NCBI GenBank assembly: GCA_024691085.1 | Contig: JAILNX010000025.1 | Coordinates: forward strand, 16,723-80,722 | Length of the DNA stretch: 64,000 bases | Source of the DNA: Clostridiales bacterium | GTDB lineage: Bacteria > Bacillota > Clostridia > Christensenellales > CAG-138 | Reading direction: 5' to 3' | In this document: in pieces, positions 1 through 64,000 of the stretch | How the letters are laid out: every line of letters starts with the position of its first letter | How positions within the stretch are numbered: the first letter of the stretch is position 1 | Program-made: the position numbers and the translations under genes | The notes under the pieces: generated by a model | What the model was told of the DNA's origin: nothing | What the model saw: the letters and a program-made list of their open reading frames with translations, nothing else | Database searches by the model: none

Positions 1-767
1 AGATCAACAAGAACCTCGAGAAGCATATTGCGGAGCAGAAGGAGAAGATCAAGCAGATTAAGTTTGATAACGCCAATGTAAGCCGCAAGCTCATGAACGA
101 GATCCAGATGATATTCCAGGATCCTATCGACTCGCTCGATCCCAGGATGACCGTTGAGGATATCATTCAGGAAGGTCTTCAGATCCAGGGCTTCCACAAC
201 AAGGAAGAGAACCACAAGAAGGTCGTGGAAGTTCTTGAAACGGTCGGTCTTGTATCGGAGCATGCTTCCCGTTATCCGCATGAGTTCTCCGGCGGTCAGC
301 GTCAGCGTATCGGTATTGCCCGCGCGCTGATAATGAACCCCAAGCTCCTCATCTGCGACGAGCCGATCTCCGCGCTCGACGTTTCCATTCGCGCACAGGT
401 CATCAACCTTCTTAACGAGCTGAAGGATAACCTCGGTCTTTCGATCATCTTCATCGCTCATGACCTGTCCGTCGTCAAGTACTTCTGCGACGCCATCGTC
501 GTTATGTACTTCGGTAAGGTCGTTGAAAAGGCGCCCAGCGACGTCCTCTTCAAGAATCCTCTCCATCCCTACACCAGGTCTCTGCTTTCCGCGATCCCCA
601 AGCCGAACCCCAGATCCGAGCGTGTAAGGAAGAGGATCACCTACGATCCCAAGACCGCGCACGATTATTCCGAGCAGCAGCCTGAGCTGAGGGAGATCGA
701 GCCCGATCATTTCGTTCTCTGCAACGACGCCGAGTTCGAGAAGTATCTAACCGAATTGAAGCACTGA
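1..767 (+). CDS. oppF: Oligopeptide/dipeptide ABC transporter ATP-binding protein, 5' end outside window
   Basis: Frame is open from the window edge. ABC signature SGGQRQRIGIARAL, Walker B LLICDEPISALD, and the OppF/DppF C-terminal extension. Confidence 0.85.
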   Translation, partial: INKNLEKHIAEQKEKIKQIKFDNANVSRKLMNEIQMIFQDPIDSLDPRMTVEDIIQEGLQIQGFHNKEENHKKVVEVLETVGLVSEHASRYPHEFSGGQRQRIGIARALIMNPKLLICDEPISALDVSIRAQVINLLNELKDNLGLSIIFIAHDLSVVKYFCDAIVVMYFGKVVEKAPSDVLFKNPLHPYTRSLLSAIPKPNPRSERVRKRITYDPKTAHDYSEQQPELREIEPDHFVLCNDAEFEKYLTELKH

Positions 768-768
768 C

Positions 769-1152
769 GTGAAACTATTCAAGAAACTGTTTCTGCATTC
801 GCCGAAGAGCTATGTCGCCGCATTCATTGTCGGCATAGCTCTCTCGGCCCTCGCGCTCGCCACGAGGGGATACAAGCTTTTGATCAACTACGTGGACGCG
901 CTTACGATCGCCGGAGCACTGGTATTCCTGTTCGGAATGTTGCTGCTCGTATGGTATTTCGGCGCTCTTGACACCTTCGGGTACGCCTTCAGGCGGCCCA
1001 TGGGCAGGACGCAGTACAAATCGCTCTACGAGTATTCCGAAGCGAATAAGGAAAAAAGACGCAGGGGAAACCTCATCTTTATGCCTTACATCGTCGTTGG
1101 AGTTTTGTTCTTCACAGTCGGGATCATCCTTTCGCTCTTCATCGGATCGTGA
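769..1152 (+). CDS. Small integral membrane protein (DUF3899-like)
   Basis: 127 aa with a GTG start one nt after the oppF stop. Several hydrophobic helices flank a charged KEKRRRG segment. Confidence 0.55.
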   Translation: MKLFKKLFLHSPKSYVAAFIVGIALSALALATRGYKLLINYVDALTIAGALVFLFGMLLLVWYFGALDTFGYAFRRPMGRTQYKSLYEYSEANKEKRRRGNLIFMPYIVVGVLFFTVGIILSLFIGS

Positions 1153-1163
1153 TAACAGAAATT

Positions 1164-1197
1164 AAAACCGCCCGTAAGCACACGGGCGGTTTTTTTG
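1164..1197 (+). terminator. Rho-independent terminator
   Basis: ACCGCCCGT / ACGGGCGGT stem followed by a T7 run. Confidence 0.7.
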
Positions 1198-1235
1198 ATT
1201 GTCAAAAAAGTCTGATCGACTTTTTCGACGGCTTG

Positions 1236-1413
1236 CATTTTTGAACTGTTCGGCTTGAAAGCAATGAGCTTTCAAACCTCACGGACGTTCAAAAATAAAG
1301 GAACCAATTGCAAAACGCAATTGGTTCGCTCGCGACGTACACGCCGCCGCGAGCGATTACAGTAGGCAGGGGCTTCGGCCCCCGCACCCCCAAAGAGGTT
1401 TTGCAAACTGCAA
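1236..1413 (+). repeat. Structured intergenic repeat, copy A (partner at 43003-43162, inverted)
   Basis: Reverse complement of 43003-43162 aligns over shared blocks: CGTTCAAAAATAAAGGAACCAATTG, GTACACGCCGCCG, GATTACAGTAGGCAGGGGC....GCCCCCGCACCCCCAAAG. The hairpins between the blocks differ. Confidence 0.6.
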
Positions 1414-1446
1414 AAAGCCGCCTGCAGATCTGTGGGCGGCTTTTAC
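1412..1446 (-). terminator. Hairpin terminator downstream of pepO (usable on both strands)
   Basis: GCCGCC...GGGCGGC stem flanked by an A run and a T run. Confidence 0.55.
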
Positions 1447-1462
1447 GTTTTTTCTTGGCAAA

Positions 1463-3373
1463 TTACCAGATCACGACGCGTTTGTCCTCGGGAAGATACA
1501 TCTTGTCGGTGGGCTTCACGTCGAAGGCGTCGTACCATTCCTTGAAGTTCCTCGGCATCATGTTTGCGCGGAGCTCGGAGGGCGAGTGTACGTCCATCGT
1601 AAGCAGGAGCTTTATAAAGCCCTCCTTAGCCTTCATGCACCAGATCCTGCCCCAGTTAAGGAAGTACGCCTTGAAATCGGGATCGGGGAGCTTGTGCATT
1701 ATCTCGATGGTGACGGCCATGCCGCCGGCGTCCGCGATGTTCTCGGATACGACCAGGCCGCCGTTGACCTTTCCGCCGTGGAACGGTATCCCGTCGAACT
1801 GCTCCGTCATGCCCTTGGTTAGCTCTTCGAAGGTCTTGAAGTCGTCCTCCTTCCACCAGTCGAAGAGATTGCCGTTCTCGTCGAAGTGCGCGCCGTTGTT
1901 GTCGAAGGCGTGCGAGATCTCGTGACCGATGACGGCGCCGATGCCGCCGAGGTTCTCCTCTATCTTCTGGTCGACGGAGTAGAAGGGCTTCTGCAGTATT
2001 GCCGCGGGGAACGTGATGTCGTTCTTGAACGGATCGTAGCAGGCGTTGACCATGTGGCCGGGCATCTGCCACTCGCTGCGGTCGGTGGGCTTGTTCAGCT
2101 TTTCGAACTGATGCATACGCATCTTAAGCCTTATGGACGACGCCGCGTCGAAGAACGATGCGTCCTCGTCGACCTTGAAGGTGTCGTATATGGCTTCGTA
2201 ATTGTCCGGATAGCCCATCTTGATCTTGATGCTCGAGAGCTTCAGTATCGCCTTCTCCTTGGTCTCCTCGGCAAGGAACCCGTTCTTGCGGATCCTCTCC
2301 TCATAGGTCTCGATGATCTTCTTGACTATCGAGGTGATGTCGGCCTTGGCCTCCTCGCCGAAATACTTCCTGCCGTAGTACACGCCGATCGGCTTATCGA
2401 ACGTTTCGGAAACGAACATGTACGCCTGCTTTTCGATGGGCGGCATCTCCTTGATACCCATCAGCTTGTTGGCATACTGCCTTGAAATGGCGTAGATCTC
2501 CGGCGAAAGCAGCTGCGCGAAATCGAATACAGTGTTGACGTAGCACCAGTGGATGAACAGGGTGAAGTTCTTTTCGTTGAAGATGTCCTTGAACGCCTGC
2601 ATGAAGCGGGGATTGGCCGGCCCGATGATCTTGGGAGCGCCGTCGCCGTAGAGCTTCTCGAGGAGCCCCTTTAAGTCGAGATCCGCCGAAAGGGCGTAAA
2701 CTTCCTCCGCGGGCATGGGATTGTAGAGCTTGTAGTAATCCGCCATCTCCCTTGCGCTGAGCGCCTTTTTGCGGAGCATATCGTCGAACGCGATGGTGTC
2801 CTTAAGGTACTGCCTCTGCTCTAAAGGGGAGAGCTCGGTGTACTTAAGCATGCTCTTCGCCATCTTTTTGTAGAGAGAAAGCATATAGAGCTTCATCACG
2901 GTCTTCTCGTAATACGAGGTGTCCGGCAGTATCAGACCGGGATCCATTATGGCGAGCCCGTAGCGGGAGGTGTCCTTCCAGTCCTCCATAACGGCCAGCT
3001 CGTACGGGAACGTCACGCCGGCGCGGAGAAGCTCGAAGCTCTTTTCGTTGAACTCGGCGACGGTCTTTATGCCCTTGATCTCGCGAAGCAGCGGGTAGAG
3101 GGGCTTCATGCCGGCCTCGCCGCGCGCCTTTTCGTCCAGCGCCTTCTTATAAAGGCGGACGGCGTCCTCCATTATCGGGACGTCGGGCAGCTCCGCTCCG
3201 TTCGCGAAGCCCGCGAAATCCTTCATCAGCAGCTTTTCCACGTCCTCGTCAAGCGTTGAGAAGCCGCCCGTCATGGGCCTGTCGCCCGGTATGACGGCGG
3301 TCTTCAGCCATTCGCCGTTAACAAACTGGTACAGATCGTCCTGTACACGGACAGCGGTGTTTTCTTTACTCAT
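1463..3373 (-). CDS. pepO: M13-family zinc metalloendopeptidase (PepO/neprilysin-like)
   Basis: HEISH zinc motif and ENIADAGG motif. Start set at MSKEN, which has a GGGGGAAAGG RBS; the ORF-track start 15 nt upstream lacks one. Confidence 0.9.
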   Translation of the reverse strand: MSKENTAVRVQDDLYQFVNGEWLKTAVIPGDRPMTGGFSTLDEDVEKLLMKDFAGFANGAELPDVPIMEDAVRLYKKALDEKARGEAGMKPLYPLLREIKGIKTVAEFNEKSFELLRAGVTFPYELAVMEDWKDTSRYGLAIMDPGLILPDTSYYEKTVMKLYMLSLYKKMAKSMLKYTELSPLEQRQYLKDTIAFDDMLRKKALSAREMADYYKLYNPMPAEEVYALSADLDLKGLLEKLYGDGAPKIIGPANPRFMQAFKDIFNEKNFTLFIHWCYVNTVFDFAQLLSPEIYAISRQYANKLMGIKEMPPIEKQAYMFVSETFDKPIGVYYGRKYFGEEAKADITSIVKKIIETYEERIRKNGFLAEETKEKAILKLSSIKIKMGYPDNYEAIYDTFKVDEDASFFDAASSIRLKMRMHQFEKLNKPTDRSEWQMPGHMVNACYDPFKNDITFPAAILQKPFYSVDQKIEENLGGIGAVIGHEISHAFDNNGAHFDENGNLFDWWKEDDFKTFEELTKGMTEQFDGIPFHGGKVNGGLVVSENIADAGGMAVTIEIMHKLPDPDFKAYFLNWGRIWCMKAKEGFIKLLLTMDVHSPSELRANMMPRNFKEWYDAFDVKPTDKMYLPEDKRVVIW

Positions 3374-3499
3374 TTTCCTTTCCCCCAATATTAGGATATC
3401 ATTATTATAATACTACCGCGACGGGCTGATTTCAAGCGGGAGGCGGCATTTCACTAAAAAAGCGCTCTCCTTAAAAAGGAGAACGCTGTAACGCTTTCG

Positions 3500-4843
3500 T
3501 TATGTGAGCGACAGGTCGTTCGTCAGCCTGTTCGTGATGTCGTCGACGGCGGTGGAGATGTCCGCCCTCTCGGCAAGCTCGCTCGTGATCTGGTCGCAGG
3601 AGTACATTACGGTGGAGTAATGCTTTCCGCCGAACGCCTTGCCGATATCGGGATACGAGGTGTTCGTGAGCGTGCGGCAGAGGTACATGGCGATCTGGCG
3701 CGGAGTGGCGATACGCTTGTCCCTCCTGGTGGAGGTGAGCTCCTCGACGCTGATCTCGAAGTAGTCGGCGGTCACGCGCTTGATAAGCTCCGGAGTGACC
3801 ATGTGCTTGCCCTCGGAGGAGACGTAGTCCTTCAGGATCGCCTCGACGAAGCTCCTGTCGATCATGGCGCGCTTAGAGAACTCGGCGTAGAGCATCACGC
3901 GGTTGTAGCAGCTTTCGAGCTCGCGGACGTTGGCGCTGAACTGCTCCGCCATATAGAGCAGGGCGTCGCCGGAGATATCGATGCCGTCGCGCTCGGCCTT
4001 GCTTTTCAAGATGGCGACGCGTGTTTCGACCTCGGGCGGTTTGATGTCGGCGGTTATGCCCCACACGAAGCGGCTCTTAAGGCGCTCCTGAAGGCTGGGC
4101 AGATCCTTCGGCGACTGGTCGGAGGTGATGACGATCTGCTTGTTCGCGCCGTAGAGGGCGTTGAAGGTGTTGAAGAACTCAAGCTCCGTCGCTTCCTTGC
4201 CGCCGATGAACTGGATATCGTCGACGAGCAGCAGGTCGAGGCTCCTGTACTTCTTCCTCAGCTCCTCGCGGGTGTCGTACTTGATCGCGGCGATGACGTC
4301 GTTCGTGAACTCCTCGCTCGATACGCAGCAGATATTGAACTCGGGACGGAGCTCGTGCACGTAATTGCCTATCGCGTGCAGAAGATGCGTCTTGCCAAGT
4401 CCCGAACCGCCGTAGATGTAAAGCGGGTTGTACGCGGAGGCGGGGTTGTCCGCGACCGCGACGGCGGCGGCGTGAGCGAAACGGTTGGATTCGCCCGTCA
4501 CGAATGTGTCGAACGTGTACTTCGGCTGTACGCCGAAAAAGAGCCCCTTTTCCGTGCTGTTCGAAACGGGCACGGAAACAACGGCCTCCGCCTCTTCCTT
4601 GATGATGAAGTTGACCGAGTAGTTGGATCCGTTCGCGCGGTTCACGCAGTCGGTGATGGTGCTCGCGTAGAACTGGCGAAGGCTGGTAAGGTAAAGCTCG
4701 CTCTGAGCCATAAGAATGAGCGTGCTGCCCTCGATGGAGATGGGCTTTATATCCTTGATCCAGGTTTTATAGCTTATAGGCGTCATCTCCGCTTCGAGAA
4801 CGGGAAGCGCCTTTGACCATACGATCTGTGCCGAAATCATCAT
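3500..4843 (-). CDS. dnaA: Chromosomal replication initiator DnaA
   Basis: Walker A GGSGLGKTHLLHAIGN, Walker B LLLVDDIQF, and C-terminal DNA-binding signature TPRQIAMYLCRTLT. Start chosen at the tandem ATG ATG behind a GGGGG RBS. Confidence 0.9.
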   Translation of the reverse strand: MMISAQIVWSKALPVLEAEMTPISYKTWIKDIKPISIEGSTLILMAQSELYLTSLRQFYASTITDCVNRANGSNYSVNFIIKEEAEAVVSVPVSNSTEKGLFFGVQPKYTFDTFVTGESNRFAHAAAVAVADNPASAYNPLYIYGGSGLGKTHLLHAIGNYVHELRPEFNICCVSSEEFTNDVIAAIKYDTREELRKKYRSLDLLLVDDIQFIGGKEATELEFFNTFNALYGANKQIVITSDQSPKDLPSLQERLKSRFVWGITADIKPPEVETRVAILKSKAERDGIDISGDALLYMAEQFSANVRELESCYNRVMLYAEFSKRAMIDRSFVEAILKDYVSSEGKHMVTPELIKRVTADYFEISVEELTSTRRDKRIATPRQIAMYLCRTLTNTSYPDIGKAFGGKHYSTVMYSCDQITSELAERADISTAVDDITNRLTNDLSLT

Positions 4844-5033
4844 TTCCCCCAAATAACCGAACAATCGGGATAAAAAGGGAACAGAGAGCGTTCGATCTGT
4901 CCCCGATAGCTATGATAGCAAATTTCCTTAATGATTACAAGTCAAAATTTGGCTCGCTTGTATGTGTATATTCCTTTCCGGTACAAGATATTGTGGCTTC
5001 TGCCGGCCGATCCAAAATATAATTTTCGGGCCG

Positions 5034-5840
5034 TCACGAATCGGTATTACCTTTTTCGGCAGCCTTCGACCTTTTGTTAGAGACGATCTTCGTCGCTATA
5101 AGCCCCGCCGCGGCAAGCACGACTATCGCGATGCTGATCCACTGCGAGGTGGAGAACGCGCCGAATATGCCCCTTATCTCGTCCCCGCGCAGGTACTCGA
5201 GCAGGAAGCGCTCCACGCCGTAGATGATGAGGTAGACGAAGAGCGTGGTCGCGCCGACGCGCTTCTTCCTTGTGAACCACAAAAGGAACAGGAATACGAG
5301 AACGTTCGCCCCCGCCTCGATGAGCTGGGTGGGTATGACCTTCACGTTCTCGGCAAGACCGGTCACCGCGCTCGGAAAGCTCATGCCGATCCACGAATCC
5401 GTGACCTTGCCGTAGCAGCAGCCGGCGCAGAAGCAGCCCATGCGTCCGATCGCGTGCGCGAGAGGGAGCGTCGGCACGATGGAATCGGAATAATCGAGGA
5501 GCTTCGTTTTGGCTATCGCCGCGCCTAAAAACGCGCCTATCACGCCGCCGATGAGCCCGCCGTAGAACACGAGACCGCCCTGGAGGAGCCAGATAACACC
5601 GTTTGCCCTGACCGCGTCCGCGATCTCGTCCCAGGTATAGGTCACCGCCATGAAGAGCACCTTCGCGCCGATTATACCGAAAACGATCGCGATAAGCGCG
5701 ACGGTCAGAAGCCGCTCGCCGTCAAGGCCGCGCTTTCTGCATCTCAGCCACGAAAGCCCGACGGACACGAGCATGGCGGCAGCCATGAGCAGTCCGTACA
5801 TGGGTATCTGTATCCCGAAGATCTTTAAATAAGGAAACAT
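5034..5840 (-). CDS. lgt: Prolipoprotein diacylglyceryl transferase
   Basis: Polytopic 268-aa protein with an Lgt-like HAIGRMGCFCAGCCYG block and a GGAGGA RBS. Confidence 0.8.
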   Translation of the reverse strand: MFPYLKIFGIQIPMYGLLMAAAMLVSVGLSWLRCRKRGLDGERLLTVALIAIVFGIIGAKVLFMAVTYTWDEIADAVRANGVIWLLQGGLVFYGGLIGGVIGAFLGAAIAKTKLLDYSDSIVPTLPLAHAIGRMGCFCAGCCYGKVTDSWIGMSFPSAVTGLAENVKVIPTQLIEAGANVLVFLFLLWFTRKKRVGATTLFVYLIIYGVERFLLEYLRGDEIRGIFGAFSTSQWISIAIVVLAAAGLIATKIVSNKRSKAAEKGNTDS

Positions 5841-5850
5841 CCGTCCTCCG

Positions 5851-7029
5851 TCAGCCCGCGTAATTAACGAAATAATCCTGCACGAGAACGATGGGCGTGC
5901 CCTTGTCGCCCGAGCCGGAGGTCAGATCGCAGAGGGAGCCGATAAGATCGGTCAGCATGCGCGGCGTGGTGCCCTCGGAGAGCATGGAGCCCTTAAGGTC
6001 GCGGTCCTTCTCGCGGATGCGCTCGCGGATCTTCTCGGCTAAAGCCTCGCCGGAGAGACCTGCGTAATCGTTGTCGGCAAGGAACTTGAGCTTGAGCTCG
6101 TTGGGAAGACCGCGCAGTCCGTCCGTATAGCCGGGGGAGACAACGGGATCCGCAAGCTCCCAGATCTTTCCGACGGGATCCTTGAAAGCGCCGTCGCCGT
6201 AGACCATGGCCTCGACGTGAACGCCCGTGCGCTCGAAAACGAGCTGCTGAATGCCGAAAGCGACTTCCTTCGCGTTCCGCGGGAAGAGCTTAACGAGCTC
6301 CTCGGTCGCCTTGTTGGAGCCCAAGAGGCCGTAATCGGGGCAGCAGCCGGAGCCGTTCACCGGCTCGTTCAGTATGTCGCAGAGCGTGAGCACGTTTTTG
6401 CCGCCGTGCTTTTTGATGCGGTTCTGCGTGCGCGTCCTCGTGTGGGTGTCGCAGCAGAGTACGTCGCCCGTGTAGTCAAGAATGACCTCGGGACGGTTGG
6501 AGAATATGATCTCGGCCTCCGCGCCCTCGGCCTCGATGAGCGTCTTATAGAAGTCAATGTAGTCTACGCCCGTGAAGGGGTGACGGCACTCGCCGCCGCA
6601 GAGCTCGTAGAACTCGTCCGCGGTCATGGTGTCTGCCCAGGGATTCACGCCCTTATCCTCAAGCACCTCGGGATCGACAAGGTGATTGCCGACCTCGTCG
6701 GAGGGATAGGAAAGAAGCACGGTGACCTTCTTCGCGCCCCTCGCGATGCCCCTTAAGCAGATGGAGAAGCGGTTCCTCGAAAGAATGGGGAATACGACGC
6801 CGACGTGGGAGCCGAGCTTTCTTTTGACGTCGGCCGCGATATCGTCGACTCTTGCGTAATTGCCGTCCGCGCGCGCGACGACCGCCTCTGTCACGGCGAT
6901 AACGTCGCGGTCATGAAGCGTAAAGCCGTCGGTCTTCGCCGCCTCGAGCACGGAATCAACGGTTATTTTAACGATGTCGTCGCCCTGGCGGATTATGGGC
7001 GCGCGAATGCCTCTTGATACGGTTGCCAT
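5851..7029 (-). CDS. CofE-like gamma-glutamyl ligase family protein
   Basis: N-terminal RAPIIRQGDDIVKIT resembles F420-0:gamma-glutamyl ligase family openings. Start set at MATVSRG, which has a GGGAG RBS. Confidence 0.5.
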   Translation of the reverse strand: MATVSRGIRAPIIRQGDDIVKITVDSVLEAAKTDGFTLHDRDVIAVTEAVVARADGNYARVDDIAADVKRKLGSHVGVVFPILSRNRFSICLRGIARGAKKVTVLLSYPSDEVGNHLVDPEVLEDKGVNPWADTMTADEFYELCGGECRHPFTGVDYIDFYKTLIEAEGAEAEIIFSNRPEVILDYTGDVLCCDTHTRTRTQNRIKKHGGKNVLTLCDILNEPVNGSGCCPDYGLLGSNKATEELVKLFPRNAKEVAFGIQQLVFERTGVHVEAMVYGDGAFKDPVGKIWELADPVVSPGYTDGLRGLPNELKLKFLADNDYAGLSGEALAEKIRERIREKDRDLKGSMLSEGTTPRMLTDLIGSLCDLTSGSGDKGTPIVLVQDYFVNYAG

Positions 7030-7218
7030 AGTGTTTGTACTCCCGGAAAAGATTAAGGGACGCCGGAGGAGCATCCCTTAATGAATGATAACATATTCCC
7101 GCACGATTGTAAACATCGGATTTCTTATAGCACGGAATTAATATATTTTTCCTTGCTTTTTATGTTGATTCATGCTATAGTCATAATTGAGGAAAAACGC
7201 TCTCGAAAGGAGATCAAT

Positions 7219-8100
7219 ATGAGCCTGTTTGATAAGCTTATTAAGGACACCGTCGGCAAGGCGGTCAAGGACGCCGCCCGCGAGGGCGCGCGTCAGGCAG
7301 TTCAGCCCATGGTCAACGAGGCTGCGAACGCCGCCGCGAACGCCGCGGCGAAGGGGATAAACAACGCGACGAGCGAGATCCGCCAGCCCGCGAACGAGGC
7401 GGCTCAGAGCATGAACCGGGCGAACGAGGAAGCGAAGAAGGTTCCGAAAGAGGATTGGGAAAAGGCTATGGGCTTTCTTGAGGGTATGGCGACCAACGCG
7501 TCGAAGAACATGAAGGTCTGCCCCAACTGCGGCGAAAGCGCGAAGGCGGACGTGAAGTTCTGCCCCTCCTGCGGCGCTAAGCTGCCCGAGAAGACCGTCT
7601 ACGAGATGGCGACCTGTACCGCCTGCGGACATCAGAACAGCATCGGCACCTCGTTCTGCGCCGAATGCGGAGCGAAGCTCCCCTCGAAGATAGCGGAGGA
7701 AGAGGCCGCGAAGGCGCACGACGAAGCGGAGCTTGCGAAGTGGGACGACATACTTCCCCAGTACCCGAAGTGGTGCTTCGGCGGAAGCGATATCCAGCTT
7801 GAGGATAGAAGGGGCGAAGGCGACGACACTCTCGCGATACTCTCGGTCGGCAGCACCAACCGCATGGAGCTTGACAGATACTTCGTGCTTCTCAACAAGA
7901 ACGGCTTCATTAGGCCCGCCGGCTGGTCGAGCGACGAGGTCGTGTTCAAGGTGATCGACGGCAACGCCTACTGCGTGGGCCAGACCGACGCCTTCCGGGA
8001 TCCCGACTGCTTCTCGATCTACTTCTTTATCGACAACAGCCGCCTCCCCAGGAAGGAAGAGCCGAAGAAGAAAGGTCTGTTCGGAGGACTGTTCTCATAA
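7219..8100 (+). CDS. Double zinc-ribbon domain protein
   Basis: CPNCG...CPSCG and CTACG...CAECG motifs. Start at MSLFDK behind an AAGGAG RBS; the upstream part of the tracked ORF is AT-rich promoter sequence. Confidence 0.6.
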   Translation: MSLFDKLIKDTVGKAVKDAAREGARQAVQPMVNEAANAAANAAAKGINNATSEIRQPANEAAQSMNRANEEAKKVPKEDWEKAMGFLEGMATNASKNMKVCPNCGESAKADVKFCPSCGAKLPEKTVYEMATCTACGHQNSIGTSFCAECGAKLPSKIAEEEAAKAHDEAELAKWDDILPQYPKWCFGGSDIQLEDRRGEGDDTLAILSVGSTNRMELDRYFVLLNKNGFIRPAGWSSDEVVFKVIDGNAYCVGQTDAFRDPDCFSIYFFIDNSRLPRKEEPKKKGLFGGLFS

Positions 8101-8846
8101 TGGATCGGACGGAAAGAATACTCGAGCTTGTCCGCGACGGAAAGATGACCGTCGCGGACGCTCTTCTGAAAATAAGGACTGAGCCGTTCGACGATCTGGG
8201 CTACGCCGTCGTCGATCTTCACCGCGCTGTAAGAAAGGGCGTGCCGGAGGTCGTCTACGGCGCGGGAAAGACCGCGGAGCAGATATCCGGCATACTCTCA
8301 AGCATGGTCGCGCACGGGCAGGGACGCGTCATCATAACGAGGCTGTCGCCCGAAAAGGCGGCGGAGGTCTTAAAAACGCACCCAATCGCCTATTATGAGG
8401 AAGCGAAGCTCGCCGTGCTAGGCGGAATGCCGGAGCCGGACGGTATAGGCACGGTCGCCGTCGCGACGGGCGGAACGAGCGATATCCCCGTCGCGGAGGA
8501 AGCCGCGCTCACGCTTGAGTCGCTCGGGAACCGCGTCGACCGGATCTACGACGTCGGCGTCGCGGGGCTGCACAGGCTCCTCGATAAGCGCGAAAGGCTC
8601 ATGAGCGCGAGCGTCGTCGTCGCGATAGCGGGTATGGAAGGCGCGCTTGCGAGCGTAATAGGCGGGCTTGTAGCCTGCCCTGTCATAGCCGTCCCGACGA
8701 GCGTCGGCTACGGCGCCTCCTTAAACGGGCTCTCGGCGCTTCTTTCAATGCTCAACTCCTGCGCGAGCGGCGTTTCGGTCGTCAATATCGACAACGGCTT
8801 CGGCGCGGGCTATATCGCGAACCTTATAAATCACATGGGTAAATGA
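8100..8846 (+). CDS. larB: Nickel-pincer cofactor biosynthesis protein LarB (PurE-like carboxylase/hydrolase)
   Basis: PurE-like GTVAVATGGTSDIPVAEEA block; 248 aa; directly followed by larC and larE. Confidence 0.8.
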   Translation: MDRTERILELVRDGKMTVADALLKIRTEPFDDLGYAVVDLHRAVRKGVPEVVYGAGKTAEQISGILSSMVAHGQGRVIITRLSPEKAAEVLKTHPIAYYEEAKLAVLGGMPEPDGIGTVAVATGGTSDIPVAEEAALTLESLGNRVDRIYDVGVAGLHRLLDKRERLMSASVVVAIAGMEGALASVIGGLVACPVIAVPTSVGYGASLNGLSALLSMLNSCASGVSVVNIDNGFGAGYIANLINHMGK

Positions 8847-8847
8847 T

Positions 8848-10044
8848 ATGAAGATACTGTATTTCGATCTTAATATGGGCGCGGCGGGGGATATGCTCGC
8901 CGCGGCGCTGACTGAGCTTCTGCCCGATCCCGAGGGGTTCGTAAAAAGGCTCAACGCACTCAACATCCCCGGCGTGGAGTTCGTCCGCGAGCCTTCCGAA
9001 AAATGCGGCATACTCGGCACGCATATGTCCGTCCGCGTGAACGGCGAGGAGGAGCACGAGCATCATCACGACCACGACCACGGGCATCACCATGAGCATC
9101 ACCACTCGGACCTCGGGTCGATAGGGAAGATCGTCGAGGGACTCGATATCCCCGAAAACGTAAAGAAGGACGTAATGGCCGTCTACCTGCTCATCGCCGA
9201 AGCGGAGAGCGCGGCGCACGGCAGGGAGGTGACCGAGATACACTTCCACGAGGTCGGCACGATGGACGCCGTCGCGGACGTGACCGCCGTCTGCCTTCTT
9301 ATGAACGAGATAAAGCCGGACGCGGTATTCGCGTCGCCCGTCCACGTCGGCGCGGGACAGGTGCGCTGCGCGCACGGCATACTGCCGGTCCCCGCTCCCG
9401 CCACGGCATACATATTGAGGGACGTTCCGATCTACGGCGGCGCGATCAGATCCGAGCTCTGTACGCCCACCGGCGCGGCGCTTATCAGGCGCTTCGTATC
9501 CCGCTTCGGGGATATGCCCGTGATGAGAGTGGAAAAGATCGGCCTAGGCATGGGCAAAAAGGACTTCGAGGCGGCGAACTGCGTCCGCGCGATGCTCGGG
9601 GAGAGCGAAGAACGCGGCGGCGATATCGTCGAGCTTAAGTTCAACGTCGACGATATGACGGGCGAGGAAGTCGGCTTCCTTACGGAGACGCTTTTTGAAA
9701 ACGGCGCGCTCGAAGTGTTCGACGTTCCCGTCAGCATGAAGAAATCCCGCCCCGGAACGATGATGACGGTGCTTATTAAGGAAGAGGACAGGGAAAAGCT
9801 CCTTAAGCTCATATTCCGCCATTCGAGCACTCTCGGCGTCCGCGAGTACCACCCCGTTCGGCATACGCTTTCAAGGCGCACGGAGACCGTCGACACCCGC
9901 TTCGGCGGCGTGAGGATGAAGGTCTCCGAGGGCTTCGGTGTCACAAAGACGAAGTACGAATACGAGGATCTCGCCCGCATCGCAAGGGAGACGGGCATGA
10001 GCTTACCGGAGGTCAGAAAAGCGATCGATGAGAGAGAAGTATAA
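8848..10044 (+). CDS. larC: Nickel insertion protein LarC
   Basis: N-terminal MGAAGDM motif and His-rich stretch HEHHHDHDHGHHHEHHH. Confidence 0.85.
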   Translation: MKILYFDLNMGAAGDMLAAALTELLPDPEGFVKRLNALNIPGVEFVREPSEKCGILGTHMSVRVNGEEEHEHHHDHDHGHHHEHHHSDLGSIGKIVEGLDIPENVKKDVMAVYLLIAEAESAAHGREVTEIHFHEVGTMDAVADVTAVCLLMNEIKPDAVFASPVHVGAGQVRCAHGILPVPAPATAYILRDVPIYGGAIRSELCTPTGAALIRRFVSRFGDMPVMRVEKIGLGMGKKDFEAANCVRAMLGESEERGGDIVELKFNVDDMTGEEVGFLTETLFENGALEVFDVPVSMKKSRPGTMMTVLIKEEDREKLLKLIFRHSSTLGVREYHPVRHTLSRRTETVDTRFGGVRMKVSEGFGVTKTKYEYEDLARIARETGMSLPEVRKAIDEREV

Positions 10045-10825
10045 AAAGCTGACCGGGATCCTTTCGGGCTGCGGCAGGCTTGCCGTGGCTTTTTCCTCGG
10101 GCGTCGATTCGGCGTTTCTGCTTTTTGCCGCGCGCGAGGCTCTCGGCGAAAACGTGACCGCGTTCACCGCCTCTGCTCCCGTGTTCCCCGAAAGGGAGAG
10201 GAGGGAGTCAGCGGAGTTCTGCGAAAGGTACGGCATTAAAAGGATCGAGGTCTTTCCGGAGCTTTTATCCTTAGGCGCGTTCAAAAACAACCCGCCCGAC
10301 CGCTGCTATCACTGCAAAAAGCTCCTTATGGGAGCGATAAAAAAAGCCGCGGCGGCGGAGGGCTTTTCCCTCGTTGCCGAGGGCTCGAACGCGGACGACG
10401 CGGGTGACTGGCGCCCCGGCATGCGGGCGGTCAGGGAGCTCGGCGTGATCAGCCCGCTCCTTGAGGCCGGACTTACCAAAGACGAGATAAGGGAGCTTTC
10501 CCGCGGGTTCTCGCTCCCCACCTGGGACAAGCCGTCCTTAGCGTGCCTCGCCTCCCGCTTCGCCTACGGCGATCCGATAACGGAGGAGAGGCTTTCGGCC
10601 GTCGAAAGCGCCGAGGAGCTTCTGTTCTCGCTCGGATTAAAGCAGCTTCGCGTGCGCGTTCACGGGGACGCGGCGAGGATCGAGACCGAAAAAAAGGATA
10701 TGAAAAAGATCCTCGACAACAAGGATCTCATATCGGAGAGGCTTCACGCCCTCGGGTTCAAATTCGTTTCGCTCGATCTCGACGGGTTCAGATCGGGGAG
10801 CATGAACAGGGTTTTCCGTCAATAA
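10028..10825 (+). CDS. larE: ATP-dependent sacrificial sulfur transferase LarE
   Basis: PP-loop AFSSGVDS. Overlaps the larC stop by 17 nt. Confidence 0.8.
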   Translation: MREKYKKLTGILSGCGRLAVAFSSGVDSAFLLFAAREALGENVTAFTASAPVFPERERRESAEFCERYGIKRIEVFPELLSLGAFKNNPPDRCYHCKKLLMGAIKKAAAAEGFSLVAEGSNADDAGDWRPGMRAVRELGVISPLLEAGLTKDEIRELSRGFSLPTWDKPSLACLASRFAYGDPITEERLSAVESAEELLFSLGLKQLRVRVHGDAARIETEKKDMKKILDNKDLISERLHALGFKFVSLDLDGFRSGSMNRVFRQ

Positions 10826-11354
10826 ACTCCACGGTGTAGCCGTGTCCAGGCTCGGGCGTGAAATCATACCGCCCGTTCGAATCGGGGAAGAACGCCGCGA
10901 GCACTCCGCCTATCACGCCTCCGTGAGTTACGACGACGGCGTCTAAGCCCTCCGCGATCACGGGCTTAAGGGCGTTGAGCGCGCGCTCGGTAACTAAAAC
11001 GCCGCTTTCGCCTCCGGGGCAGACGTTCGCCTCGTTGTCGCCCGTTATCCACTCAAGATATTCGGGATCGCTCTTCAGGTCTTCGTACGAACGCATCTCG
11101 AACGCGCCGAAGTCAATCTCGCGCATGCCGGGAAGTATCCCGTGCGGTACGCGCCCGTAGATCGCCTCGAAGCTCTGCTCCGCGCGGAGCATACCGCTCG
11201 TATAATAACGCTCCGCCTTGGGATAAACGCCCTCGGCGGCGTTTTTTTTAAGCTCCTCCGCGCTCTCTGAAAGCAGCGGAAGGTCGGTGCTCCCGTAATA
11301 GAGGCGCTCGAGATTGCCTCTCGTTATTCCGTGGCGTAAAAGCGTCAGTTTCAT
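10788..11354 (-). CDS. cobC: Histidine phosphatase family protein (alpha-ribazole phosphatase-like)
   Basis: LLRHGITRGN catalytic RHG motif. Last gene of the cobTUS string. Confidence 0.7.
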   Translation of the reverse strand: MKLTLLRHGITRGNLERLYYGSTDLPLLSESAEELKKNAAEGVYPKAERYYTSGMLRAEQSFEAIYGRVPHGILPGMREIDFGAFEMRSYEDLKSDPEYLEWITGDNEANVCPGGESGVLVTERALNALKPVIAEGLDAVVVTHGGVIGGVLAAFFPDSNGRYDFTPEPGHGYTVEFIDGKPCSCSPI

Positions 11355-11713
11355 TTCAGCCTTTCCTCAATGCCGCAGAACACCCTCGTGACGTGCTCCG
11401 CCTCCTTCGCAAGGAGGGAGAGCGCGATGCCGTGACGCTCGCGCATTACGCGCTCGTCGGGATCCATGGGAACGATGCCGCAGCCGATCTCGCGCGAGAT
11501 GACCACGCTGTTCTTGATATAGGGCATAAGGAGTCTTATAAGCTCGTGCGGATCCGTCTCGTCCCTTGTCAGCGCCTCGAGGTGGGTATAGCATTTATAC
11601 TCCCTGTCGGGGAAGCCGTTCGCGAGATCGAATACCTCGTCCTTTTTGAAACCGTATTTTTTCTTGACGCACGTGAGTTTTCCCTGATATGCGCCGCCTA
11701 TGACCAGATCCAT
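11351..11713 (-). CDS. Short CobU-like protein with degenerate P-loop
   Basis: GGAYQGKL replaces GxxxxGKS. The C-terminal ISREIGCGIVPMDP...VFCGI resembles the CobU C-terminus. 120 aa. Confidence 0.5.
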   Translation of the reverse strand: MDLVIGGAYQGKLTCVKKKYGFKKDEVFDLANGFPDREYKCYTHLEALTRDETDPHELIRLLMPYIKNSVVISREIGCGIVPMDPDERVMRERHGIALSLLAKEAEHVTRVFCGIEERLK

Positions 11714-11715
11714 AA

Positions 11716-12471
11716 CTACCTCACAAACAACCTTAAAAGAACCGTTAAAGCGACGCCAGCAAGCTCGCCGAGGGTAAGGGCATAGCCCGAAACGTCGCCG
11801 CTCATGCCGCCGAGCTGCTTCTTCGCGAAGAGCGCGGCTAAAAAGTATATGAGCGCGGCGGACGCGGGAGCGAGCCCGTGCACGCCATTAAGCGCCGCGG
11901 GAACGGCGATCGCCGCGGCAAGCATCACAAAGAGGGGAATGACGAGAGTCTTTTTCTTTTCGCCCCGGTACTGGCTCGTCTCCATGGGCTTGAAAAGTAT
12001 CACGGCGATGCCGGCGGAGGCGCGGACCGCGACCGGTATGAGCGCGAGGGGAAGAAGGTCTTCCTTCGAATATTCCCACGAGAAGAACAGGCTGAATACA
12101 CTGAGCAGCAGGAACGCCGCGGATAGCACCGCGAACGCGCCGGTATGCGGATCCTTCAGTATCTTCTGACGGCCGGCAAGATCCCGCCGCGAAAGCACCG
12201 CGTCGGACACGTCCATGAATCCGTCAAGGTGGATAAAGCCCGTAATGAGCGCGGGCACTGCCGTGAGAACAAGAGCGCGTATCGCCGCGGGGCAGGGGAA
12301 GAGGGACAGAAGGAACGCGGAAAGCGCCCACAGTCCGCCGATCATCCCGCCAATAAGCGGAAGGCATACCAGCATACGGTACCTCGCCCGCTCGTCCCAC
12401 TTCGGGAACGGGCAGGGGATCGCGAGGAACATGCCCCACGCCATGAAAAATGCGTAAAACCAAAGTCTCAT
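11716..12471 (-). CDS. cobS: Adenosylcobinamide-GDP ribazoletransferase (cobalamin synthase)
   Basis: Polytopic membrane protein in the cobU-cobS position. Start at MRLWFYAF gives an ATGA overlap with the cobU stop. Confidence 0.75.
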   Translation of the reverse strand: MRLWFYAFFMAWGMFLAIPCPFPKWDERARYRMLVCLPLIGGMIGGLWALSAFLLSLFPCPAAIRALVLTAVPALITGFIHLDGFMDVSDAVLSRRDLAGRQKILKDPHTGAFAVLSAAFLLLSVFSLFFSWEYSKEDLLPLALIPVAVRASAGIAVILFKPMETSQYRGEKKKTLVIPLFVMLAAAIAVPAALNGVHGLAPASAALIYFLAALFAKKQLGGMSGDVSGYALTLGELAGVALTVLLRLFVR

Positions 12472-13010
12472 ACCGTTTCTCCGATCGGGGGAAGCTCCCC
12501 CTTTAAAACCTTTGGAACGCCGCAGACGACCTCGCACACCGTGTCGAACTCCTCAGCGAGCGAGTTTAAAACGAACGCGAGCCCCCTGCGGTATTCCTCG
12601 GTAAGGCCGCCGTATTCCGAACCGTCGCGGAAAAGCTCGTCCGCGACGCACACGAAATGCTTAACGCTCAAGCTCAGTTTATTAAGCTCCGAAAGCGTGC
12701 GCCGCTTAGGGTCCGGCGCTTTTTCGTCCCCGAACATCTCGTTCGCGAGAAGCGCGGTCACGCTGTCAAAAAGCACCGCGCCATCCTGATCGAGAGTGAC
12801 TTCGTCGACGCTCCGCGCGCGCTCAACGGTTAAAAAGCCCCAGCCTTCGCGGTCGGCAACGTGCTTTTTTATGCGCTCCCTGTCCTCGTCGTCGACGGGC
12901 TCCATGGCGGCAAAATAATACATCGGCGCATCTTCGTGAAGGCTTTTCGTCAGCCTCTGCGCCAGCATGCTCTTTCCGCTCTTCGAACCGCCGACAAGAA
13001 GTATCCTCAT
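12468..13010 (-). CDS. cobU: Adenosylcobinamide kinase / adenosylcobinamide-phosphate guanylyltransferase
   Basis: P-loop VGGSKSGKS; 180 aa. Confidence 0.85.
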   Translation of the reverse strand: MRILLVGGSKSGKSMLAQRLTKSLHEDAPMYYFAAMEPVDDEDRERIKKHVADREGWGFLTVERARSVDEVTLDQDGAVLFDSVTALLANEMFGDEKAPDPKRRTLSELNKLSLSVKHFVCVADELFRDGSEYGGLTEEYRRGLAFVLNSLAEEFDTVCEVVCGVPKVLKGELPPIGETV

Positions 13011-14107
13011 TTTTTATAATTGAAATCCTTTACGTTTTCGAGCTTTTTAAGGTAGCCGTCGTCGATCTCGGCCTCGCCGAAGGCGGCCATGCAGTTCATC
13101 ACGGCGCACGCCCCGCGCATTATCTGGAAGGCGAGCGGACAGCCGCTCCCCTCGCCGAGCCGCATATCGAGCGTGAGCATGGGATCGAGCCCCAGTTCGT
13201 TTTTCGCGATAAGGTAGCCGGGTTCCTCCGAAACGTGCGACAGGAACAGATAATCGCGCACGGCGGGTGTGAGCCTTGTTGCCGCGAGCGCCGCGGTTAT
13301 CGAGATGAGGCCGTCGACCACAGCGGGCAGGCGATAATACGCCGCGCCGAGGAAAGCGCCCGTCATCGCGGCAATGTCAAGACCGCCTACCGACGCGATA
13401 ACGCCGACGGGATCCTTGGGATCCGGCGCGTTCAGCTCAACAGCGCGGGCGACGACCTCGCGCTTATGGGCGAGAGCCTCGTCGGATAGCCCGCTCCCGC
13501 GTCCCGTGACCGCGGCGGGCGCCGCGCCCGTCAGAACCGAAAGCACGGCGGCGGAGGTCGTCGTGTTGCCGATCCCCATCTCGCCTATGCCGATGACGTC
13601 GTATCCCTCCGCCTTCACGCTTTTCGCCGCATCAAAGCCGGCCTCGATCGCGGCAAGAGCCTCGCCGCGCGTCATGGCGGGCCCTGTAAGGATGCTCGCC
13701 GTGCCGAAGCGCACCTTGCGATTTATTATGCCGGGATAGTCCGCGTCCGCGTTTATGCCGACGTCGTACACCCTCACGTCGTCGCCGTAGCATTCGGCAA
13801 GCACGCTCATACCGGTCTTTCGCCGCATCATATTGACGGACTGCTTTTTTGTGACGGACTGGGGAGTCACCGCTACGCCGTCGAGGGCGACGCCGTTATC
13901 CGCCGAGAACACCGCGACGAGCCGCTTGTCCATTTTGTTCCTAACATTGCCCGTGACTCCGGCAAGGCGCACGGAAATATCCTCGAGCCTGCCGAGGCTT
14001 CTGGGCGGTTTTGCAAGGCTTGCCTGCCGCATCTCGGCGGCAGAGACCGCGGCGGCGTCCGCGGGAAGTATGCCCTCCGTTATCCTTTTAAGCTCCAGAT
14101 CGGTCAT
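13007..14107 (-). CDS. cobT: Nicotinate-nucleotide--dimethylbenzimidazole phosphoribosyltransferase
   Basis: GIGEMGIGNTT signature; 366 aa. Confidence 0.9.
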   Translation of the reverse strand: MTDLELKRITEGILPADAAAVSAAEMRQASLAKPPRSLGRLEDISVRLAGVTGNVRNKMDKRLVAVFSADNGVALDGVAVTPQSVTKKQSVNMMRRKTGMSVLAECYGDDVRVYDVGINADADYPGIINRKVRFGTASILTGPAMTRGEALAAIEAGFDAAKSVKAEGYDVIGIGEMGIGNTTTSAAVLSVLTGAAPAAVTGRGSGLSDEALAHKREVVARAVELNAPDPKDPVGVIASVGGLDIAAMTGAFLGAAYYRLPAVVDGLISITAALAATRLTPAVRDYLFLSHVSEEPGYLIAKNELGLDPMLTLDMRLGEGSGCPLAFQIMRGACAVMNCMAAFGEAEIDDGYLKKLENVKDFNYKK

Positions 14108-14247
14108 TTTTTCACTTCTCCGTCACTTGTGTCCCAAAATCGATACACCACAATAATACCATAACAAACGGGGCTTTTCAAGCGGTCAAAACTGTGCTAA
14201 GATAGTGAAGGAAACAGCTATTCCAAGTTCCTTTTCAAGGAGGAAAC

Positions 14248-17200
14248 ATGGGTTCACGGCTTGAGTTTATCATAGGAAGAGCGGGCACGGGAAAGACCGA
14301 GGAGCTCTATTCCCGCATCGCGGCGCTAAAGGCGGCGGACGCTGCGGCGGAATGCTTCGTCATCGTTCCCGAGCAGGCGACCTTCGAGACGGAGAAGGGC
14401 CTTTCGGAGCGTCTTTCGGGCGGGCTTTTCGGCTGCACGGTGACCTCGTGGAAGGACGCCGCGAGGCGGACGCTCGATCTCGTCGGCGAAAAGAGGGCGT
14501 TCCTCTCGTCCGAGGGCAGGATAATGCTCGTAAGAAGAGCCGTGGACAAGGTCTTAAAGGAGCTTACCGTATTCAAAAAATCGGCGGCGCACAGGGGTTT
14601 CCCCATCGAGTGCGACACGCTCATCGCGAAGTTCAAAAGATGCTCGTTCACATCGGACGACGTGTTCAGGGCCGCCGAGTGCTTCTTTGACGGCGAGCCT
14701 TTAAAGGCGAAGCTCAGGGACATAGGCACGATCTTCGCGGAGCTTGAGGAAAAGCTCGAGGGCATGTACCTCGATTCCGAGGACATGATGCGCGAGCTCG
14801 TCAACAGGATGGGCGAAAGCCCGCTCAAAGACGCGCACATCTTCATCGACGGCGGCGATACCGTGCACGAATACGTCTATCCCGTGTTCCGCGCGCTTCT
14901 TACAAACGCGGCGGACGTGACGGTCGCGATGACGCTCGACACGCGTTCGCGCGACAGGGAGCTTTTTAAGGAGGACGCGTTCATATTCGAAAGACTCGTT
15001 TCCATCGCGGAGGAGACGGGAACGGCCTATACCGTGACCGGGCTTACCGAAAGAAAGCGCCCCGGAACCGACGCAGTAAGGCATCTTGAGCGGGAGCTTT
15101 TCACGCCGGATCCCGCACCTTTTAACGGCGAACCCGAGGGACTCGGGATATTCGTCGCCCCCGGAAGGCTCGACGAGGTCGCCGAGGCGGCGGAGCGCAT
15201 ACGCGCCGCGGCGGGCAGGATGAAATACAGCGACATGGCGGTGATAGTCAGCGATATGGCGGGCTACGCGCCGATAATTCAAAGGATATTCCCCACCTAT
15301 AACATACCGTATTTCGCGGACGAATCAAGGAGCCTCGTCACGCATCCGGCGGCAAGGCTGATACTTTCGGCGCTTACCGCCGCGGAGAGCGGCTTCGAGG
15401 CGCGCGACGTCCTCGAGGCGGTCAAGACGGGGTATTTCGACTTAACGCCCGACGAGGCGGAGCTTTTCGAGAACTGCCTTCTTAAGACCGGCATATCGGG
15501 CAAGAGGCTACTCGAGCCGTTCGACGAGGAGAACGCCGAATATGAGGACGTAAGGCTCAGGATAATGACGCCGCTCTCCGCGTTCAAGGAGGCGCTCGGG
15601 GACCAAAGCTGCGAGTCGAGGACGCGCGCCATCCACGCGTTCATGGAGTCGCTCGACCTTTACGGAAAACAGAAGGAGCTCTGCTTGACGCTCCACGGGG
15701 AAGGCCGCTACCGCGAGGAGAACGAGAACGCGCAGGTCGTGAACACGATACTCGAGGTGCTCGATCAGCTCTTCGTCATAATGGGCGGCGAGACCGTCGG
15801 CATGAAGCGCTTCATAAACGTCGTGCGCGAGGGCTTCGAAGCCTACGGCGTCGGCATGATCCCCTCGACCGTAAACCAGGTGCTGGTCGGAAGCTATGAC
15901 AGGACCAGAAGCCGCGAGGTCAGGCTCCTTATCGTTCTCGGCATGAACGACGGCCTGTTCCCGAAGCCGCGCAAGGACGACGGCGTTATCGACGACAGCG
16001 ACTTAAGACTTCTTAAATCGAAGGGTTTCGAGCTTTGGAGAAGCTCCGAAAGCCTGTCCGCCTCGGACGCAGCCGCCGTATACCAGGCGCTCTCGAAGGC
16101 GACGGAGGAGATCGTGTTCTCCTATCCCGTAAGGATAACCGGCGCGTCGAGGCTGGACAAGCCCGCCGAGCCCTGCAGGTTGATCCAGTCTTTAAAGAAG
16201 GCGTTCCCTCTCATCCCGGTCCGTGACGGCGTGTTTTCAGACAGGACGGGCTCGAACGAGGAGCTTGCGTTCATGGCGCTCTCCCGAAAGCTGAGGGCGA
16301 TGGCGGACTCCGGCGCGCCCGATCCCGAGGCGGCGGAGCTCGTCTCGTGGTTCAGAAGCCGCAGGGAGTATAGGCCGATGCTCGACGCGATAACCGACGG
16401 ACTGCTTGAAAGGAACGGTCCCGCGCCGCTCGGGAAGGAGCTCGCGTCGAGGCTCTACGGCAGGCTCATGTACGGCTCGTCGACAAGGCTCGAGGCCTTC
16501 AACGGCTGTCCGTTCAGACATTTTCTGGAGTTCGGCCTCCGCGCAGAGGAGCGCGAGGAGCGCAGGGAGAAAAAGACGAATCTCGGCTCCTTCTATCATG
16601 AGGCGCTCGAGGCGTACGTGAGATACGTGATGGATTCGGACATCGACTGGAAGGAAATAGACGACGAGAAGACCTTCGCGATATTAAGGGAGATCATACC
16701 CCCGCTCATCAGCAAAAAAGGCGGGCATCTGCTTCTCGACACCGCCCGTCAGCGGGCGAACATACCGAGAGCGATCGAAACGGTCAAATACACCTGCTGC
16801 GCGGTCACACGCCATATTCAGAGGGGCAGCTTCCGTCCCGAGGGCTGCGAGGTCACGTTCGGCAGGGCGGATTCCGTTTTCCCGCCGCTTCGCATCGAGG
16901 CGGACGGCGCGGTGTTCTACATAAGCGGAGTTATCGACCGCATCGACAGGTCGGGGGACATGAGCCGCATAATCGACTACAAGTCGAACGGCAAGGACTT
17001 CGACTACGCGGCGCTTATGAACGGACTTCAGCTACAGCTCCCGCTCTACGCCGCGGCGATAGACTCGTCGGAAACGGTCGGCATGTACTATATGCCGGTC
17101 AAGGATATCGCTCCCGCGATGGACGATTCGGGCGAGGTCAAAAAGGAGCTCACGGACGAGCTTATGAAAAACTTCGCGCTGAACGGCATAATGTTAAAGG

Positions 17201-17547
17201 ACGCCGAGGTCATCGAAGCGACGGACGAGCTTTCGTCGGGCTCCGCGGTCGCGGCCGGTATGAAGGTCTCGAAGGACGGCACTGTCTCGGGCGACGCGCT
17301 CGTTTCCGCGGACGAGTTCGAATACGCCGTTTCGTTTGCCAAAAGGAAGGCGGCGAACACGCTTTCGAGCATACTTGACGGCGAGATCGCGATAAGTCCC
17401 GCCAAGCTGAAAACGCCGAAGGGCGAAAGGATCTCCTGCAAGCTCTGCGCCTTCGCCGACGTGTGCCTCTACGATCCGGAGCTGAACCCCGGCCGGGCGA
17501 GGGAGATACTGCCCGTCAAGGCGGACACCTTCTTCAAAAGGCAATAA
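14248..17547 (+). CDS. addB: Helicase-nuclease AddAB subunit B
   Basis: N-terminal GRAGTGKT P-loop. C-terminal PD-(D/E)XK region with Fe-S cysteines (CPFRHF ... CKLCAFADVC). 1099 aa. Confidence 0.85.
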   Translation: MGSRLEFIIGRAGTGKTEELYSRIAALKAADAAAECFVIVPEQATFETEKGLSERLSGGLFGCTVTSWKDAARRTLDLVGEKRAFLSSEGRIMLVRRAVDKVLKELTVFKKSAAHRGFPIECDTLIAKFKRCSFTSDDVFRAAECFFDGEPLKAKLRDIGTIFAELEEKLEGMYLDSEDMMRELVNRMGESPLKDAHIFIDGGDTVHEYVYPVFRALLTNAADVTVAMTLDTRSRDRELFKEDAFIFERLVSIAEETGTAYTVTGLTERKRPGTDAVRHLERELFTPDPAPFNGEPEGLGIFVAPGRLDEVAEAAERIRAAAGRMKYSDMAVIVSDMAGYAPIIQRIFPTYNIPYFADESRSLVTHPAARLILSALTAAESGFEARDVLEAVKTGYFDLTPDEAELFENCLLKTGISGKRLLEPFDEENAEYEDVRLRIMTPLSAFKEALGDQSCESRTRAIHAFMESLDLYGKQKELCLTLHGEGRYREENENAQVVNTILEVLDQLFVIMGGETVGMKRFINVVREGFEAYGVGMIPSTVNQVLVGSYDRTRSREVRLLIVLGMNDGLFPKPRKDDGVIDDSDLRLLKSKGFELWRSSESLSASDAAAVYQALSKATEEIVFSYPVRITGASRLDKPAEPCRLIQSLKKAFPLIPVRDGVFSDRTGSNEELAFMALSRKLRAMADSGAPDPEAAELVSWFRSRREYRPMLDAITDGLLERNGPAPLGKELASRLYGRLMYGSSTRLEAFNGCPFRHFLEFGLRAEEREERREKKTNLGSFYHEALEAYVRYVMDSDIDWKEIDDEKTFAILREIIPPLISKKGGHLLLDTARQRANIPRAIETVKYTCCAVTRHIQRGSFRPEGCEVTFGRADSVFPPLRIEADGAVFYISGVIDRIDRSGDMSRIIDYKSNGKDFDYAALMNGLQLQLPLYAAAIDSSETVGMYYMPVKDIAPAMDDSGEVKKELTDELMKNFALNGIMLKDAEVIEATDELSSGSAVAAGMKVSKDGTVSGDALVSADEFEYAVSFAKRKAANTLSSILDGEIAISPAKLKTPKGERISCKLCAFADVCLYDPELNPGRAREILPVKADTFFKRQ

Positions 17548-17587
17548 TTCTGTTGCCCGGACGGGCAGATTGTGATATGATTAAAAA

Positions 17588-18148
17588 ATGATAACGGACG
17601 ACGAAAAACTCAAATGGAAGACTCTTGACGAAAGGGAGCTTTTAAAAACGCGCGTCTTCACCGTTCTTTCGAGGCGTGAGGCGGCGGGCGGCATCGAGGG
17701 CGACTATATCGCGCTCGACGCTCCCGACTGCGTGGTCGTGATACCCGAGTACGAAGGGAACTTCGTGCTCGTAAGGCAGTGGCGCCACGGCGCGGGAAGG
17801 CTGACTCTGGAGTTCCCGGGCGGCGTTGTCGACCGCGGCGAAGACCCGCGGGTGGCCGCTTCCCGCGAGCTTCGCGAGGAGACGGGATTTACAGCGGGCA
17901 GGCTCGATTATCTCGGCGAATACAGCCCAAACCCCGCTCTTTTCAACAGCAGGTTCTTCTGCTTCCTTGCGCGCGATCTTAAGCCCGCCGGGTCTTTGGA
18001 ACTCGATCCGGACGAGCTTATTCGCGTCGAGCTTAAAAAGATCGGCGACGTCATCGCGGATCTTGGAAGTCCCGAGGAAAGTCACGCGTTCATGGGCGCG
18101 GCGCTTGCGTTTTATTTGAGGGAAAGGATGAAGAATGAATTACATTGA
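17588..18148 (+). CDS. NUDIX hydrolase (ADP-ribose pyrophosphatase-like)
   Basis: Nudix box GGVVDRGEDPRVAASRELREETG. Confidence 0.8.
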   Translation: MITDDEKLKWKTLDERELLKTRVFTVLSRREAAGGIEGDYIALDAPDCVVVIPEYEGNFVLVRQWRHGAGRLTLEFPGGVVDRGEDPRVAASRELREETGFTAGRLDYLGEYSPNPALFNSRFFCFLARDLKPAGSLELDPDELIRVELKKIGDVIADLGSPEESHAFMGAALAFYLRERMKNELH

Positions 18149-18821
18149 AACGGCATTCGACGCGATATTCCTCGTCTTCATGCTGGGAAGCGGGTTCGTA
18201 CTGCTTCTGAAAGCCCGCACGAGGACCGAATGGCTTATGGGCCCCGCCGTGCTTTCGGTCGGCCTCGGAAGCGCGCTCCTGCTCGGCGTATGGGCGGTCA
18301 GCCACTTTTCAGGCGACCTTCCGGCGGGAGCTTTCGGCACCGGAAGACTGATAAGCGCGATCAGCTTACCGGTGTTCTACGTGCTCATGTTCTATATAAG
18401 GGCGGGCGTGTACAGCCGCAGGGTCCCCAACCAGACCGTCTGGCTCGTCTGGCTGCTCGCCGCGGTCTCGGTCATCGCCTGTATGTTCCCGCAGAACCAT
18501 TTCTGGGAGGGCGATTTCCCCAAGACCTGGGCGGTCATAAGGCTCGTCCCGCAGGCGCTGCTCGGCCTGCTCGTCATATTCGTGTGGTTCGAGAGGAAGC
18601 ACAAGCTCAAAAGGTTCCGCTTCGTGTGGATACTAATGCTGCTCGCGCTGCTTCTCTATATCCCCGCCGAGCTCAGCCGCGGATACGGTTCGAAGCTCTA
18701 TTTCCTCCTAATCCCCTGCGCGGTATGCTATATGCTGCTCGCGGCGCTGTTTATAAACGCGGTGCTCAAGCCCGTCGAGGAGGAGAAGGAACACGTAAGC
18801 CGCGAAGCAAAGAAGAATTGA
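18135..18821 (+). CDS. Polytopic membrane protein of unknown function
   Basis: 228 aa with multiple hydrophobic helices. Overlaps the NUDIX gene end by 14 nt. Confidence 0.55.
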   Translation: MNYIETAFDAIFLVFMLGSGFVLLLKARTRTEWLMGPAVLSVGLGSALLLGVWAVSHFSGDLPAGAFGTGRLISAISLPVFYVLMFYIRAGVYSRRVPNQTVWLVWLLAAVSVIACMFPQNHFWEGDFPKTWAVIRLVPQALLGLLVIFVWFERKHKLKRFRFVWILMLLALLLYIPAELSRGYGSKLYFLLIPCAVCYMLLAALFINAVLKPVEEEKEHVSREAKKN

Positions 18822-18830
18822 AGTTCTTAC

Positions 18831-18859
18831 TTGACATAACCGGCCGATTGATGTAAAAT
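18831..18859 (+). promoter_or_regulatory. Sigma-70-type promoter for the pheST leader
   Basis: TTGACA, 17-nt spacer, TAAAAT. Confidence 0.5.
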
Positions 18860-18865
18860 ACCGAT

Positions 18866-19117
18866 TTGTACAGGCAATGAAGGGGAAAAGCCCAGTTGGC
18901 TCTGAAAGAGAGACGCGCGGTACGCTGAAAGCGCGTTACAGCCGGCAAAAGCGTTTAAGTTCGCCCCGGAGCCCCGACGGTGAAGTCGATTTTGATGCGT
19001 AGCCGCCGGCGGGTGCGCCCGTTAAAGCGTTTTAACAAGGCGCGGTTTTTCCGCGTGAACTTGGGTGGTACCACGGCTGCACGCCGTCCCATGGGGACGC
19101 GTGCGGCTTTTATTTTT
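18866..19117 (+). promoter_or_regulatory. T-box riboswitch leader, Phe specifier (UUC)
   Basis: AGAGA motif in stem I. UUC at 18960-18962 in the specifier position. T-box sequence AACTTGGGTGGTACCACGG at 19058-19076. Terminator hairpin plus TTTTATTTTT just upstream of pheS. Confidence 0.85.
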
Positions 19118-19142
19118 GAACTAACGAAAGGAGCTTAAATAA

Positions 19143-20171
19143 ATGTTTGAAGAGCTGCTTAAGATACGCGAGGCGGCTTTAAAGGAGCTCGAGGCGATCA
19201 AAAACGCCGACGAGCTCAACGAGCTTTCGACACAGGTGCTCGGCAGGGGCGGCAAGCTGACCGCCATACTCCGCACCATGGGCAAGCTCTCCCAGGAGGA
19301 GAGAGCCGCTCTCGGACAAAAGGCGAATTCCGTAAAGCAGGAGCTTCTTGAGAAATTCGAGGAGCGCAAGGCCGCGCTTTACGAGCTTGCCGAACAGAAA
19401 AAGATCGAGCGCGAGGAGATCGACGTTACGCTTCCGGGCGTAAGACGCGCAGTTCCCATGGGCGCGCTCAATCCGCTCACGCTCGTTTACCGCGAGATCC
19501 GCGACGCGCTTATCGGCCTCGGCTTCACCACCTTCGAGGGGCCCGAGATCGAGTACGACGAGTATAACTTCACGCTTCTTAATCTCCCGCCGAACCACCC
19601 CGCGAGGGATATGCAGGACACCTTCTACGTCAACGACAAGGTGCTCTTAAGGACGCATACCTCCCCCTGCGAGGCGAGAGCGCTGAAGACGCTCGACCTG
19701 CCGTTCAGGCTGGTGATCCCCGGCCGCTGCTTCCGCGTGGACGAGCCCGACGCGAGCCACAGCCCCGTCTTCATGCAGATGGAGGGCCTCGTCGTCGACA
19801 GGAACGTCTCCATTGCCGATCTTAAGGGCACGATCGACTCGTTCGTAAAGGCCGTGTTCGGCGAGAACGTCGAGTCGAGGCTTCGCCCGAGCTACTTCCC
19901 GTTCACGGAACCGTCGGCGGAGGTCGACATCTCCTGCACCATCTGCGGCGGCAAGGGCTGTTCCTCCTGCAAGGGCACCGGCTGGATGGAGATAATGGGC
20001 TGCGGCATCACCAACCCGCATGAGATCGAAAACTGCGGAAAATCCCCCGACGAATGGCGCGCCTTCGCCTGGGGCGTCGGCGTCGACCGCGTCGCCTGCC
20101 TGAAATACGGCATCAGCGACATCCGCCTCATCTATGAGGGCGACGGAAGATTTTTATCCCAGTTCAAGTAA
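19143..20171 (+). CDS. pheS: Phenylalanine--tRNA ligase alpha subunit
   Basis: RPSYFPFTEPSAEVD class II motif and a Cys-rich insert followed by GWMEIMGCG. Confidence 0.95.
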   Translation: MFEELLKIREAALKELEAIKNADELNELSTQVLGRGGKLTAILRTMGKLSQEERAALGQKANSVKQELLEKFEERKAALYELAEQKKIEREEIDVTLPGVRRAVPMGALNPLTLVYREIRDALIGLGFTTFEGPEIEYDEYNFTLLNLPPNHPARDMQDTFYVNDKVLLRTHTSPCEARALKTLDLPFRLVIPGRCFRVDEPDASHSPVFMQMEGLVVDRNVSIADLKGTIDSFVKAVFGENVESRLRPSYFPFTEPSAEVDISCTICGGKGCSSCKGTGWMEIMGCGITNPHEIENCGKSPDEWRAFAWGVGVDRVACLKYGISDIRLIYEGDGRFLSQFK

Positions 20172-20184
20172 GGAGTGAATCAAT

Positions 20185-22599
20185 ATGAAACTGCCCCTTA
20201 AATGGTTAAAAGAATACGTTCCGTTTAATATCACTCCCGCCGACTTTGCCGAGAAGATGCTTCTCCGCGGCTTCGAGGTCGCCGAGATAATCCCCGAGAT
20301 GGGCAAGGTCGACGGCGTTTACGTCTGCGAGATCACGGCGATCGAGCCGCATCCCAACGCCGATAAGCTCCGCGTCTGCACGGTCGACGTCGGCCGCGAG
20401 GAGCCTCTTCAGATCGTCACCAACGCGACGAACGTCAAGGTCGGCGACCAGGTCCCCGTCGCGCTCGACGGCGCGAAGCTCACGGGCGATCTCGAGATCC
20501 ATCCCACCAAGATGCGCGGAGTCGCTTCCGCGGGCATGTTCTGCGGAAACGAGGAGCTCGGCATCACGAACACCGAGTATCCCGGCTGCGAGAACGGCGG
20601 CGTCATGGTGTTCGCGGAACCGCACCCGAACGGTCAGCGCATACAGGAGGCGCTCGATCTCGACGACTGCATCTTCGACATTGAGCTCACCCCCAACCGC
20701 CCCGACTGCCAGTCGATAATCGGCATCTGCCGCGAGGCCGCCGCCGCGCTCGGCGAGAAGTTCAATGAGCCCGTTCCGAAGATAGTTGAGGGCGAGGGCG
20801 ACTGCCGCGATATCGCGAAGGTCACCGTCGAGAATCCTTACCTCTGCCCGAGGTACACCGCGAGGGTCGTTACCGACCTCAAGATCGAACCGTCCCCCCT
20901 CTGGATGCAGAGGAAGCTCATCGAGGTGGGCATGCGTCCCATCAACAACATAGTCGACATCACTAACCTCGTGCTGGTCGAGTACGGTCATCCCATGCAC
21001 GCGTTCGACCTTGCCTGCGTCAAGGACAGCCACATCGTGGTAAGGAACGCGAAGAAGGACGAGAGCGTATTCACCCTTGACGGCAAGGAGAGGATAATGA
21101 GCGAGGATATGCTCCTCATCGCCGATCCCGAAAAGGGCGTGGGCGTCGCGGGCGTAATGGGCGGCCTCAACAGCGAGATCACCGAGAACACCAAGGCGAC
21201 TCTGTTCGAAAGCGCCGTGTTCCGTCCCGAGAACATCCGCTCCACCGCGAGGAAGCTCCATCACGTCACCGATTCCGCCGCGAGGTTCATCAAGGGCGTC
21301 GAGCCCGTCAACGCGAAGCTCGCCCTCGACCGCGCGATCGAGCTCGTCGAGGAGCTTCACGCCGGCAAGGTCATGGGCGGCATGATCGACGTCTGCGCGG
21401 CAGACCTTAAGGTTAAGCGCGTCTCCGCCTCCGTAAGCCACGTGAACGAGATACTGAACACCGACCTTTCCGCCGGTAAGATGGCGGAGCTCCTCTCTTC
21501 CATCAATATCCCCGCCGAGGCGAACGGCGGTATGCTCGACATCACCGTGCCGCATTTCCGCACCGACATCGAGGACGGCATCGAGACCGACTGGGATATC
21601 GCCGAGGAGGTCGGAAGGCTTTACGGCTACGGCAATATCGCCCCGACGCTCATGCGCGGCGACACCTTCCGCGGACGCATCGGCCTGTCCTTCAAGGACG
21701 AGGATATCGTTAAGGACACCATGGCGGCGCTCGGCTGCCTCGAGCTTTACAATTACAACTTCATCGCCCCGAAGGAACTCGACGATCTCATGATCCCGGA
21801 GGGCGACGAGCGCAGGCAGACGGTCAGGCTCATGAACCCCTTCGGCGAGGATCAGAGTCTTATGCGCACCGAGCTCGCGGGCGGCCTTATGCGCGCCGCG
21901 GCGCTCAACATAAACCGCAAGACGGGCTTCGGCCGCTTCTTCGAGGTCGGCAACGTCCATTTCGATAACGGCGACCTCCCCGAGGAAAGGAAGCACCTCG
22001 GCGTGATCCACTTTGGCCTTGATGAGGACTTCTTCACCCTTAAGGGCACCCTCGAGGCGCTGTTCGAGAAGATCGGCGTTTCGGGCGTTCGCTTCGAAAA
22101 GGGCGGCTCGGACTGCCTCCATCCCACGAGGAAGGCGGAGATATCCGCAAACGGCGAAAAGCTGGGCGAGATCGGCGCCGTGCATCCCAAGACGCTCCGC
22201 GCGTTCGGCATCTCGCAGGATGCGTACATAGCAGAGCTTGATTTCGCGCTCTTAAGGAAACACATGGTTAGGGTAAGGAAGTATAAGCCCCTGCCCAAGT
22301 ATCCCGCCGTGCAGCGCGACCTCGCGCTGATAGTCGACGAAAAGACCGAGGCGCAGCAGGTCATCGACGTCATCGCCGCCGCCAAGGCGCGCGTTAACGT
22401 GGAGAACATCCGCGTGTTCGACGTCTACCGTCCGAAGCTCCCCGGCGACAAGGGCATTCCCGCCGGGAAGAAGTCCATGGCGTTCACGTTCACGCTCCGC
22501 GCGGACGATCACACCCTCGTAGACGAGGAGATCGGCCAGGCGGTCAACGCGATATTGAAGAGCTTAAAGTTCCGCCTTAACGCAGAACTGAGAGCGTAA
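20185..22599 (+). CDS. pheT: Phenylalanine--tRNA ligase beta subunit
   Basis: 804 aa, N-terminal tRNA-binding domain, immediately after pheS. Confidence 0.95.
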   Translation: MKLPLKWLKEYVPFNITPADFAEKMLLRGFEVAEIIPEMGKVDGVYVCEITAIEPHPNADKLRVCTVDVGREEPLQIVTNATNVKVGDQVPVALDGAKLTGDLEIHPTKMRGVASAGMFCGNEELGITNTEYPGCENGGVMVFAEPHPNGQRIQEALDLDDCIFDIELTPNRPDCQSIIGICREAAAALGEKFNEPVPKIVEGEGDCRDIAKVTVENPYLCPRYTARVVTDLKIEPSPLWMQRKLIEVGMRPINNIVDITNLVLVEYGHPMHAFDLACVKDSHIVVRNAKKDESVFTLDGKERIMSEDMLLIADPEKGVGVAGVMGGLNSEITENTKATLFESAVFRPENIRSTARKLHHVTDSAARFIKGVEPVNAKLALDRAIELVEELHAGKVMGGMIDVCAADLKVKRVSASVSHVNEILNTDLSAGKMAELLSSINIPAEANGGMLDITVPHFRTDIEDGIETDWDIAEEVGRLYGYGNIAPTLMRGDTFRGRIGLSFKDEDIVKDTMAALGCLELYNYNFIAPKELDDLMIPEGDERRQTVRLMNPFGEDQSLMRTELAGGLMRAAALNINRKTGFGRFFEVGNVHFDNGDLPEERKHLGVIHFGLDEDFFTLKGTLEALFEKIGVSGVRFEKGGSDCLHPTRKAEISANGEKLGEIGAVHPKTLRAFGISQDAYIAELDFALLRKHMVRVRKYKPLPKYPAVQRDLALIVDEKTEAQQVIDVIAAAKARVNVENIRVFDVYRPKLPGDKGIPAGKKSMAFTFTLRADDHTLVDEEIGQAVNAILKSLKFRLNAELRA

Positions 22600-22605
22600 C
22601 GAAAA

Positions 22606-22647
22606 GAAAAGAAGTCCCGATCCTAATTGGATCGGGACTTCTTTTTA
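22606..22647. terminator. Bidirectional terminator between pheT and prfB
   Basis: AAAAGAAGTCCCGATCC / GGATCGGGACTTCTTTTT. Confidence 0.7.
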
Positions 22648-22658
22648 TTATCCGATAG

Positions 22659-23754
22659 TTACATCTTGATAAGATACTGGTGGATGAACTCGTCGAGCTC
22701 GCCGTCCATGACCGCCTGGATATTGCCCGTCTCGCAGCCGGTGCGGTGATCCTTGACCATGGTGTAGGGCTGGAATACGTAGGAGCGGATCTGGCTGCCC
22801 CATTCGATCTTCTTAAGCTCGCCCTTGATGTCGGCCATCTTCTCCATGCGCTCGCGCTCCTTGATCTCGAGGAGCTTGCCCTTCAATATGCGCATGGCGA
22901 CTTCCTTGTTCTGCAGCTGGCTCCTCTCGTTCTGGCACTGCACGACTATGCCCGTTGCGAAGTGCGTGATGCGGATGGCGGAGGAGACCTTGTTTACGTT
23001 CTGCCCGCCCGCGCCGCCGGAACGGTAGGTATCGATCCTGATATCCTCGGGCTTGATCTCGATGGAGTTGTCGTCCTCGGTGAGGATGGGCGTTACGTCG
23101 AGGGACGCGAAACTTGTATGCCTTCTGCCCGACGAATCGAAGGGGGAGATGCGGACGAGCCTGTGCACGCCCTTTTCGGCCTTAAGGTAGCCATAGGCGT
23201 TTTCGCCCTGCACCTCGAAGGTGACGGACTTGATGCCGGCTTCCTCGCCGTCTAAAAGGTCGAGCTCCTTAACGGTATAGCCCGAGCGCTCGCAGTAGCG
23301 GACGTACATTCGGTAGAGCATGCTGACCCAGTCCTGCGCCTCGGTCCCGCCCGCGCCCGCGTGGAGCGAAAGCACGGCGTTGTAGCTGTCGTAGGGACCG
23401 GTCAGAAGAGCGGCGAGGTGGAACGCCTCGACGGCCTTGTTCAGCGCCTCGAACGCCTCGGGCACCTCGTTAGCCATGTCCTCGTCCTCTTCGCCCATGT
23501 CCATGAGCACCTCGAAATCCTCGCACTGGGATTCGAGCTTCTGATATTTGTCAAGCTTACCCGAGATGGACTTCATGCGCTGATTGATCTTGTTGGCGTT
23601 CTCGACGTCGTCCCAGAAGCCCTCTTTGCCCATCTCTTCTTCCAACTGTTTCTTTTCCTCGGCAAGCTCGGCGACCTTAAAGGGATTCACCCGCCTGCTT
23701 GAGGGCAGCAATGGTTGCCGTCAGCTGCTGACGGTACTCGTCCATGATGATCAT
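22659..23754 (-). CDS. prfB: Peptide chain release factor 2, programmed +1 frameshift
   Basis: SPF tripeptide (RISPFDS) and GGQ (SGGAGGQNVNKV). A 25-codon frame-0 ORF from ATG 23754 ends ...GAA TCC CTT TAA (stop at 23677-23679). The +1 frame continues as KVAELAEEKKQ. Confidence 0.9.
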
Positions 23755-23808
23755 GATATTGCTTCCTTTCGGTTTATTATCCTTATCATATTGAGCAGAT
23801 GCTCAAAA

Positions 23809-25509
23809 TTACATCCTCTCCGGCGCTTCGATGCCGAGGAGGTAGAGTCCCAGCTTTATCGCCGTCCTCGCGGCGTCGGTCACGGCAAGGCGCGCGGCGC
23901 GTACGCCCTCGTCCTCGTCCATGATGCGGTTCTCAAAGTAGAACTTGTTGAAGGCGGAGCAGATCTCGATAACGTTCCTCGAGATGAGATACGGCTCGTA
24001 CTTCTCCGCGGCGGACTCTATCGTGGCGGGGAGAGCGCTCATCGCCTTGACGAGCGCGGCGCAGCTCTCGTTGTCGAGGCAGTCCCAAGCCGCCTTTTCA
24101 ATATCGTAACCGTCGGCCTTCCTCAATACGGAGCAGCACCTCGCGTGGGTGTACTGCGCGTACGGCGCGGTCTCGCCCTCGAAGTTCAGCGCCTTGTCCC
24201 AGCTGAAAGTGAAGTCCTTGATCCTCGAAGAATACAGGGGACCCCAGATAACGGCGCCAACGCCGACCTGGCGGGCGACCTCGTCCATGTTCTCCAGGTC
24301 GGGGCTCTTTTCGCGCATTATCGCGCCGGTCTTCTCGATGGCCTTCACGAGCACGTCCTCGAGGTATATGGCGTTGCCCTTTCTTGTCGAGAAGGTTCCC
24401 TCCGGCATGGAGATCATGCCGAAGTTGACGTGCACGCAGTCCTTCGCCCAGTCATAGCCCATGAGCTCGAGCGTCTTGAACACCTGCCTGAAATGCAGGT
24501 TCTGCTGATAGGCGACGACGTAGAGGTTCTTATAGAAATCGTAGGTGTTCTTGCGGTAGATCGCCGCGGTTATGTCGCGCGTCGGGTAGATCGTGCCGCC
24601 GTTCGATTTAAGTATAAGGCAGGGCGGCATATTGTATGCGGAAAGATCGACGATGGTCATGCCGTTGTCGACGGTCGTCACGCCCTTTTCCTTAAGCTCC
24701 TCGATGACCGCGGGCATCTTGTCCTCATAGAACGCCTCGCCGTTATAGCTGTCGAACTCGACGCCGAGAAGATCGTATGTGCGCTGCGCCTCCTTGAGAG
24801 TCATCTCCTTGAACCAGTCGTAAAGCGCCCAGTTTTCGGGATCGTGCAGCTCGATGGAACGGAAGGTGGCTCTCGCCTCGTCCTCAAGCTCCGGATGCGC
24901 CTCCGCCTCCTGATGGAATCTAACGTACAGCGCAACGAGCTCGCGCATCGGGCTTTCGGAGTTTTCGACGGTCTCGCGGTCGCCCCACTTCTTGAAGGCG
25001 ACGAGCATCTTGCCGAACTGCGTGCCCCAGTCGCCGAGGTGGTTGATCCTTACGGGATTGAAGCCGAGATGCTTATAGATCCTCGCGAGGGAATTGCCGA
25101 GCACGGTGGTGGTGATGTGATGCACGCCGAAGGGCTTGCAGATATTGATGGAGGAGAAGTCGATGCAGACGTTCCTGTTTTTGCCCTCGCAGGAGGAGCC
25201 GTAGTTTTCACGCTCCGAGAGGATCTTCTCGATCACGGTCCTCGCCTCGCCGGATCTGTCGAGGAAGAAGTTTAAGTACCCGCCGACGGGCTCCGCCTTG
25301 ACGATGCCGGTTACGCCCGTGAACGCCTTAGAAAGCTCCGCGGCGATAGCGGGCGGGGTCTTCCTTAAGCTCTTCGCGAGCTTGAAGCAGGGCAGGGCGA
25401 CGTCGCCCTTGTCGGGAGACGGGGGGACCTCGAACCAGGCTTCGACGTCCCCGGCGGGAACGGAAGCGTATTCAGAAACCTTCGCGGCGATCAGCTTTCT
25501 AATATCCAT
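23809..25509 (-). CDS. argS: Arginine--tRNA ligase
   Basis: HLGDWGTQFG block and FSTRKG (KMSK-like) motif. Start at MDIRKL lies 8 nt after an AAGGAG RBS. Confidence 0.9.
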   Translation of the reverse strand: MDIRKLIAAKVSEYASVPAGDVEAWFEVPPSPDKGDVALPCFKLAKSLRKTPPAIAAELSKAFTGVTGIVKAEPVGGYLNFFLDRSGEARTVIEKILSERENYGSSCEGKNRNVCIDFSSINICKPFGVHHITTTVLGNSLARIYKHLGFNPVRINHLGDWGTQFGKMLVAFKKWGDRETVENSESPMRELVALYVRFHQEAEAHPELEDEARATFRSIELHDPENWALYDWFKEMTLKEAQRTYDLLGVEFDSYNGEAFYEDKMPAVIEELKEKGVTTVDNGMTIVDLSAYNMPPCLILKSNGGTIYPTRDITAAIYRKNTYDFYKNLYVVAYQQNLHFRQVFKTLELMGYDWAKDCVHVNFGMISMPEGTFSTRKGNAIYLEDVLVKAIEKTGAIMREKSPDLENMDEVARQVGVGAVIWGPLYSSRIKDFTFSWDKALNFEGETAPYAQYTHARCCSVLRKADGYDIEKAAWDCLDNESCAALVKAMSALPATIESAAEKYEPYLISRNVIEICSAFNKFYFENRIMDEDEGVRAARLAVTDAARTAIKLGLYLLGIEAPERM

Positions 25510-25576
25510 TACCATATCTCCTTGCAAAATGCCGATTTAAAACGATACGCGGTCAGTATAACACATTTTTTAGTTG

Positions 25577-25605
25577 TTGCCAATAGCCAATTCGTGTGTT
25601 ATAAT
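25577..25605 (+). promoter_or_regulatory. Near-consensus promoter abutting the sortase start codon
   Basis: TTGCCA, 17-nt spacer, TGT-TATAAT (extended -10). The -10 ends 8 nt before ATG 25614. Confidence 0.5.
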
Positions 25606-25613
25606 GACCGCGT

Positions 25614-26336
25614 ATGGAAAAAAAAGAACTAAATGAGGACAGGATCAGAAGAAAACGCAGAAACAGTATATTTAATATATGTCTCTACGTTCTGTCCGCC
25701 TGTCTGATACTGACGGGAGTACTAATCATCCTTCGCAACTGCACGGGAGTGTTCAGCATAAACACCGCCGGCGATCCCGAGGCGACTTTTCCGCCGACGG
25801 TGATAGCGGACGCCACTCCCGATGCGACGGCGCTGCCGGGGCCGGATGTGACCGAGACTCCCGATCCCGGGCCGCGGCCGACTCCCGAGCCGGGGAAGAA
25901 GCCCGTAAGCGTTTCCTTCGTTGACTACGGCGTCAACGTAGCGGTGATCCCGGTCGGGGTCGACGCCGACGGATTTATGGACGACGCCCCATCCGCGGAC
26001 GTTGCCGGGTGGCTCGAATCGGGCGCCTGCCCCAATGAAACGGGCAACTGCATCATGGGCGGGCATATCCGCTTCCACGGCAAGCTTGGGCTGTTCTCGG
26101 TGCTGCGCGACAAGCTGAAGGTCGGCGACAGGATCACCGTAAAGATGGAGGACGGCTCATACGCCTTCTACACCGTGATCTCGATAAACGAGTACCCCTA
26201 CGATCAGGTGCCGTCGTCGGTAATGGCGCAGACGGGCATGAGAAGGCTCACGCTCATCACCTGCAAGGGTGATTACGACTACATTATCCACACGTCGAGG
26301 ACGAGGATCGTCGCCGTGTGCAGCCCCGTCGAGTAG
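25614..26336 (+). CDS. Sortase family transpeptidase
   Basis: N-terminal TM helix, Pro/Thr-rich linker, catalytic LTLITCKGD (TLxTC) motif. Confidence 0.8.
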   Translation: MEKKELNEDRIRRKRRNSIFNICLYVLSACLILTGVLIILRNCTGVFSINTAGDPEATFPPTVIADATPDATALPGPDVTETPDPGPRPTPEPGKKPVSVSFVDYGVNVAVIPVGVDADGFMDDAPSADVAGWLESGACPNETGNCIMGGHIRFHGKLGLFSVLRDKLKVGDRITVKMEDGSYAFYTVISINEYPYDQVPSSVMAQTGMRRLTLITCKGDYDYIIHTSRTRIVAVCSPVE

Positions 26337-26383
26337 ACGGAGATACATCACTAAGTTAATTTACCGACATACAGGAGGTTTTT

Positions 26384-27130
26384 ATGTCAGGACATTCCAA
26401 ATGGGCAAACATTAAGAATAAAAAGGAAAAGACCGATAACGCCCGCGGCAAGATCTTCACGAAGATCGGACGCGAGATCGCGATAGCCGTCAAGGAGGGC
26501 GGCGGCGATCCCGCCAACAACTCCAAGCTCCGCGACGTCATCGCGAAGGCAAAAGCGGCGAATATGCCCAACGACAATATTTCCCGTTCCATCAAGAAGG
26601 CCGTCGGCGAGGGCGCCGGCGTCAACTACGAGGAAGGCACCTACGAGGGCTACGGTCCCGCCGGCATCGCTCTCATCGTCGAGGTCGTCACCGACAACCG
26701 CAACCGCACCGCGGCGGAGCTTCGTCACATCTTCGATAAATACGGCAACGGCATGGGCAACACCGGCTGCGTTTCCTATATGTTCGACAAGAAGGGCGTC
26801 ATCATAATCGAGCGCACGAGCGAACTTGACGAGGACGAGCTCATGATGAGCGCGCTCGACGCCGGCGCCGAGGATTTCGTCGCCCAGGACGACTGCTTCG
26901 AGGTCTATACCGCTCCGAACGACTATTTCGCCGTCCGCGACGCGCTTGAGGGCATGAACCTCAATATCCTCTCCGGCGAGGTCGCCATGATCCCGCAGAC
27001 CACCGTCGACATCACCGATCCCGAGCAGGTGGCGAAGGTCGAGCGTCTTCTCGATATGTTCGACGATGACGACGACGTACAGAACGTCTACCACAACGCC
27101 GTTCTCCCCGAGGAAGAGGAAGAGGAGTAA
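26384..27130 (+). CDS. YebC/PmpR family DNA-binding transcriptional regulator
   Basis: MSGHSKWANIKNKKEK hallmark N-terminus; 248 aa. Confidence 0.9.
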   Translation: MSGHSKWANIKNKKEKTDNARGKIFTKIGREIAIAVKEGGGDPANNSKLRDVIAKAKAANMPNDNISRSIKKAVGEGAGVNYEEGTYEGYGPAGIALIVEVVTDNRNRTAAELRHIFDKYGNGMGNTGCVSYMFDKKGVIIIERTSELDEDELMMSALDAGAEDFVAQDDCFEVYTAPNDYFAVRDALEGMNLNILSGEVAMIPQTTVDITDPEQVAKVERLLDMFDDDDDVQNVYHNAVLPEEEEEE

Positions 27131-27140
27131 AACGATACGT

Positions 27141-27172
27141 AAAAAGGATCCTGCGCCGCAGGATCCTTTTTT
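27141..27172. terminator. Bidirectional terminator
   Basis: AAAAAGGATCCTGCG / CGCAGGATCCTTTTTT. Confidence 0.7.
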
Positions 27173-27177
27173 GTTCT

Positions 27178-27996
27178 TCAATAGCCTATGGGAACCTTCA
27201 GAAGCATCTCGAATATAGGCTCAAGAGCGTCCTTATCGCCGCTCGTCAGGAATAAGACCTGCGGATCGGGCGCAAGCTCCGGGTCCGCCGAAATGCCGTT
27301 CGCGTTAAGCACGCGCTTAAGCTGGCGGGCGGTGCCGGCGTTGCCGTCGAACAGGCGGCATTCGCCCGTAAAATGCATGGAGGCGTAACGTGATATCGCG
27401 GGAGCGATGAAGGGGAAATGAGTACAGCCCAGCACGATGCCGTCGATCTTCGCGCCTTCAATGAAGGAAAGCCGCTCGGACAGGATATCGTCGAAGGCGG
27501 TCTCGCCGATCTCGCCCATTTCGACGCGCTCGACTATGCCGGGGCAACCCACGTTGATTATCCTCGCGGGATCGGGCATGCGGCTCTGGAGCGCGCGGTA
27601 GCGCGAGAGCTTCGTCGTGGCGAGGGTCGCGAGCATCAGTACCTTGCCGTCGCCGGGCATGGCGCAGGCGGGCTTTATCGCGGGCTCGACCGAAACGACG
27701 GGGACGCTCAAACGCTCGCGCAGCACGTTTATCGCCGCGCTCGTCGCGGTATTGCAGGCTACGACAAGCGCCTTCACGCCGCGGTCGACGAGGCTTTCGG
27801 CGGCGTTCTCGGCCAAAAGCAGTATCTCCTCCTCGCTCCTCGAGCCGTAGGGGGCGTTTTTGTTGTCGCCGTAATAGATAAAGCGCTCCGAAGGAAGCTC
27901 AACAAGAGCGTTCCTCAAAAAGCTCACTCCGCCGAAGCCGGAGTCGAAAACCCCGACCGGCCGCGGATCGTATTCTGTTTTCGGAGCTTCGGTCAT
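27178..27996 (-). CDS. murI: Glutamate racemase
   Basis: DSGFGG, VVACNTATS and VLGCTHFPF motifs. Confidence 0.9.
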   Translation of the reverse strand: MTEAPKTEYDPRPVGVFDSGFGGVSFLRNALVELPSERFIYYGDNKNAPYGSRSEEEILLLAENAAESLVDRGVKALVVACNTATSAAINVLRERLSVPVVSVEPAIKPACAMPGDGKVLMLATLATTKLSRYRALQSRMPDPARIINVGCPGIVERVEMGEIGETAFDDILSERLSFIEGAKIDGIVLGCTHFPFIAPAISRYASMHFTGECRLFDGNAGTARQLKRVLNANGISADPELAPDPQVLFLTSGDKDALEPIFEMLLKVPIGY

Positions 27997-29516
27997 TCTT
28001 CTTTTATCTGTTCCGGCCCCTTCAGCCTGTCGGCGTATTCATTCAGCTTGTCGAGGAATATCGCGGCGGCGAGCATATCGGCGGCGCCTCCGCAGTTGAT
28101 ATTGCGTTCTATAAGCTCGCGGTCGAACACGACGACCTCGTTGAGACGCTTCGAGAGGGGCAGAGCGGAGATCTCCGCCGCGCGTTCGCGGACAAAATCG
28201 GCGCCCTCCGCGCCTGCGCGGGAGTACGCGTTGGTGTCGTAAAGCTCCGCCATAATGCCTATGAGCGCGAGCGCGTAGCTCGCGTTGTCGTCAAAGCCCA
28301 TCAGCTTGAACCCGAGTATCCTGCGGTAGGCGTTCACCGCGGCGGGGAAACCGGCGCGCGCCTCGGCGTCCGCGCCGAATACCTCCTTGCCTTCGCCGAA
28401 CTTCTCACGCGCGTCCGCGCCGTGAGTGCCGCGGCCGGGCTCGGGACGGAGGAGCGCCATGCGCTTCGCCTCGGCGATTATGTCGAGGGGCTGACAGCTC
28501 TTTCCCTCGGCGGCGAGCTTCGCGAAAGCCGATACCAGAAGTCCCAGGCAGAATATCGCGCCCTTGTGGGTGTTCACGCCGCCCGTTGCTTCCTTCATGC
28601 GCGTTTCCGCCTCGACGCCGAGAAGCGTGAGCCTCGTCATAAGGCTCGCGCCGTGCTCAAGCTCGCAGGACTCGTGGGAGGGACAGTCGGCGCAGTTCAC
28701 ATGCTCGTCGACGGAGCAGCCCTCACCGTGACCGGATTCGGGCGTGTCCTTGTCGGCGGCGTTGTACGCCATAAGATAGTAATAGGGACGAAGCGCGTCG
28801 GCGCTCTTTATAAAGAGCGAAATGTCCATATCCGCGTTCGCACCGTTATTGTTCTGGTCGACGAGCCCCGCCTTCGGGGTGGTCATGACCTCCGAAACGA
28901 GGGCGGAATAGGCCGCCATGCCCGCCGCGTAGGATATCGCCTCGCGGAGGAGCGACTCGGTCTTTTCTTTAAGTTCGTCAAGGGAATGCGTTCTGCTCCT
29001 CGCGCACTCGGCGGCGGGACGGGAACAGATGAGGCACTTTCTCGGCTTAGGACGCACGAGCTTCACGCCGTCCGTGCCGATTACGTCGACGTCGAAAAGA
29101 CGCGAAAAGCTCATCGCATCCTCGACCTTCACCGCGACGGCCTTTATGAGCTTCGCGTTCAGACCCTTATACTGGAGGAGCGCCTCGCAGCCCGTCTTCC
29201 GGACGGAATACTCCTCGTGGACGAGCTCGGCGTTGAACCGTGACAGCGCCTTTTTAAGCTCGCTTACGCCGACGTTGAAGCAGACCTCCAACGCCTTCGA
29301 ATACTTTACGGCGCCCGCGGCGTTCATCGTGAACGATATGACGGGGAGGGCGTTTTCCTTCAAAAGCTCCTCCTGCCTTTTCGCGCGCCTTTCGCGGCAT
29401 GCCGCCATCTCATCAACGGAAACGGGGCTCGCCTCGATTTCCTCTGAGTGATGTGAATGCGAACAGCCGTGCGCGCATACGGCGCAGAGCTTGTCGCTGC
29501 ATTTGAACTCTTCCAT
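27993..29516 (-). CDS. citXG: CitX-CitG fusion (holo-ACP synthase / triphosphoribosyl-dephospho-CoA synthase)
   Basis: N-terminal half has a CitX-like ISFTMNAAGAVK block. The C-terminal half is CitG-like. Sits at the end of the cit operon. Has an extra Cys/His-rich N-terminal tag. Confidence 0.75.
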   Translation of the reverse strand: MEEFKCSDKLCAVCAHGCSHSHHSEEIEASPVSVDEMAACRERRAKRQEELLKENALPVISFTMNAAGAVKYSKALEVCFNVGVSELKKALSRFNAELVHEEYSVRKTGCEALLQYKGLNAKLIKAVAVKVEDAMSFSRLFDVDVIGTDGVKLVRPKPRKCLICSRPAAECARSRTHSLDELKEKTESLLREAISYAAGMAAYSALVSEVMTTPKAGLVDQNNNGANADMDISLFIKSADALRPYYYLMAYNAADKDTPESGHGEGCSVDEHVNCADCPSHESCELEHGASLMTRLTLLGVEAETRMKEATGGVNTHKGAIFCLGLLVSAFAKLAAEGKSCQPLDIIAEAKRMALLRPEPGRGTHGADAREKFGEGKEVFGADAEARAGFPAAVNAYRRILGFKLMGFDDNASYALALIGIMAELYDTNAYSRAGAEGADFVRERAAEISALPLSKRLNEVVVFDRELIERNINCGGAADMLAAAIFLDKLNEYADRLKGPEQIKEE

Positions 29517-29561
29517 CTTTATCTCCTGACGCGCCGGATAACGAATGCCGGCGGATAGCTT

Positions 29562-30533
29562 TTATTCAATGTGTTCAAGATACTTAAGCGTCCCCTCGGG
29601 AACGAGATCGCGCACGGCGGCGAGATCACCTCTGTCCAGAGCTTCGCGGACGCGGCTCGCGCTTATCCCGCGGAGCCTCTCGAGCTCGACGACCTCCACC
29701 CCCATACGGGGCAGCAGCCTCTTCATGATCCCGTTATAGCCGTTCGTGACGGGCGAATACGGCTCCGTGCCGACGAACCTTTTCGTGATGTTGAGCTTCG
29801 GGGCGATCCTCTCGCCGAAAAGCGTCAAGTCGAGCGCCGCGTAGACGCTCTCGGCGTCCGCGCCTTCCTTTAAGAAATAGGTCGGGAAGGTGGCAAGGCT
29901 TATCATGTAGTCGCCGCTCGGGATGACGTGAACGTTTTTTAAGTCCTTCGTCCCGTTCTTCACAAGCCGTATCCTGTCCTCGAACGGGAAGCGGGACGCG
30001 TCCTCGCTGACGACGAATACGTAAAGGTGGTCGACCGCCTTCGCCGCGGTCTCGATAAGATACCTGTGCCCCAGCGTGAAGGGATTGCAGTTCATGACGG
30101 CGGCGCCGACAACGCCCTCAAACCTCTCGACCGAAGCAAGCCAGCGGTCGAGCCCCGTCCTTGAGTTTTCCATAAAGCAGACGTCGCGCGTGGCGGCAAG
30201 GGTGTAAAAGCCTATGCCGCGGAAGAGCATTTCATTCGACGCCTTAGTAAACAGAAAGAGCTTCGTTATGCCGCGCCGCATCGCCTCCGAGACCAGCTCG
30301 GAAACGACGGAAAGCGCCGCGCCCTCGCCCTGAAGACGGGGGTCGACGGCGATGTATTTCAAAACGTTCCCGCACAGACTGCCGTTCGCGAGTATCTCGG
30401 ACGCATCCGAAACGAGCTGCACGGTGTAGTCCGCGCCGCCCTCGTACTTAAGGCCCATTTCCTTAAGGAATGCTTCTGTTTTTTCAAGGCGCGGGCCCGA
30501 AAGCTCCGCGCAGCGGGAAACGTACCAGTCCAT
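29562..30533 (-). CDS. citC: [Citrate (pro-3S)-lyase] ligase
   Basis: NCNPFTLGHRYL motif. Start set at MDWYVSR, which matches the E. coli CitC spacing to that motif. The ORF-track start at 30590 is a TTG with no RBS. Confidence 0.8.
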   Translation of the reverse strand: MDWYVSRCAELSGPRLEKTEAFLKEMGLKYEGGADYTVQLVSDASEILANGSLCGNVLKYIAVDPRLQGEGAALSVVSELVSEAMRRGITKLFLFTKASNEMLFRGIGFYTLAATRDVCFMENSRTGLDRWLASVERFEGVVGAAVMNCNPFTLGHRYLIETAAKAVDHLYVFVVSEDASRFPFEDRIRLVKNGTKDLKNVHVIPSGDYMISLATFPTYFLKEGADAESVYAALDLTLFGERIAPKLNITKRFVGTEPYSPVTNGYNGIMKRLLPRMGVEVVELERLRGISASRVREALDRGDLAAVRDLVPEGTLKYLEHIE

Positions 30534-30601
30534 TTTGATCCCGTTCAATAATACGCGCCGGAAGACGTGCGTCCGTCCTCCGGCGCGCAATGGTAATGAG
30601 T

Positions 30602-32143
30602 TTAGTCCGCTACCTGCCTGATGACGTCGATAACGGAGTTGTCCCTATACATAAGCACGCCGACGATCCTGTCGGTGTACTTGATGGGCTCGGGAGTGCC
30701 CGCGATCCTCTCCGCGCGGTCGCGGAGCTTTTCTATGGTGGTCACGGGGAGGCCCGCCTCGACGAACTTCTCACGAAGCTCGGGACGGGCGGGATTGACC
30801 GCGATGCCCTGGTCTGTAACGACGACGTCGACGGTCTTGCCCGGGGTGCAGATGGTGTTGACCTTCGTGCAGACGGTGGGGATGCGTCCGCGGAGCAGGG
30901 GGCATACGACGATGGTCATGCTCGCGCCCGCGGCGGTGTCGGGATGTCCGCCGACAGCGCCCCTTATGACGCCGTCCGAGCCGGTCATTACGTTGACGTT
31001 GAACTCGGTATCGACCTCAAGCGCGGAGAGTATGACGAAGTCGAGCTGGTTGACGGCCGCGCCCTTGTTCACGTAGCTTGCGTAGTACGAAGCGTCGATC
31101 TGCTGATGGAAGCGGTTGTTCTTGACGGAGTTCGCGGCGATAAGGTCAAAGCTCTGCACGTCGAGGATCTTCTTTACGAGGCCCTCCTCGTGCATCTGGA
31201 CGATCTGGCCGGTGATGCCGCCCAAAGCGAAGCGGCACTTGATATCCTGCTCGATCATGTATTCGCGGAGGTACCTCGCGACCGCGAGGGACGCGCCGCC
31301 GGAGCCCATCTGCATGGAGAAATTGTCCTTGAAGTAGCCGGAGGCGACGATCGCCTTCGTCGCGTACTGGGCGATGAGGAGCTCCTTGGGGTTCTTGGTG
31401 AAGCGGGTAGCGCCGCTCATGATGCCGTTGGGATCGCCGATATTGTCCACCTTGACCACGTAATCGACCTGGCTTTCGGGAATGCCGAAGGGGGTGTTCG
31501 GGAAGGAGACGAGGTGGTCGGTGATGATAATGCATTTGTCGGCATAGAGCGCGTCGAGCTTGGCATAGCCGAGGGAACCGCAGCAGGAGCCTTCCTCGCT
31601 GTCGCGGTTATAGCCGTTGGCGTTGCCGTAGGGGTCGCAGGAGGGCGCGCCGAGGAAGGCGACGTCGATGTGCAGCTCGCCGGTCTCGATGGCCGCCGCG
31701 CGTCCGCCGTGGGAGCGGAATATGACGGGGAAGTCCATCAGTCCGTGGGATACCGCGTCGCCGAGCTTGCCGCGCAGGCCGCTGGTCTCGATGTGCTTGA
31801 TAACGCCGTTCTTGATGTGGTCGATGAGCGGCCAGTGACAGTCGGTCAGGGAGCTTGCCGCGAGGGTGAGGTCCTTGATGCCCATCTTCGCGATGACGTC
31901 CATGACCATGTTGACCACGTAGTCGCCGTTTCTGAAATGATGGTGGAAGGAGATCGTCATGCCGTCCTTAAGACCGACGCGGCGGATCGCCTCTTCGAGG
32001 CTCGGGAGGACCTTCTTCGAGTGCTGCTGGCGCTCGTCGAAGCTTACGGGATCCTTCTGCCAGAGATTCTTCTCGTCGTAAACGCCGTGACAGGCGGAAA
32101 CCTCATTGATATGGGGAATGGAATTGAAATCGAACTCGCTCAT
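30602..32143 (-). CDS. citF: Citrate lyase alpha subunit (citrate CoA-transferase)
   Basis: 513 aa, in the position between citE and citC. Confidence 0.85.
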   Translation of the reverse strand: MSEFDFNSIPHINEVSACHGVYDEKNLWQKDPVSFDERQQHSKKVLPSLEEAIRRVGLKDGMTISFHHHFRNGDYVVNMVMDVIAKMGIKDLTLAASSLTDCHWPLIDHIKNGVIKHIETSGLRGKLGDAVSHGLMDFPVIFRSHGGRAAAIETGELHIDVAFLGAPSCDPYGNANGYNRDSEEGSCCGSLGYAKLDALYADKCIIITDHLVSFPNTPFGIPESQVDYVVKVDNIGDPNGIMSGATRFTKNPKELLIAQYATKAIVASGYFKDNFSMQMGSGGASLAVARYLREYMIEQDIKCRFALGGITGQIVQMHEEGLVKKILDVQSFDLIAANSVKNNRFHQQIDASYYASYVNKGAAVNQLDFVILSALEVDTEFNVNVMTGSDGVIRGAVGGHPDTAAGASMTIVVCPLLRGRIPTVCTKVNTICTPGKTVDVVVTDQGIAVNPARPELREKFVEAGLPVTTIEKLRDRAERIAGTPEPIKYTDRIVGVLMYRDNSVIDVIRQVAD

Positions 32144-32144
32144 G

Positions 32145-33035
32145 TTATATCTCCTCCACGGTCATGGTCTTCGCGCGCTCAGCCATCTCGAGGAGGTACT
32201 GAGCCCTCGCGACGACGGGCTTGTCGATCATCTTGCCCTTGAGGGAAGCGACACCGGAACCCCTCGCGTTGGCCTCGGCGATGGCCTCCATAATGGCGCG
32301 GGCTTTGGCGAGATCCTTCTCGGACGGGGTGAATACGGCGTGCAGGGGCGCGATCTGACGGGGATTGATGACGGATTTGCCGTCGAAGCCCATCTTCCTT
32401 ATCATGGTCGCCTCGGCGATGAAGCCTTCCTCGTTGTTGACGTCGGAATAGACCGTATCGAGAGCCATGATGCCGGCCGCCTTGGCGGCGTTCACGATCA
32501 TGCCGCGGGCGAACATAAGCTCGATGCCCTCGGGGCTCCTCGTGGTCTTAAGGTCGGTAACGTAGTCCTCGGCGCCGAGGGCGATACCGATGAGGCGCTT
32601 CGACGCGAACGCGATCTCCCTCGCGTTCAGAACGCCGTTCGCGCTCTCGATGGCGGCCATCATGCCGGTGGAGCCGACGGGGATGCCCGCCTCGCGCTCG
32701 ATCCTCTCGATCTCGCGCTCGCACTCGACAACATCCTTCGCGCTGTCGGTCTTGGGGAGCCTGATGACGTCGGGACGCGCGCGGACGATCGCCTCGAGGT
32801 CGGCAACGCCGAGCCCGGAGGACAGGTCGTTTATGCGTACGACGAGCTCCTTGGAGCCGTAATGAAGCTTGGTGAGGGCCTTATAGACAAGGAACCTCGC
32901 CGCGTCCTTCTCGGTGATCGCGACGGAGTCCTCAAGGTCGAACATTATTGAGTCGGAGCCGTAAATATGGGCGTCCCTTATCATGCCGGGGTTATTGCCC
33001 GGCACAAAAAGCATACTTCTTCTTAATCTGCTCAT
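32145..33035 (-). CDS. citE: Citrate lyase beta subunit (citryl-CoA lyase)
   Basis: 296 aa HpcH/HpaI-type aldolase fold opening (RRSMLFVPGNNP). Adjacent to citD and citF. Confidence 0.85.
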   Translation of the reverse strand: MSRLRRSMLFVPGNNPGMIRDAHIYGSDSIMFDLEDSVAITEKDAARFLVYKALTKLHYGSKELVVRINDLSSGLGVADLEAIVRARPDVIRLPKTDSAKDVVECEREIERIEREAGIPVGSTGMMAAIESANGVLNAREIAFASKRLIGIALGAEDYVTDLKTTRSPEGIELMFARGMIVNAAKAAGIMALDTVYSDVNNEEGFIAEATMIRKMGFDGKSVINPRQIAPLHAVFTPSEKDLAKARAIMEAIAEANARGSGVASLKGKMIDKPVVARAQYLLEMAERAKTMTVEEI

Positions 33036-33334
33036 TTCGCCTTGACCTCGTTCCAGACGTACTCGGTGCTTTCGGCAGAACGGTATGCGGCGGCGAGCGT
33101 CCTTGCCGCCACGGTGCAGTCCAGAGCGCCCTTGTCGACGGCGTTGACGTAAGCCCTGGTAACGCCTAACTCGGAAAGAGTCTCACGGATGACCTTTTCG
33201 ATCTGTTTTCCGTACTGCTGCATGACGGCGCTCTCGAGCGTAAGCTCTATGCCTTCCGTCTCCTTCGGTTCGATCCTGACGATAATATCGCTGGATTCCA
33301 TCGTTCCGGCAACGCCGGGCTTCTTGATTTCCAT
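33032..33334 (-). CDS. citD: Citrate lyase acyl carrier protein (gamma subunit)
   Basis: MEIKKPGVAGTMESSDIIV carries the prosthetic-group serine context. 100 aa. The tracked ORF extends further upstream without support. Confidence 0.85.
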   Translation of the reverse strand: MEIKKPGVAGTMESSDIIVRIEPKETEGIELTLESAVMQQYGKQIEKVIRETLSELGVTRAYVNAVDKGALDCTVAARTLAAAYRSAESTEYVWNEVKAK

Positions 33335-33521
33335 TACGAAATTGACCTCCCGTTTAAGTATGCTTGAGCCTGCCGGCGGGGGTATGGATACCGTGCCGGC
33401 CGTCCTCCTTATATGGTAACAATTTTTTGTCCGTTTTTCAAGAGCGAAACCGTATCTTTTTTGCTTATTTGCCGTTCGCGGGACAGAATGTGACAAATTG
33501 ATTTCAGATGGGGCGATACGG

Positions 33522-33549
33522 TTGACAAGTAAAAAATGATGCGTATAAT
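33522..33549 (+). promoter_or_regulatory. Promoter of the ribozyme-nagB-glmM transcript
   Basis: TTGACA, 16-nt spacer, TATAAT. Confidence 0.55.
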
Positions 33550-33595
33550 ATTATGGTTAAGAAAACCGGGTCCCCCCATGAGGTGACGGGGGACG

Positions 33596-33742
33596 CGGTC
33601 AGCGCCGGGCCCTTACAAAACGGGTGACGAGGACGGCAGTCATCGAAAGATTCGGCGGATGCTGCCGCGGCGAATGTTCGGCAGGCCGTGAGCGGAAGAG
33701 CAAAAAGCGTAATAAAAAGCGTAACAGAGGCTTCCGCGCAGC
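33596..33742 (+). ncRNA. glmS ribozyme: glmS-type glucosamine-6-phosphate ribozyme
   Basis: Cleavage-site context A|GCGCC at 33601/33602. Core GUGACGAGGACGGCAGUCAUCGAAAGAUUCGGCGGAUGCUGCC matches the conserved GACGAGGA..UAUCGAA..UUCGGCGGAUGCC blocks. GCCGUGAGCGG and a GCGGAAG/CUUCCGC P4-like stem follow. Confidence 0.85.
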
Positions 33743-33771
33743 CGGACAATATTTTAAGGAGATTTATTGAA

Positions 33772-34563
33772 ATGCGTGTTATTATACAGGACGATTATGA
33801 AAAGATGAGCCTTTGGGCGGCGCGCTATATTGCGAATAAGATCAATAACCATAAGGAAAACCGCCCCTTTGTTCTCGGCCTTCCTACGGGCTCGAGCCCC
33901 ATCGGCGTCTACCGCGAGCTTGCCCGTATGAACAGGGCGGGCGAGGTTTCGTTCAAAAACGTCGTCACGTTCAATATGGACGAGTATCTCGGACTTCCCC
34001 ACGAGCATGACCAGAGCTACTGGTACTTCATGCACGACAACTTCTTCGATCATCTCGTCGATATGAAGCCGGAGAACATCAACATTCTGAACGGCATGAC
34101 CGACGATCCCGAGGGCGAGTGCGAAAGATATGAGGAGAAGATCGCCTCTTACGGCGGCATCGACCTGTTCATGGGCGGCATCGGCGTCGACGGTCATCTC
34201 GCCTTCAACGAGCCGTATACCTCTCTTTCCTCCCGCACGGGCGTCCGCAGCCTTACCACCGACACCCGCATCGTCAACTCCCGCTTTTTCGGGAACGATC
34301 CGGAGAAGGTTCCCGCTCAGGCGCTCTCCGTCGGCATCGGCACGGTAACGGATTCGAAGGAGGTCCTCGTTCTCATCAGCGGACACAACAAGGCGCGCGC
34401 GCTTGCCGCGACCGTCGAGGGCGGCGTCAGCCAGAAATGGACCTGCTCCGCGCTCCAGATGCACAATGCTGCGATCATCGCCTGCGACGAGGCCGCCTGC
34501 GGCGAGCTGACCGTCGATACTTACAAGTATTTCCTCGACATCGAGAAGAACGAGAGGCTGTAA
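33772..34563 (+). CDS. nagB: Glucosamine-6-phosphate deaminase/isomerase
   Basis: [24 protein letters not shown] opening and [13 protein letters not shown] active-site block; 263 aa. Confidence 0.9.
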
Positions 34564-35223
34564 ATGTACGCTATTACCGATCTTTACGACCTTGACCATA
34601 CCCTGGCCGCGGATTACCTTAAAAAGTTCACCTACCCCTGGGAGGCCTTGAAGGGAATAAAGGACTTTATCCTCGAACTCGGGCCAACCCTGGGAGAGGA
34701 CTACGAGGAGGTCTCGGAGCACGTTTGGGTGCATAAGACCGCGAAGGTGTTTCCGTCCGCGTATCTCGGCGCTCCCTGCATAATCGGTCCGGAGACCGAG
34801 GTCAGGCACTGCGCGTTCATCAGGGGCTCCGCTCTCGTCGGCGCGAACTGCGTCGTCGGCAACTCCGTCGAGCTCAAGAACGTCATTCTCTTCGATCACG
34901 TGCAGACGCCGCACTACAATTACGTAGGCGACTCGATACTCGGCTATTACAGCCACATGGGCGCGGGCTCCATCACGTCGAACGTCAAGTCCGACAAGAA
35001 GCTCGTCGTCGTGCATAACGGCACGGAACAGATCGAGACGGGCATAAAGAAGTTCGGCGCGATGCTCGGCGATCACGTCGAGGTCGGCTGCAACGCCGTG
35101 CTGAATCCCGGCACGGTCATCGGCAGGAACTCCAGCGTCTATCCCACCTCCTGCGTACGCGGCGTCGTCCCCGAGAACAGCATCTGGCGCGACAACGGCG
35201 AAGTCAGAAAAAGGCATGAGTAA
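34564..35223 (+). CDS. Hexapeptide-repeat (left-handed beta-helix) transferase, GlmU C-terminal-domain-like
   Basis: Repeated [LIV]G-x4 hexapeptides through residues 70-200. No nucleotidyltransferase domain. Start abuts the nagB stop. Confidence 0.5.
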   Translation: MYAITDLYDLDHTLAADYLKKFTYPWEALKGIKDFILELGPTLGEDYEEVSEHVWVHKTAKVFPSAYLGAPCIIGPETEVRHCAFIRGSALVGANCVVGNSVELKNVILFDHVQTPHYNYVGDSILGYYSHMGAGSITSNVKSDKKLVVVHNGTEQIETGIKKFGAMLGDHVEVGCNAVLNPGTVIGRNSSVYPTSCVRGVVPENSIWRDNGEVRKRHE

Positions 35224-35245
35224 CTCTCGAAAGGCAGAATGAACT

Positions 35246-36592
35246 ATGGGTAAATACTTCGGTACCGACGGCTTCCGCGGCGAAGCCAACAAGAACTTGA
35301 ACTATGAACACGCGGTCAAGATCGGCCGCTATCTCGGCTGGTACTACGGCGCGAGACTCGGCAAAAAAGCGAAGGTCGTCATCGGCAAGGATACGAGGCG
35401 TTCGAGCTATATGTTCGAATACGCTCTCTGCACCGGTCTTATGGCTTCCGGCGCCGACGCGTACATCATGCACGTCACCACCACGCCGTCCGTCAGCTAC
35501 ATCGCCCGCGTGGACGATTTCGACTGCGGCATCATGATCTCCGCGTCCCATAACCCGTACTACGACAACGGCATTAAGCTCCTTAACTCCCACGGCGAGA
35601 AGATGGACGAGGAGACCATTTTAAAGGTCGAGGACTACATAGACGGCGTCGGCGAGGTGCCCCTTGCCGAGCGTGAGAACATCGGCCGCACCGTCGACTA
35701 CGAGGCGGGCAGGAACCGCTATATCGGCTACCTCATCTCCATGTCGAAATACAGCTTCAAGGACAAGAAGGTCGGTCTCGACTGCGCGAACGGCGCGTCG
35801 TGGATGATCGCGAAGGGCGTTTTCGACGCTCTCGGCGCGAAGACCTACGTCATCAATAACGAGCCCGACGGAACGAACATCAATACCGACTGCGGCTCTA
35901 CCCATATCGACGGCTTGAGGAGATTCGTCGTCGAGAAGGGTCTCGACGTCGGCTTTGCGTTCGACGGCGACGCCGACCGCTGCCTCTGCGTGGATGAGAA
36001 GGGCAACGTTGTCACGGGCGATCACATCATCTATATCTACGGTCTCTACATGAAGGAGCGCGGCAAGCTTCTGAACAACAAGGTCGTCACCACCGTTATG
36101 TCGAACTTCGGTCTCTACAAGGCGCTCGACGCCGCCGGCATCGAGTATGAAAAGACCAAGGTCGGCGACAAGTACGTCTATGAGAACATGGTCAAGAACG
36201 GCCACCGCATCGGCGGCGAGCAGTCCGGCCATATCATCTTCACCAAGTACGCGACGACCGGCGACGGCATCCTGACGAGCCTCAAGATGATGGAGGTCAT
36301 GCTCGCGAAGGGCAAGCCCATGAGCGAGCTTGCGAAGCCCGTCGTGTTCTATCCGCAGGTGCTGAAGAACGTCCGCGTAAAATCGAAGCCCGACGCGCAG
36401 AACGATCCCGACGTCCAGGCGGCGGTGAAGAAGGTCGCAGACGACCTCGGCGATACCGGCCGCATACTCGTCAGGGAGTCCGGCACGGAGCCCGTTATCC
36501 GCGTCATGGTCGAGGCCGACACCAAGGAGATCTGCGAGAAGTACGTGGATTCCGTCATCGAGGTCATAAGGGCGAAAGGACACATGGAATAA
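35246..36592 (+). CDS. glmM: Phosphoglucosamine mutase
   Basis: SASHNPYYDNGIK phosphoserine loop; 448 aa. Confidence 0.95.
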   Translation: MGKYFGTDGFRGEANKNLNYEHAVKIGRYLGWYYGARLGKKAKVVIGKDTRRSSYMFEYALCTGLMASGADAYIMHVTTTPSVSYIARVDDFDCGIMISASHNPYYDNGIKLLNSHGEKMDEETILKVEDYIDGVGEVPLAERENIGRTVDYEAGRNRYIGYLISMSKYSFKDKKVGLDCANGASWMIAKGVFDALGAKTYVINNEPDGTNINTDCGSTHIDGLRRFVVEKGLDVGFAFDGDADRCLCVDEKGNVVTGDHIIYIYGLYMKERGKLLNNKVVTTVMSNFGLYKALDAAGIEYEKTKVGDKYVYENMVKNGHRIGGEQSGHIIFTKYATTGDGILTSLKMMEVMLAKGKPMSELAKPVVFYPQVLKNVRVKSKPDAQNDPDVQAAVKKVADDLGDTGRILVRESGTEPVIRVMVEADTKEICEKYVDSVIEVIRAKGHME

Positions 36593-36611
36593 GGCAGCGA
36601 GAAAAATGAAA

Positions 36612-36655
36612 AGAGGCTTTCTCCGGCGAAAACGTCCGAGAAAGCCCTTTTTTTA
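36612..36655 (+). terminator. Hairpin terminator after glmM
   Basis: GGCTTTCTC...GAGAAAGCC stem followed by a T7 run. Confidence 0.6.
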
Positions 36656-36665
36656 AAGTGCGGCA

Positions 36666-37655
36666 TCAATATATTGGAGTACCTATCACCGCGCCGTCGG
36701 CGGTGCAGATCATGGTGTAAACGGTATCGTCATACCCGATAAAAACACTGTCGGTCGGGTGACTGAAACTGTTCGAGACGTCAAGGTAAGCGCATTTCAG
36801 GAGCGCGCCGTCCGGCCTGTATTCTCTCACGGAATACCTTACGGAGACGAGCTCATCGACGGTCTCGTATTCGTAAACTCCGACAATGATGTCTCCGTTC
36901 ATACACTGCCTGAGGAAGCGAACTGTGGTCTCCTCCCCGGTGTCGAGCAGGTACTCCGCAGCGTTCACGGTTATCCTTTTAACGCTCCCGCTTTGATCGA
37001 CGAGGATCCTTCCGTCCGCCGTCCATTCCTCGGCGGTGAGGCTGTATGAATAGCGGAAAAGACCGTGATCGTAAATCACCAGACTGTTGCCCGTGCCGTC
37101 AAAGAAAATCTGTGAAACGTCCGCGCCGGTGAGCCTTTCGGGGAGAGGGAGCTCGTCGTGCGATTCGGAGCCGTCCTCATATACCGTTATTGTTTTAGAG
37201 AAATAATCGACGACATAGAAGCGCCCGTCGGCATAACAGAAATGAAAGGGGCGGACCGTTCCCGTAAGCGGAACAGAGCCTGTCACGCTGCCGCTCAATA
37301 TAAGGATACGGGCCTTTACCGTGTCCAGCACAAAAACCGTATCTCCCATGACGATAAACGCCTCGGGCCCGGCATTGCCGTCGTCATACGCCGCGTATCC
37401 GACGTCGTTCTCCCCGTCGCCCGCCGGAACGGTGTAAAGAACGCCGGTGCCCGTGCTGTAAAGAGGATCGACTGATGGAAGAGCTGTCGCAATCGGTGTT
37501 GTTTGATCTGTGATCTTTTGAGTGCCGGCCGGTGAGACTGAAGGAGTGCCGGAGGGCATAGGAGTAATACCGGCATTATTAATAGGAACGGCACGGCAGC
37601 ACGCCATAGACGTGAGAAGTAAAAGTCCGAAAAAAATGATGATGATCCGTTTCAT
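36666..37655 (-). CDS. Secreted/lipoprotein-like protein of unknown function
   Basis: Signal-like MKRIIIIFFGLLLLTSMACC, Pro/Ser/Thr linker, then a beta-rich body. Start at the ATG 6 nt after a GAGGTG RBS. Confidence 0.6.
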   Translation of the reverse strand: MKRIIIIFFGLLLLTSMACCRAVPINNAGITPMPSGTPSVSPAGTQKITDQTTPIATALPSVDPLYSTGTGVLYTVPAGDGENDVGYAAYDDGNAGPEAFIVMGDTVFVLDTVKARILILSGSVTGSVPLTGTVRPFHFCYADGRFYVVDYFSKTITVYEDGSESHDELPLPERLTGADVSQIFFDGTGNSLVIYDHGLFRYSYSLTAEEWTADGRILVDQSGSVKRITVNAAEYLLDTGEETTVRFLRQCMNGDIIVGVYEYETVDELVSVRYSVREYRPDGALLKCAYLDVSNSFSHPTDSVFIGYDDTVYTMICTADGAVIGTPIY

Positions 37656-37673
37656 TTTTAACACCTCGATTCT

Positions 37674-37997
37674 TTAATTGTCTAATATGCAAGAATAGGG
37701 ATCCTCTCTCTTTCGGTTATTGCAGCGATTTTTATTATTGATTATTACTTCTTCAATTCGTCCGCAGACGGTACACTTATATTTGTTTCCATAAGGAACA
37801 ATTGTTTTAATCTTTGTTTCGTTATTTATCAATAACGAAACTTGTTCGGCCCAAGAGTTATTAGCTATATCAAAAGTAAAACAGTCAAGGTCGTGAGTAT
37901 ATAATACAATTAGAACAGAAAGTAATGCCGGCAGTATTATTTCACTATATAAAACCCCTTGTATTATAATACTATCATAACTATTGCGTTCTGACAA
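37674..37997 (-). CDS. Doubtful ORF in AT-rich DNA (one TM segment, CTVCG zinc-ribbon-like motif)
   Basis: 107 codons open but no in-frame ATG. The only start is a TTG that lies at or before the predicted transcription start of the adjacent consensus promoter. Confidence 0.3.
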   Translation of the reverse strand: MSERNSYDSIIIQGVLYSEIILPALLSVLIVLYTHDLDCFTFDIANNSWAEQVSLLINNETKIKTIVPYGNKYKCTVCGRIEEVIINNKNRCNNRKREDPYSCILDN

Positions 37998-38001
37998 TTA
38001 T

Positions 38002-38031
38002 ATTATAATGCTTTTTGCCTTGGGTTGTCAA
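38002..38031 (-). promoter_or_regulatory. Consensus promoter reading leftward into the insert
   Basis: Minus strand reads TTGACA, 18-nt spacer, TATAAT. Confidence 0.5.
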
Positions 38032-38042
38032 GATTATTACTG

Positions 38043-38209
38043 TCATCTTCACCAAGTACGCGACGACCGGCGACGGCATACTCGTCAGGGAGTCCGGCAC
38101 GGAGCCCGTTATCCGCGTCATGGTCGAGGCCGACACCAAGGAGATCTGCGAAAAGTACGTGGATTCCGTCATCGAGGTCATAAGGGCGAAAGGACACATG
38201 GCCGAGTAA
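38043..38209 (+). pseudogene. glmM: Internally deleted duplicate of the glmM 3' end
   Basis: 38043-38079 equals glmM 36234-36270. 38080-38201 equals glmM 36466-36587 with one mismatch. The junction falls in a shared GCAT, giving an in-frame 195-nt deletion. The tail differs (HMAE* versus HME*). Confidence 0.85.
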
Positions 38210-38217
38210 AAAGAAAT

Positions 38218-38248
38218 AAAAAAAGGAGAGCTGCGGCTCTCCTTTTTT
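38218..38248 (+). terminator. Rho-independent terminator after the glmM fragment
   Basis: AAAAAAAGGAGAGC / GCTCTCCTTTTTT. Confidence 0.7.
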
Positions 38249-38256
38249 GTATCGTT

Positions 38257-38574
38257 TTATTCTTCGGGGGTTTCCCGATTCTTTTTCGCAAGCTCCGAAA
38301 TGCGGGGGAAGTTCTGAATGACGTAATCGTATCCGCCGCGGCCGTGGGTCTTTAAGCAGTTCGAGCAGTCCTTTATGCCGCTCTCAAGGTAGCGGAAATT
38401 GCCGCCGCACTTATCGCCGAGAGCGTAAAGCGGGCAGTAGCAGAACAGGCAGTTGAAGAAATCGGGATCCGCGCCCTTGTGGCAGGGGAAGTACTCGCAG
38501 TCCGTGTTCTGATAATAGCGGCACGAGTTTTTCTCCTTGGTGTCAAGCATTTTTTTCGCTTCTTTAAGATCCAT
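38257..38574 (-). CDS. Cysteine-rich small domain protein
   Basis: CRYYQNTDCEYFPCH...CLFCYCPLY...CGGNF...CSNC pattern; 105 aa. Confidence 0.65.
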   Translation of the reverse strand: MDLKEAKKMLDTKEKNSCRYYQNTDCEYFPCHKGADPDFFNCLFCYCPLYALGDKCGGNFRYLESGIKDCSNCLKTHGRGGYDYVIQNFPRISELAKKNRETPEE

Positions 38575-38586
38575 GGTATCACCCCT

Positions 38587-39492
38587 TCATAAGTTGTCGA
38601 TATACTTCGCCGCGGCAAGGCCCGCGCTTGCGCCGTCCGACGCGGCGGTCGTGAGCTGACGGACGGTCTTTTCGCGGCAGTCTCCCGCGACGAAAATACC
38701 CGGGGTCTTCGTCAGAAGCTCCTCGCCTGCGCGTACGAAGCCGAATTCGTCAAGGTCGACAAGGTCTTTGAAAGCGTCGTTCTGGGGGATATGCCCGAGG
38801 GCGACGAAGAGTCCCGCAACTGCGACGTCCGTATCCGCGCCGCCCTGCGTGTCCTTGAGGTGCAGGAGCTTTCCGCCGTCCGCGTTTTCCATCGAATCGA
38901 TGACCTTGTTCTCGAGCCTTATGATCTTTTCGTTCGCAAGGAGCCTGTCCAGGACCGCCTTCTCCGCGCGGTAGCCGGAGCGGCGGTGGATGAGATACAC
39001 CTTTTCGCAGATATCCGCGAGGTAGAGCGCGTCCGAAACGGCGGTGTTGCCTCCGCCCACGACGGCGACGGTCTTTCCCCGGTAGAACATTCCGTCGCAG
39101 ACCGCACAGTAGGATACGCCCTCGCCCTCGAACGCGGCGGCCGCCTCGAGCCTCCTGTGCTTTAAGCCCGTCGCGATGACGACCGCCTTCGCGGTATGCT
39201 CGGTATAGCTGCCGGTCAGCTTGAAGCCCTCATCCGTCTTTTCGATGCTCCTGACCTCGTCGACGTCAAGGTTCACGCCGAGGCTGAGCGCCTGGTTGAA
39301 TACGTTGTCCGCAAGGTCAAGACCGGAGATCTCCTTGAAACCCGGATAGTTTTCGACGCGCGGCGAAAGCGTGATCTGCCCGCCGACGGCCTCCTTCTCT
39401 ATCATGACGACGCTCTTTCCGGCCCTTGCCGCGTAGATCGCGGCGGTCATTCCGGCGATGCCCGCGCCGATTATCGCAATGTCACAGTTCAT
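38587..39492 (-). CDS. trxB: Thioredoxin-disulfide reductase
   Basis: FAD site IIGAGIAGMTAA, redox CAVCDG, NADPH site VVGGGNTA. Confidence 0.9.
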   Translation of the reverse strand: MNCDIAIIGAGIAGMTAAIYAARAGKSVVMIEKEAVGGQITLSPRVENYPGFKEISGLDLADNVFNQALSLGVNLDVDEVRSIEKTDEGFKLTGSYTEHTAKAVVIATGLKHRRLEAAAAFEGEGVSYCAVCDGMFYRGKTVAVVGGGNTAVSDALYLADICEKVYLIHRRSGYRAEKAVLDRLLANEKIIRLENKVIDSMENADGGKLLHLKDTQGGADTDVAVAGLFVALGHIPQNDAFKDLVDLDEFGFVRAGEELLTKTPGIFVAGDCREKTVRQLTTAASDGASAGLAAAKYIDNL

Positions 39493-39631
39493 ATGCTTTT
39501 CCTTTCCTTTTTTATCTTTATTGTCTCTATTATATCATGTTTTACCCGCTCTGCAAGGACGAAAACGGATCCGGCTTTTAGCCGGATCCGTTCGCATTAT
39601 TAATTCTTAAGTTTTAAGTCTTAAGTATTCA

Positions 39632-42214
39632 TTAACTGATCTTCAGTCCCGTTTCGTCCGCGTCGACGGTGAGCGTCGAATACGGCGCGGGATCGTCTGC
39701 GAGGATCTTCCTCGCGAGGAGCGTCTCCACGTTCTGCGCGATGAAGCGCTTTAACGGCCTCGCGCCGAACTGCGCGTCGGAACCGTTTCTTACGATATAA
39801 CCGAGCGCCGCCTCGGTGATGTCGAGGTCGAGCGTGCGCTCCTTCATGCGTTCCGCAAGTTTTCTGACCATCAGCCTTACGATCTCGGCCATATCCTTCG
39901 CCGAAAGCGGCTTGAACATGACGGTCTCGTCAAGACGGTTTATGAACTCGGGACGGAAATGAGAGCGAAGGAGGCGCATGACCGCGGCCTTCGTTTCGTC
40001 GGAGATCCTGCCGTCCCCGCCCATGTCTTCGAGAAGAAGCTCGGAGCCAAGGTTGCTTGTCATGATGATGATGGTGTTCTTGAAGTCGACCGTGCGGCCC
40101 TGACCGTCGGTCGCGCGTCCGTCGTCCAGCACCTGCAGGAGCACGTTCAGAACGTCGGGATGAGCCTTCTCGATCTCATCGAAAAGCACGACGGCGTAGG
40201 GCTTTCTTCTGACAGCCTCGGTGAGCTGTCCGCCCTCGTCGTAGCCGACATAGCCCGGAGGAGCTCCGAGAAGACGGGATACCGAATACTTTTCCATGTA
40301 CTCCGACATATCGATGCGGACGATGCTTCTTTCGTCGTCAAACAGCGCCTCCGCAAGCGCCTTCGCAAGCTCCGTCTTGCCCACGCCCGTGGGGCCCAGG
40401 AACAGGAACGAGCCGACCGGCCTGTTCGGATCCTGTATGCCCGCGCGCGAGCGGAGTATCGCGTCGGAGACGGCCTCGACCGCCTCGTTCTGCCCGACTA
40501 CGCGTTCGTGGAGCTTGTCGTCGAGCTTAAGGAGCTTTTCGCGCTCAGACTCCATCAGCTTCGTCACGGGGATACCCGTCCATCTCGCGACGATCCTCGC
40601 GATCTCGTCGTCGGTCACGCGGTCGCGCAGGAGGGTGTTGTCACGCCCCGAGAGCTCCTTTTCCTTTTCCTCGAGCTCCTTTTTGAGCTTGGGCAGCTCG
40701 CCGTAGCGGATCTCGGCCACGCGGTTAAGGTCGTAATCGTTCTCGGCCTTCTGCATCTTCGCGTTCGCCGCCTCGATCTCGCCGCGCAGCTTCTGCACGG
40801 CCTCGATGGACTTCTTCTCGTCGTCGAACTTAGCCTTCATCTCGTTGAAGCGGTCGCGCTCCTCGGCAAGCTCCTTTCGAAGCGCCTCGAGCCTCTCCTC
40901 CGAAATGCGGTCGGTCTCCTTCTTTAGCGCGGTCTCCTCGATCTCGAGCTGCATTATCTTCCTTCGGCAGTCGTCGAGCTCCGAGGGCATGGAGTTGATC
41001 TCGGTCTTTATAAGCGCGCACGCCTCGTCCACGAGGTCGATCGCCTTGTCGGGAAGGAAACGGTCGGAGATATAGCGGTTCGAAAGCTCCGCCGCGGCGA
41101 TCAGCGCGTTGTCGTTGATCTTGACGCCGTGGAACACCTCGTACCTCTCCTTCAATCCACGGAGGATCGATACGGTGTCCGCGACGCTCGGCTCGTCGAT
41201 CATGACCGGCTGGAAACGCCTCTCCAAAGCCGCGTCCTTCTCGATGTACTTCCTGTATTCGTCGAGCGTCGTCGCGCCTATGCAGTGCAGCTCGCCTCTC
41301 GCGAGCATCGGCTTCAAGAGGTTGCCCGCGTCCATCGCGCCGTCCGTCTTGCCCGCGCCGACGATGGTGTGGAGCTCGTCGATAAAGAGGATTATCCGTC
41401 CGTCCGAGTTCTTGATCTCGGTGAGGACGGCCTTGAGCCTCTCCTCGAATTCGCCGCGGTACTTGGCGCCCGCGACGAGAGCGCCCATATCAAGGGAGAA
41501 GACGCTCCTGTCCTTAAGGTTCTCGGGCACGTCGCCGCGCACGATACGGAGCGCAAGCCCCTCGGCGATAGCCGTCTTGCCGACGCCCGGTTCGCCGATA
41601 AGGCATGGGTTGTTCTTGGTCTTTCGGGAGAGGATCCTTATCACGTTTCGTATCTCGTCGTCACGCCCGATGACGGGATCGAGCTTCTGCTCCCGCGCGA
41701 GCTCAACGAGATCCTGACCGTATTTCTTTAAAACGTCGTAAGTCCCCTCGGGATCGTCGGTCGTGACGGGACGGTCGCGGCGGACGTCCTTCAATACCGC
41801 CTTGAAGCCCGCCTCGGTTATGCCGAACTTCTTGAGTATCGGCTTCACCGTCTGGTCGGCCTTTTCGATAATGCCGAGGAACAGGTGCTCGACGCTCGTG
41901 TATTCGTCCTTCATCTTCGCGGCGATTTGCTCCGCCGCCTCGAGCGCCGCGGAGAGCTGCGGCGAGGCGTAGCCCTCGTTCGTTCCGCCCTGCATCCTCG
42001 CGAAGCTGTCCATCGCGTAGCCGAGGTCGGCGGCGACGGACTTGGGATCCGCGCCGAGCTTCTTTAATAGAGCGGGGATCAGCCCGTCCTCCTGCGTCAC
42101 GAGCGCGGACAGAAGGTGCGCCTGCTCGACCGTCGTGTTGCTGCGTGCCGAGGCAAGGCTTTGCGCCCTTTGGATAGCTTCAATACTTTTCTGCGTAAGT
42201 TTGTTCATGTTCAT
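39632..42214 (-). CDS. clpB: ATP-dependent chaperone ClpB
   Basis: Two AAA+ modules ([16 protein letters not shown]) separated by a long coiled-coil M-domain; 860 aa. Confidence 0.95.
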
Positions 42215-42234
42215 AATATCACCTCATTCCGGGG

Positions 42235-42882
42235 TCACAATAGTACTTCGTTGTTCTTGACGTACGCCGCCATGCACGCCTCCGCGGCCGCCGCGGCGTC
42301 TACGGGATCGTTCACCCGGTCGAAGAACGCCTTCATAGCGCCGTCGAGCGCGTTTATGTACGCCGCGATCGACGAGCCGTCGACCGAGTCGAGTATGCGG
42401 CCGTCCTTCTTCGTGTGCGGCACCAGCTTTCTCGTCAGCCTGTTCGGCCCAAACGAGAGATCCGTCCTGCCGATGTACGCCTCCTCCAGCTTATCCCAAA
42501 GACGGAAGAACTGGAGCATCAGAAGCGTAAGCCCGTCCGAACGGCTCCTTACCTGCACGCGGAGCTCGCCTATCGAAGCGCCGTCCCGCCCCAGAGCCAC
42601 CGTGTATTTCACAGTGGGGTTATATTTGTATGAGAGCGCGGAACGCATCCTGTAGGTCGAATCGTTCGATTCCGAAAGCATGGGGAGCAGGGTGTCGCGA
42701 AGCTCCTCCTCCATGCGGCGGAATATGTCGCGCATCTTAAGCTCCTCGGTTGAGAAGCCGACCTCGCGCGCGAGCAGCCGGTTGATCAGCGCGCTGCGGC
42801 TCTGCCCCTCAGCGTACGCCATGCGGTCGACGAGCCTTATGACCTCGTCGTCAAGCACGAGGGAGTATATGCTTTTACTCAT
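42235..42882 (-). CDS. Ribbon-helix-helix (CopG-like) domain protein
   Basis: N-terminal SLVLDDEVIRLVDRMAYAEGQSRSALINRLL is RHH-like. Start at MSKSIY behind an AAAGGAG RBS. The stop lies 20 nt before the clpB start. Confidence 0.55.
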   Translation of the reverse strand: MSKSIYSLVLDDEVIRLVDRMAYAEGQSRSALINRLLAREVGFSTEELKMRDIFRRMEEELRDTLLPMLSESNDSTYRMRSALSYKYNPTVKYTVALGRDGASIGELRVQVRSRSDGLTLLMLQFFRLWDKLEEAYIGRTDLSFGPNRLTRKLVPHTKKDGRILDSVDGSSIAAYINALDGAMKAFFDRVNDPVDAAAAAEACMAAYVKNNEVLL

Positions 42883-43002
42883 AAGGTAAACTCCTTTCAT
42901 CCAATCTTTTCTCAATAACAGTATACCACGGTTTATATAATTTGCAATACCAATTAATAATATATTATGCACGGATTATAAAATGGATAGCAGGATGAGC
43001 CG

Positions 43003-43162
43003 TCTGCAATTGCAAAGAAGCCACCTTTGGGGGTGCGGGGGCTTTAGCCCCTGCCTACTGTAATCGCCGACGGCGGCGTGTACGGCGGAGGCGAAACAAT
43101 TGATTGTCAATTGGTTCCTTTATTTTTGAACGCCCGCGCATGAAATGCGCAGTTCGAAAATG
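43003..43162 (-). repeat. Structured intergenic repeat, copy B (inverted relative to 1236-1413)
   Basis: See copy A. GGGGC-TAAA-GCCCC here versus GGGGC-TTCG-GCCCC there. CAATTGA..TCAATTG here versus CAATTGC..GCAATTG there. Confidence 0.6.
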
Positions 43163-43201
43163 AAAAATCGGAAAAGCGCGACCGCGCTTTTCCGAAAGGT
43201 G

Positions 43202-43477
43202 TTATTCTGCCAATTCTTTTTCGATCCCCTCGAACACGACGCGCAGCACGCCGTTCTCCGCTGGCGCGTCCTGAACGGCGCACTTGTTCGCGAGATCGAA
43301 AGTGAGCTTTATCGCGGCAAGGCGGTCGGCGGGCTTGACGCTTTCGTCGGTAAGTATCACCTCAAGCGCGTCGAATGCCGTATCCGACAGCCTGCTCATC
43401 CGCGTTTTCAGCCTTCTCGTCCCCGCGCGCTTTTTTACCGCGGGGGAGGCCTCCTTCGGGTTTTCCGCTTTGACCAT
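43202..43477 (-). CDS. Small basic protein, possibly phage-derived (terminase-small/HTH-like)
   Basis: 91 aa with a Lys/Arg-rich N-terminus. Followed by terminator GGAAAAGCGCG/CGCGCTTTTCC. Start uncertain. Confidence 0.4.
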   Translation of the reverse strand: MVKAENPKEASPAVKKRAGTRRLKTRMSRLSDTAFDALEVILTDESVKPADRLAAIKLTFDLANKCAVQDAPAENGVLRVVFEGIEKELAE

Positions 43478-43776
43478 CTCCCTTCATGTGTTGGTACGGG
43501 CGCTTTTCCGCCCTGCTTCTATTATAGCACAAATGTTCTTGAAAATCAACCGGAACGGGCTTAATTACTATGTTATGACAGAGCTGAGAGCGGCGCGAGG
43601 CGTGTTTTCGGTACTGAAAACCAACTTTTGACACAAAAAACTTCGGGCATGAAAGAAACAAATGTTCGAAAAACTGTTGAAGAGGAGGCCTGATTCCGAT
43701 AAAATGGAATTGCGGGATAAAAACCTGCCAACACAAAAACATATAAAGTCAACGCTTAAATCAAACGGAGGTAAAG

Positions 43777-43998
43777 ATGACTGAAAAAGATCTTGACCTC
43801 ACCGAGACGGTCCTGGCGGGTTCGCCCGCCGACCGTCCCTGGGAGGGGTGCCTGAACTCGGTGACGTACCGCGTGCCGAGGGGCGTAAAGGTTATGCTTC
43901 CCGCATTTCTTTCGGAGTACATAAAGAGGACGGAAGAGGAACGGGCGAGTGCCGAGGAGACGGCGGACAGGCTGTCCCGTTCGGCAATGAGATTATAA
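43777..43998 (+). CDS. Hypothetical protein, first gene of the phage-like block
   Basis: 73 aa with a GGAGG RBS. Confidence 0.5.
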   Translation: MTEKDLDLTETVLAGSPADRPWEGCLNSVTYRVPRGVKVMLPAFLSEYIKRTEEERASAEETADRLSRSAMRL

Positions 43999-44028
43999 GG
44001 ACAAATTATTTAGGAGGAAAAAACGTAA

Positions 44029-44565
44029 ATGACACTCAACGACATCATTGTTTCCGCGCTTGCCCAGCTCGACCGCGGAAACGATTCCATGACGATGGAC
44101 GCGTATAGGAAAAGGCTTACGGACTACGCGAACGACGCGCAGTCGGACCTCGCGAGGGCGCTCCGTCTGACCAGGACCGAGACCGCCCGTCCCTCGGACG
44201 GGATAGTGGAGCTTTCCGATCTTTCGCGCGACTGCCTTAAGATCGTCCGCGTGGAGCAGCTCGGTCACGCCGTCCGCTTCAAGAGCACGGACACGGGCTC
44301 CGTCGCCCTGCCCTATAACGAAACGGCGAAGATCACCTACCGCTATGAGCCGAAGAGGCTCGAACAGCCCTCGGACGTGAGCGAGCTTCCGGAGCACGCG
44401 CACGGGCTCATCGTGACCTATATCGTCGGGCGCGAGCGCATGGCGGGCGACGTCTCGACGCAGAGGGGCGCTAACGTCTACCTTTCTATGTACGAGGCGG
44501 CGAAGTCGAAGCTCCGCCCGCATTACGGGGATCACGGCAGCTATGAGATCACGAACCGCTGGTGA
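44029..44565 (+). CDS. Hypothetical protein, phage head-tail adaptor-like by size and context
   Basis: 178 aa with a GGAGGA RBS. Stop overlaps the next gene region. Confidence 0.5.
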   Translation: MTLNDIIVSALAQLDRGNDSMTMDAYRKRLTDYANDAQSDLARALRLTRTETARPSDGIVELSDLSRDCLKIVRVEQLGHAVRFKSTDTGSVALPYNETAKITYRYEPKRLEQPSDVSELPEHAHGLIVTYIVGRERMAGDVSTQRGANVYLSMYEAAKSKLRPHYGDHGSYEITNRW

Positions 44566-44576
44566 CGGAGGGAACG

Positions 44577-46007
44577 ATGGCTAACTTCACTTACAGGATC
44601 GACCGCTTCATGGGCATCGATCAGTCGCGGGACGAAAGCCTAATTTCGCCCTCGTACTCGCCCGACGCGATGAATATGGACGCCTCGGACGGCGGCCTCC
44701 GCGTGACGAAGGGATTCTCGAAGTACGTAAGCGTTCAGATCCCGACCCTTGGCGGCGCGATCAACAGGATCTGCTTCTATAAGAACGCGTCGGGGAGCGT
44801 TCCCGTCGCGGTAACGGAGACGGGGATCTATACCTATAGCGAAGCGAACGAAACGTGGAACCTCCGCGTGAGCTTCGAGGAGGAGCGAAATTCTCCCTGC
44901 ACTTCCGCGCTTATGACCCGTATCGGCATGACCGACACCCTGCTTCTTGCCGACGGGATAGGGCGCGTGCTTAAATTCGACGGCTCCGCGTTCACGGAGT
45001 TCGGCTCGGCGGAGGGCTGCTCGGATATCAAGGTCAACTGCCTCGCGATGTTCAGGAACCGCCTTTTTGCGGCGGGCGACGCGGAGCATCCCGACAGGCT
45101 CTATTATTCGAAGCTCCCCGGCGGGGAGAGGAGCATCGAGGACTGGGGACCCGATCCCGATTCGCCGTCCGTCGAGGGCGGGCATATCGAGATCGGCGCG
45201 GCGGGAGGCGACCCGATAACGGCGCTCGCGGCGATGAGCAATCAGCTCCTCATATTCAAGAAAAGCTCCGTCTGGCGCCTTATAGGCGACCGCCCCGGCA
45301 ATTTCACGGTCGAGCTGATTAGCCGCGACTCCTCGCCGGTCTTCGGACTTGCGGCGGCGGTGTACCGCGACGTCATCTACTTTGTCACGAAGGAGGGGCT
45401 CTGTTCGTTCAACGGAGTCGACGCGTCGCCCCTGCCTGACGCGCGCATGATAAGGGGGATAATGGAAAAAGCGGACGTAACAGACACGCGCCTCGCGGTC
45501 GCCGGGGACAGGCTGTTCTTCACGGTAAGAGTCGGCCTTGAAACGAGGCTCATTGAATACGATCCGACCTTGCGCAGATATATGCAGTACGGCGGCTTCT
45601 TCGCGCGGGATATCGTGAACGACGAGGGCAGCCTCATAATAGCCGATTCCCGCCGTTATCTTGAAAAATGGGGCGAGGGGGATGATTTCGACGGTCTGCC
45701 GATCAATGCCTACTGGACGACGCCCTATACCGATCTCGGCGACAAGTCGGTGATAAAATCGCTCCGCACGCTGTACCTTCGCGGTGAGTCTTACGGGGAC
45801 GGCAGAGTCGTCGTCGGCGCCGAGGTCGGCTTTACGGACGAAACGACCGGCATACTGCTCCCCGAAAGGGTTTCGGAGGCGGCGGAGGTCAAGCTCAAAA
45901 ACGAGGGGCGCGTGTTCCGCTTAAGGATCGCGAACGACCTCGGCGGGCGGTTCGCCCTCACCGGCGGCGTCGAGCTCGAGATGAGCGTGAGAAAAAGAAC
46001 GGAGTGA
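44577..46007 (+). CDS. Hypothetical large protein, phage structural-like
   Basis: 476 aa. Start at MANFTYR behind a GGAGGG RBS. Beta-rich composition. Confidence 0.55.
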   Translation: MANFTYRIDRFMGIDQSRDESLISPSYSPDAMNMDASDGGLRVTKGFSKYVSVQIPTLGGAINRICFYKNASGSVPVAVTETGIYTYSEANETWNLRVSFEEERNSPCTSALMTRIGMTDTLLLADGIGRVLKFDGSAFTEFGSAEGCSDIKVNCLAMFRNRLFAAGDAEHPDRLYYSKLPGGERSIEDWGPDPDSPSVEGGHIEIGAAGGDPITALAAMSNQLLIFKKSSVWRLIGDRPGNFTVELISRDSSPVFGLAAAVYRDVIYFVTKEGLCSFNGVDASPLPDARMIRGIMEKADVTDTRLAVAGDRLFFTVRVGLETRLIEYDPTLRRYMQYGGFFARDIVNDEGSLIIADSRRYLEKWGEGDDFDGLPINAYWTTPYTDLGDKSVIKSLRTLYLRGESYGDGRVVVGAEVGFTDETTGILLPERVSEAAEVKLKNEGRVFRLRIANDLGGRFALTGGVELEMSVRKRTE

Positions 46008-46024
46008 CGGAGGGAGGATAATTC

Positions 46025-46213
46025 ATGGACATGCGCGCGCTGTACCCCGTAAGCCTCCCGACCGAGAGGCTCGAGGGCGAGGACGAAAAGACGCATTACG
46101 ACGTCATCAAGAAGAACGAGAGCTGCCTCAACATGAACTTTTCGCTGCTCGCGGAAAAGATCTATGAGCTCGAGATAAGGCTCGCGATACTCGAGACCGC
46201 CGCGGACGACTGA
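46025..46213 (+). CDS. Small hypothetical protein with C-terminal coiled-coil-like segment
   Basis: 62 aa with a GGAGGGAGG RBS. Confidence 0.45.
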
Positions 46214-46269
46214 CGCTTATTTACATTCCTCCGGAACGACTGTATAATGTAAAAAAGGAGGGGTGTGAA

Positions 46270-47295
46270 ATGCCTTTTATCATAGAACGGAACGACATAA
46301 CCCGTATGAACGTCGACGCGATAGTCAACGCCGCCAACAATTCGCTGTTGGGAGGCGGCGGCGTGGACGGCGCGATCCACCGCGCGGCGGGGAAGGGGCT
46401 CCTCGAGGAATGCAGAAAGCTGAACGGCTGCGAGACCGGCGAGGCAAAGGCCACCGGCGGATACGCTCTTCCCGCGAAGTACGTCATACATACCGTCGGC
46501 CCCGTGTGGCGCGGAGGCGGATACGGCGAGGAGGAGCTCCTGCGCTCCTGCTACGCCAATTCGTTAAGGATCGCCGACGGGCTTAAGTGCGAAAGCGTCG
46601 CCTTTCCGCTGATATCCGCGGGCGTATACGGCTACCCGAAGCGCGAGGCCGTGCGCGTCGCGTCGGAGTGCATAGAGGAGTTCCTTCTTAAGCACGACAT
46701 GACGGTCTATCTCGTCATATTCGACAAGGCTTCCTTTACGATATCGAAGGAGCTCATGGGCGAGGTCGAGGCGTTCATCGACGAGAATTACGTTTCCGCT
46801 CACGAGGACAGCGAGAGAACGTACATGAACCGCATGGAGGCGGCGCTCCGTCCCATAAAGAGCAAAAAGCACGCCCTCGCGGCGGATAGCGTGCTCTGCG
46901 GCGCCTCCTGCGAGGCCGTCTGCGAGGAATCGCTCGACGATATGCTGAAGAACCTCGACGAGAGCTTTTCGGAGAACCTCTTGAGGCGCATCGACTTGAG
47001 CGGCATGACCGACGCCGAATGCTACAAGAGGGCGAACATCGACCGCAAGCTGTTCTCGAAGATAAGGAGCGATAAGAACTACCGCCCGTCGAAGCCGACC
47101 GTGCTCGCCTTCGCGATCGCCCTCCGCCTCGATATGGACGGCGCGAGCGACCTTTTAAGGAGGGCGGGCTTCGCCTTCTCACGCTCGTCGAAGGCGGACG
47201 TCATCGTCGAATACTTCATCACGCACGGCGTCTACGACATCTACCGCATCAACGAAACGCTCTTCGCGTTCGACCAGAACATCCTGGGGAGCTGA
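46270..47295 (+). CDS. Macro domain protein fused to a C-terminal HTH-like domain
   Basis: MacroD-type [28 protein letters not shown] and [12 protein letters not shown]. The C-terminal 90 aa resembles an XRE-like HTH. Own promoter: TTTACA, 17-nt spacer, TATAAT. Confidence 0.8.
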
Positions 47296-47411
47296 CGAAA
47301 AGAACTTTCCCGTTTTAAAGCGTCCCGACCGGGGCGCTTTTAAAAAACCGCGCTACCTTTTTCCTCTTCGCGCACTCTATATAAGTGAACGGCCGTTCAA
47401 AAGGAGCAGGC

Positions 47412-47924
47412 ATGAAGAATGTAACAGATCATTTCAATACCGTGTACGACGCGACCTTCCGCGAGCTTACGCGCCTTTCGCTTCTGAAGGCACCGGCTGA
47501 CGACGCTCACGACCTCTTGCAGAACGCCTACGCGAAGTATTACGCGCTCATCTCCCGCAGGGGCAGGGACGCGGTCCGCGATCCCAAGGCGTATCTTGTA
47601 AAGGTCCTGAAGCACGAGATCGCGCATTACCACCGCAGGAGGGCAAGGTTCACGACGCTCCCTCTCGACGCGGCGGAAAACGAGCCCGCGGACGAAAACG
47701 TCGAGGAGCTCGGGATCTTAAGCGCCGCCGCGGAGGAGATCGTCTCGGCGCTCAAAGACGAGCCGGAGCTTACAAGGCGCATATTCCTGCTCGCTTACGG
47801 ATACGGCATGAAGCTCGGCGATATCGCGGACGGGATGGGCCTTACCGAGGCCGCCGTCAGATCGAGGCTCGCCCGAGCGAGAAACAGGATTAGGATCAAG
47901 CTGAAAGAGGAGAAAGAACAATGA
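47412..47924 (+). CDS. ECF-type RNA polymerase sigma factor
   Basis: 170 aa with sigma-70 region 2 and region 4 (LGDIADGMGLTEAAVRSRLARAR). AAGGAG RBS. Confidence 0.8.
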   Translation: MKNVTDHFNTVYDATFRELTRLSLLKAPADDAHDLLQNAYAKYYALISRRGRDAVRDPKAYLVKVLKHEIAHYHRRRARFTTLPLDAAENEPADENVEELGILSAAAEEIVSALKDEPELTRRIFLLAYGYGMKLGDIADGMGLTEAAVRSRLARARNRIRIKLKEEKEQ

Positions 47925-49516
47925 ACGGAAAAGACGAAAGGCTCATATCCTACGCGGAGAATGAGCTTATGAACAAGGAAGGCATAAGGGACGCGGTGAT
48001 CCGTGAAAGCGCCTCGGGACGCACGTTTAACCGGCGCAGGGCGCTCGTGCCTGTCGCGGCGTGCCTCCTCGCCGCGGTGATAACGGTCCTCGCGATCCCC
48101 CGGGCGAGAGCCGAGGTGCTGTCGTGGTTCAAAACGAGCTCGCCCGACGAGTATTTAAGGCAGGGCGAGGGCAAACGCACCCCGATAGAAGCGCTCGACG
48201 AGATCATAGTGAAGCCGGGCGACAGGGACGAATGGGGAAACCAGATCGGCTCCGTTACCGATAACCGCGTGCTCTTTACAGCGGATGAACCCGTTTGGCG
48301 GGAGATCGCGGACGATTTCAAAATGGAGCTCGGCGAGACGATGGTCGACGGGGATAAGATGTATCTTTCTGTAAGGCTCGGCGGTCTGACCGCTTTGCCG
48401 GAAGTCGACGCCGCGACCGGCGGAAACGCAACGCGCACTCACGTGCCGCAGGATCAGGTCTCAAGACTCTTTGAGGAGGGCAAAACTCCTAAAGAGCTCC
48501 TTGACGGCAGCGGTACGCTCTGGGAACCCGCTTTCGGCCGGATCTGCCTCGTTCTGGAGGATGGGACGGAGCTTGAGCTTTACGGCCTTGACTCCTTAAT
48601 GTACGATCCGGGGATCGGAGAGCATTTAAGACGCATAAACTCCGAGTTCGGGCTTGTCGGGTGGACGACTGACGAAGCCCTGCAAGCCGGGATAAGCAGG
48701 CAGAACGCGGAATGGCTCAAAGGAAAGAGCCTTATGGGAACGGTGAAATTCGATCTTGAAAGCCTCACCCTGGTCGATTACGGCTTCGCGGATCCGATGG
48801 AGTTCCTCTCGCGCTATGCCGATGAAAACGGCATTTTGAGGGCGAGAGCGGTGTACCGCGCGTTGAGCTGGACGCCGAATGGCTATGAAAAGAAGCTCGA
48901 GGCCGAGCTCGGCACGGCGTGTTTCGATATCAGGGCGTTCCAAAGGCTCGAAAAACACGACGTCGCCGCCGCGCCCGCGGCGCTTGCCTCGGGGACTGCC
49001 ATACTCTCCTATACCGAATGGGTAGAGGCGAACAACTCTTACAGGTATAACGTTAAGAATCTCGAAGCGGAGCTTTCGGGCGTAAGGTTTGAAGCTCTTG
49101 ACGGAGCGTTCATCAACGGCCTCGGGCTTATGAACGTACGGGTCAGGGTGACCTTCCCCGCCGCCTGGACGCCCGAACAGTGCGCGGCGTTCTCGCAGTG
49201 TCTGGTCTTCTTTGCCGAAGCTGACGGAGAAAGGTTCATCCCCTCTAACATGGAAAGGGAGAAGACGGGCGAGAGGGAATACGTCTTCACGTTCACATGC
49301 GTAAACTTCCCGTATTCCATGCTCGACATGCTCGAAGGGATAGAGGAGGTGCGGCTCGTACCCGTTCTGCGGCATATTGAAACGATGTGCTTGTCGACCG
49401 GCGAAAAACGCGCCATGCCGCTGAACGAAGCCGTTGAAAGACCGGAGGGAGGCTGGTTCGAAGACGGCGGGGAGCTGATCCTCACGGACGTAGTCCTCGC
49501 GTTCCGGAGGAAGTGA
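47921..49516 (+). CDS. Putative anti-sigma factor (single-pass membrane protein with large extracytoplasmic domain)
   Basis: ATGA overlap with the sigma gene. TM helix ALVPVAACLLAAVITVLAI after a short cytoplasmic N-terminus. Confidence 0.55.
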   Translation: MNGKDERLISYAENELMNKEGIRDAVIRESASGRTFNRRRALVPVAACLLAAVITVLAIPRARAEVLSWFKTSSPDEYLRQGEGKRTPIEALDEIIVKPGDRDEWGNQIGSVTDNRVLFTADEPVWREIADDFKMELGETMVDGDKMYLSVRLGGLTALPEVDAATGGNATRTHVPQDQVSRLFEEGKTPKELLDGSGTLWEPAFGRICLVLEDGTELELYGLDSLMYDPGIGEHLRRINSEFGLVGWTTDEALQAGISRQNAEWLKGKSLMGTVKFDLESLTLVDYGFADPMEFLSRYADENGILRARAVYRALSWTPNGYEKKLEAELGTACFDIRAFQRLEKHDVAAAPAALASGTAILSYTEWVEANNSYRYNVKNLEAELSGVRFEALDGAFINGLGLMNVRVRVTFPAAWTPEQCAAFSQCLVFFAEADGERFIPSNMEREKTGEREYVFTFTCVNFPYSMLDMLEGIEEVRLVPVLRHIETMCLSTGEKRAMPLNEAVERPEGGWFEDGGELILTDVVLAFRRK

Positions 49517-49569
49517 CGCCTGAGATCCCGATTTGAAAGCCGCCGCAGATCATCTGCGGCGGCTGTTTA

Positions 49570-50493
49570 TTAATTCTCCGGCCTATCCTTCGCGTTCCTG
49601 TAAAGATCGAAGAACGAAGTCTTATCGAGCCTCCAGATCGTAAGCGCTTTCCGCTCGTGCGGCTTGAGGAGGGCGGGATCCCCCTGCCACGAGGAAACGA
49701 ACCCGTCCGCGCGGCGGTACAAAGGATCGTCCGAAGGCTTCACCCGCATGAGGAACAGAAGAGAATGGATCAGCATGCGCTTTTCGAGCGGCTCCCGCGG
49801 GTGCCCGAAGGATAAGAGGTCCTCATACCGCTCAAGACGCGAAAGGTACAGGTCGCGGTAAACGCGCTCGTCCTTCCTGTCGGAAATGCTGCCCTCGCGC
49901 TTCCTGTAATTATACAGGGCGTCCTCGAGTATAACGACGCGCTCCGCCCTGTAAACGAGCTTGTGAGTGGTCGCTATATCCTCGAAAAAACGGCCCGCCG
50001 GGAACCTTATGCCGTCGAACAGCGCGCTTTTATAAAGTTTGTTCCACGCCGCGGGACGGCCGCAGCCGACCGCTTTTTGAGCGGAAACTATCCCGTAAAC
50101 GCCTATCTTATCTCCCGATCTTGCCCCGTCCGCGCCGATGACCGCGCGGTCGAAGATGACGAGGTCAGCGCCGTTCTCCATGGCGGCATTATACGGTATT
50201 TCGCAGAATCCCGGCTCCACCCAGTCGTCGGGATCGACGAACATGAGCCATTCTCCGCGCGCCTCGTCAAGGCCCAAGTTCCTCGCCGCGGAAAGGCCGC
50301 GGTTTTCCGTATGAAATACGCGTATGCGCCCGTCGGTTTTTCCGTACCTGTCGGCGATCTCCCCGCTCCCGTCGGTCGAGCCGTCGTCGACAACAATGAG
50401 CTCGATGTCACGAAAGCTCTGCGCGAGCAGGCTCTCAAGACACTGCTCGAGATACGGTTTTACGTTATAGACGGGCACGATAACGCTTATCAC
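49570..50493 (-). CDS. Family 2 glycosyltransferase
   Basis: ISVIVPVYNVKPYLEQCLESLLAQ, VDDGSTDGS and DPDD motifs. Confidence 0.85.
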   Translation of the reverse strand: MISVIVPVYNVKPYLEQCLESLLAQSFRDIELIVVDDGSTDGSGEIADRYGKTDGRIRVFHTENRGLSAARNLGLDEARGEWLMFVDPDDWVEPGFCEIPYNAAMENGADLVIFDRAVIGADGARSGDKIGVYGIVSAQKAVGCGRPAAWNKLYKSALFDGIRFPAGRFFEDIATTHKLVYRAERVVILEDALYNYRKREGSISDRKDERVYRDLYLSRLERYEDLLSFGHPREPLEKRMLIHSLLFLMRVKPSDDPLYRRADGFVSSWQGDPALLKPHERKALTIWRLDKTSFFDLYRNAKDRPEN

Positions 50494-50788
50494 GTAGGCG
50501 CCTCCTTTTATGATTTTCCCTGTCAGAACGTATTGTACCGCGCGTCGGGGACCGTTGTCAATGCGCCATGATCCGACAGTTTCCCGAAATATACAATAAA
50601 TTGTATCATTTGCTTATAGAATAATTTTAAAACTTATGTTATACTCTATGTTGGCTGATGATAGCTTACCATATCCATACTGCGCCGCCGGGATTTTCCG
50701 TATTTCGGCGCACGGGACGCGGCGGGCGGTCAAAGGCCGAATGCTAACCAATAAAAAACCGCGGAAAAGCGGTATAAGGAGGACTGTC

Positions 50789-51283
50789 ATGGCAAAACAA
50801 ATCACGGCAATTCCCTTTAAGGGCACTCCTGAGCAGGAAAAGCAGCTCATGGATTTCATCGCCACTTGGAAGGGGAAGGACGGCGCTACGATGCCCGTTC
50901 TTCAGAAGGCTCAGGAGATCTACGGGTATCTGCCCATAGAGGTCCAGAAGATGGTCGCGGACGGACTCGGACGCTCCCTTGAGGAGATCTACGGCGTTTC
51001 CACCTTCTACTCCATGTTCAATCTCGAGCCCAGAGGCGAACACCTCATCAGGGTATGTCTCGGTACCGCCTGCTACGTCAAGGGTTCCCAGAACATTCTG
51101 GATGAGCTCTCCCGCGTGCTCAAGGTCGAGCCCGGTCACACCACCTCTGACGGTAAGTTCACCCTTGAGGCGACCCGCTGCCTCGGCTGCTGCGGTCTGG
51201 CTCCCGTTATGACCGTTGACGGCGAGGTTTACGGACGTCTCGTTCCCGCCGACGTTCGCGACATCGTTGCGAAGTACATGTAA
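50789..51283 (+). CDS. hydC: NuoE-like [2Fe-2S] subunit of an NADH-dependent/bifurcating [FeFe]-hydrogenase
   Basis: VCLGTACYVKG and CLGCCGLAP cysteine motifs. Start at MAKQIT behind an AAGGAGG RBS. Confidence 0.8.
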   Translation: MAKQITAIPFKGTPEQEKQLMDFIATWKGKDGATMPVLQKAQEIYGYLPIEVQKMVADGLGRSLEEIYGVSTFYSMFNLEPRGEHLIRVCLGTACYVKGSQNILDELSRVLKVEPGHTTSDGKFTLEATRCLGCCGLAPVMTVDGEVYGRLVPADVRDIVAKYM

Positions 51284-51322
51284 TCACAATCCGAACCGTT
51301 TTTCGAAGGAGGATCGACCCAA

Positions 51323-51697
51323 ATGAAGATCAGCCGCGTGGCCGAAATACTTGAGGCCAAGGTACTTACAGGCGGGGATTTGCTCGACTGCGAGGTCAAT
51401 TCCGCCTGCGGGAGCGACATGATGAGCGACGTGCTTGCCTACGTCAAGGATCAGGGCATATTGCTCACGGGACTCATGAATGTCCAGGTGATAAGGACGC
51501 TGCTCATGATGGACATGAACTGCGTTGTATTCGTGCGAGGCAAGGTGCCGGCTGCCGGCATTGTCGATTTTGCCGAGGAAAACGGAGTTGCTGTGCTTCA
51601 GACCGACCTTCCCATGTTCGAGTCCTGCGGAAGGCTTTACGCCGCGGGGCTGGGACGCGCGGATCAGGAGTGCGGTCCCGACCTTAACGAGGTGTAA
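51323..51697 (+). CDS. DRTGG domain protein
   Basis: 124 aa. AKVLTGGDLL...GILLTGLMN pattern is typical of DRTGG modules. Confidence 0.6.
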   Translation: MKISRVAEILEAKVLTGGDLLDCEVNSACGSDMMSDVLAYVKDQGILLTGLMNVQVIRTLLMMDMNCVVFVRGKVPAAGIVDFAEENGVAVLQTDLPMFESCGRLYAAGLGRADQECGPDLNEV

Positions 51698-51700
51698 GGT

Positions 51701-52135
51701 ATGAGCGAGACTCTGCACTATCACTTCGACGTTGACGGCGCAAGCTTCGCAAATGCCGGACGAGCCTCCGTTGAGACGAAAAAACTGCTCCGCCAGCTGG
51801 GCGTCGCGCCCAACATAATAAGGAGCATCTCCGTCGCGATGTACGAGGGCGAGATCAATATGGTCATTCACGCCCACGGCGGCGACGCGGACGTCTACAT
51901 CACGGAGGACACGATAATCATCATCCTGAAGGATGAGGGACCGGGTATCCGGAACGTGGAGGAGGCCATGAAGGAGGGGTTCTCGACCGCTCCCGAAAAC
52001 ATACGCGCGCTGGGCTTCGGCGCGGGCATGGGCCTTCCGAACATGAAGAGGTATTCGGACGAGATGCACATCGATACCAAGGTCGGCGTCGGCACGACGA
52101 TCGAGCTCTGGTATCATTTGAACAAACAGCAGTAA
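51701..52135 (+). CDS. GHKL/HATPase_c-type ATP-binding protein (anti-sigma-kinase-like)
   Basis: DEGPGI and GFGAGMGLPNM G-boxes; 144 aa. Confidence 0.65.
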   Translation: MSETLHYHFDVDGASFANAGRASVETKKLLRQLGVAPNIIRSISVAMYEGEINMVIHAHGGDADVYITEDTIIIILKDEGPGIRNVEEAMKEGFSTAPENIRALGFGAGMGLPNMKRYSDEMHIDTKVGVGTTIELWYHLNKQQ

Positions 52136-52156
52136 AGGGTAAAACCGGAGGGATAA

Positions 52157-53422
52157 ATGGCTAAGTATACGCACTCTGTTTCGATCGATCCCGAGAAATG
52201 TACGGGCTGTACCACCTGCCTGAGAAGATGCCCCGTCGAGGCCATCCGCATCAGGGACAACAAGGCGGTCATAAACCCGAACTCCTGCATCGACTGCGGC
52301 GAGTGCATAAGGGTGTGCAAGCATGCCGCGAAGCACGCCTCGTACGATAAGCTCTCCGATCTCGATTTTACCAAGTATCTGATCGCGCTGCCCGCGCCCA
52401 GCCTGTTCGGGCAGTTCAACCACATGAACGAAGCGGACCACGTCATCCAGGGACTTCTCGACATGGGCTTCAAGGACGTCTACGAGGTCGCAAAGGCGGC
52501 GGAATACGTCACCGACTTCACAAGGCTCTATATGAACCGCAAGGACGTCGAGCTCCCCGCGATAAGCTCCGCCTGTCCCGCTGTCGTAAGGCTTATAAAG
52601 CTTCGCTATCCCACCCTCTGCGACCAGCTCGTACCCGTGCTGACGCCCTTCGAACTTGCCGGCAAGCTGGCAAAGGAAAAGGCCGCGCGCGAGCATCCCG
52701 AGCTCGATCCCGAGGATATCAAGACGGTCTTCATATCCCCCTGTCCCGCAAAGGTCAGCTGGGCGAAGAGCGTCATGGAGGGGCAGAAGGTCTACGTCGA
52801 TCTTGTGACGAGCATGAACGACGTCTACATGGAGCTCCTTTCAAGGATGAAGCCCGGATCCGAACCCTCCCCGGAGGCCGCGTCCGAGGCCGGCATCGTC
52901 GGCATCGGCTGGGCTATGACGAGCGGAGAGGCGGCGAGCCTTATGAACGACGAGTATCTCTCGGCGGACGGGATCGACAACGTGATCAAGGTCCTTGAAG
53001 ACCTTGAGAGCGGCATTGTGGGCCAGATCAAATTCGTCGAGCTCAACGCGTGCAGCCCCGGCTGCGTCGGCGGCGTGCTCGCGCCCACGAACGGTTATGT
53101 GGCAAGGGTCAGGCTGCACAATTTACGAAAGACCGGCGGCATGGTCGTGAAGCCGAACGACATTTCGGAGATCGGCGATTTCTCCTCCGGAGAGATCCCC
53201 GACGAATACACCGAGTCCGAGGCGTTCACCTATATGCCCGACGGATCGCCCAATATGCTGTCCATGATGCTCGCTATGAAAAAAGCCGAGGCGCTTTCCG
53301 AAAAGCTCCCCAAAAAGGACTGCGGAGCGTGCGGCTCGCCCACGTGCAGGGCATTCGCTCTGGACGTCGTGCACGGCGAAGCGAAGCTCGAGGACTGCAA
53401 GATCAGGACGGAAATGGAATAA
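52157..53422 (+). CDS. HydS-like sensory-type [FeFe]-hydrogenase homologue
   Basis: Two N-terminal 4Fe-4S motifs. H-cluster motif variants SSACP, SPCPAK and ELNACSPGCVGG. C-terminal C-x2-C-x4-C-x16-C motif. Confidence 0.75.
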   Translation: MAKYTHSVSIDPEKCTGCTTCLRRCPVEAIRIRDNKAVINPNSCIDCGECIRVCKHAAKHASYDKLSDLDFTKYLIALPAPSLFGQFNHMNEADHVIQGLLDMGFKDVYEVAKAAEYVTDFTRLYMNRKDVELPAISSACPAVVRLIKLRYPTLCDQLVPVLTPFELAGKLAKEKAAREHPELDPEDIKTVFISPCPAKVSWAKSVMEGQKVYVDLVTSMNDVYMELLSRMKPGSEPSPEAASEAGIVGIGWAMTSGEAASLMNDEYLSADGIDNVIKVLEDLESGIVGQIKFVELNACSPGCVGGVLAPTNGYVARVRLHNLRKTGGMVVKPNDISEIGDFSSGEIPDEYTESEAFTYMPDGSPNMLSMMLAMKKAEALSEKLPKKDCGACGSPTCRAFALDVVHGEAKLEDCKIRTEME

Positions 53423-53484
53423 GAAGGACGTTTCCCTTGATCCGCCTGCCTTCCCTTAAAAAGGAGGGCGAAAGGAGGAACGAT

Positions 53485-53835
53485 ATGCTTACAGTGGAAA
53501 TGCTCGCAAAGGAGCTTGACCTCAATATTATGATGCTTCCCGACGGCGGCCGCGAGATAGAAGGCGGCTACGCGGGAGACCTCTTAAGCTGGGTAATGGG
53601 CAGGGCGCAGCCCGGAGACGCGTGGGTTACCATCATGTCCAACATGAACGTCTCCGCAGTGGCGCAGCTCACCGACGTCGCCTGCGTGATATTCGCGGAG
53701 GGCGTCGTACCCGACAGGGAGGCCGTCAATAAGGCCGAGCTTCACGGCATCAATCTGCTCGGAAGCGACTTGGGAGTGTTCGAGCTCTGTCATAAGATAA
53801 GCTCGATGCTCGAAGAATACCGGGACGAGAACTGA
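53485..53835 (+). CDS. DRTGG domain protein (second copy)
   Basis: 116 aa. Start at MLTVEM behind a GGAGG RBS. Confidence 0.55.
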   Translation: MLTVEMLAKELDLNIMMLPDGGREIEGGYAGDLLSWVMGRAQPGDAWVTIMSNMNVSAVAQLTDVACVIFAEGVVPDREAVNKAELHGINLLGSDLGVFELCHKISSMLEEYRDEN

Positions 53836-53849
53836 CGGGAGGAAACAGG

Positions 53850-54569
53850 ATGGCGCTTTTCACCTACGATCTGCACGTGCACTCGTGCCTGTCGCCCTGC
53901 GGCGACGACGAGATGACTCCGTGCAATATCGCGGGCATGGCGCTCATCGCGGGCGTAAAGATCGTCGCCCTGACCGATCACAACTCCTGTAAAAACTGCG
54001 TCGATTTCTTTCATGCCTGCGAGGAATACGGGGTAACGCCCGTCGCGGGGTGCGAGCTGACGACGTCGGAAGAGATCCACATGGTATGCCTGTTTGAAGG
54101 CCTGAAACAGGCTTTGGAATTTGACGAGGCTTTGCAGCCTTACAGAATGCAGATCCCGAACCGTGTGGAGATATTCGGCAACCAGTTCATCATGAAGGAG
54201 GACGACGAGATAATAGGACAGGATCCGTGGTTCCTTCCGGCGGCGACAAGCCTCTCTTTGCAGGAGGCCGCCGAAATGGTAAGGAGCATGGGCGGGATAG
54301 CGTATCCCGCGCATATCGACAGGGAGTCGAACGGCATGCTTGCGATACTCGGCATGTTCCCCGACGAGCCCGTATTCGACCTCTGCGAGGTCAGGGACAA
54401 GGAGAACGCCGAAAAGCTCGCCGGAGGGCGGAAGGTAGTGGTATCTTCCGACGCTCACAGGCTCGAGGACTTTGGCGAGAAGCTCAATCATATCGAGCTT
54501 CCCTGCTCGGAGGACGACGGCCCCGATGTTGTAAGGCGCGAGCTGTTCAGAAAGCTTTCCGGCAAATGA
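53850..54569 (+). CDS. PHP (polymerase/histidinol phosphatase) domain protein
   Basis: YDLHVHSCLSPCG opening and later TDHNS and AHIDRE metal-ligand blocks. Confidence 0.7.
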   Translation: MALFTYDLHVHSCLSPCGDDEMTPCNIAGMALIAGVKIVALTDHNSCKNCVDFFHACEEYGVTPVAGCELTTSEEIHMVCLFEGLKQALEFDEALQPYRMQIPNRVEIFGNQFIMKEDDEIIGQDPWFLPAATSLSLQEAAEMVRSMGGIAYPAHIDRESNGMLAILGMFPDEPVFDLCEVRDKENAEKLAGGRKVVVSSDAHRLEDFGEKLNHIELPCSEDDGPDVVRRELFRKLSGK

Positions 54570-54590
54570 TCCGAAAGAAAGGTTAAAAGC

Positions 54591-55157
54591 ATGAAGGAAC
54601 TTTCGCTCAACATTCTCGACATCGCTCAGAACTCGATCCACGCCGACGCGACGCTCGTTCAGATACTTCTTGACGAGACCGACGAGAGCTTAACGCTTTC
54701 GATCGTCGACGACGGCAAGGGCATGAGCGAGGAGTTCGTTTCACGCGTGACCGACCCGTTCTCCACCACGCGCACGACCCGAAAGGTCGGCATGGGGCTT
54801 CCTCTTCTGAAGCTCGCCGCGGAACAGACGGGCGGCAGCCTTGCGATCGAGTCCCGGGAAAGGACGCTTTATCCCGAGGATCACGGAACAAAAGTCACGG
54901 CCTTCTTTTACAAAAACCATCTTGATTTCACCCCGCTGGGGGACGTCGTCTCCACCGTTGTGTCGCTCGTTCAGGGAAGCCCCGACGTGGATTTCCTGTT
55001 CAGACACACCTTCCCCGACCATACGGTCGAGCTCGATACCCGCGAGATACGCGAGGTGCTGGGGGAGGAGGTACCTCTTTCAAGCCCCGACGTGCTCGTG
55101 TGGATACGCGAAACTCTGACAGAGCAGTACGAGGGAACGGATGAAGAGGACGAATGA
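54591..55157 (+). CDS. GHKL/HATPase_c-type ATP-binding protein (second copy)
   Basis: NILDIAQNS N-box, DDGKGM, GMGLPLL; 188 aa. Confidence 0.65.
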   Translation: MKELSLNILDIAQNSIHADATLVQILLDETDESLTLSIVDDGKGMSEEFVSRVTDPFSTTRTTRKVGMGLPLLKLAAEQTGGSLAIESRERTLYPEDHGTKVTAFFYKNHLDFTPLGDVVSTVVSLVQGSPDVDFLFRHTFPDHTVELDTREIREVLGEEVPLSSPDVLVWIRETLTEQYEGTDEEDE

Positions 55158-55229
55158 ATTTCGATGAAACCGCTCTTTAAGCGGTACAAGGAATAATTTA
55201 AAAAACGATAACCGAAAGGAAATATGTTT

Positions 55230-55598
55230 ATGAAATCTTTGGAAGAACTCAAGAAGATTCGCGAGAAGATGCAGAACAAGGTCATCCTTCGCGAAGGCAG
55301 CGCCGAAAAGCGCATCGTAGTCGGCATGGCGACCTGCGGTATCGCGGCGGGAGCCCGTCCCGTTCTCAACACCTTCGTTGAGGAGATCGCAAAGCGCAAT
55401 CTCACCGGCACCGTCGAGGTCGGTCAGACCGGCTGCATCGGCATGTGCCGTTTCGAGCCGATCGTCGAGGTCTTTGAGGGCGACAAGCGCGTGACCTACG
55501 TCTACGTCAATCCCGATAAGGCGAAGGAGATCGTCGAGAAGCACATCGTGGGCGGCGAGCCCATCGTTGAGTACACCATCGGTGCTGCAGAAAAATAA
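55230..55598 (+). CDS. Thioredoxin-like [2Fe-2S] ferredoxin
   Basis: Cysteines in VGMATCGIAAG and GQTGCIGMCRFEP. The second ATG is preferred on RBS spacing; the tracked start is 55224. Confidence 0.65.
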   Translation: MKSLEELKKIREKMQNKVILREGSAEKRIVVGMATCGIAAGARPVLNTFVEEIAKRNLTGTVEVGQTGCIGMCRFEPIVEVFEGDKRVTYVYVNPDKAKEIVEKHIVGGEPIVEYTIGAAEK

Positions 55599-55614
55599 TC
55601 GGAGGGTTATATAA

Positions 55615-57408
55615 ATGATTCGTTCACATGTTTTGATTTGCGGCGGTACCGGCTGCACCAGCGGCGGTTCCCAGGCGATTGCCGACAACCTTAAGGTCGA
55701 GCTCGAGAGGCTTGGTCTTCAGGACGAGATCCAGGTCATCCGCACCGGCTGCTTCGGTCTCTGCGCGATGGGCCCCATCATGATCGTCTATCCCGAAGGC
55801 ACCTATTACAGCCGTGTCAAGCCCGAGGACGTCAAGGAGATCGCCGAGGAGCACTTCCTCAAGGGCCGTATCGTAGAGCGTCTCGTCCATAAGGAAGAGG
55901 CCGGTCAGAAGCTCGAGGACGTTCCCGCTCTCGGCGAGACCAACTTCTACAAGACCCAGATGCGCGTAGCTCTCAGGAACTGCGGCGTCATCAATCCCGA
56001 GAACATCGAAGAGTACATCGCCATGGACGGCTATGCCGCTCTCGGCAAGGTCCTCACCGAGATGACCCCCGCTGAGGTCATCGACACCATGAAGAAGTCC
56101 GGCCTCCGCGGACGCGGCGGCGCAGGCTTCCCCACCGGCATGAAGTGGCAGTTCGCCGCGGCGAACCAGGCCGACCAGAAGTACGTCGTATGCAACGCGG
56201 ACGAGGGCGACCCCGGCGCGTTCATGGACCGTTCCATCCTTGAGGGCGACCCGCACGCCGTTCTCGAGGCCATGGCCATCGCCGGCTATGCCATCGGCGC
56301 ATCCAAGGGCTACGTTTACGTCCGCGCCGAGTACCCCATCGCGGTACAGCGTCTCCAGATCGCCATCGATCAGGCCCGTGAATACGGCCTTATGGGCGAG
56401 GACATCTTCGGCACCGGCTTCAACTTCGACGTTGAGATCCGTCTCGGCGCGGGCGCGTTCGTCTGCGGCGAGGAGACCGCTCTTCTGACCTCCATCGAGG
56501 GCAACCGCGGCGAGCCCAGGAACAAGCCCCCGTTCCCCGCGAACAAGGGTCTGTTCGGCAAGCCCACCATCATCAACAACGTTGAGACCCTCGCCAACAT
56601 CCCCCAGATCTTCATCAAGGGACCCGAATGGTTCGCTTCGATGGGCACCGAGGATTCCAAGGGCACCAAGGTCTTCGCTCTCGGCGGAGCCATCAACAAC
56701 ACCGGCCTCGTTGAGATCCCCCTCGGCACGACTCTCCGCCACATCATCTATGACATCGGCGGCGGCATCCCCAAGGGCAGGAAGTTCAAGGCGGTTCAGA
56801 CCGGCGGTCCTTCCGGCGGCTGTATCCCCGCTCAGTTCCTTGACACCCCGATCGACTACGCGAACCTCACCCGCATCGGCGCTATGATGGGCTCCGGCGG
56901 TATGATCGTCACCGACGATTCCACCTGCATGGTCGACTTCGCAAGGTTCTTCCTCGACTTCACCGTTGACGAGTCCTGCGGTAAGTGCACCCCCTGCCGT
57001 ATCGGCACCAGGCGCCTCCTCGAGCTCCTCAACAAGATCACCGACGGCCGCGGCGAACCCGAAGACCTCGACAAGCTCGAAGAGCTCTGCTACTACATCA
57101 AGGCGAACGCGCTGTGCGCTCTCGGTCAGACCGCTCCCAACCCCGTACTCTCCACGCTGAAGTACTTCCGCGACGAGTATGAGGCTCACGTTTACGAGAA
57201 GCGCTGCCCGGCCGGCGTCTGCAAGAACCTCATGCATTATGAGATCCAGCCCGATGTCTGCCGCGGCTGTACCGCCTGCGCACGCAAGTGCCCCGTCGGC
57301 GCTATCAGCGGCACGGTCAAGCAGCCCCACCACATTGATGTCAACAAGTGCATCAAGTGCGGCGCCTGCATCGAGACCTGTAAGTTCAACGCCATCGTCA
57401 AGAAATAA
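55615..57408 (+). CDS. hydB: NuoF-like flavoprotein subunit of [FeFe]-hydrogenase
   Basis: GRGGAGFPTGMKW FMN site, ESCGKCTPCR cluster, and C-terminal 2x[4Fe-4S] motifs. Confidence 0.9.
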   Translation: MIRSHVLICGGTGCTSGGSQAIADNLKVELERLGLQDEIQVIRTGCFGLCAMGPIMIVYPEGTYYSRVKPEDVKEIAEEHFLKGRIVERLVHKEEAGQKLEDVPALGETNFYKTQMRVALRNCGVINPENIEEYIAMDGYAALGKVLTEMTPAEVIDTMKKSGLRGRGGAGFPTGMKWQFAAANQADQKYVVCNADEGDPGAFMDRSILEGDPHAVLEAMAIAGYAIGASKGYVYVRAEYPIAVQRLQIAIDQAREYGLMGEDIFGTGFNFDVEIRLGAGAFVCGEETALLTSIEGNRGEPRNKPPFPANKGLFGKPTIINNVETLANIPQIFIKGPEWFASMGTEDSKGTKVFALGGAINNTGLVEIPLGTTLRHIIYDIGGGIPKGRKFKAVQTGGPSGGCIPAQFLDTPIDYANLTRIGAMMGSGGMIVTDDSTCMVDFARFFLDFTVDESCGKCTPCRIGTRRLLELLNKITDGRGEPEDLDKLEELCYYIKANALCALGQTAPNPVLSTLKYFRDEYEAHVYEKRCPAGVCKNLMHYEIQPDVCRGCTACARKCPVGAISGTVKQPHHIDVNKCIKCGACIETCKFNAIVKK

Positions 57409-57420
57409 GGAGACAGCACT

Positions 57421-59169
57421 ATGGAAATGATCAACATGACAATCAACGGTCAGGCCGTTCAGGTTCCTGCCAACTATACCATCCTGCAGGCTGCCGAGTC
57501 CGTCGGTATCCGCATCCCCACCCTTTGCTACCTTAAGGACGTCAACGCCATCGGCGCCTGCCGTATGTGCGTTGTCGAGGTCGAGAAGGCAAGGTCCAAC
57601 CCGGTCGCATGTCTCCAGCAGGTCGCCGAGGGCATGGTCGTCAGGACCAACACCCCCGCCCTGAGGAAGTCCCGCAAGACCACCCTCGAGCTCATGCTCT
57701 CCAACCACCGCATGGACTGCCTCGGCTGCTCCAGGTCCACCAACTGCGAACTGCAGACCCTTGCTCAGGAGTACGGCTGCGACAACCATAAGTTCGAGAT
57801 CGGCGAGCCTCTGAAGCCCGATATCGACGATTCCGCCATCCACCTTATTCGCGATAACTCCAAGTGCATACTGTGCCGCCGCTGCGTAGCGGTCTGCAAG
57901 CACAACCAGCACTGCTCCGTTATCGGTCCCAACCAGCGCGGCTTCAAGACCCACATCGCTTCCGCGTTTGAGATGGATCTCGACGAGACCGCCTGCGTCA
58001 ACTGCGGTCAGTGTATCGCTGTCTGCCCGACCGGCGCTCTTACCGAGAGGGACGATACCAAGAAGGTCTGGGCAGCTCTTGCCGATCCGACCAAGCACGT
58101 CGTCGTCGGTCCCGCTCCCTCCGTCCGCGTACAGCTCGGCGAGGAGTTCGGCATGCCCATCGGCACCAACGTTGAGGGCAAGATGATCGCGGCTCTCCGC
58201 CGTCTCGGCTTCGACCGCGTCTTCGACGTTGACAATGCCGCCGACGTTACCATCATGGAGGAAGGCACCGAGTTCATCGACCGCGTCAAGAACGGCGGCA
58301 AGCTCCCGCTCATCACCTCCTGCTCTCCCGGCTGGATCAAGTTCTGCGAGACCTATTATCCCGATTTCCTCGAGAACCTCAGCTCCTGCCGCAGCCCGCA
58401 GGGTATGTTCGGCGCTCTCGTAAAGACCTATTACGCCGAGAAGGCCGGCATCGATCCCAAGGACATCGTCGTCGTATCCATCATGCCCTGCACCGCGAAG
58501 AAGTTCGAGGCCGCGCGTGACGAGCTCCAGACCAACGGTCTCAGGACCATCGACGTATCCCTCACCACCCGCGAGCTTGCGAAGATGATCAGGGAAGCGG
58601 GTCTCAAGTTCACCGAGCTGCCCGACGAGGTCTGCGATCCGTTCCTCGGCATGGCTTCCGGCGCGGGTCACATCTTCGGCGCGACCGGCGGCGTTATGGA
58701 GGCTGCTCTCCGTACCGTCTACGAAGTGCTCGAAGGCAAGCCCCTTGAGAACCTCGATATCCATGCCGTCCGCGGCACCGAGGCCATCAAGGAAGCCACC
58801 GTACACGTTGCGGGTATGGACGTCAACGTCGCTGTCACCAGCGGTCTTGAGAACGCGAAGAAGCTCCTCGATATGGTACGTTCCGGCGAGAAGAACTACC
58901 ACTTCATCGAGGTCATGGCCTGCCCCGGCGGATGCGTCAACGGCGGCGGTCAGCCCCATCAGCCCGGCTACGTCAGGAACTTCACCGACCTCCGCGCCGT
59001 ACGCGCTGCGGGTCTTTACGGTGAGGACGCCGCGATGGGTCTCAGGAAGTCCCATGAGAATCCCGAGGTCAAGCAGCTTTACTCCGAGTTCCTCGAGGCT
59101 CCCGGCTCCCATAAGGCTCATGAGCTTCTCCACACCCACTATCATGCTCGCCCCATGTACCGCGACTGA
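57421..59169 (+). CDS. hydA: [FeFe]-hydrogenase catalytic subunit
   Basis: N-terminal 2Fe-2S/4Fe-4S domains. H-cluster motifs TSCSPGW, MPCTAKKFE and EVMACPGGCVNGGGQP. Confidence 0.9.
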   Translation: MEMINMTINGQAVQVPANYTILQAAESVGIRIPTLCYLKDVNAIGACRMCVVEVEKARSNPVACLQQVAEGMVVRTNTPALRKSRKTTLELMLSNHRMDCLGCSRSTNCELQTLAQEYGCDNHKFEIGEPLKPDIDDSAIHLIRDNSKCILCRRCVAVCKHNQHCSVIGPNQRGFKTHIASAFEMDLDETACVNCGQCIAVCPTGALTERDDTKKVWAALADPTKHVVVGPAPSVRVQLGEEFGMPIGTNVEGKMIAALRRLGFDRVFDVDNAADVTIMEEGTEFIDRVKNGGKLPLITSCSPGWIKFCETYYPDFLENLSSCRSPQGMFGALVKTYYAEKAGIDPKDIVVVSIMPCTAKKFEAARDELQTNGLRTIDVSLTTRELAKMIREAGLKFTELPDEVCDPFLGMASGAGHIFGATGGVMEAALRTVYEVLEGKPLENLDIHAVRGTEAIKEATVHVAGMDVNVAVTSGLENAKKLLDMVRSGEKNYHFIEVMACPGGCVNGGGQPHQPGYVRNFTDLRAVRAAGLYGEDAAMGLRKSHENPEVKQLYSEFLEAPGSHKAHELLHTHYHARPMYRD

Positions 59170-59184
59170 TAAAAAACTAACCTT

Positions 59185-59216
59185 CGGCCCGCAGCTCAGC
59201 TGCGGGCCGGTTTTTT
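59185..59216 (+). terminator. Rho-independent terminator after hydA
   Basis: CGGCCCGCAGC / GCTGCGGGCCG stem followed by a T6 run. Confidence 0.7.
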
Positions 59217-59295
59217 ATAAAAAAACGGCCGTGATTTGATAATCTGCGGGGATATGGTATAATACTATAAAGGCAGAAAGAGGATACGGAAGAAA

Positions 59296-59985
59296 ATGAG
59301 GAAGAAAGCGCGCTGGTTTTCATTATATCGCAGGCTCGTCGGGCTGTTCACGTCGCGCCCGAGGTTCGTTTACCTCGGCGAAAAAGTGAGCGAGCCTTCG
59401 GTGATACTGTCGAATCATGAGGCCGCCGCGGGTCCTTTGACCTGGGAGCGCTATTTCGATATGCCCAAAAGATTCTGGGCGGCGCACGAAATGACGGAGG
59501 GGGTAAGATCCGTTTTCCGCTATCTTGCGTATTACTATTTCCCGGATAAGAAGCATTTTAATAAGGCGATATCGAAGTTCTTCGCGTTCTTCGCGAGCCC
59601 CTTCGTCAGCCTCTATTACAGGGGACTCAAGCCCATCGCGACTTTCCGCGACGCCTTAGGTTTCGTAAGAACGATACGCGAAAGCCGCCGGGCGCTTGAC
59701 GAGGGCGAGAGCGTCATACTCTTTCCCGAGGACTCTTCGAAGGGGTACTCCGACAGGCTTAAAAGCATACACAGCGGCTTTGCCGTGTTCTGCGAAAGGA
59801 TGCTGAGGCGCGGCCGCGATCTGAACGTGGTGCTGACGTATTTCTCAAGGAAAAAACGCACGGTGCTGATCGACCGCCCGTTCAAATACTCGGAGCTGAG
59901 GAGACGCTTCGGAGGAGCGGCCGGGATCGCGGAAGCGGCAAGAAGACGAATAAACCAACTCGCGGACATCGCCGAGAGCGCGTAA
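59296..59985 (+). CDS. Lysophospholipid acyltransferase-like protein
   Basis: LSNHE...and ILFPEDSSKG blocks resemble PlsC-family motifs. 229 aa. Confidence 0.5.
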   Translation: MRKKARWFSLYRRLVGLFTSRPRFVYLGEKVSEPSVILSNHEAAAGPLTWERYFDMPKRFWAAHEMTEGVRSVFRYLAYYYFPDKKHFNKAISKFFAFFASPFVSLYYRGLKPIATFRDALGFVRTIRESRRALDEGESVILFPEDSSKGYSDRLKSIHSGFAVFCERMLRRGRDLNVVLTYFSRKKRTVLIDRPFKYSELRRRFGGAAGIAEAARRRINQLADIAESA

Positions 59986-60023
59986 CGCCCACCCAAATAT
60001 ATTATCACATTTCAAAAAAAGGC

Positions 60024-60052
60024 TTGCAATCGTTATTACTTTGCGGTATAAT
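60024..60052 (+). promoter_or_regulatory. Promoter for tRNA-Ser
   Basis: TTGCAA, 17-nt spacer, TATAAT. Confidence 0.5.
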
Positions 60053-60089
60053 AACTTTCGCTGTTGAAGCAAAAACCGCATATTTCATT

Positions 60090-60182
60090 GGAGGAGTCGC
60101 CTAGTTTGGTCGAGGGCGCACGATTGGAAATCGTGTAACGGTCATAAGCCGTTCGAGAGTTCGAATCTCTCCTCCTCCGCCA
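60090..60182 (+). tRNA. tRNA-Ser(GGA): tRNA-Ser, anticodon GGA, CCA encoded
   Basis: Acceptor GGAGGAG/CTCCTCC. Anticodon stem CACGA/TCGTG with loop TTGGAAA. Long variable arm. T-arm GAGAG-TTCGAAT-CTCTC. Confidence 0.9.
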
Positions 60183-60185
60183 ATC

Positions 60186-60214
60186 AAAAGGCCATCCATA
60201 CGGATGGCTTTTTG
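60186..60214 (+). terminator. Terminator after tRNA-Ser
   Basis: GCCATCC-ATAC-GGATGGC followed by a T5 run. Confidence 0.6.
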
Positions 60215-60221
60215 ATTGAAA

Positions 60222-60339
60222 GAAAGGCTTGTGATACGAGCTCCGAATTTGCGAAGCAAATTCATAGTTTTCGCTCACGCAGGCAGGCACTAACTCAAGC
60301 TCATGCGAAAACGGAGTTCGAATCTCTCCTCCTCCGCCA
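60222..60339 (+). repeat. tRNA-Ser 3'-end repeat unit 1
   Basis: GAATTTGCGAAGCAAATTC hairpin, TTTTCGC...GCGAAAA stem, then 26 nt identical to the tRNA 3' end (GAGTTCGAATCTCTCCTCCTCCGCCA, 60314-60339). Confidence 0.85.
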
Positions 60340-60453
60340 TCAAAGAAACCTCTTTTGTCTACTATATGTAAAAGAGGTTCCTTTAGTTGACAATCCCGAT
60401 GGGTCCTGGCAATATTACTATTAATATAATGTCTTTATGGAGCTGAGTATTTT

Positions 60454-60801
60454 ATGGCTATTTTTGATGCGAACAACCTCGATATTGAAGCAGAAAGAAA
60501 AGACGGTGTTGTTGAACTTTACATCATCTCATCCGGAGAGTTTGACGACAGTGCTGAGCAGCAAACTCTGCTTATGGATAAGATGGAAAACTATATCGGC
60601 TATGTATTATCTGATGAGTTTTCCAGCAACCATCCCAGCTGTTCAAAAGAAAACTGTTGTATTGTACTAAGCTTAGACAAAAAACCAAGCGCATTACTTG
60701 TCGAATTATGTGGAAGAATTGATTCTTGGGTCAAGTCGTACGGTATCAGTTTTAGAGTTGAGTACAAATCCATATTGGGAAGTAAAAAATTAAAGATATA
60801 G
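60454..60801 (+). CDS. Small acidic hypothetical protein in AT-rich DNA
   Basis: 115 aa with a GGAG RBS. Followed by a perfect AAAACGGATACC/GGTATCCGTTTT terminator. Confidence 0.5.
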   Translation: MAIFDANNLDIEAERKDGVVELYIISSGEFDDSAEQQTLLMDKMENYIGYVLSDEFSSNHPSCSKENCCIVLSLDKKPSALLVELCGRIDSWVKSYGISFRVEYKSILGSKKLKI

Positions 60802-60908
60802 TGATTGTTGGTTGAATGTCTTTTACGCGGTCTTTCTGTGCTTTGGTGTCCTTTTACGCGGTCTTTCACAAAGAAAACGGATACCGATAGGTATCCGTTT
60901 TCTTTGCC

Positions 60909-61015
60909 GAAAGCCTGTGATTCGAACTCCGAATTTGCGAAGCAAATTCATAGTTTTCGCTCACGCAGGCAGGCACTAACTCAAGCTCATGCGAAAACGG
61001 AGTTCGAATCTCTCC
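60909..61015 (+). repeat. tRNA-Ser 3'-end repeat unit 2 (core truncated after 16 nt)
   Basis: Same body as unit 1. Ends GAGTTCGAATCTCTCC and then diverges. Confidence 0.85.
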
Positions 61016-61037
61016 GGCCGCGACTGCACGCTGCCTT

Positions 61038-61134
61038 CCGAATTTGCGCAGCAAATTCAAAGTTTTCGCTCACGCAGGCAGGCACTAACTCAAGCTCATG
61101 CGAAAACGGAGTTCGAATCTCTCCTCCTCCGCCA
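61038..61134 (+). repeat. tRNA-Ser 3'-end repeat unit 3 (full 26-nt core)
   Basis: Two substitutions relative to units 1 and 2 (GCGCAGC loop, CAAAG). Followed by a perfect 19-bp hairpin at 61136-61179. Confidence 0.85.
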
Positions 61135-61180
61135 TGCAAAGCACCTCTTTTGTCTACCGGACAAAAGAGGTGCTTTGCAA

Positions 61181-61351
61181 TGATATCCGTTCCTGGCGGA
61201 ACGGGTGATATACCTTCGGTATGATATCCCCTGCGGGGATGATATACGCTTCGCGTATAGAGGAACGGATATCATATCATTCAGACGCGAAGCGGCTGTA
61301 TATCATGCGCGGCGTCAGCCGCGTATATCATATCGCGAAGCGATATATCAT
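61181..61351. repeat. Opposed arrays of a G(G/T)ATATCAT 9-mer interleaved with short GC hairpins
   Basis: Four sites as ATGATAT(C/A)C at 61181, 61206, 61222 and 61240. At least five inverted sites (ATATCA) at 61269, 61274, 61300, 61325 and 61345. The last abuts the -35 of the next promoter. Confidence 0.75.
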
Positions 61352-61379
61352 TGACACGACCTGCTTATCTCCGTATAAT
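61351..61379 (+). promoter_or_regulatory. Consensus promoter for the four-helix-bundle gene
   Basis: TTGACA, 17-nt spacer, TATAAT. Confidence 0.55.
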
Positions 61380-61398
61380 TGATTTCGAGGTGATTGCT

Positions 61399-61758
61399 GT
61401 GTCCGAGAATAAACTTGTTGATCTGTCCTTTGAATTTGCTAAGGAGATCGTAAATCTTGTTGACAGTGTTAAAACGCCGAAAAGCACATATATGGTCGAC
61501 CAGCTTGCGAGAGCGGGAACATCAATCGGTGCAAACATTCATGAAGCACAGTACGCCCACAGTAAAGCTGATTTTATCGCCAAGCTTGAAATCGCGCTGA
61601 AAGAATCGAATGAGACAAGCTATTGGCTGAAGCTCCTTAAGGAAACCGGAAGAATAAGCGAGGCAGAGCAACAAAGCGCTGAGAAGCTTTGCGGGAATAT
61701 TCGCAGATTGCTGATCGCTTCCTGCCGTACTGCGAAAGGAGTACAAAATGACCTATGA
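61399..61758 (+). CDS. Four-helix-bundle protein (23S rRNA intervening-sequence protein / Avd-like family)
   Basis: ARAGTSIGANIHEAQ...SKADFIAKLEIALKESNETSYWL signature. GTG start 6 nt after a GAGGTG RBS; the tracked TTG start is the promoter -35. Confidence 0.75.
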   Translation: MSENKLVDLSFEFAKEIVNLVDSVKTPKSTYMVDQLARAGTSIGANIHEAQYAHSKADFIAKLEIALKESNETSYWLKLLKETGRISEAEQQSAEKLCGNIRRLLIASCRTAKGVQNDL

Positions 61759-62215
61759 CAAAACAACACTTACTTCTTTATTCGAAAAGTATATCAGAAA
61801 GCTTCGGATCACCCCGGCATGGGATGTCAAGCTTGAATTTGTTGAAGACCCAATGTGGCCGAAAACCGGGGATTTCAAAATAGACTGTGATGACAGAAAG
61901 GCTGCTCTGCTGTTAAATGCTGCCGCTCCAAAGCAGGAAAACCTTGAGGAGGTCATCGTACATGAATTGATGCATATCAAGATGTATCCTCTGGATCAGG
62001 TTACAGAATCACTCATTGCAAATTGTTTTGAGGAGGGTTCTGCAGCAAGCGGGTTTGCATATCAACAATTCTTCACCGCTCTGGAACAGACTGTTGAGGA
62101 ACTGACAAAATGCTTTTTGCTTGAATACGGTGAGAACAAGGACTTCTCCTTTGGAAGATGTAACCAAGGTAGATCCTTCAACGAATTATATGAAGGATTA
62201 AACAATATCGAGTAA
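61748..62215 (+). CDS. Small HExxH protein (putative metallopeptidase-like)
   Basis: VIVHELMHIKMYP motif; 155 aa. Overlaps the upstream gene by 11 nt. Confidence 0.55.
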   Translation: MTYDKTTLTSLFEKYIRKLRITPAWDVKLEFVEDPMWPKTGDFKIDCDDRKAALLLNAAAPKQENLEEVIVHELMHIKMYPLDQVTESLIANCFEEGSAASGFAYQQFFTALEQTVEELTKCFLLEYGENKDFSFGRCNQGRSFNELYEGLNNIE

Positions 62216-62363
62216 CGGCTTCTGGCTTGCATCGCTCCTCCCCGTATCGGGACTCCCCATTCGGCCCCTCTTTCCTCAGCGGCAACGGCGGTTTTCCCGT
62301 TGTATCATAAGGCCGGATATAGTATAATCATATCAGCAAACCGGAAGCTGCGGGGGAGAAACA

Positions 62364-63014
62364 ATGAATTACAAGGTCATCGACAGGGAAACGTATTACA
62401 GAAAAGGCGTTTACCGTCATTTCACGGAGGACTGCAGGTGCTCGACGTCCGTGACCGCCAGGATAGACGTTACCGAACTCGTCGGGTTTTCAAAGAAGAC
62501 GGGAACGAAGTTTTATCTTAATTTTCTGTACCTTCTTTCAAAAGTGCTCAACTCGCGCGACGATTATAAAATGGATTATCTTTATAAGACGGACGAATTG
62601 ATCTGCTATGACGTCGTCAATCCGTGCCATTACGTGTTCCATGAGGACACGGAGACCTGCACGACCGTTCACTCCGTGTACTGCGAGGATTACCCTACAT
62701 TTTATAAAAACGCGCTTTCCGATCTTAAGGAGGCGGAGAAGACCCGCGACTATGAGTTCGACGATAAAAAGTATCCGAACTGGTTCGACGCGTCCTATAT
62801 CTCATGGCTTTCCTACGATTCTTTGAACATCGAACTGCCGGACGGGTATCTGTATTTTCCTCCGATCGTGAATTGGGGCAGATACCGTGAAGAGAACGGC
62901 AGACTGATGATGCCTGTTACCGTCCGGCTGAATCACGCGATCGCCGACGGTTATCTGGCTGCGAACGTTTTCCGCCTTCTGGAGCGGGAGATCGGATCGT
63001 TTGTCGGGCGTTGA
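62364..63014 (+). CDS. CatA-like (type A chloramphenicol acetyltransferase family) O-acetyltransferase
   Basis: 216 aa. CAT-like opening IDRETYYRKGVYRHF and catalytic-His region VRLNHAIADGY (canonical HHAVCDG). Own promoter: TTGTAT, 17-nt spacer, TATAAT. Confidence 0.75.
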   Translation: MNYKVIDRETYYRKGVYRHFTEDCRCSTSVTARIDVTELVGFSKKTGTKFYLNFLYLLSKVLNSRDDYKMDYLYKTDELICYDVVNPCHYVFHEDTETCTTVHSVYCEDYPTFYKNALSDLKEAEKTRDYEFDDKKYPNWFDASYISWLSYDSLNIELPDGYLYFPPIVNWGRYREENGRLMMPVTVRLNHAIADGYLAANVFRLLEREIGSFVGR

Positions 63015-63311
63015 CGGCCTGTCGGCGCGCTGAGTCGATCCTCACACACAACCTTCGGCACAAGGACGGAACGTCTTTGTGCCTTTTTCTGCTGAAAACG
63101 GAGCCGTCTTTGGAGACGGGCGGGCGCTTCCGGGCAGGAGCAGCCCGATCCCGACAATTTTTTTTCGAAAAAAAACGATTTTATTATAGACGAACGCAAT
63201 GAAATATGATATTATATAAATTGGGTTTAACCGATATGCCCCGTTGGGGAGCGCCCGCAGTCCGGGAGCTCCGGGACGGGCAATCCATAGAAAGAAAGAA
63301 GGAGAACGCAA

Positions 63312-64000
63312 ATGAAACTCAATTTCCTTAAAAGACTGTTTGCTTTTGCCGTCTGCTCCCTGATGCTGTTCTGCACCATCGGAGTCGTCGGCGCGGACGG
63401 CCCCGTACCCGGCAATTCCCTGTGGGTATGCGGCACCGAGGTCACCGCTTCCAACGCGAGCAACGTTTTGGGCGACGGCAAGGTCAGCTACAACTTCGAC
63501 ACCAACACGCTGACGTTCACCGCGAAGCCCACCAACAGCGGCCTTCACGAGGGCGCGATCATCTATTCCGACATGGAGAATCTGACCATCGTCACTCCGA
63601 CCAACGGTCTGACTCTCTCGAACGGCAACGCGACGAAGGGCATTTGGATGACTGCCGGCTCGCTGACCGTAAACGGCAACCTGACGATCAACCTCTCCGA
63701 TGATTCCGCGGAAGCCGCTATCTGGGTCGAGGTCGACTGCACGATCAACGGCAAATTCTCCACAGAGATCTATGGCGACGATTGGATCGAAGAAAGCCGC
63801 GGTATTTACTCCAACAACGGCGACGTCACCGTCAACGGCGGCCTTGATATCATTGTTGGACGCAACGGCATCTTCACCAGGAACGGCAATATCAGCGTTT
63901 CCGGCACCTCCATTTACGTCGTGACCGACAGCCTCGCGGAGTACGAGATCGTGAACGGAAATCAGGTATTCTGCCCCGCCGGCTGGTACGTTGCAATGAA
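63312..64000 (+). CDS. Secreted repeat protein, 3' end outside window
   Basis: GAAGGAG RBS and signal peptide MKLNFLKRLFAFAVCSLMLFCTIGVVGA. Then Gly/Asn/Thr-rich beta-helix-like repeats (VTVNGGL, ISVSGTS). Frame is open to the window edge. Confidence 0.65.
   Translation, partial: MKLNFLKRLFAFAVCSLMLFCTIGVVGADGPVPGNSLWVCGTEVTASNASNVLGDGKVSYNFDTNTLTFTAKPTNSGLHEGAIIYSDMENLTIVTPTNGLTLSNGNATKGIWMTAGSLTVNGNLTINLSDDSAEAAIWVEVDCTINGKFSTEIYGDDWIEESRGIYSNNGDVTVNGGLDIIVGRNGIFTRNGNISVSGTSIYVVTDSLAEYEIVNGNQVFCPAGWYVAM

Follow-up and report, generated by a model that had tools for sequence, protein, structure and literature searches.

A predicted glmS-class ribozyme in the leader of a nagB-glmM operon of rumen and gut Clostridia

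Among metabolite-dependent ribozymes the glmS ribozyme, with GlcN6P as its catalytic cofactor, is the textbook case, and it has been regarded as an antibacterial target because it was thought to be exclusive to glmS. McCown et al. in 2011 are said to have placed all but two of 463 glmS ribozyme representatives in glmS mRNAs. The canonical examples (B. subtilis, B. anthracis, T. tengcongensis) have in common with the RNA described here the A|GCGCC cleavage context, the core blocks, helices P1 to P4.1 and the position in the 5'-UTR just after the promoter; the GlcN6P cofactor and the feedback logic are presumably common as well. The canonical ribozyme, however, regulates glmS, whereas the ribozyme in the window (the whole 64-kb stretch of clostridial DNA analysed here) precedes nagB, a gene for an LbH acetyltransferase and glmM. 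Further, it carries at the cleavage site an extra hairpin with an SD-like loop, here called P0, which the canonical Rfam consensus does not have. What sets it apart from the class is this genetic context and the P0 accessory hairpin.

An HDV-like ribozyme, drz-Fpra-1, precedes glmM in Faecalibacterium prausnitzii, and metabolite-dependent regulation has been discussed as possible for it (PMC6765202). It is the nearest parallel that we can offer, being a self-cleaving ribozyme of a gut Clostridium that stands before a hexosamine-pathway gene other than glmS, but it belongs to the HDV-like class and the window ribozyme to the glmS class. Passalacqua et al. in 2017 reportedly described GlcN6P as a modulator for drz-Fpra-1.

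Precedents also exist on the side of the enzyme. When highly expressed and supplied with abundant ammonium, NagB-family enzymes can provide GlcN6P from Fru6P and NH4+. Vogler et al. in 1989 reportedly obtained glmS suppressors of E. coli in which nagB was derepressed, and Giardia Gnp during encystation is an anabolic use of a GlcN6P deaminase. These are mutant or eukaryotic special cases, whereas in the clade of the window nagB stands in a conserved operon with what appears to be a product-sensing ribozyme. To our knowledge, anabolic NagB has not been known as part of a ribozyme-regulated operon, and a full-text literature search, outside the scope of which the work of McCown et al. 2011 fell, returned no description of a glmS ribozyme upstream of nagB.

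The leader ribozyme and the operon behind it

An Rfam cmscan of the window gives three covariance-model matches above gathering score, one of which is RF00234, the glmS ribozyme, at 33590-33747 on the plus strand (56.6 bits with the gathering score at 37 bits, E 2.2e-10, model positions 1-167, thus full length). The original prediction, which was made from the letters of the DNA, had placed a glmS-type ribozyme in this leader and had proposed the RF00234 search as a check; the significant match bears it out, and so does the finding of the same RNA upstream of the same genes in relatives, as described below. The putative self-cleaving core occupies 33601..33737 (+) and is predicted to form helices P1, P2, P2a, P3, P4 and P4.1, with the scissile bond predicted between A33601 (A-1) and G33602 (G+1) in the context A|GCGCC. 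The blocks of the core are GACGAGGA, AUCGAA, UUCGGCGGAUGC and GCCGUGAG; the P2 stem is CGGCAG/CUGCCG, and the P4 stem, GCGGAAG/CUUCCGC, has 7 bp. All the elements enumerated in the original prediction (cleavage context, core blocks, P2 and a 7-bp P4) could thus be located in the sequence. Moreover, the core blocks GACGAGG, UCGA and UCGGCGG(A/G)UG, all present in the window, vary little or not at all among the 57 relatives that were aligned. By every structural criterion tested, the window RNA almost certainly belongs to the glmS ribozyme class. A position in the 5'-UTR of glmS is the usual context of the class and not a structural property, and here the first gene 3' of the ribozyme is nagB. 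As far as can be judged from the nucleotides, the ribozyme is catalytically intact and should be able to cleave itself.

Upstream of the ribozyme lies a sigma-70-type promoter at 33522..33549 (+), with TTGACA at 33522-33527 and TATAAT at 33544-33549 separated by 16 nt; a promoter scan gives 12 of 12 consensus matches, in agreement with the TTGACA/TATAAT promoter of the original prediction. The probable start of transcription, near 33556, precedes the cleavage site by about 45 nt. Downstream, a ribosome-binding site AAGGAGA (33756..33762, +) stands 9 nt 5' of the ATG of nagB. The three genes that follow are indeed those expected from the first reading, with no glmS among them: nagB, encoding a glucosamine-6-phosphate deaminase/isomerase of 263 aa (33772..34563, +; TIGR00502, 378.9 bits, cutoff 236.9); a gene for a stand-alone LbH acetyltransferase of 219 aa (34564..35223, +; TIGR03992 positions 214-393 of 393, 142.7 bits; Hexapep); and glmM, encoding a phosphoglucosamine mutase of 448 aa in which all four PGM_PMM domains are present (35246..36592, +; TIGR01455, 539.5 bits, cutoff 447.55). 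They are on the same strand and either abut or are 22 nt apart. An intrinsic terminator follows glmM at 36615..36654 (+), with the stem GGCUUUCUC...GAGAAAGCC and then U7 (dG -24.5 kcal/mol, z -5.4; none of 200 shuffles was equally stable). It was missed by a simple terminator scan because of its long loop. The nagB-LbH acetyltransferase-glmM operon thus runs from promoter to terminator.

The middle gene requires a comment. Its product has no nucleotidyltransferase domain; its matches to TIGR03992 (archaeal-type GlmU) and TIGR03991 ("alternative bacterial" GlmU) are confined to their C-terminal halves and score below the cutoffs for the full-length proteins. The nearest structure is Sulfolobus tokodaii ST0452 (2ggo/5z09), matched over residues 236-390, which form the acetyltransferase domain, with E 1.6e-22, and the next matches are the C-terminal domains of bacterial GlmU. 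The PH..YVGDS segment of ST0452 is conserved. We propose that the LbH protein resembles the GlcN-1-P N-acetyltransferase domain of archaeal-type GlmU and would act on the same substrate. No gene for the uridylyltransferase step is found within the operon.

Recurrence, covariation and the P0 hairpin

A scan with the NagB protein, taking one genome per species, yielded at least 540 relatives. The best 80 (L001-L080), whose NagB proteins are 90-93% identical, were analysed over some 6 kb to either side of nagB, and ribozymes were detected by a core regular expression together with Rfam. These 80 are assemblies of rumen and gut Clostridia labelled as Oscillospiraceae, Lachnospiraceae, Ruminococcaceae, Saccharofermentans, Christensenellales and others; the labels are those of the submitters and are inconsistent. 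Such a degree of identity over 80 species is what would be expected for a housekeeping enzyme. The flat identity may have come about through strong constraint or operon transfer, or else the species may all belong to one coarsely labelled family.

A glmS ribozyme lies upstream of the genes, on the same strand, in 58 of these 80 closest loci, taken as the best of at least 540, and its position between the promoter and the first gene is conserved across the relatives. The order of the genes behind it is not. Most often it is nagB-LbH-glmM, as in the window (23 loci, with 3 more cut by contig ends and 3 in which glmS occurs further on), followed by LbH-nagB-glmM (12 loci, and 3 more with glmS just 5' of the ribozyme), LbH-glmM-nagB (3 loci), nagB-glmM (3 loci) and glmM-nagB (1 locus). 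In 6 loci the ribozyme precedes nagB alone, and a seventh locus is cut directly 3' of nagB. The neighbours in the nagB-alone loci are unrelated genes, for example those for transketolase subunits or an alanine symporter, and not nagA or sugar transporters. Altogether, 39 of the 58 ribozyme loci begin with nagB. Given the varied gene orders, the loci with nagB alone and the prevalence of nagB in first place, the ribozyme seems tied to this set of genes and above all to nagB. Among the 80 there is one cultured isolate, Ruminococcaceae bacterium YRB3002 (L051), and its arrangement is that of the window.

About 22 of the 80 loci have no ribozyme in the sequence covered, although at least 4 of these have a contig end close by, about 360 nt or less upstream of the cluster, and absence is not established there. 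Some of the loci without a ribozyme have the same three genes, and in several these stand behind an ordinary promoter. In L018, L037 and L072 the genes follow a palindrome, ACTCCTGCAGGAGT, which looks like an operator for a protein.

The ribozymes of 57 representative loci were aligned, the nested helices P1, P2, P2a, P3, P4 and P4.1 were written in by hand from the canonical structure, and their pairs were counted. A structure obtained with RNAalifold was set aside, since it missed P2 and P2a and placed 2 spurious pairs beside P1. In the canonical helices 94.3% of the cells are paired, a value that drops to 30-48% on sliding the 3' partners by 1-3 columns, and none of 500 shuffles reached the observed pairing values on any measure. 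Compensatory changes, in which both sides are altered, occur in 18 of the 30 helix pairs of this alignment. Five of the six helices covary, while P2a is invariant. The AGCGCC cleavage block, GACGAGG, UCGA, UCGG(C/U)GG and further positions do not vary at all among the 57 sequences. The strands expected to form pseudoknots P2.1 and P2.2 are also invariant, so that covariation would tell little there. One helix of the window, P4.1, fits the Rfam model poorly and is marked there with non-canonical pairs. In relatives this helix is GCAG/CUGU or GCGG/CCGU, and the GCGU/GCGU of the window pairs through two G-U wobbles; on the evidence of these sequences, P4.1 is maintained through compensatory changes.

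The P0 hairpin of the window extends over 33565..33599 (+), with dG -22.9 kcal/mol and z -2.8, and 2 nt separate its end from the cleavage site. The SD-like GAGGUGA (33580-33586) is in the apical loop. The corresponding positions are unpaired in the Rfam glmS consensus. A hairpin of this type occupies the 35-40 nt 5' of the cleavage site in all 59 nagB-operon ribozymes inspected, namely that of the window and those detected with the core pattern in 57 species loci and in the metagenomic locus L126, and in 57 of the 59 its 3' strand comes within 2 nt of A-1. The basal 5-bp helix of the hairpin occurs in 33 distinct versions, such as AAUAG/CUAUU, AACAG/CUGUU, AUCGG/CCGAU and AUGAUC/GAUCAU, with the third and fourth base pairs varying between C-G, U-A, G-C and A-U. 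All 59 have an SD-like GGAGG, GGAG or GAGG within P0, which mostly lies unpaired at the apex. Three metagenomic ribozymes linked to glmS (L122, L137, L169) lack P0, while L126, linked to a nagB operon, has it, which is a small set.

Two roles for the SD-like motif were considered and rejected. Competition of the GGAGG with the 5' strand of P4 for pairing to the 3' strand is not supported, as P4 varies (GCGGAAG in the window, GAAAAAG in L065) and the motif does not follow it. Nor does the motif seem to be the ribosome-binding site of a leader peptide, since no consistent start codon comes after it (AUU, GUU, GUC and AUC are found). The STAB-SD and other 5' stem-loop stabilisers of Bacillus, known from the cryIIIA and aprE leaders, block 5'-to-3' decay. 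P0 is similar to STAB-SD in having an SD-like GGAGG without a start codon and in being a hairpin near the mRNA 5' end. Unlike STAB-SD, it adjoins the 5' side of a ribozyme cleavage site and would be detached by cleavage. By this analogy P0 is possibly a 5' stabiliser that is removed by cleavage, which would give a wider regulatory range. As a stabiliser, should it prove to be one, it would be a new accessory module for the glmS ribozyme class.

The core pattern was also searched in other collections. A metagenome scan gave mostly chance matches in GC-rich soil contigs, together with 5 true ribozymes, 3 of them linked to glmS, 1 to a nagB operon and 1 truncated, which are too few for estimating context frequencies. 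Among 120 matches on viral contigs none was a true ribozyme.

glmS in the clade and the direction of NagB

Neither a motif search nor tblastn with the GlmS of a relative finds glmS in the 64-kb window. It would nevertheless be wrong to generalize the "GlmS-independent entry" into hexosamine synthesis that the original prediction had deduced, because glmS lies within 6 kb of nagB in 8 of the 80 loci, and 6 of these 8 have the ribozyme-led operon as well. In L014, L016 and L021 glmS is immediately 5' of the ribozyme, with a separate promoter, TTGCAA-17-TATAAT, after the stop codon of glmS and before the ribozyme leader. In L065, L069 and L079 it is 3' of glmM, beyond a terminator and a glycosyltransferase gene. 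The remaining two loci, L007 and L033, have glmS directly before nagB and no ribozyme. Rfam scans of the eight loci detect no ribozyme 5' of glmS itself; it is found only before the nagB/LbH/glmM operon. Since glmS stands beside a ribozyme-led operon, the NagB route coexists with GlmS in at least a part of the clade, and in at least 8 relatives, where glmS is next to the operon, NagB is not required as the sole source of GlcN6P. Where both routes coexist, the predicted GlcN6P sensor sits on the NagB branch.

The NagB of the window belongs to the hexameric type known from E. coli. It shares 57% identity with E. coli NagB and includes the C-terminal helix region, and its best structure matches are PDB 7lqm (2.6e-101) and 1cd5 (1e-95). 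All 81 NagB sequences of the clade keep the catalytic residues D72, D141, H143, E148, R172 and K208 (E. coli numbering). In the same 81 sequences S151 is replaced by T, R158 by G and K160 by R, and T161 is mostly D or N. We take S151, R158, K160 and T161 of E. coli NagB to be the phosphate-binding residues for the allosteric activator GlcNAc6P. If these roles are correct, feed-forward activation by GlcNAc6P would be lost, which fits a non-catabolic NagB and is suggestive only.

The equilibrium of NagB favours deamination. The enzyme is reversible and its direction has been described as ambiguous between organisms, and the NagB of A. muciniphila yields no GlcN6P from Fru6P at physiological conditions, though this organism is without GlmS (PMC5902328). 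On the other hand, no GlcNAc-catabolic genes (nagA, a transporter or a kinase) are found near the window operon or in the sampled nagB-alone loci, and the partners of NagB in the operon, GlmM and a GlmU-type acetyltransferase, are biosynthetic, which supports the aminating reading. Based on the content of the operon, an aminating NagB is in our opinion the most coherent interpretation, and we are inclined to believe that the enzyme acts as an NH4+-dependent GlcN6P synthase. The original prediction went further, stating that shut-off by the product only makes sense if NagB runs in the biosynthetic direction. The preference for that direction is favoured by the operon, but the exclusivity is too strong a claim in view of the A. 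muciniphila enzyme and of the possibility, discussed below, that cleavage turns the genes on.

The proposed effect of cleavage and its rivals

We suggest the following scheme. NagB would convert Fru6P and NH4+ to GlcN6P, GlmM would convert GlcN6P to GlcN1P, and the LbH acetyltransferase would convert GlcN1P to GlcNAc1P. Accumulating GlcN6P would serve as the cofactor for cleavage between A33601 and G33602, and cleavage would strip off the 5' triphosphate end together with the P0/SD-like hairpin. The 5'-OH mRNA left behind would then be open to decay by a 5' exonuclease of the RNase J type, as in B. subtilis, where the cleaved 5'-OH product of glmS is degraded by RNase J1 (Collins et al. 2007, via PMC6765202), and this decay would lower the expression of nagB, the LbH gene and glmM. 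The ribozyme would in this way exert negative feedback by the product of the first enzyme on a route towards UDP-GlcNAc. Amination by NagB would spend no glutamine, and an ammonia-dependent route would suit the rumen and gut, which are ammonia-rich habitats. Repression is, we think, the likely outcome of ribozyme cleavage; that GlcN6P-triggered cleavage feedback-represses specifically an ammonia-dependent NagB route to UDP-GlcNAc precursors combines more assumptions, and the indications favour it only just. As a still broader and tentative scenario, the ribozyme may have moved from glmS to nagB in this clade, with the aminating NagB as the main regulated entry into hexosamines, GlmS kept as an unregulated or conditional back-up or lost, and P0 protecting the uncleaved mRNA and so sharpening the switch.

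There are other ways to read the same arrangement. GlmS encoded elsewhere could supply GlcN6P, with the ribozyme tuning the users of the pool and NagB working near equilibrium in either direction. The glmS genes beside the operon in 8 of the 80 relatives are in line with such a buffer, as are the reversibility and ambiguous direction of NagB (PMC5902328) and the co-regulation of glmM and the acetyltransferase with nagB in most loci. Yet fewer consumers of GlcN6P at high GlcN6P would amplify an excess, not relieve it. Moreover, the ribozyme stands before nagB alone in 6 loci and nagB comes first in 39 of 58, and the neighbouring glmS genes have no ribozyme, the sole GlcN6P sensor found there being on the NagB branch. 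The lack of catabolic partners nearby likewise weighs against a buffer. We consider the buffer unlikely. Another proposal is that cleavage activates or stabilises the mRNA, for instance by removing P0. GlcN6P would then switch on GlmM, the acetyltransferase and a catabolic NagB. As GlcN6P or its direct product can be used by each of the three enzymes, such induction by substrate would be logical, and a conserved hairpin with a GGAGG loop is indeed what cleavage would take away. However, the sole characterised outcome of glmS ribozyme cleavage is the decay of the 5'-OH product by RNase J1 (PMC6765202), and in the alignment of 57, examined by eye, P0 has no partner covarying with the downstream ribosome-binding site or with P4. 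The lack of nagA or transporters nearby, the alteration of the GlcNAc6P activator site typical of catabolic NagB, the ribozyme-less glmS neighbours and the 6 loci with ribozyme and nagB only do not fit induction either, which makes activation by cleavage quite improbable in our opinion.

One could finally suppose that the glmS ribozyme here has decayed or become inactive, having been left in place by a rearrangement, and has no regulatory role; the short P1 and the poor match of P4.1 to the Rfam model might be taken as signs of this. The core nucleotides, however, are invariant over 57 species, five of six helices covary, P4.1 itself is kept by compensatory changes, and the place between promoter and first gene is conserved. 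That 58 of 80 loci have the same RNA ahead of the same genes, and that its pairs show compensatory changes, makes chance or a decayed relic very unlikely, and we attach hardly any probability to a relic.

If feedback repression of an aminating NagB is the right interpretation, its meaning extends beyond this operon. A clade with the ribozyme on nagB-glmM operons, and not on the adjacent glmS, would suggest that the RNA tracks the step that supplies GlcN6P and not one particular gene. The placement of the ribozyme is a genetic argument for a biosynthetic, ammonia-assimilating NagB in ammonia-rich anaerobic habitats. For rumen and gut Clostridia it is routine to annotate nagB as catabolic and to gap-fill glmS, and the reconstructions of their amino-sugar and nitrogen metabolism would change accordingly if this is true. 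The cultured isolate YRB3002 offers a testable system for ammonia-dependent hexosamine synthesis.

As to the surroundings, two ORFs in an insertion 3' of glmM have no significant match in Pfam, NCBIfam, PHROGs or PADLOC. Upstream of the operon and divergent from it lies a citrate lyase cluster, citC/D/E/F/XG, and farther out there are housekeeping genes, among them argS, pheT and clpB.

Structural variants and leader hairpins of the ribozyme

The ribozymes that precede nagB are not uniform in size, and some of them carry large insertions. The match in locus L077 (4957-5233) is 277 nt long, in L015 (903-1070) P1 is lengthened by about 50 nt, and in L014, L016, L021, L054 and L060 it is the loop of P3 that has received 20-50 nt. 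These insertion-bearing ribozymes are structural variants of the class.

The leader itself contains a further element. Both the window (33565-33599) and 58 related loci have, at equivalent positions, a covarying hairpin, which we call P0. It presents a Shine-Dalgarno-like GGAGG in its loop, and its 3' end lies 1-2 nt short of the ribozyme cleavage site. P0 is found neither in the Rfam consensus for the glmS ribozyme (RF00234) nor in three metagenomic glmS-linked ribozymes (L122, L137, L169). Upstream of P0, and directly after the operon's own promoter, L014 has a hairpin that resembles a terminator, CGAAUGUG-N8-CACAUUCG with a U-run behind it (5040-5080); it is also present in L016 and L021. 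This hairpin could serve either as a 5'-terminal stabilising stem or as an attenuator. At that site of the leader, a different small hairpin, GUUAU...AUAAC, occurs in many other loci, among them L004, L025 and L043.

Relatives of the operon

The nagB-glmM-LbH clusters of the relatives L018, L037 and L072 lack the ribozyme. Just upstream of nagB they have a perfect palindrome, ACTCCTG(C/T)AGGAGT (at 5863, 4299 and 1382, respectively), which overlaps a promoter-like TATAAA. This arrangement suggests that a protein repressor stands in for the ribozyme.

Over the best 80 species of at least 540 relatives (L001-L080), NagB stays at a flat 90-93% identity to that of the window, and GlmM at 81-90%, even though the labels of the assemblies name several different families. 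The flat NagB values could each be accounted for by strong constraint, by a coarse taxonomy or by transfer of the operon. L075 has an additional, short-type NagB paralogue (9205-9945; 246 aa, 44% identical), with N at the position of D141 and the C-terminal helix missing. One kilobase separates it from the LbH-nagB-glmM cluster upstream, and it adjoins a DAGK-like kinase and a thioredoxin.

The surroundings of the operon in the window

A second copy of the glmM 3' end, a relic, lies 1.5 kb past the intact gene (within 36590-38250). Its positions 38043-38082 correspond to 36234-36273 of glmM, while 38071-38201 matches 36457-36587 at 98%, and it has its own stop codon, separate from that of the intact gene, and a terminator at about 38215-38250. 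The intervening segment of about 1.45 kb holds two minus-strand ORFs, of 332 aa (36666-37664) and 107 aa (37674-37997), neither with a significant match in Pfam, NCBIfam, PHROGs or PADLOC; its GC content dips to 32-37% at 37550-38000. The segment has the look of an insertion that entered glmM at its end and carried in a replacement 3' end.

On the other side, 27178-33496 of the minus strand holds a complete citrate lyase cluster (citD, citE, citF, the citC ligase and a fused citX-citG) together with a gene of the Asp/Glu racemase family; transcription of these genes diverges from that of the ribozyme operon. Elsewhere in the window, a 90-nt tRNA with a long variable arm (60090-60179) is followed about 1 kb downstream by a Gut-1 RNA (RF01706, 56.7 bits; 61178-61250) consisting of three tandem hairpins.
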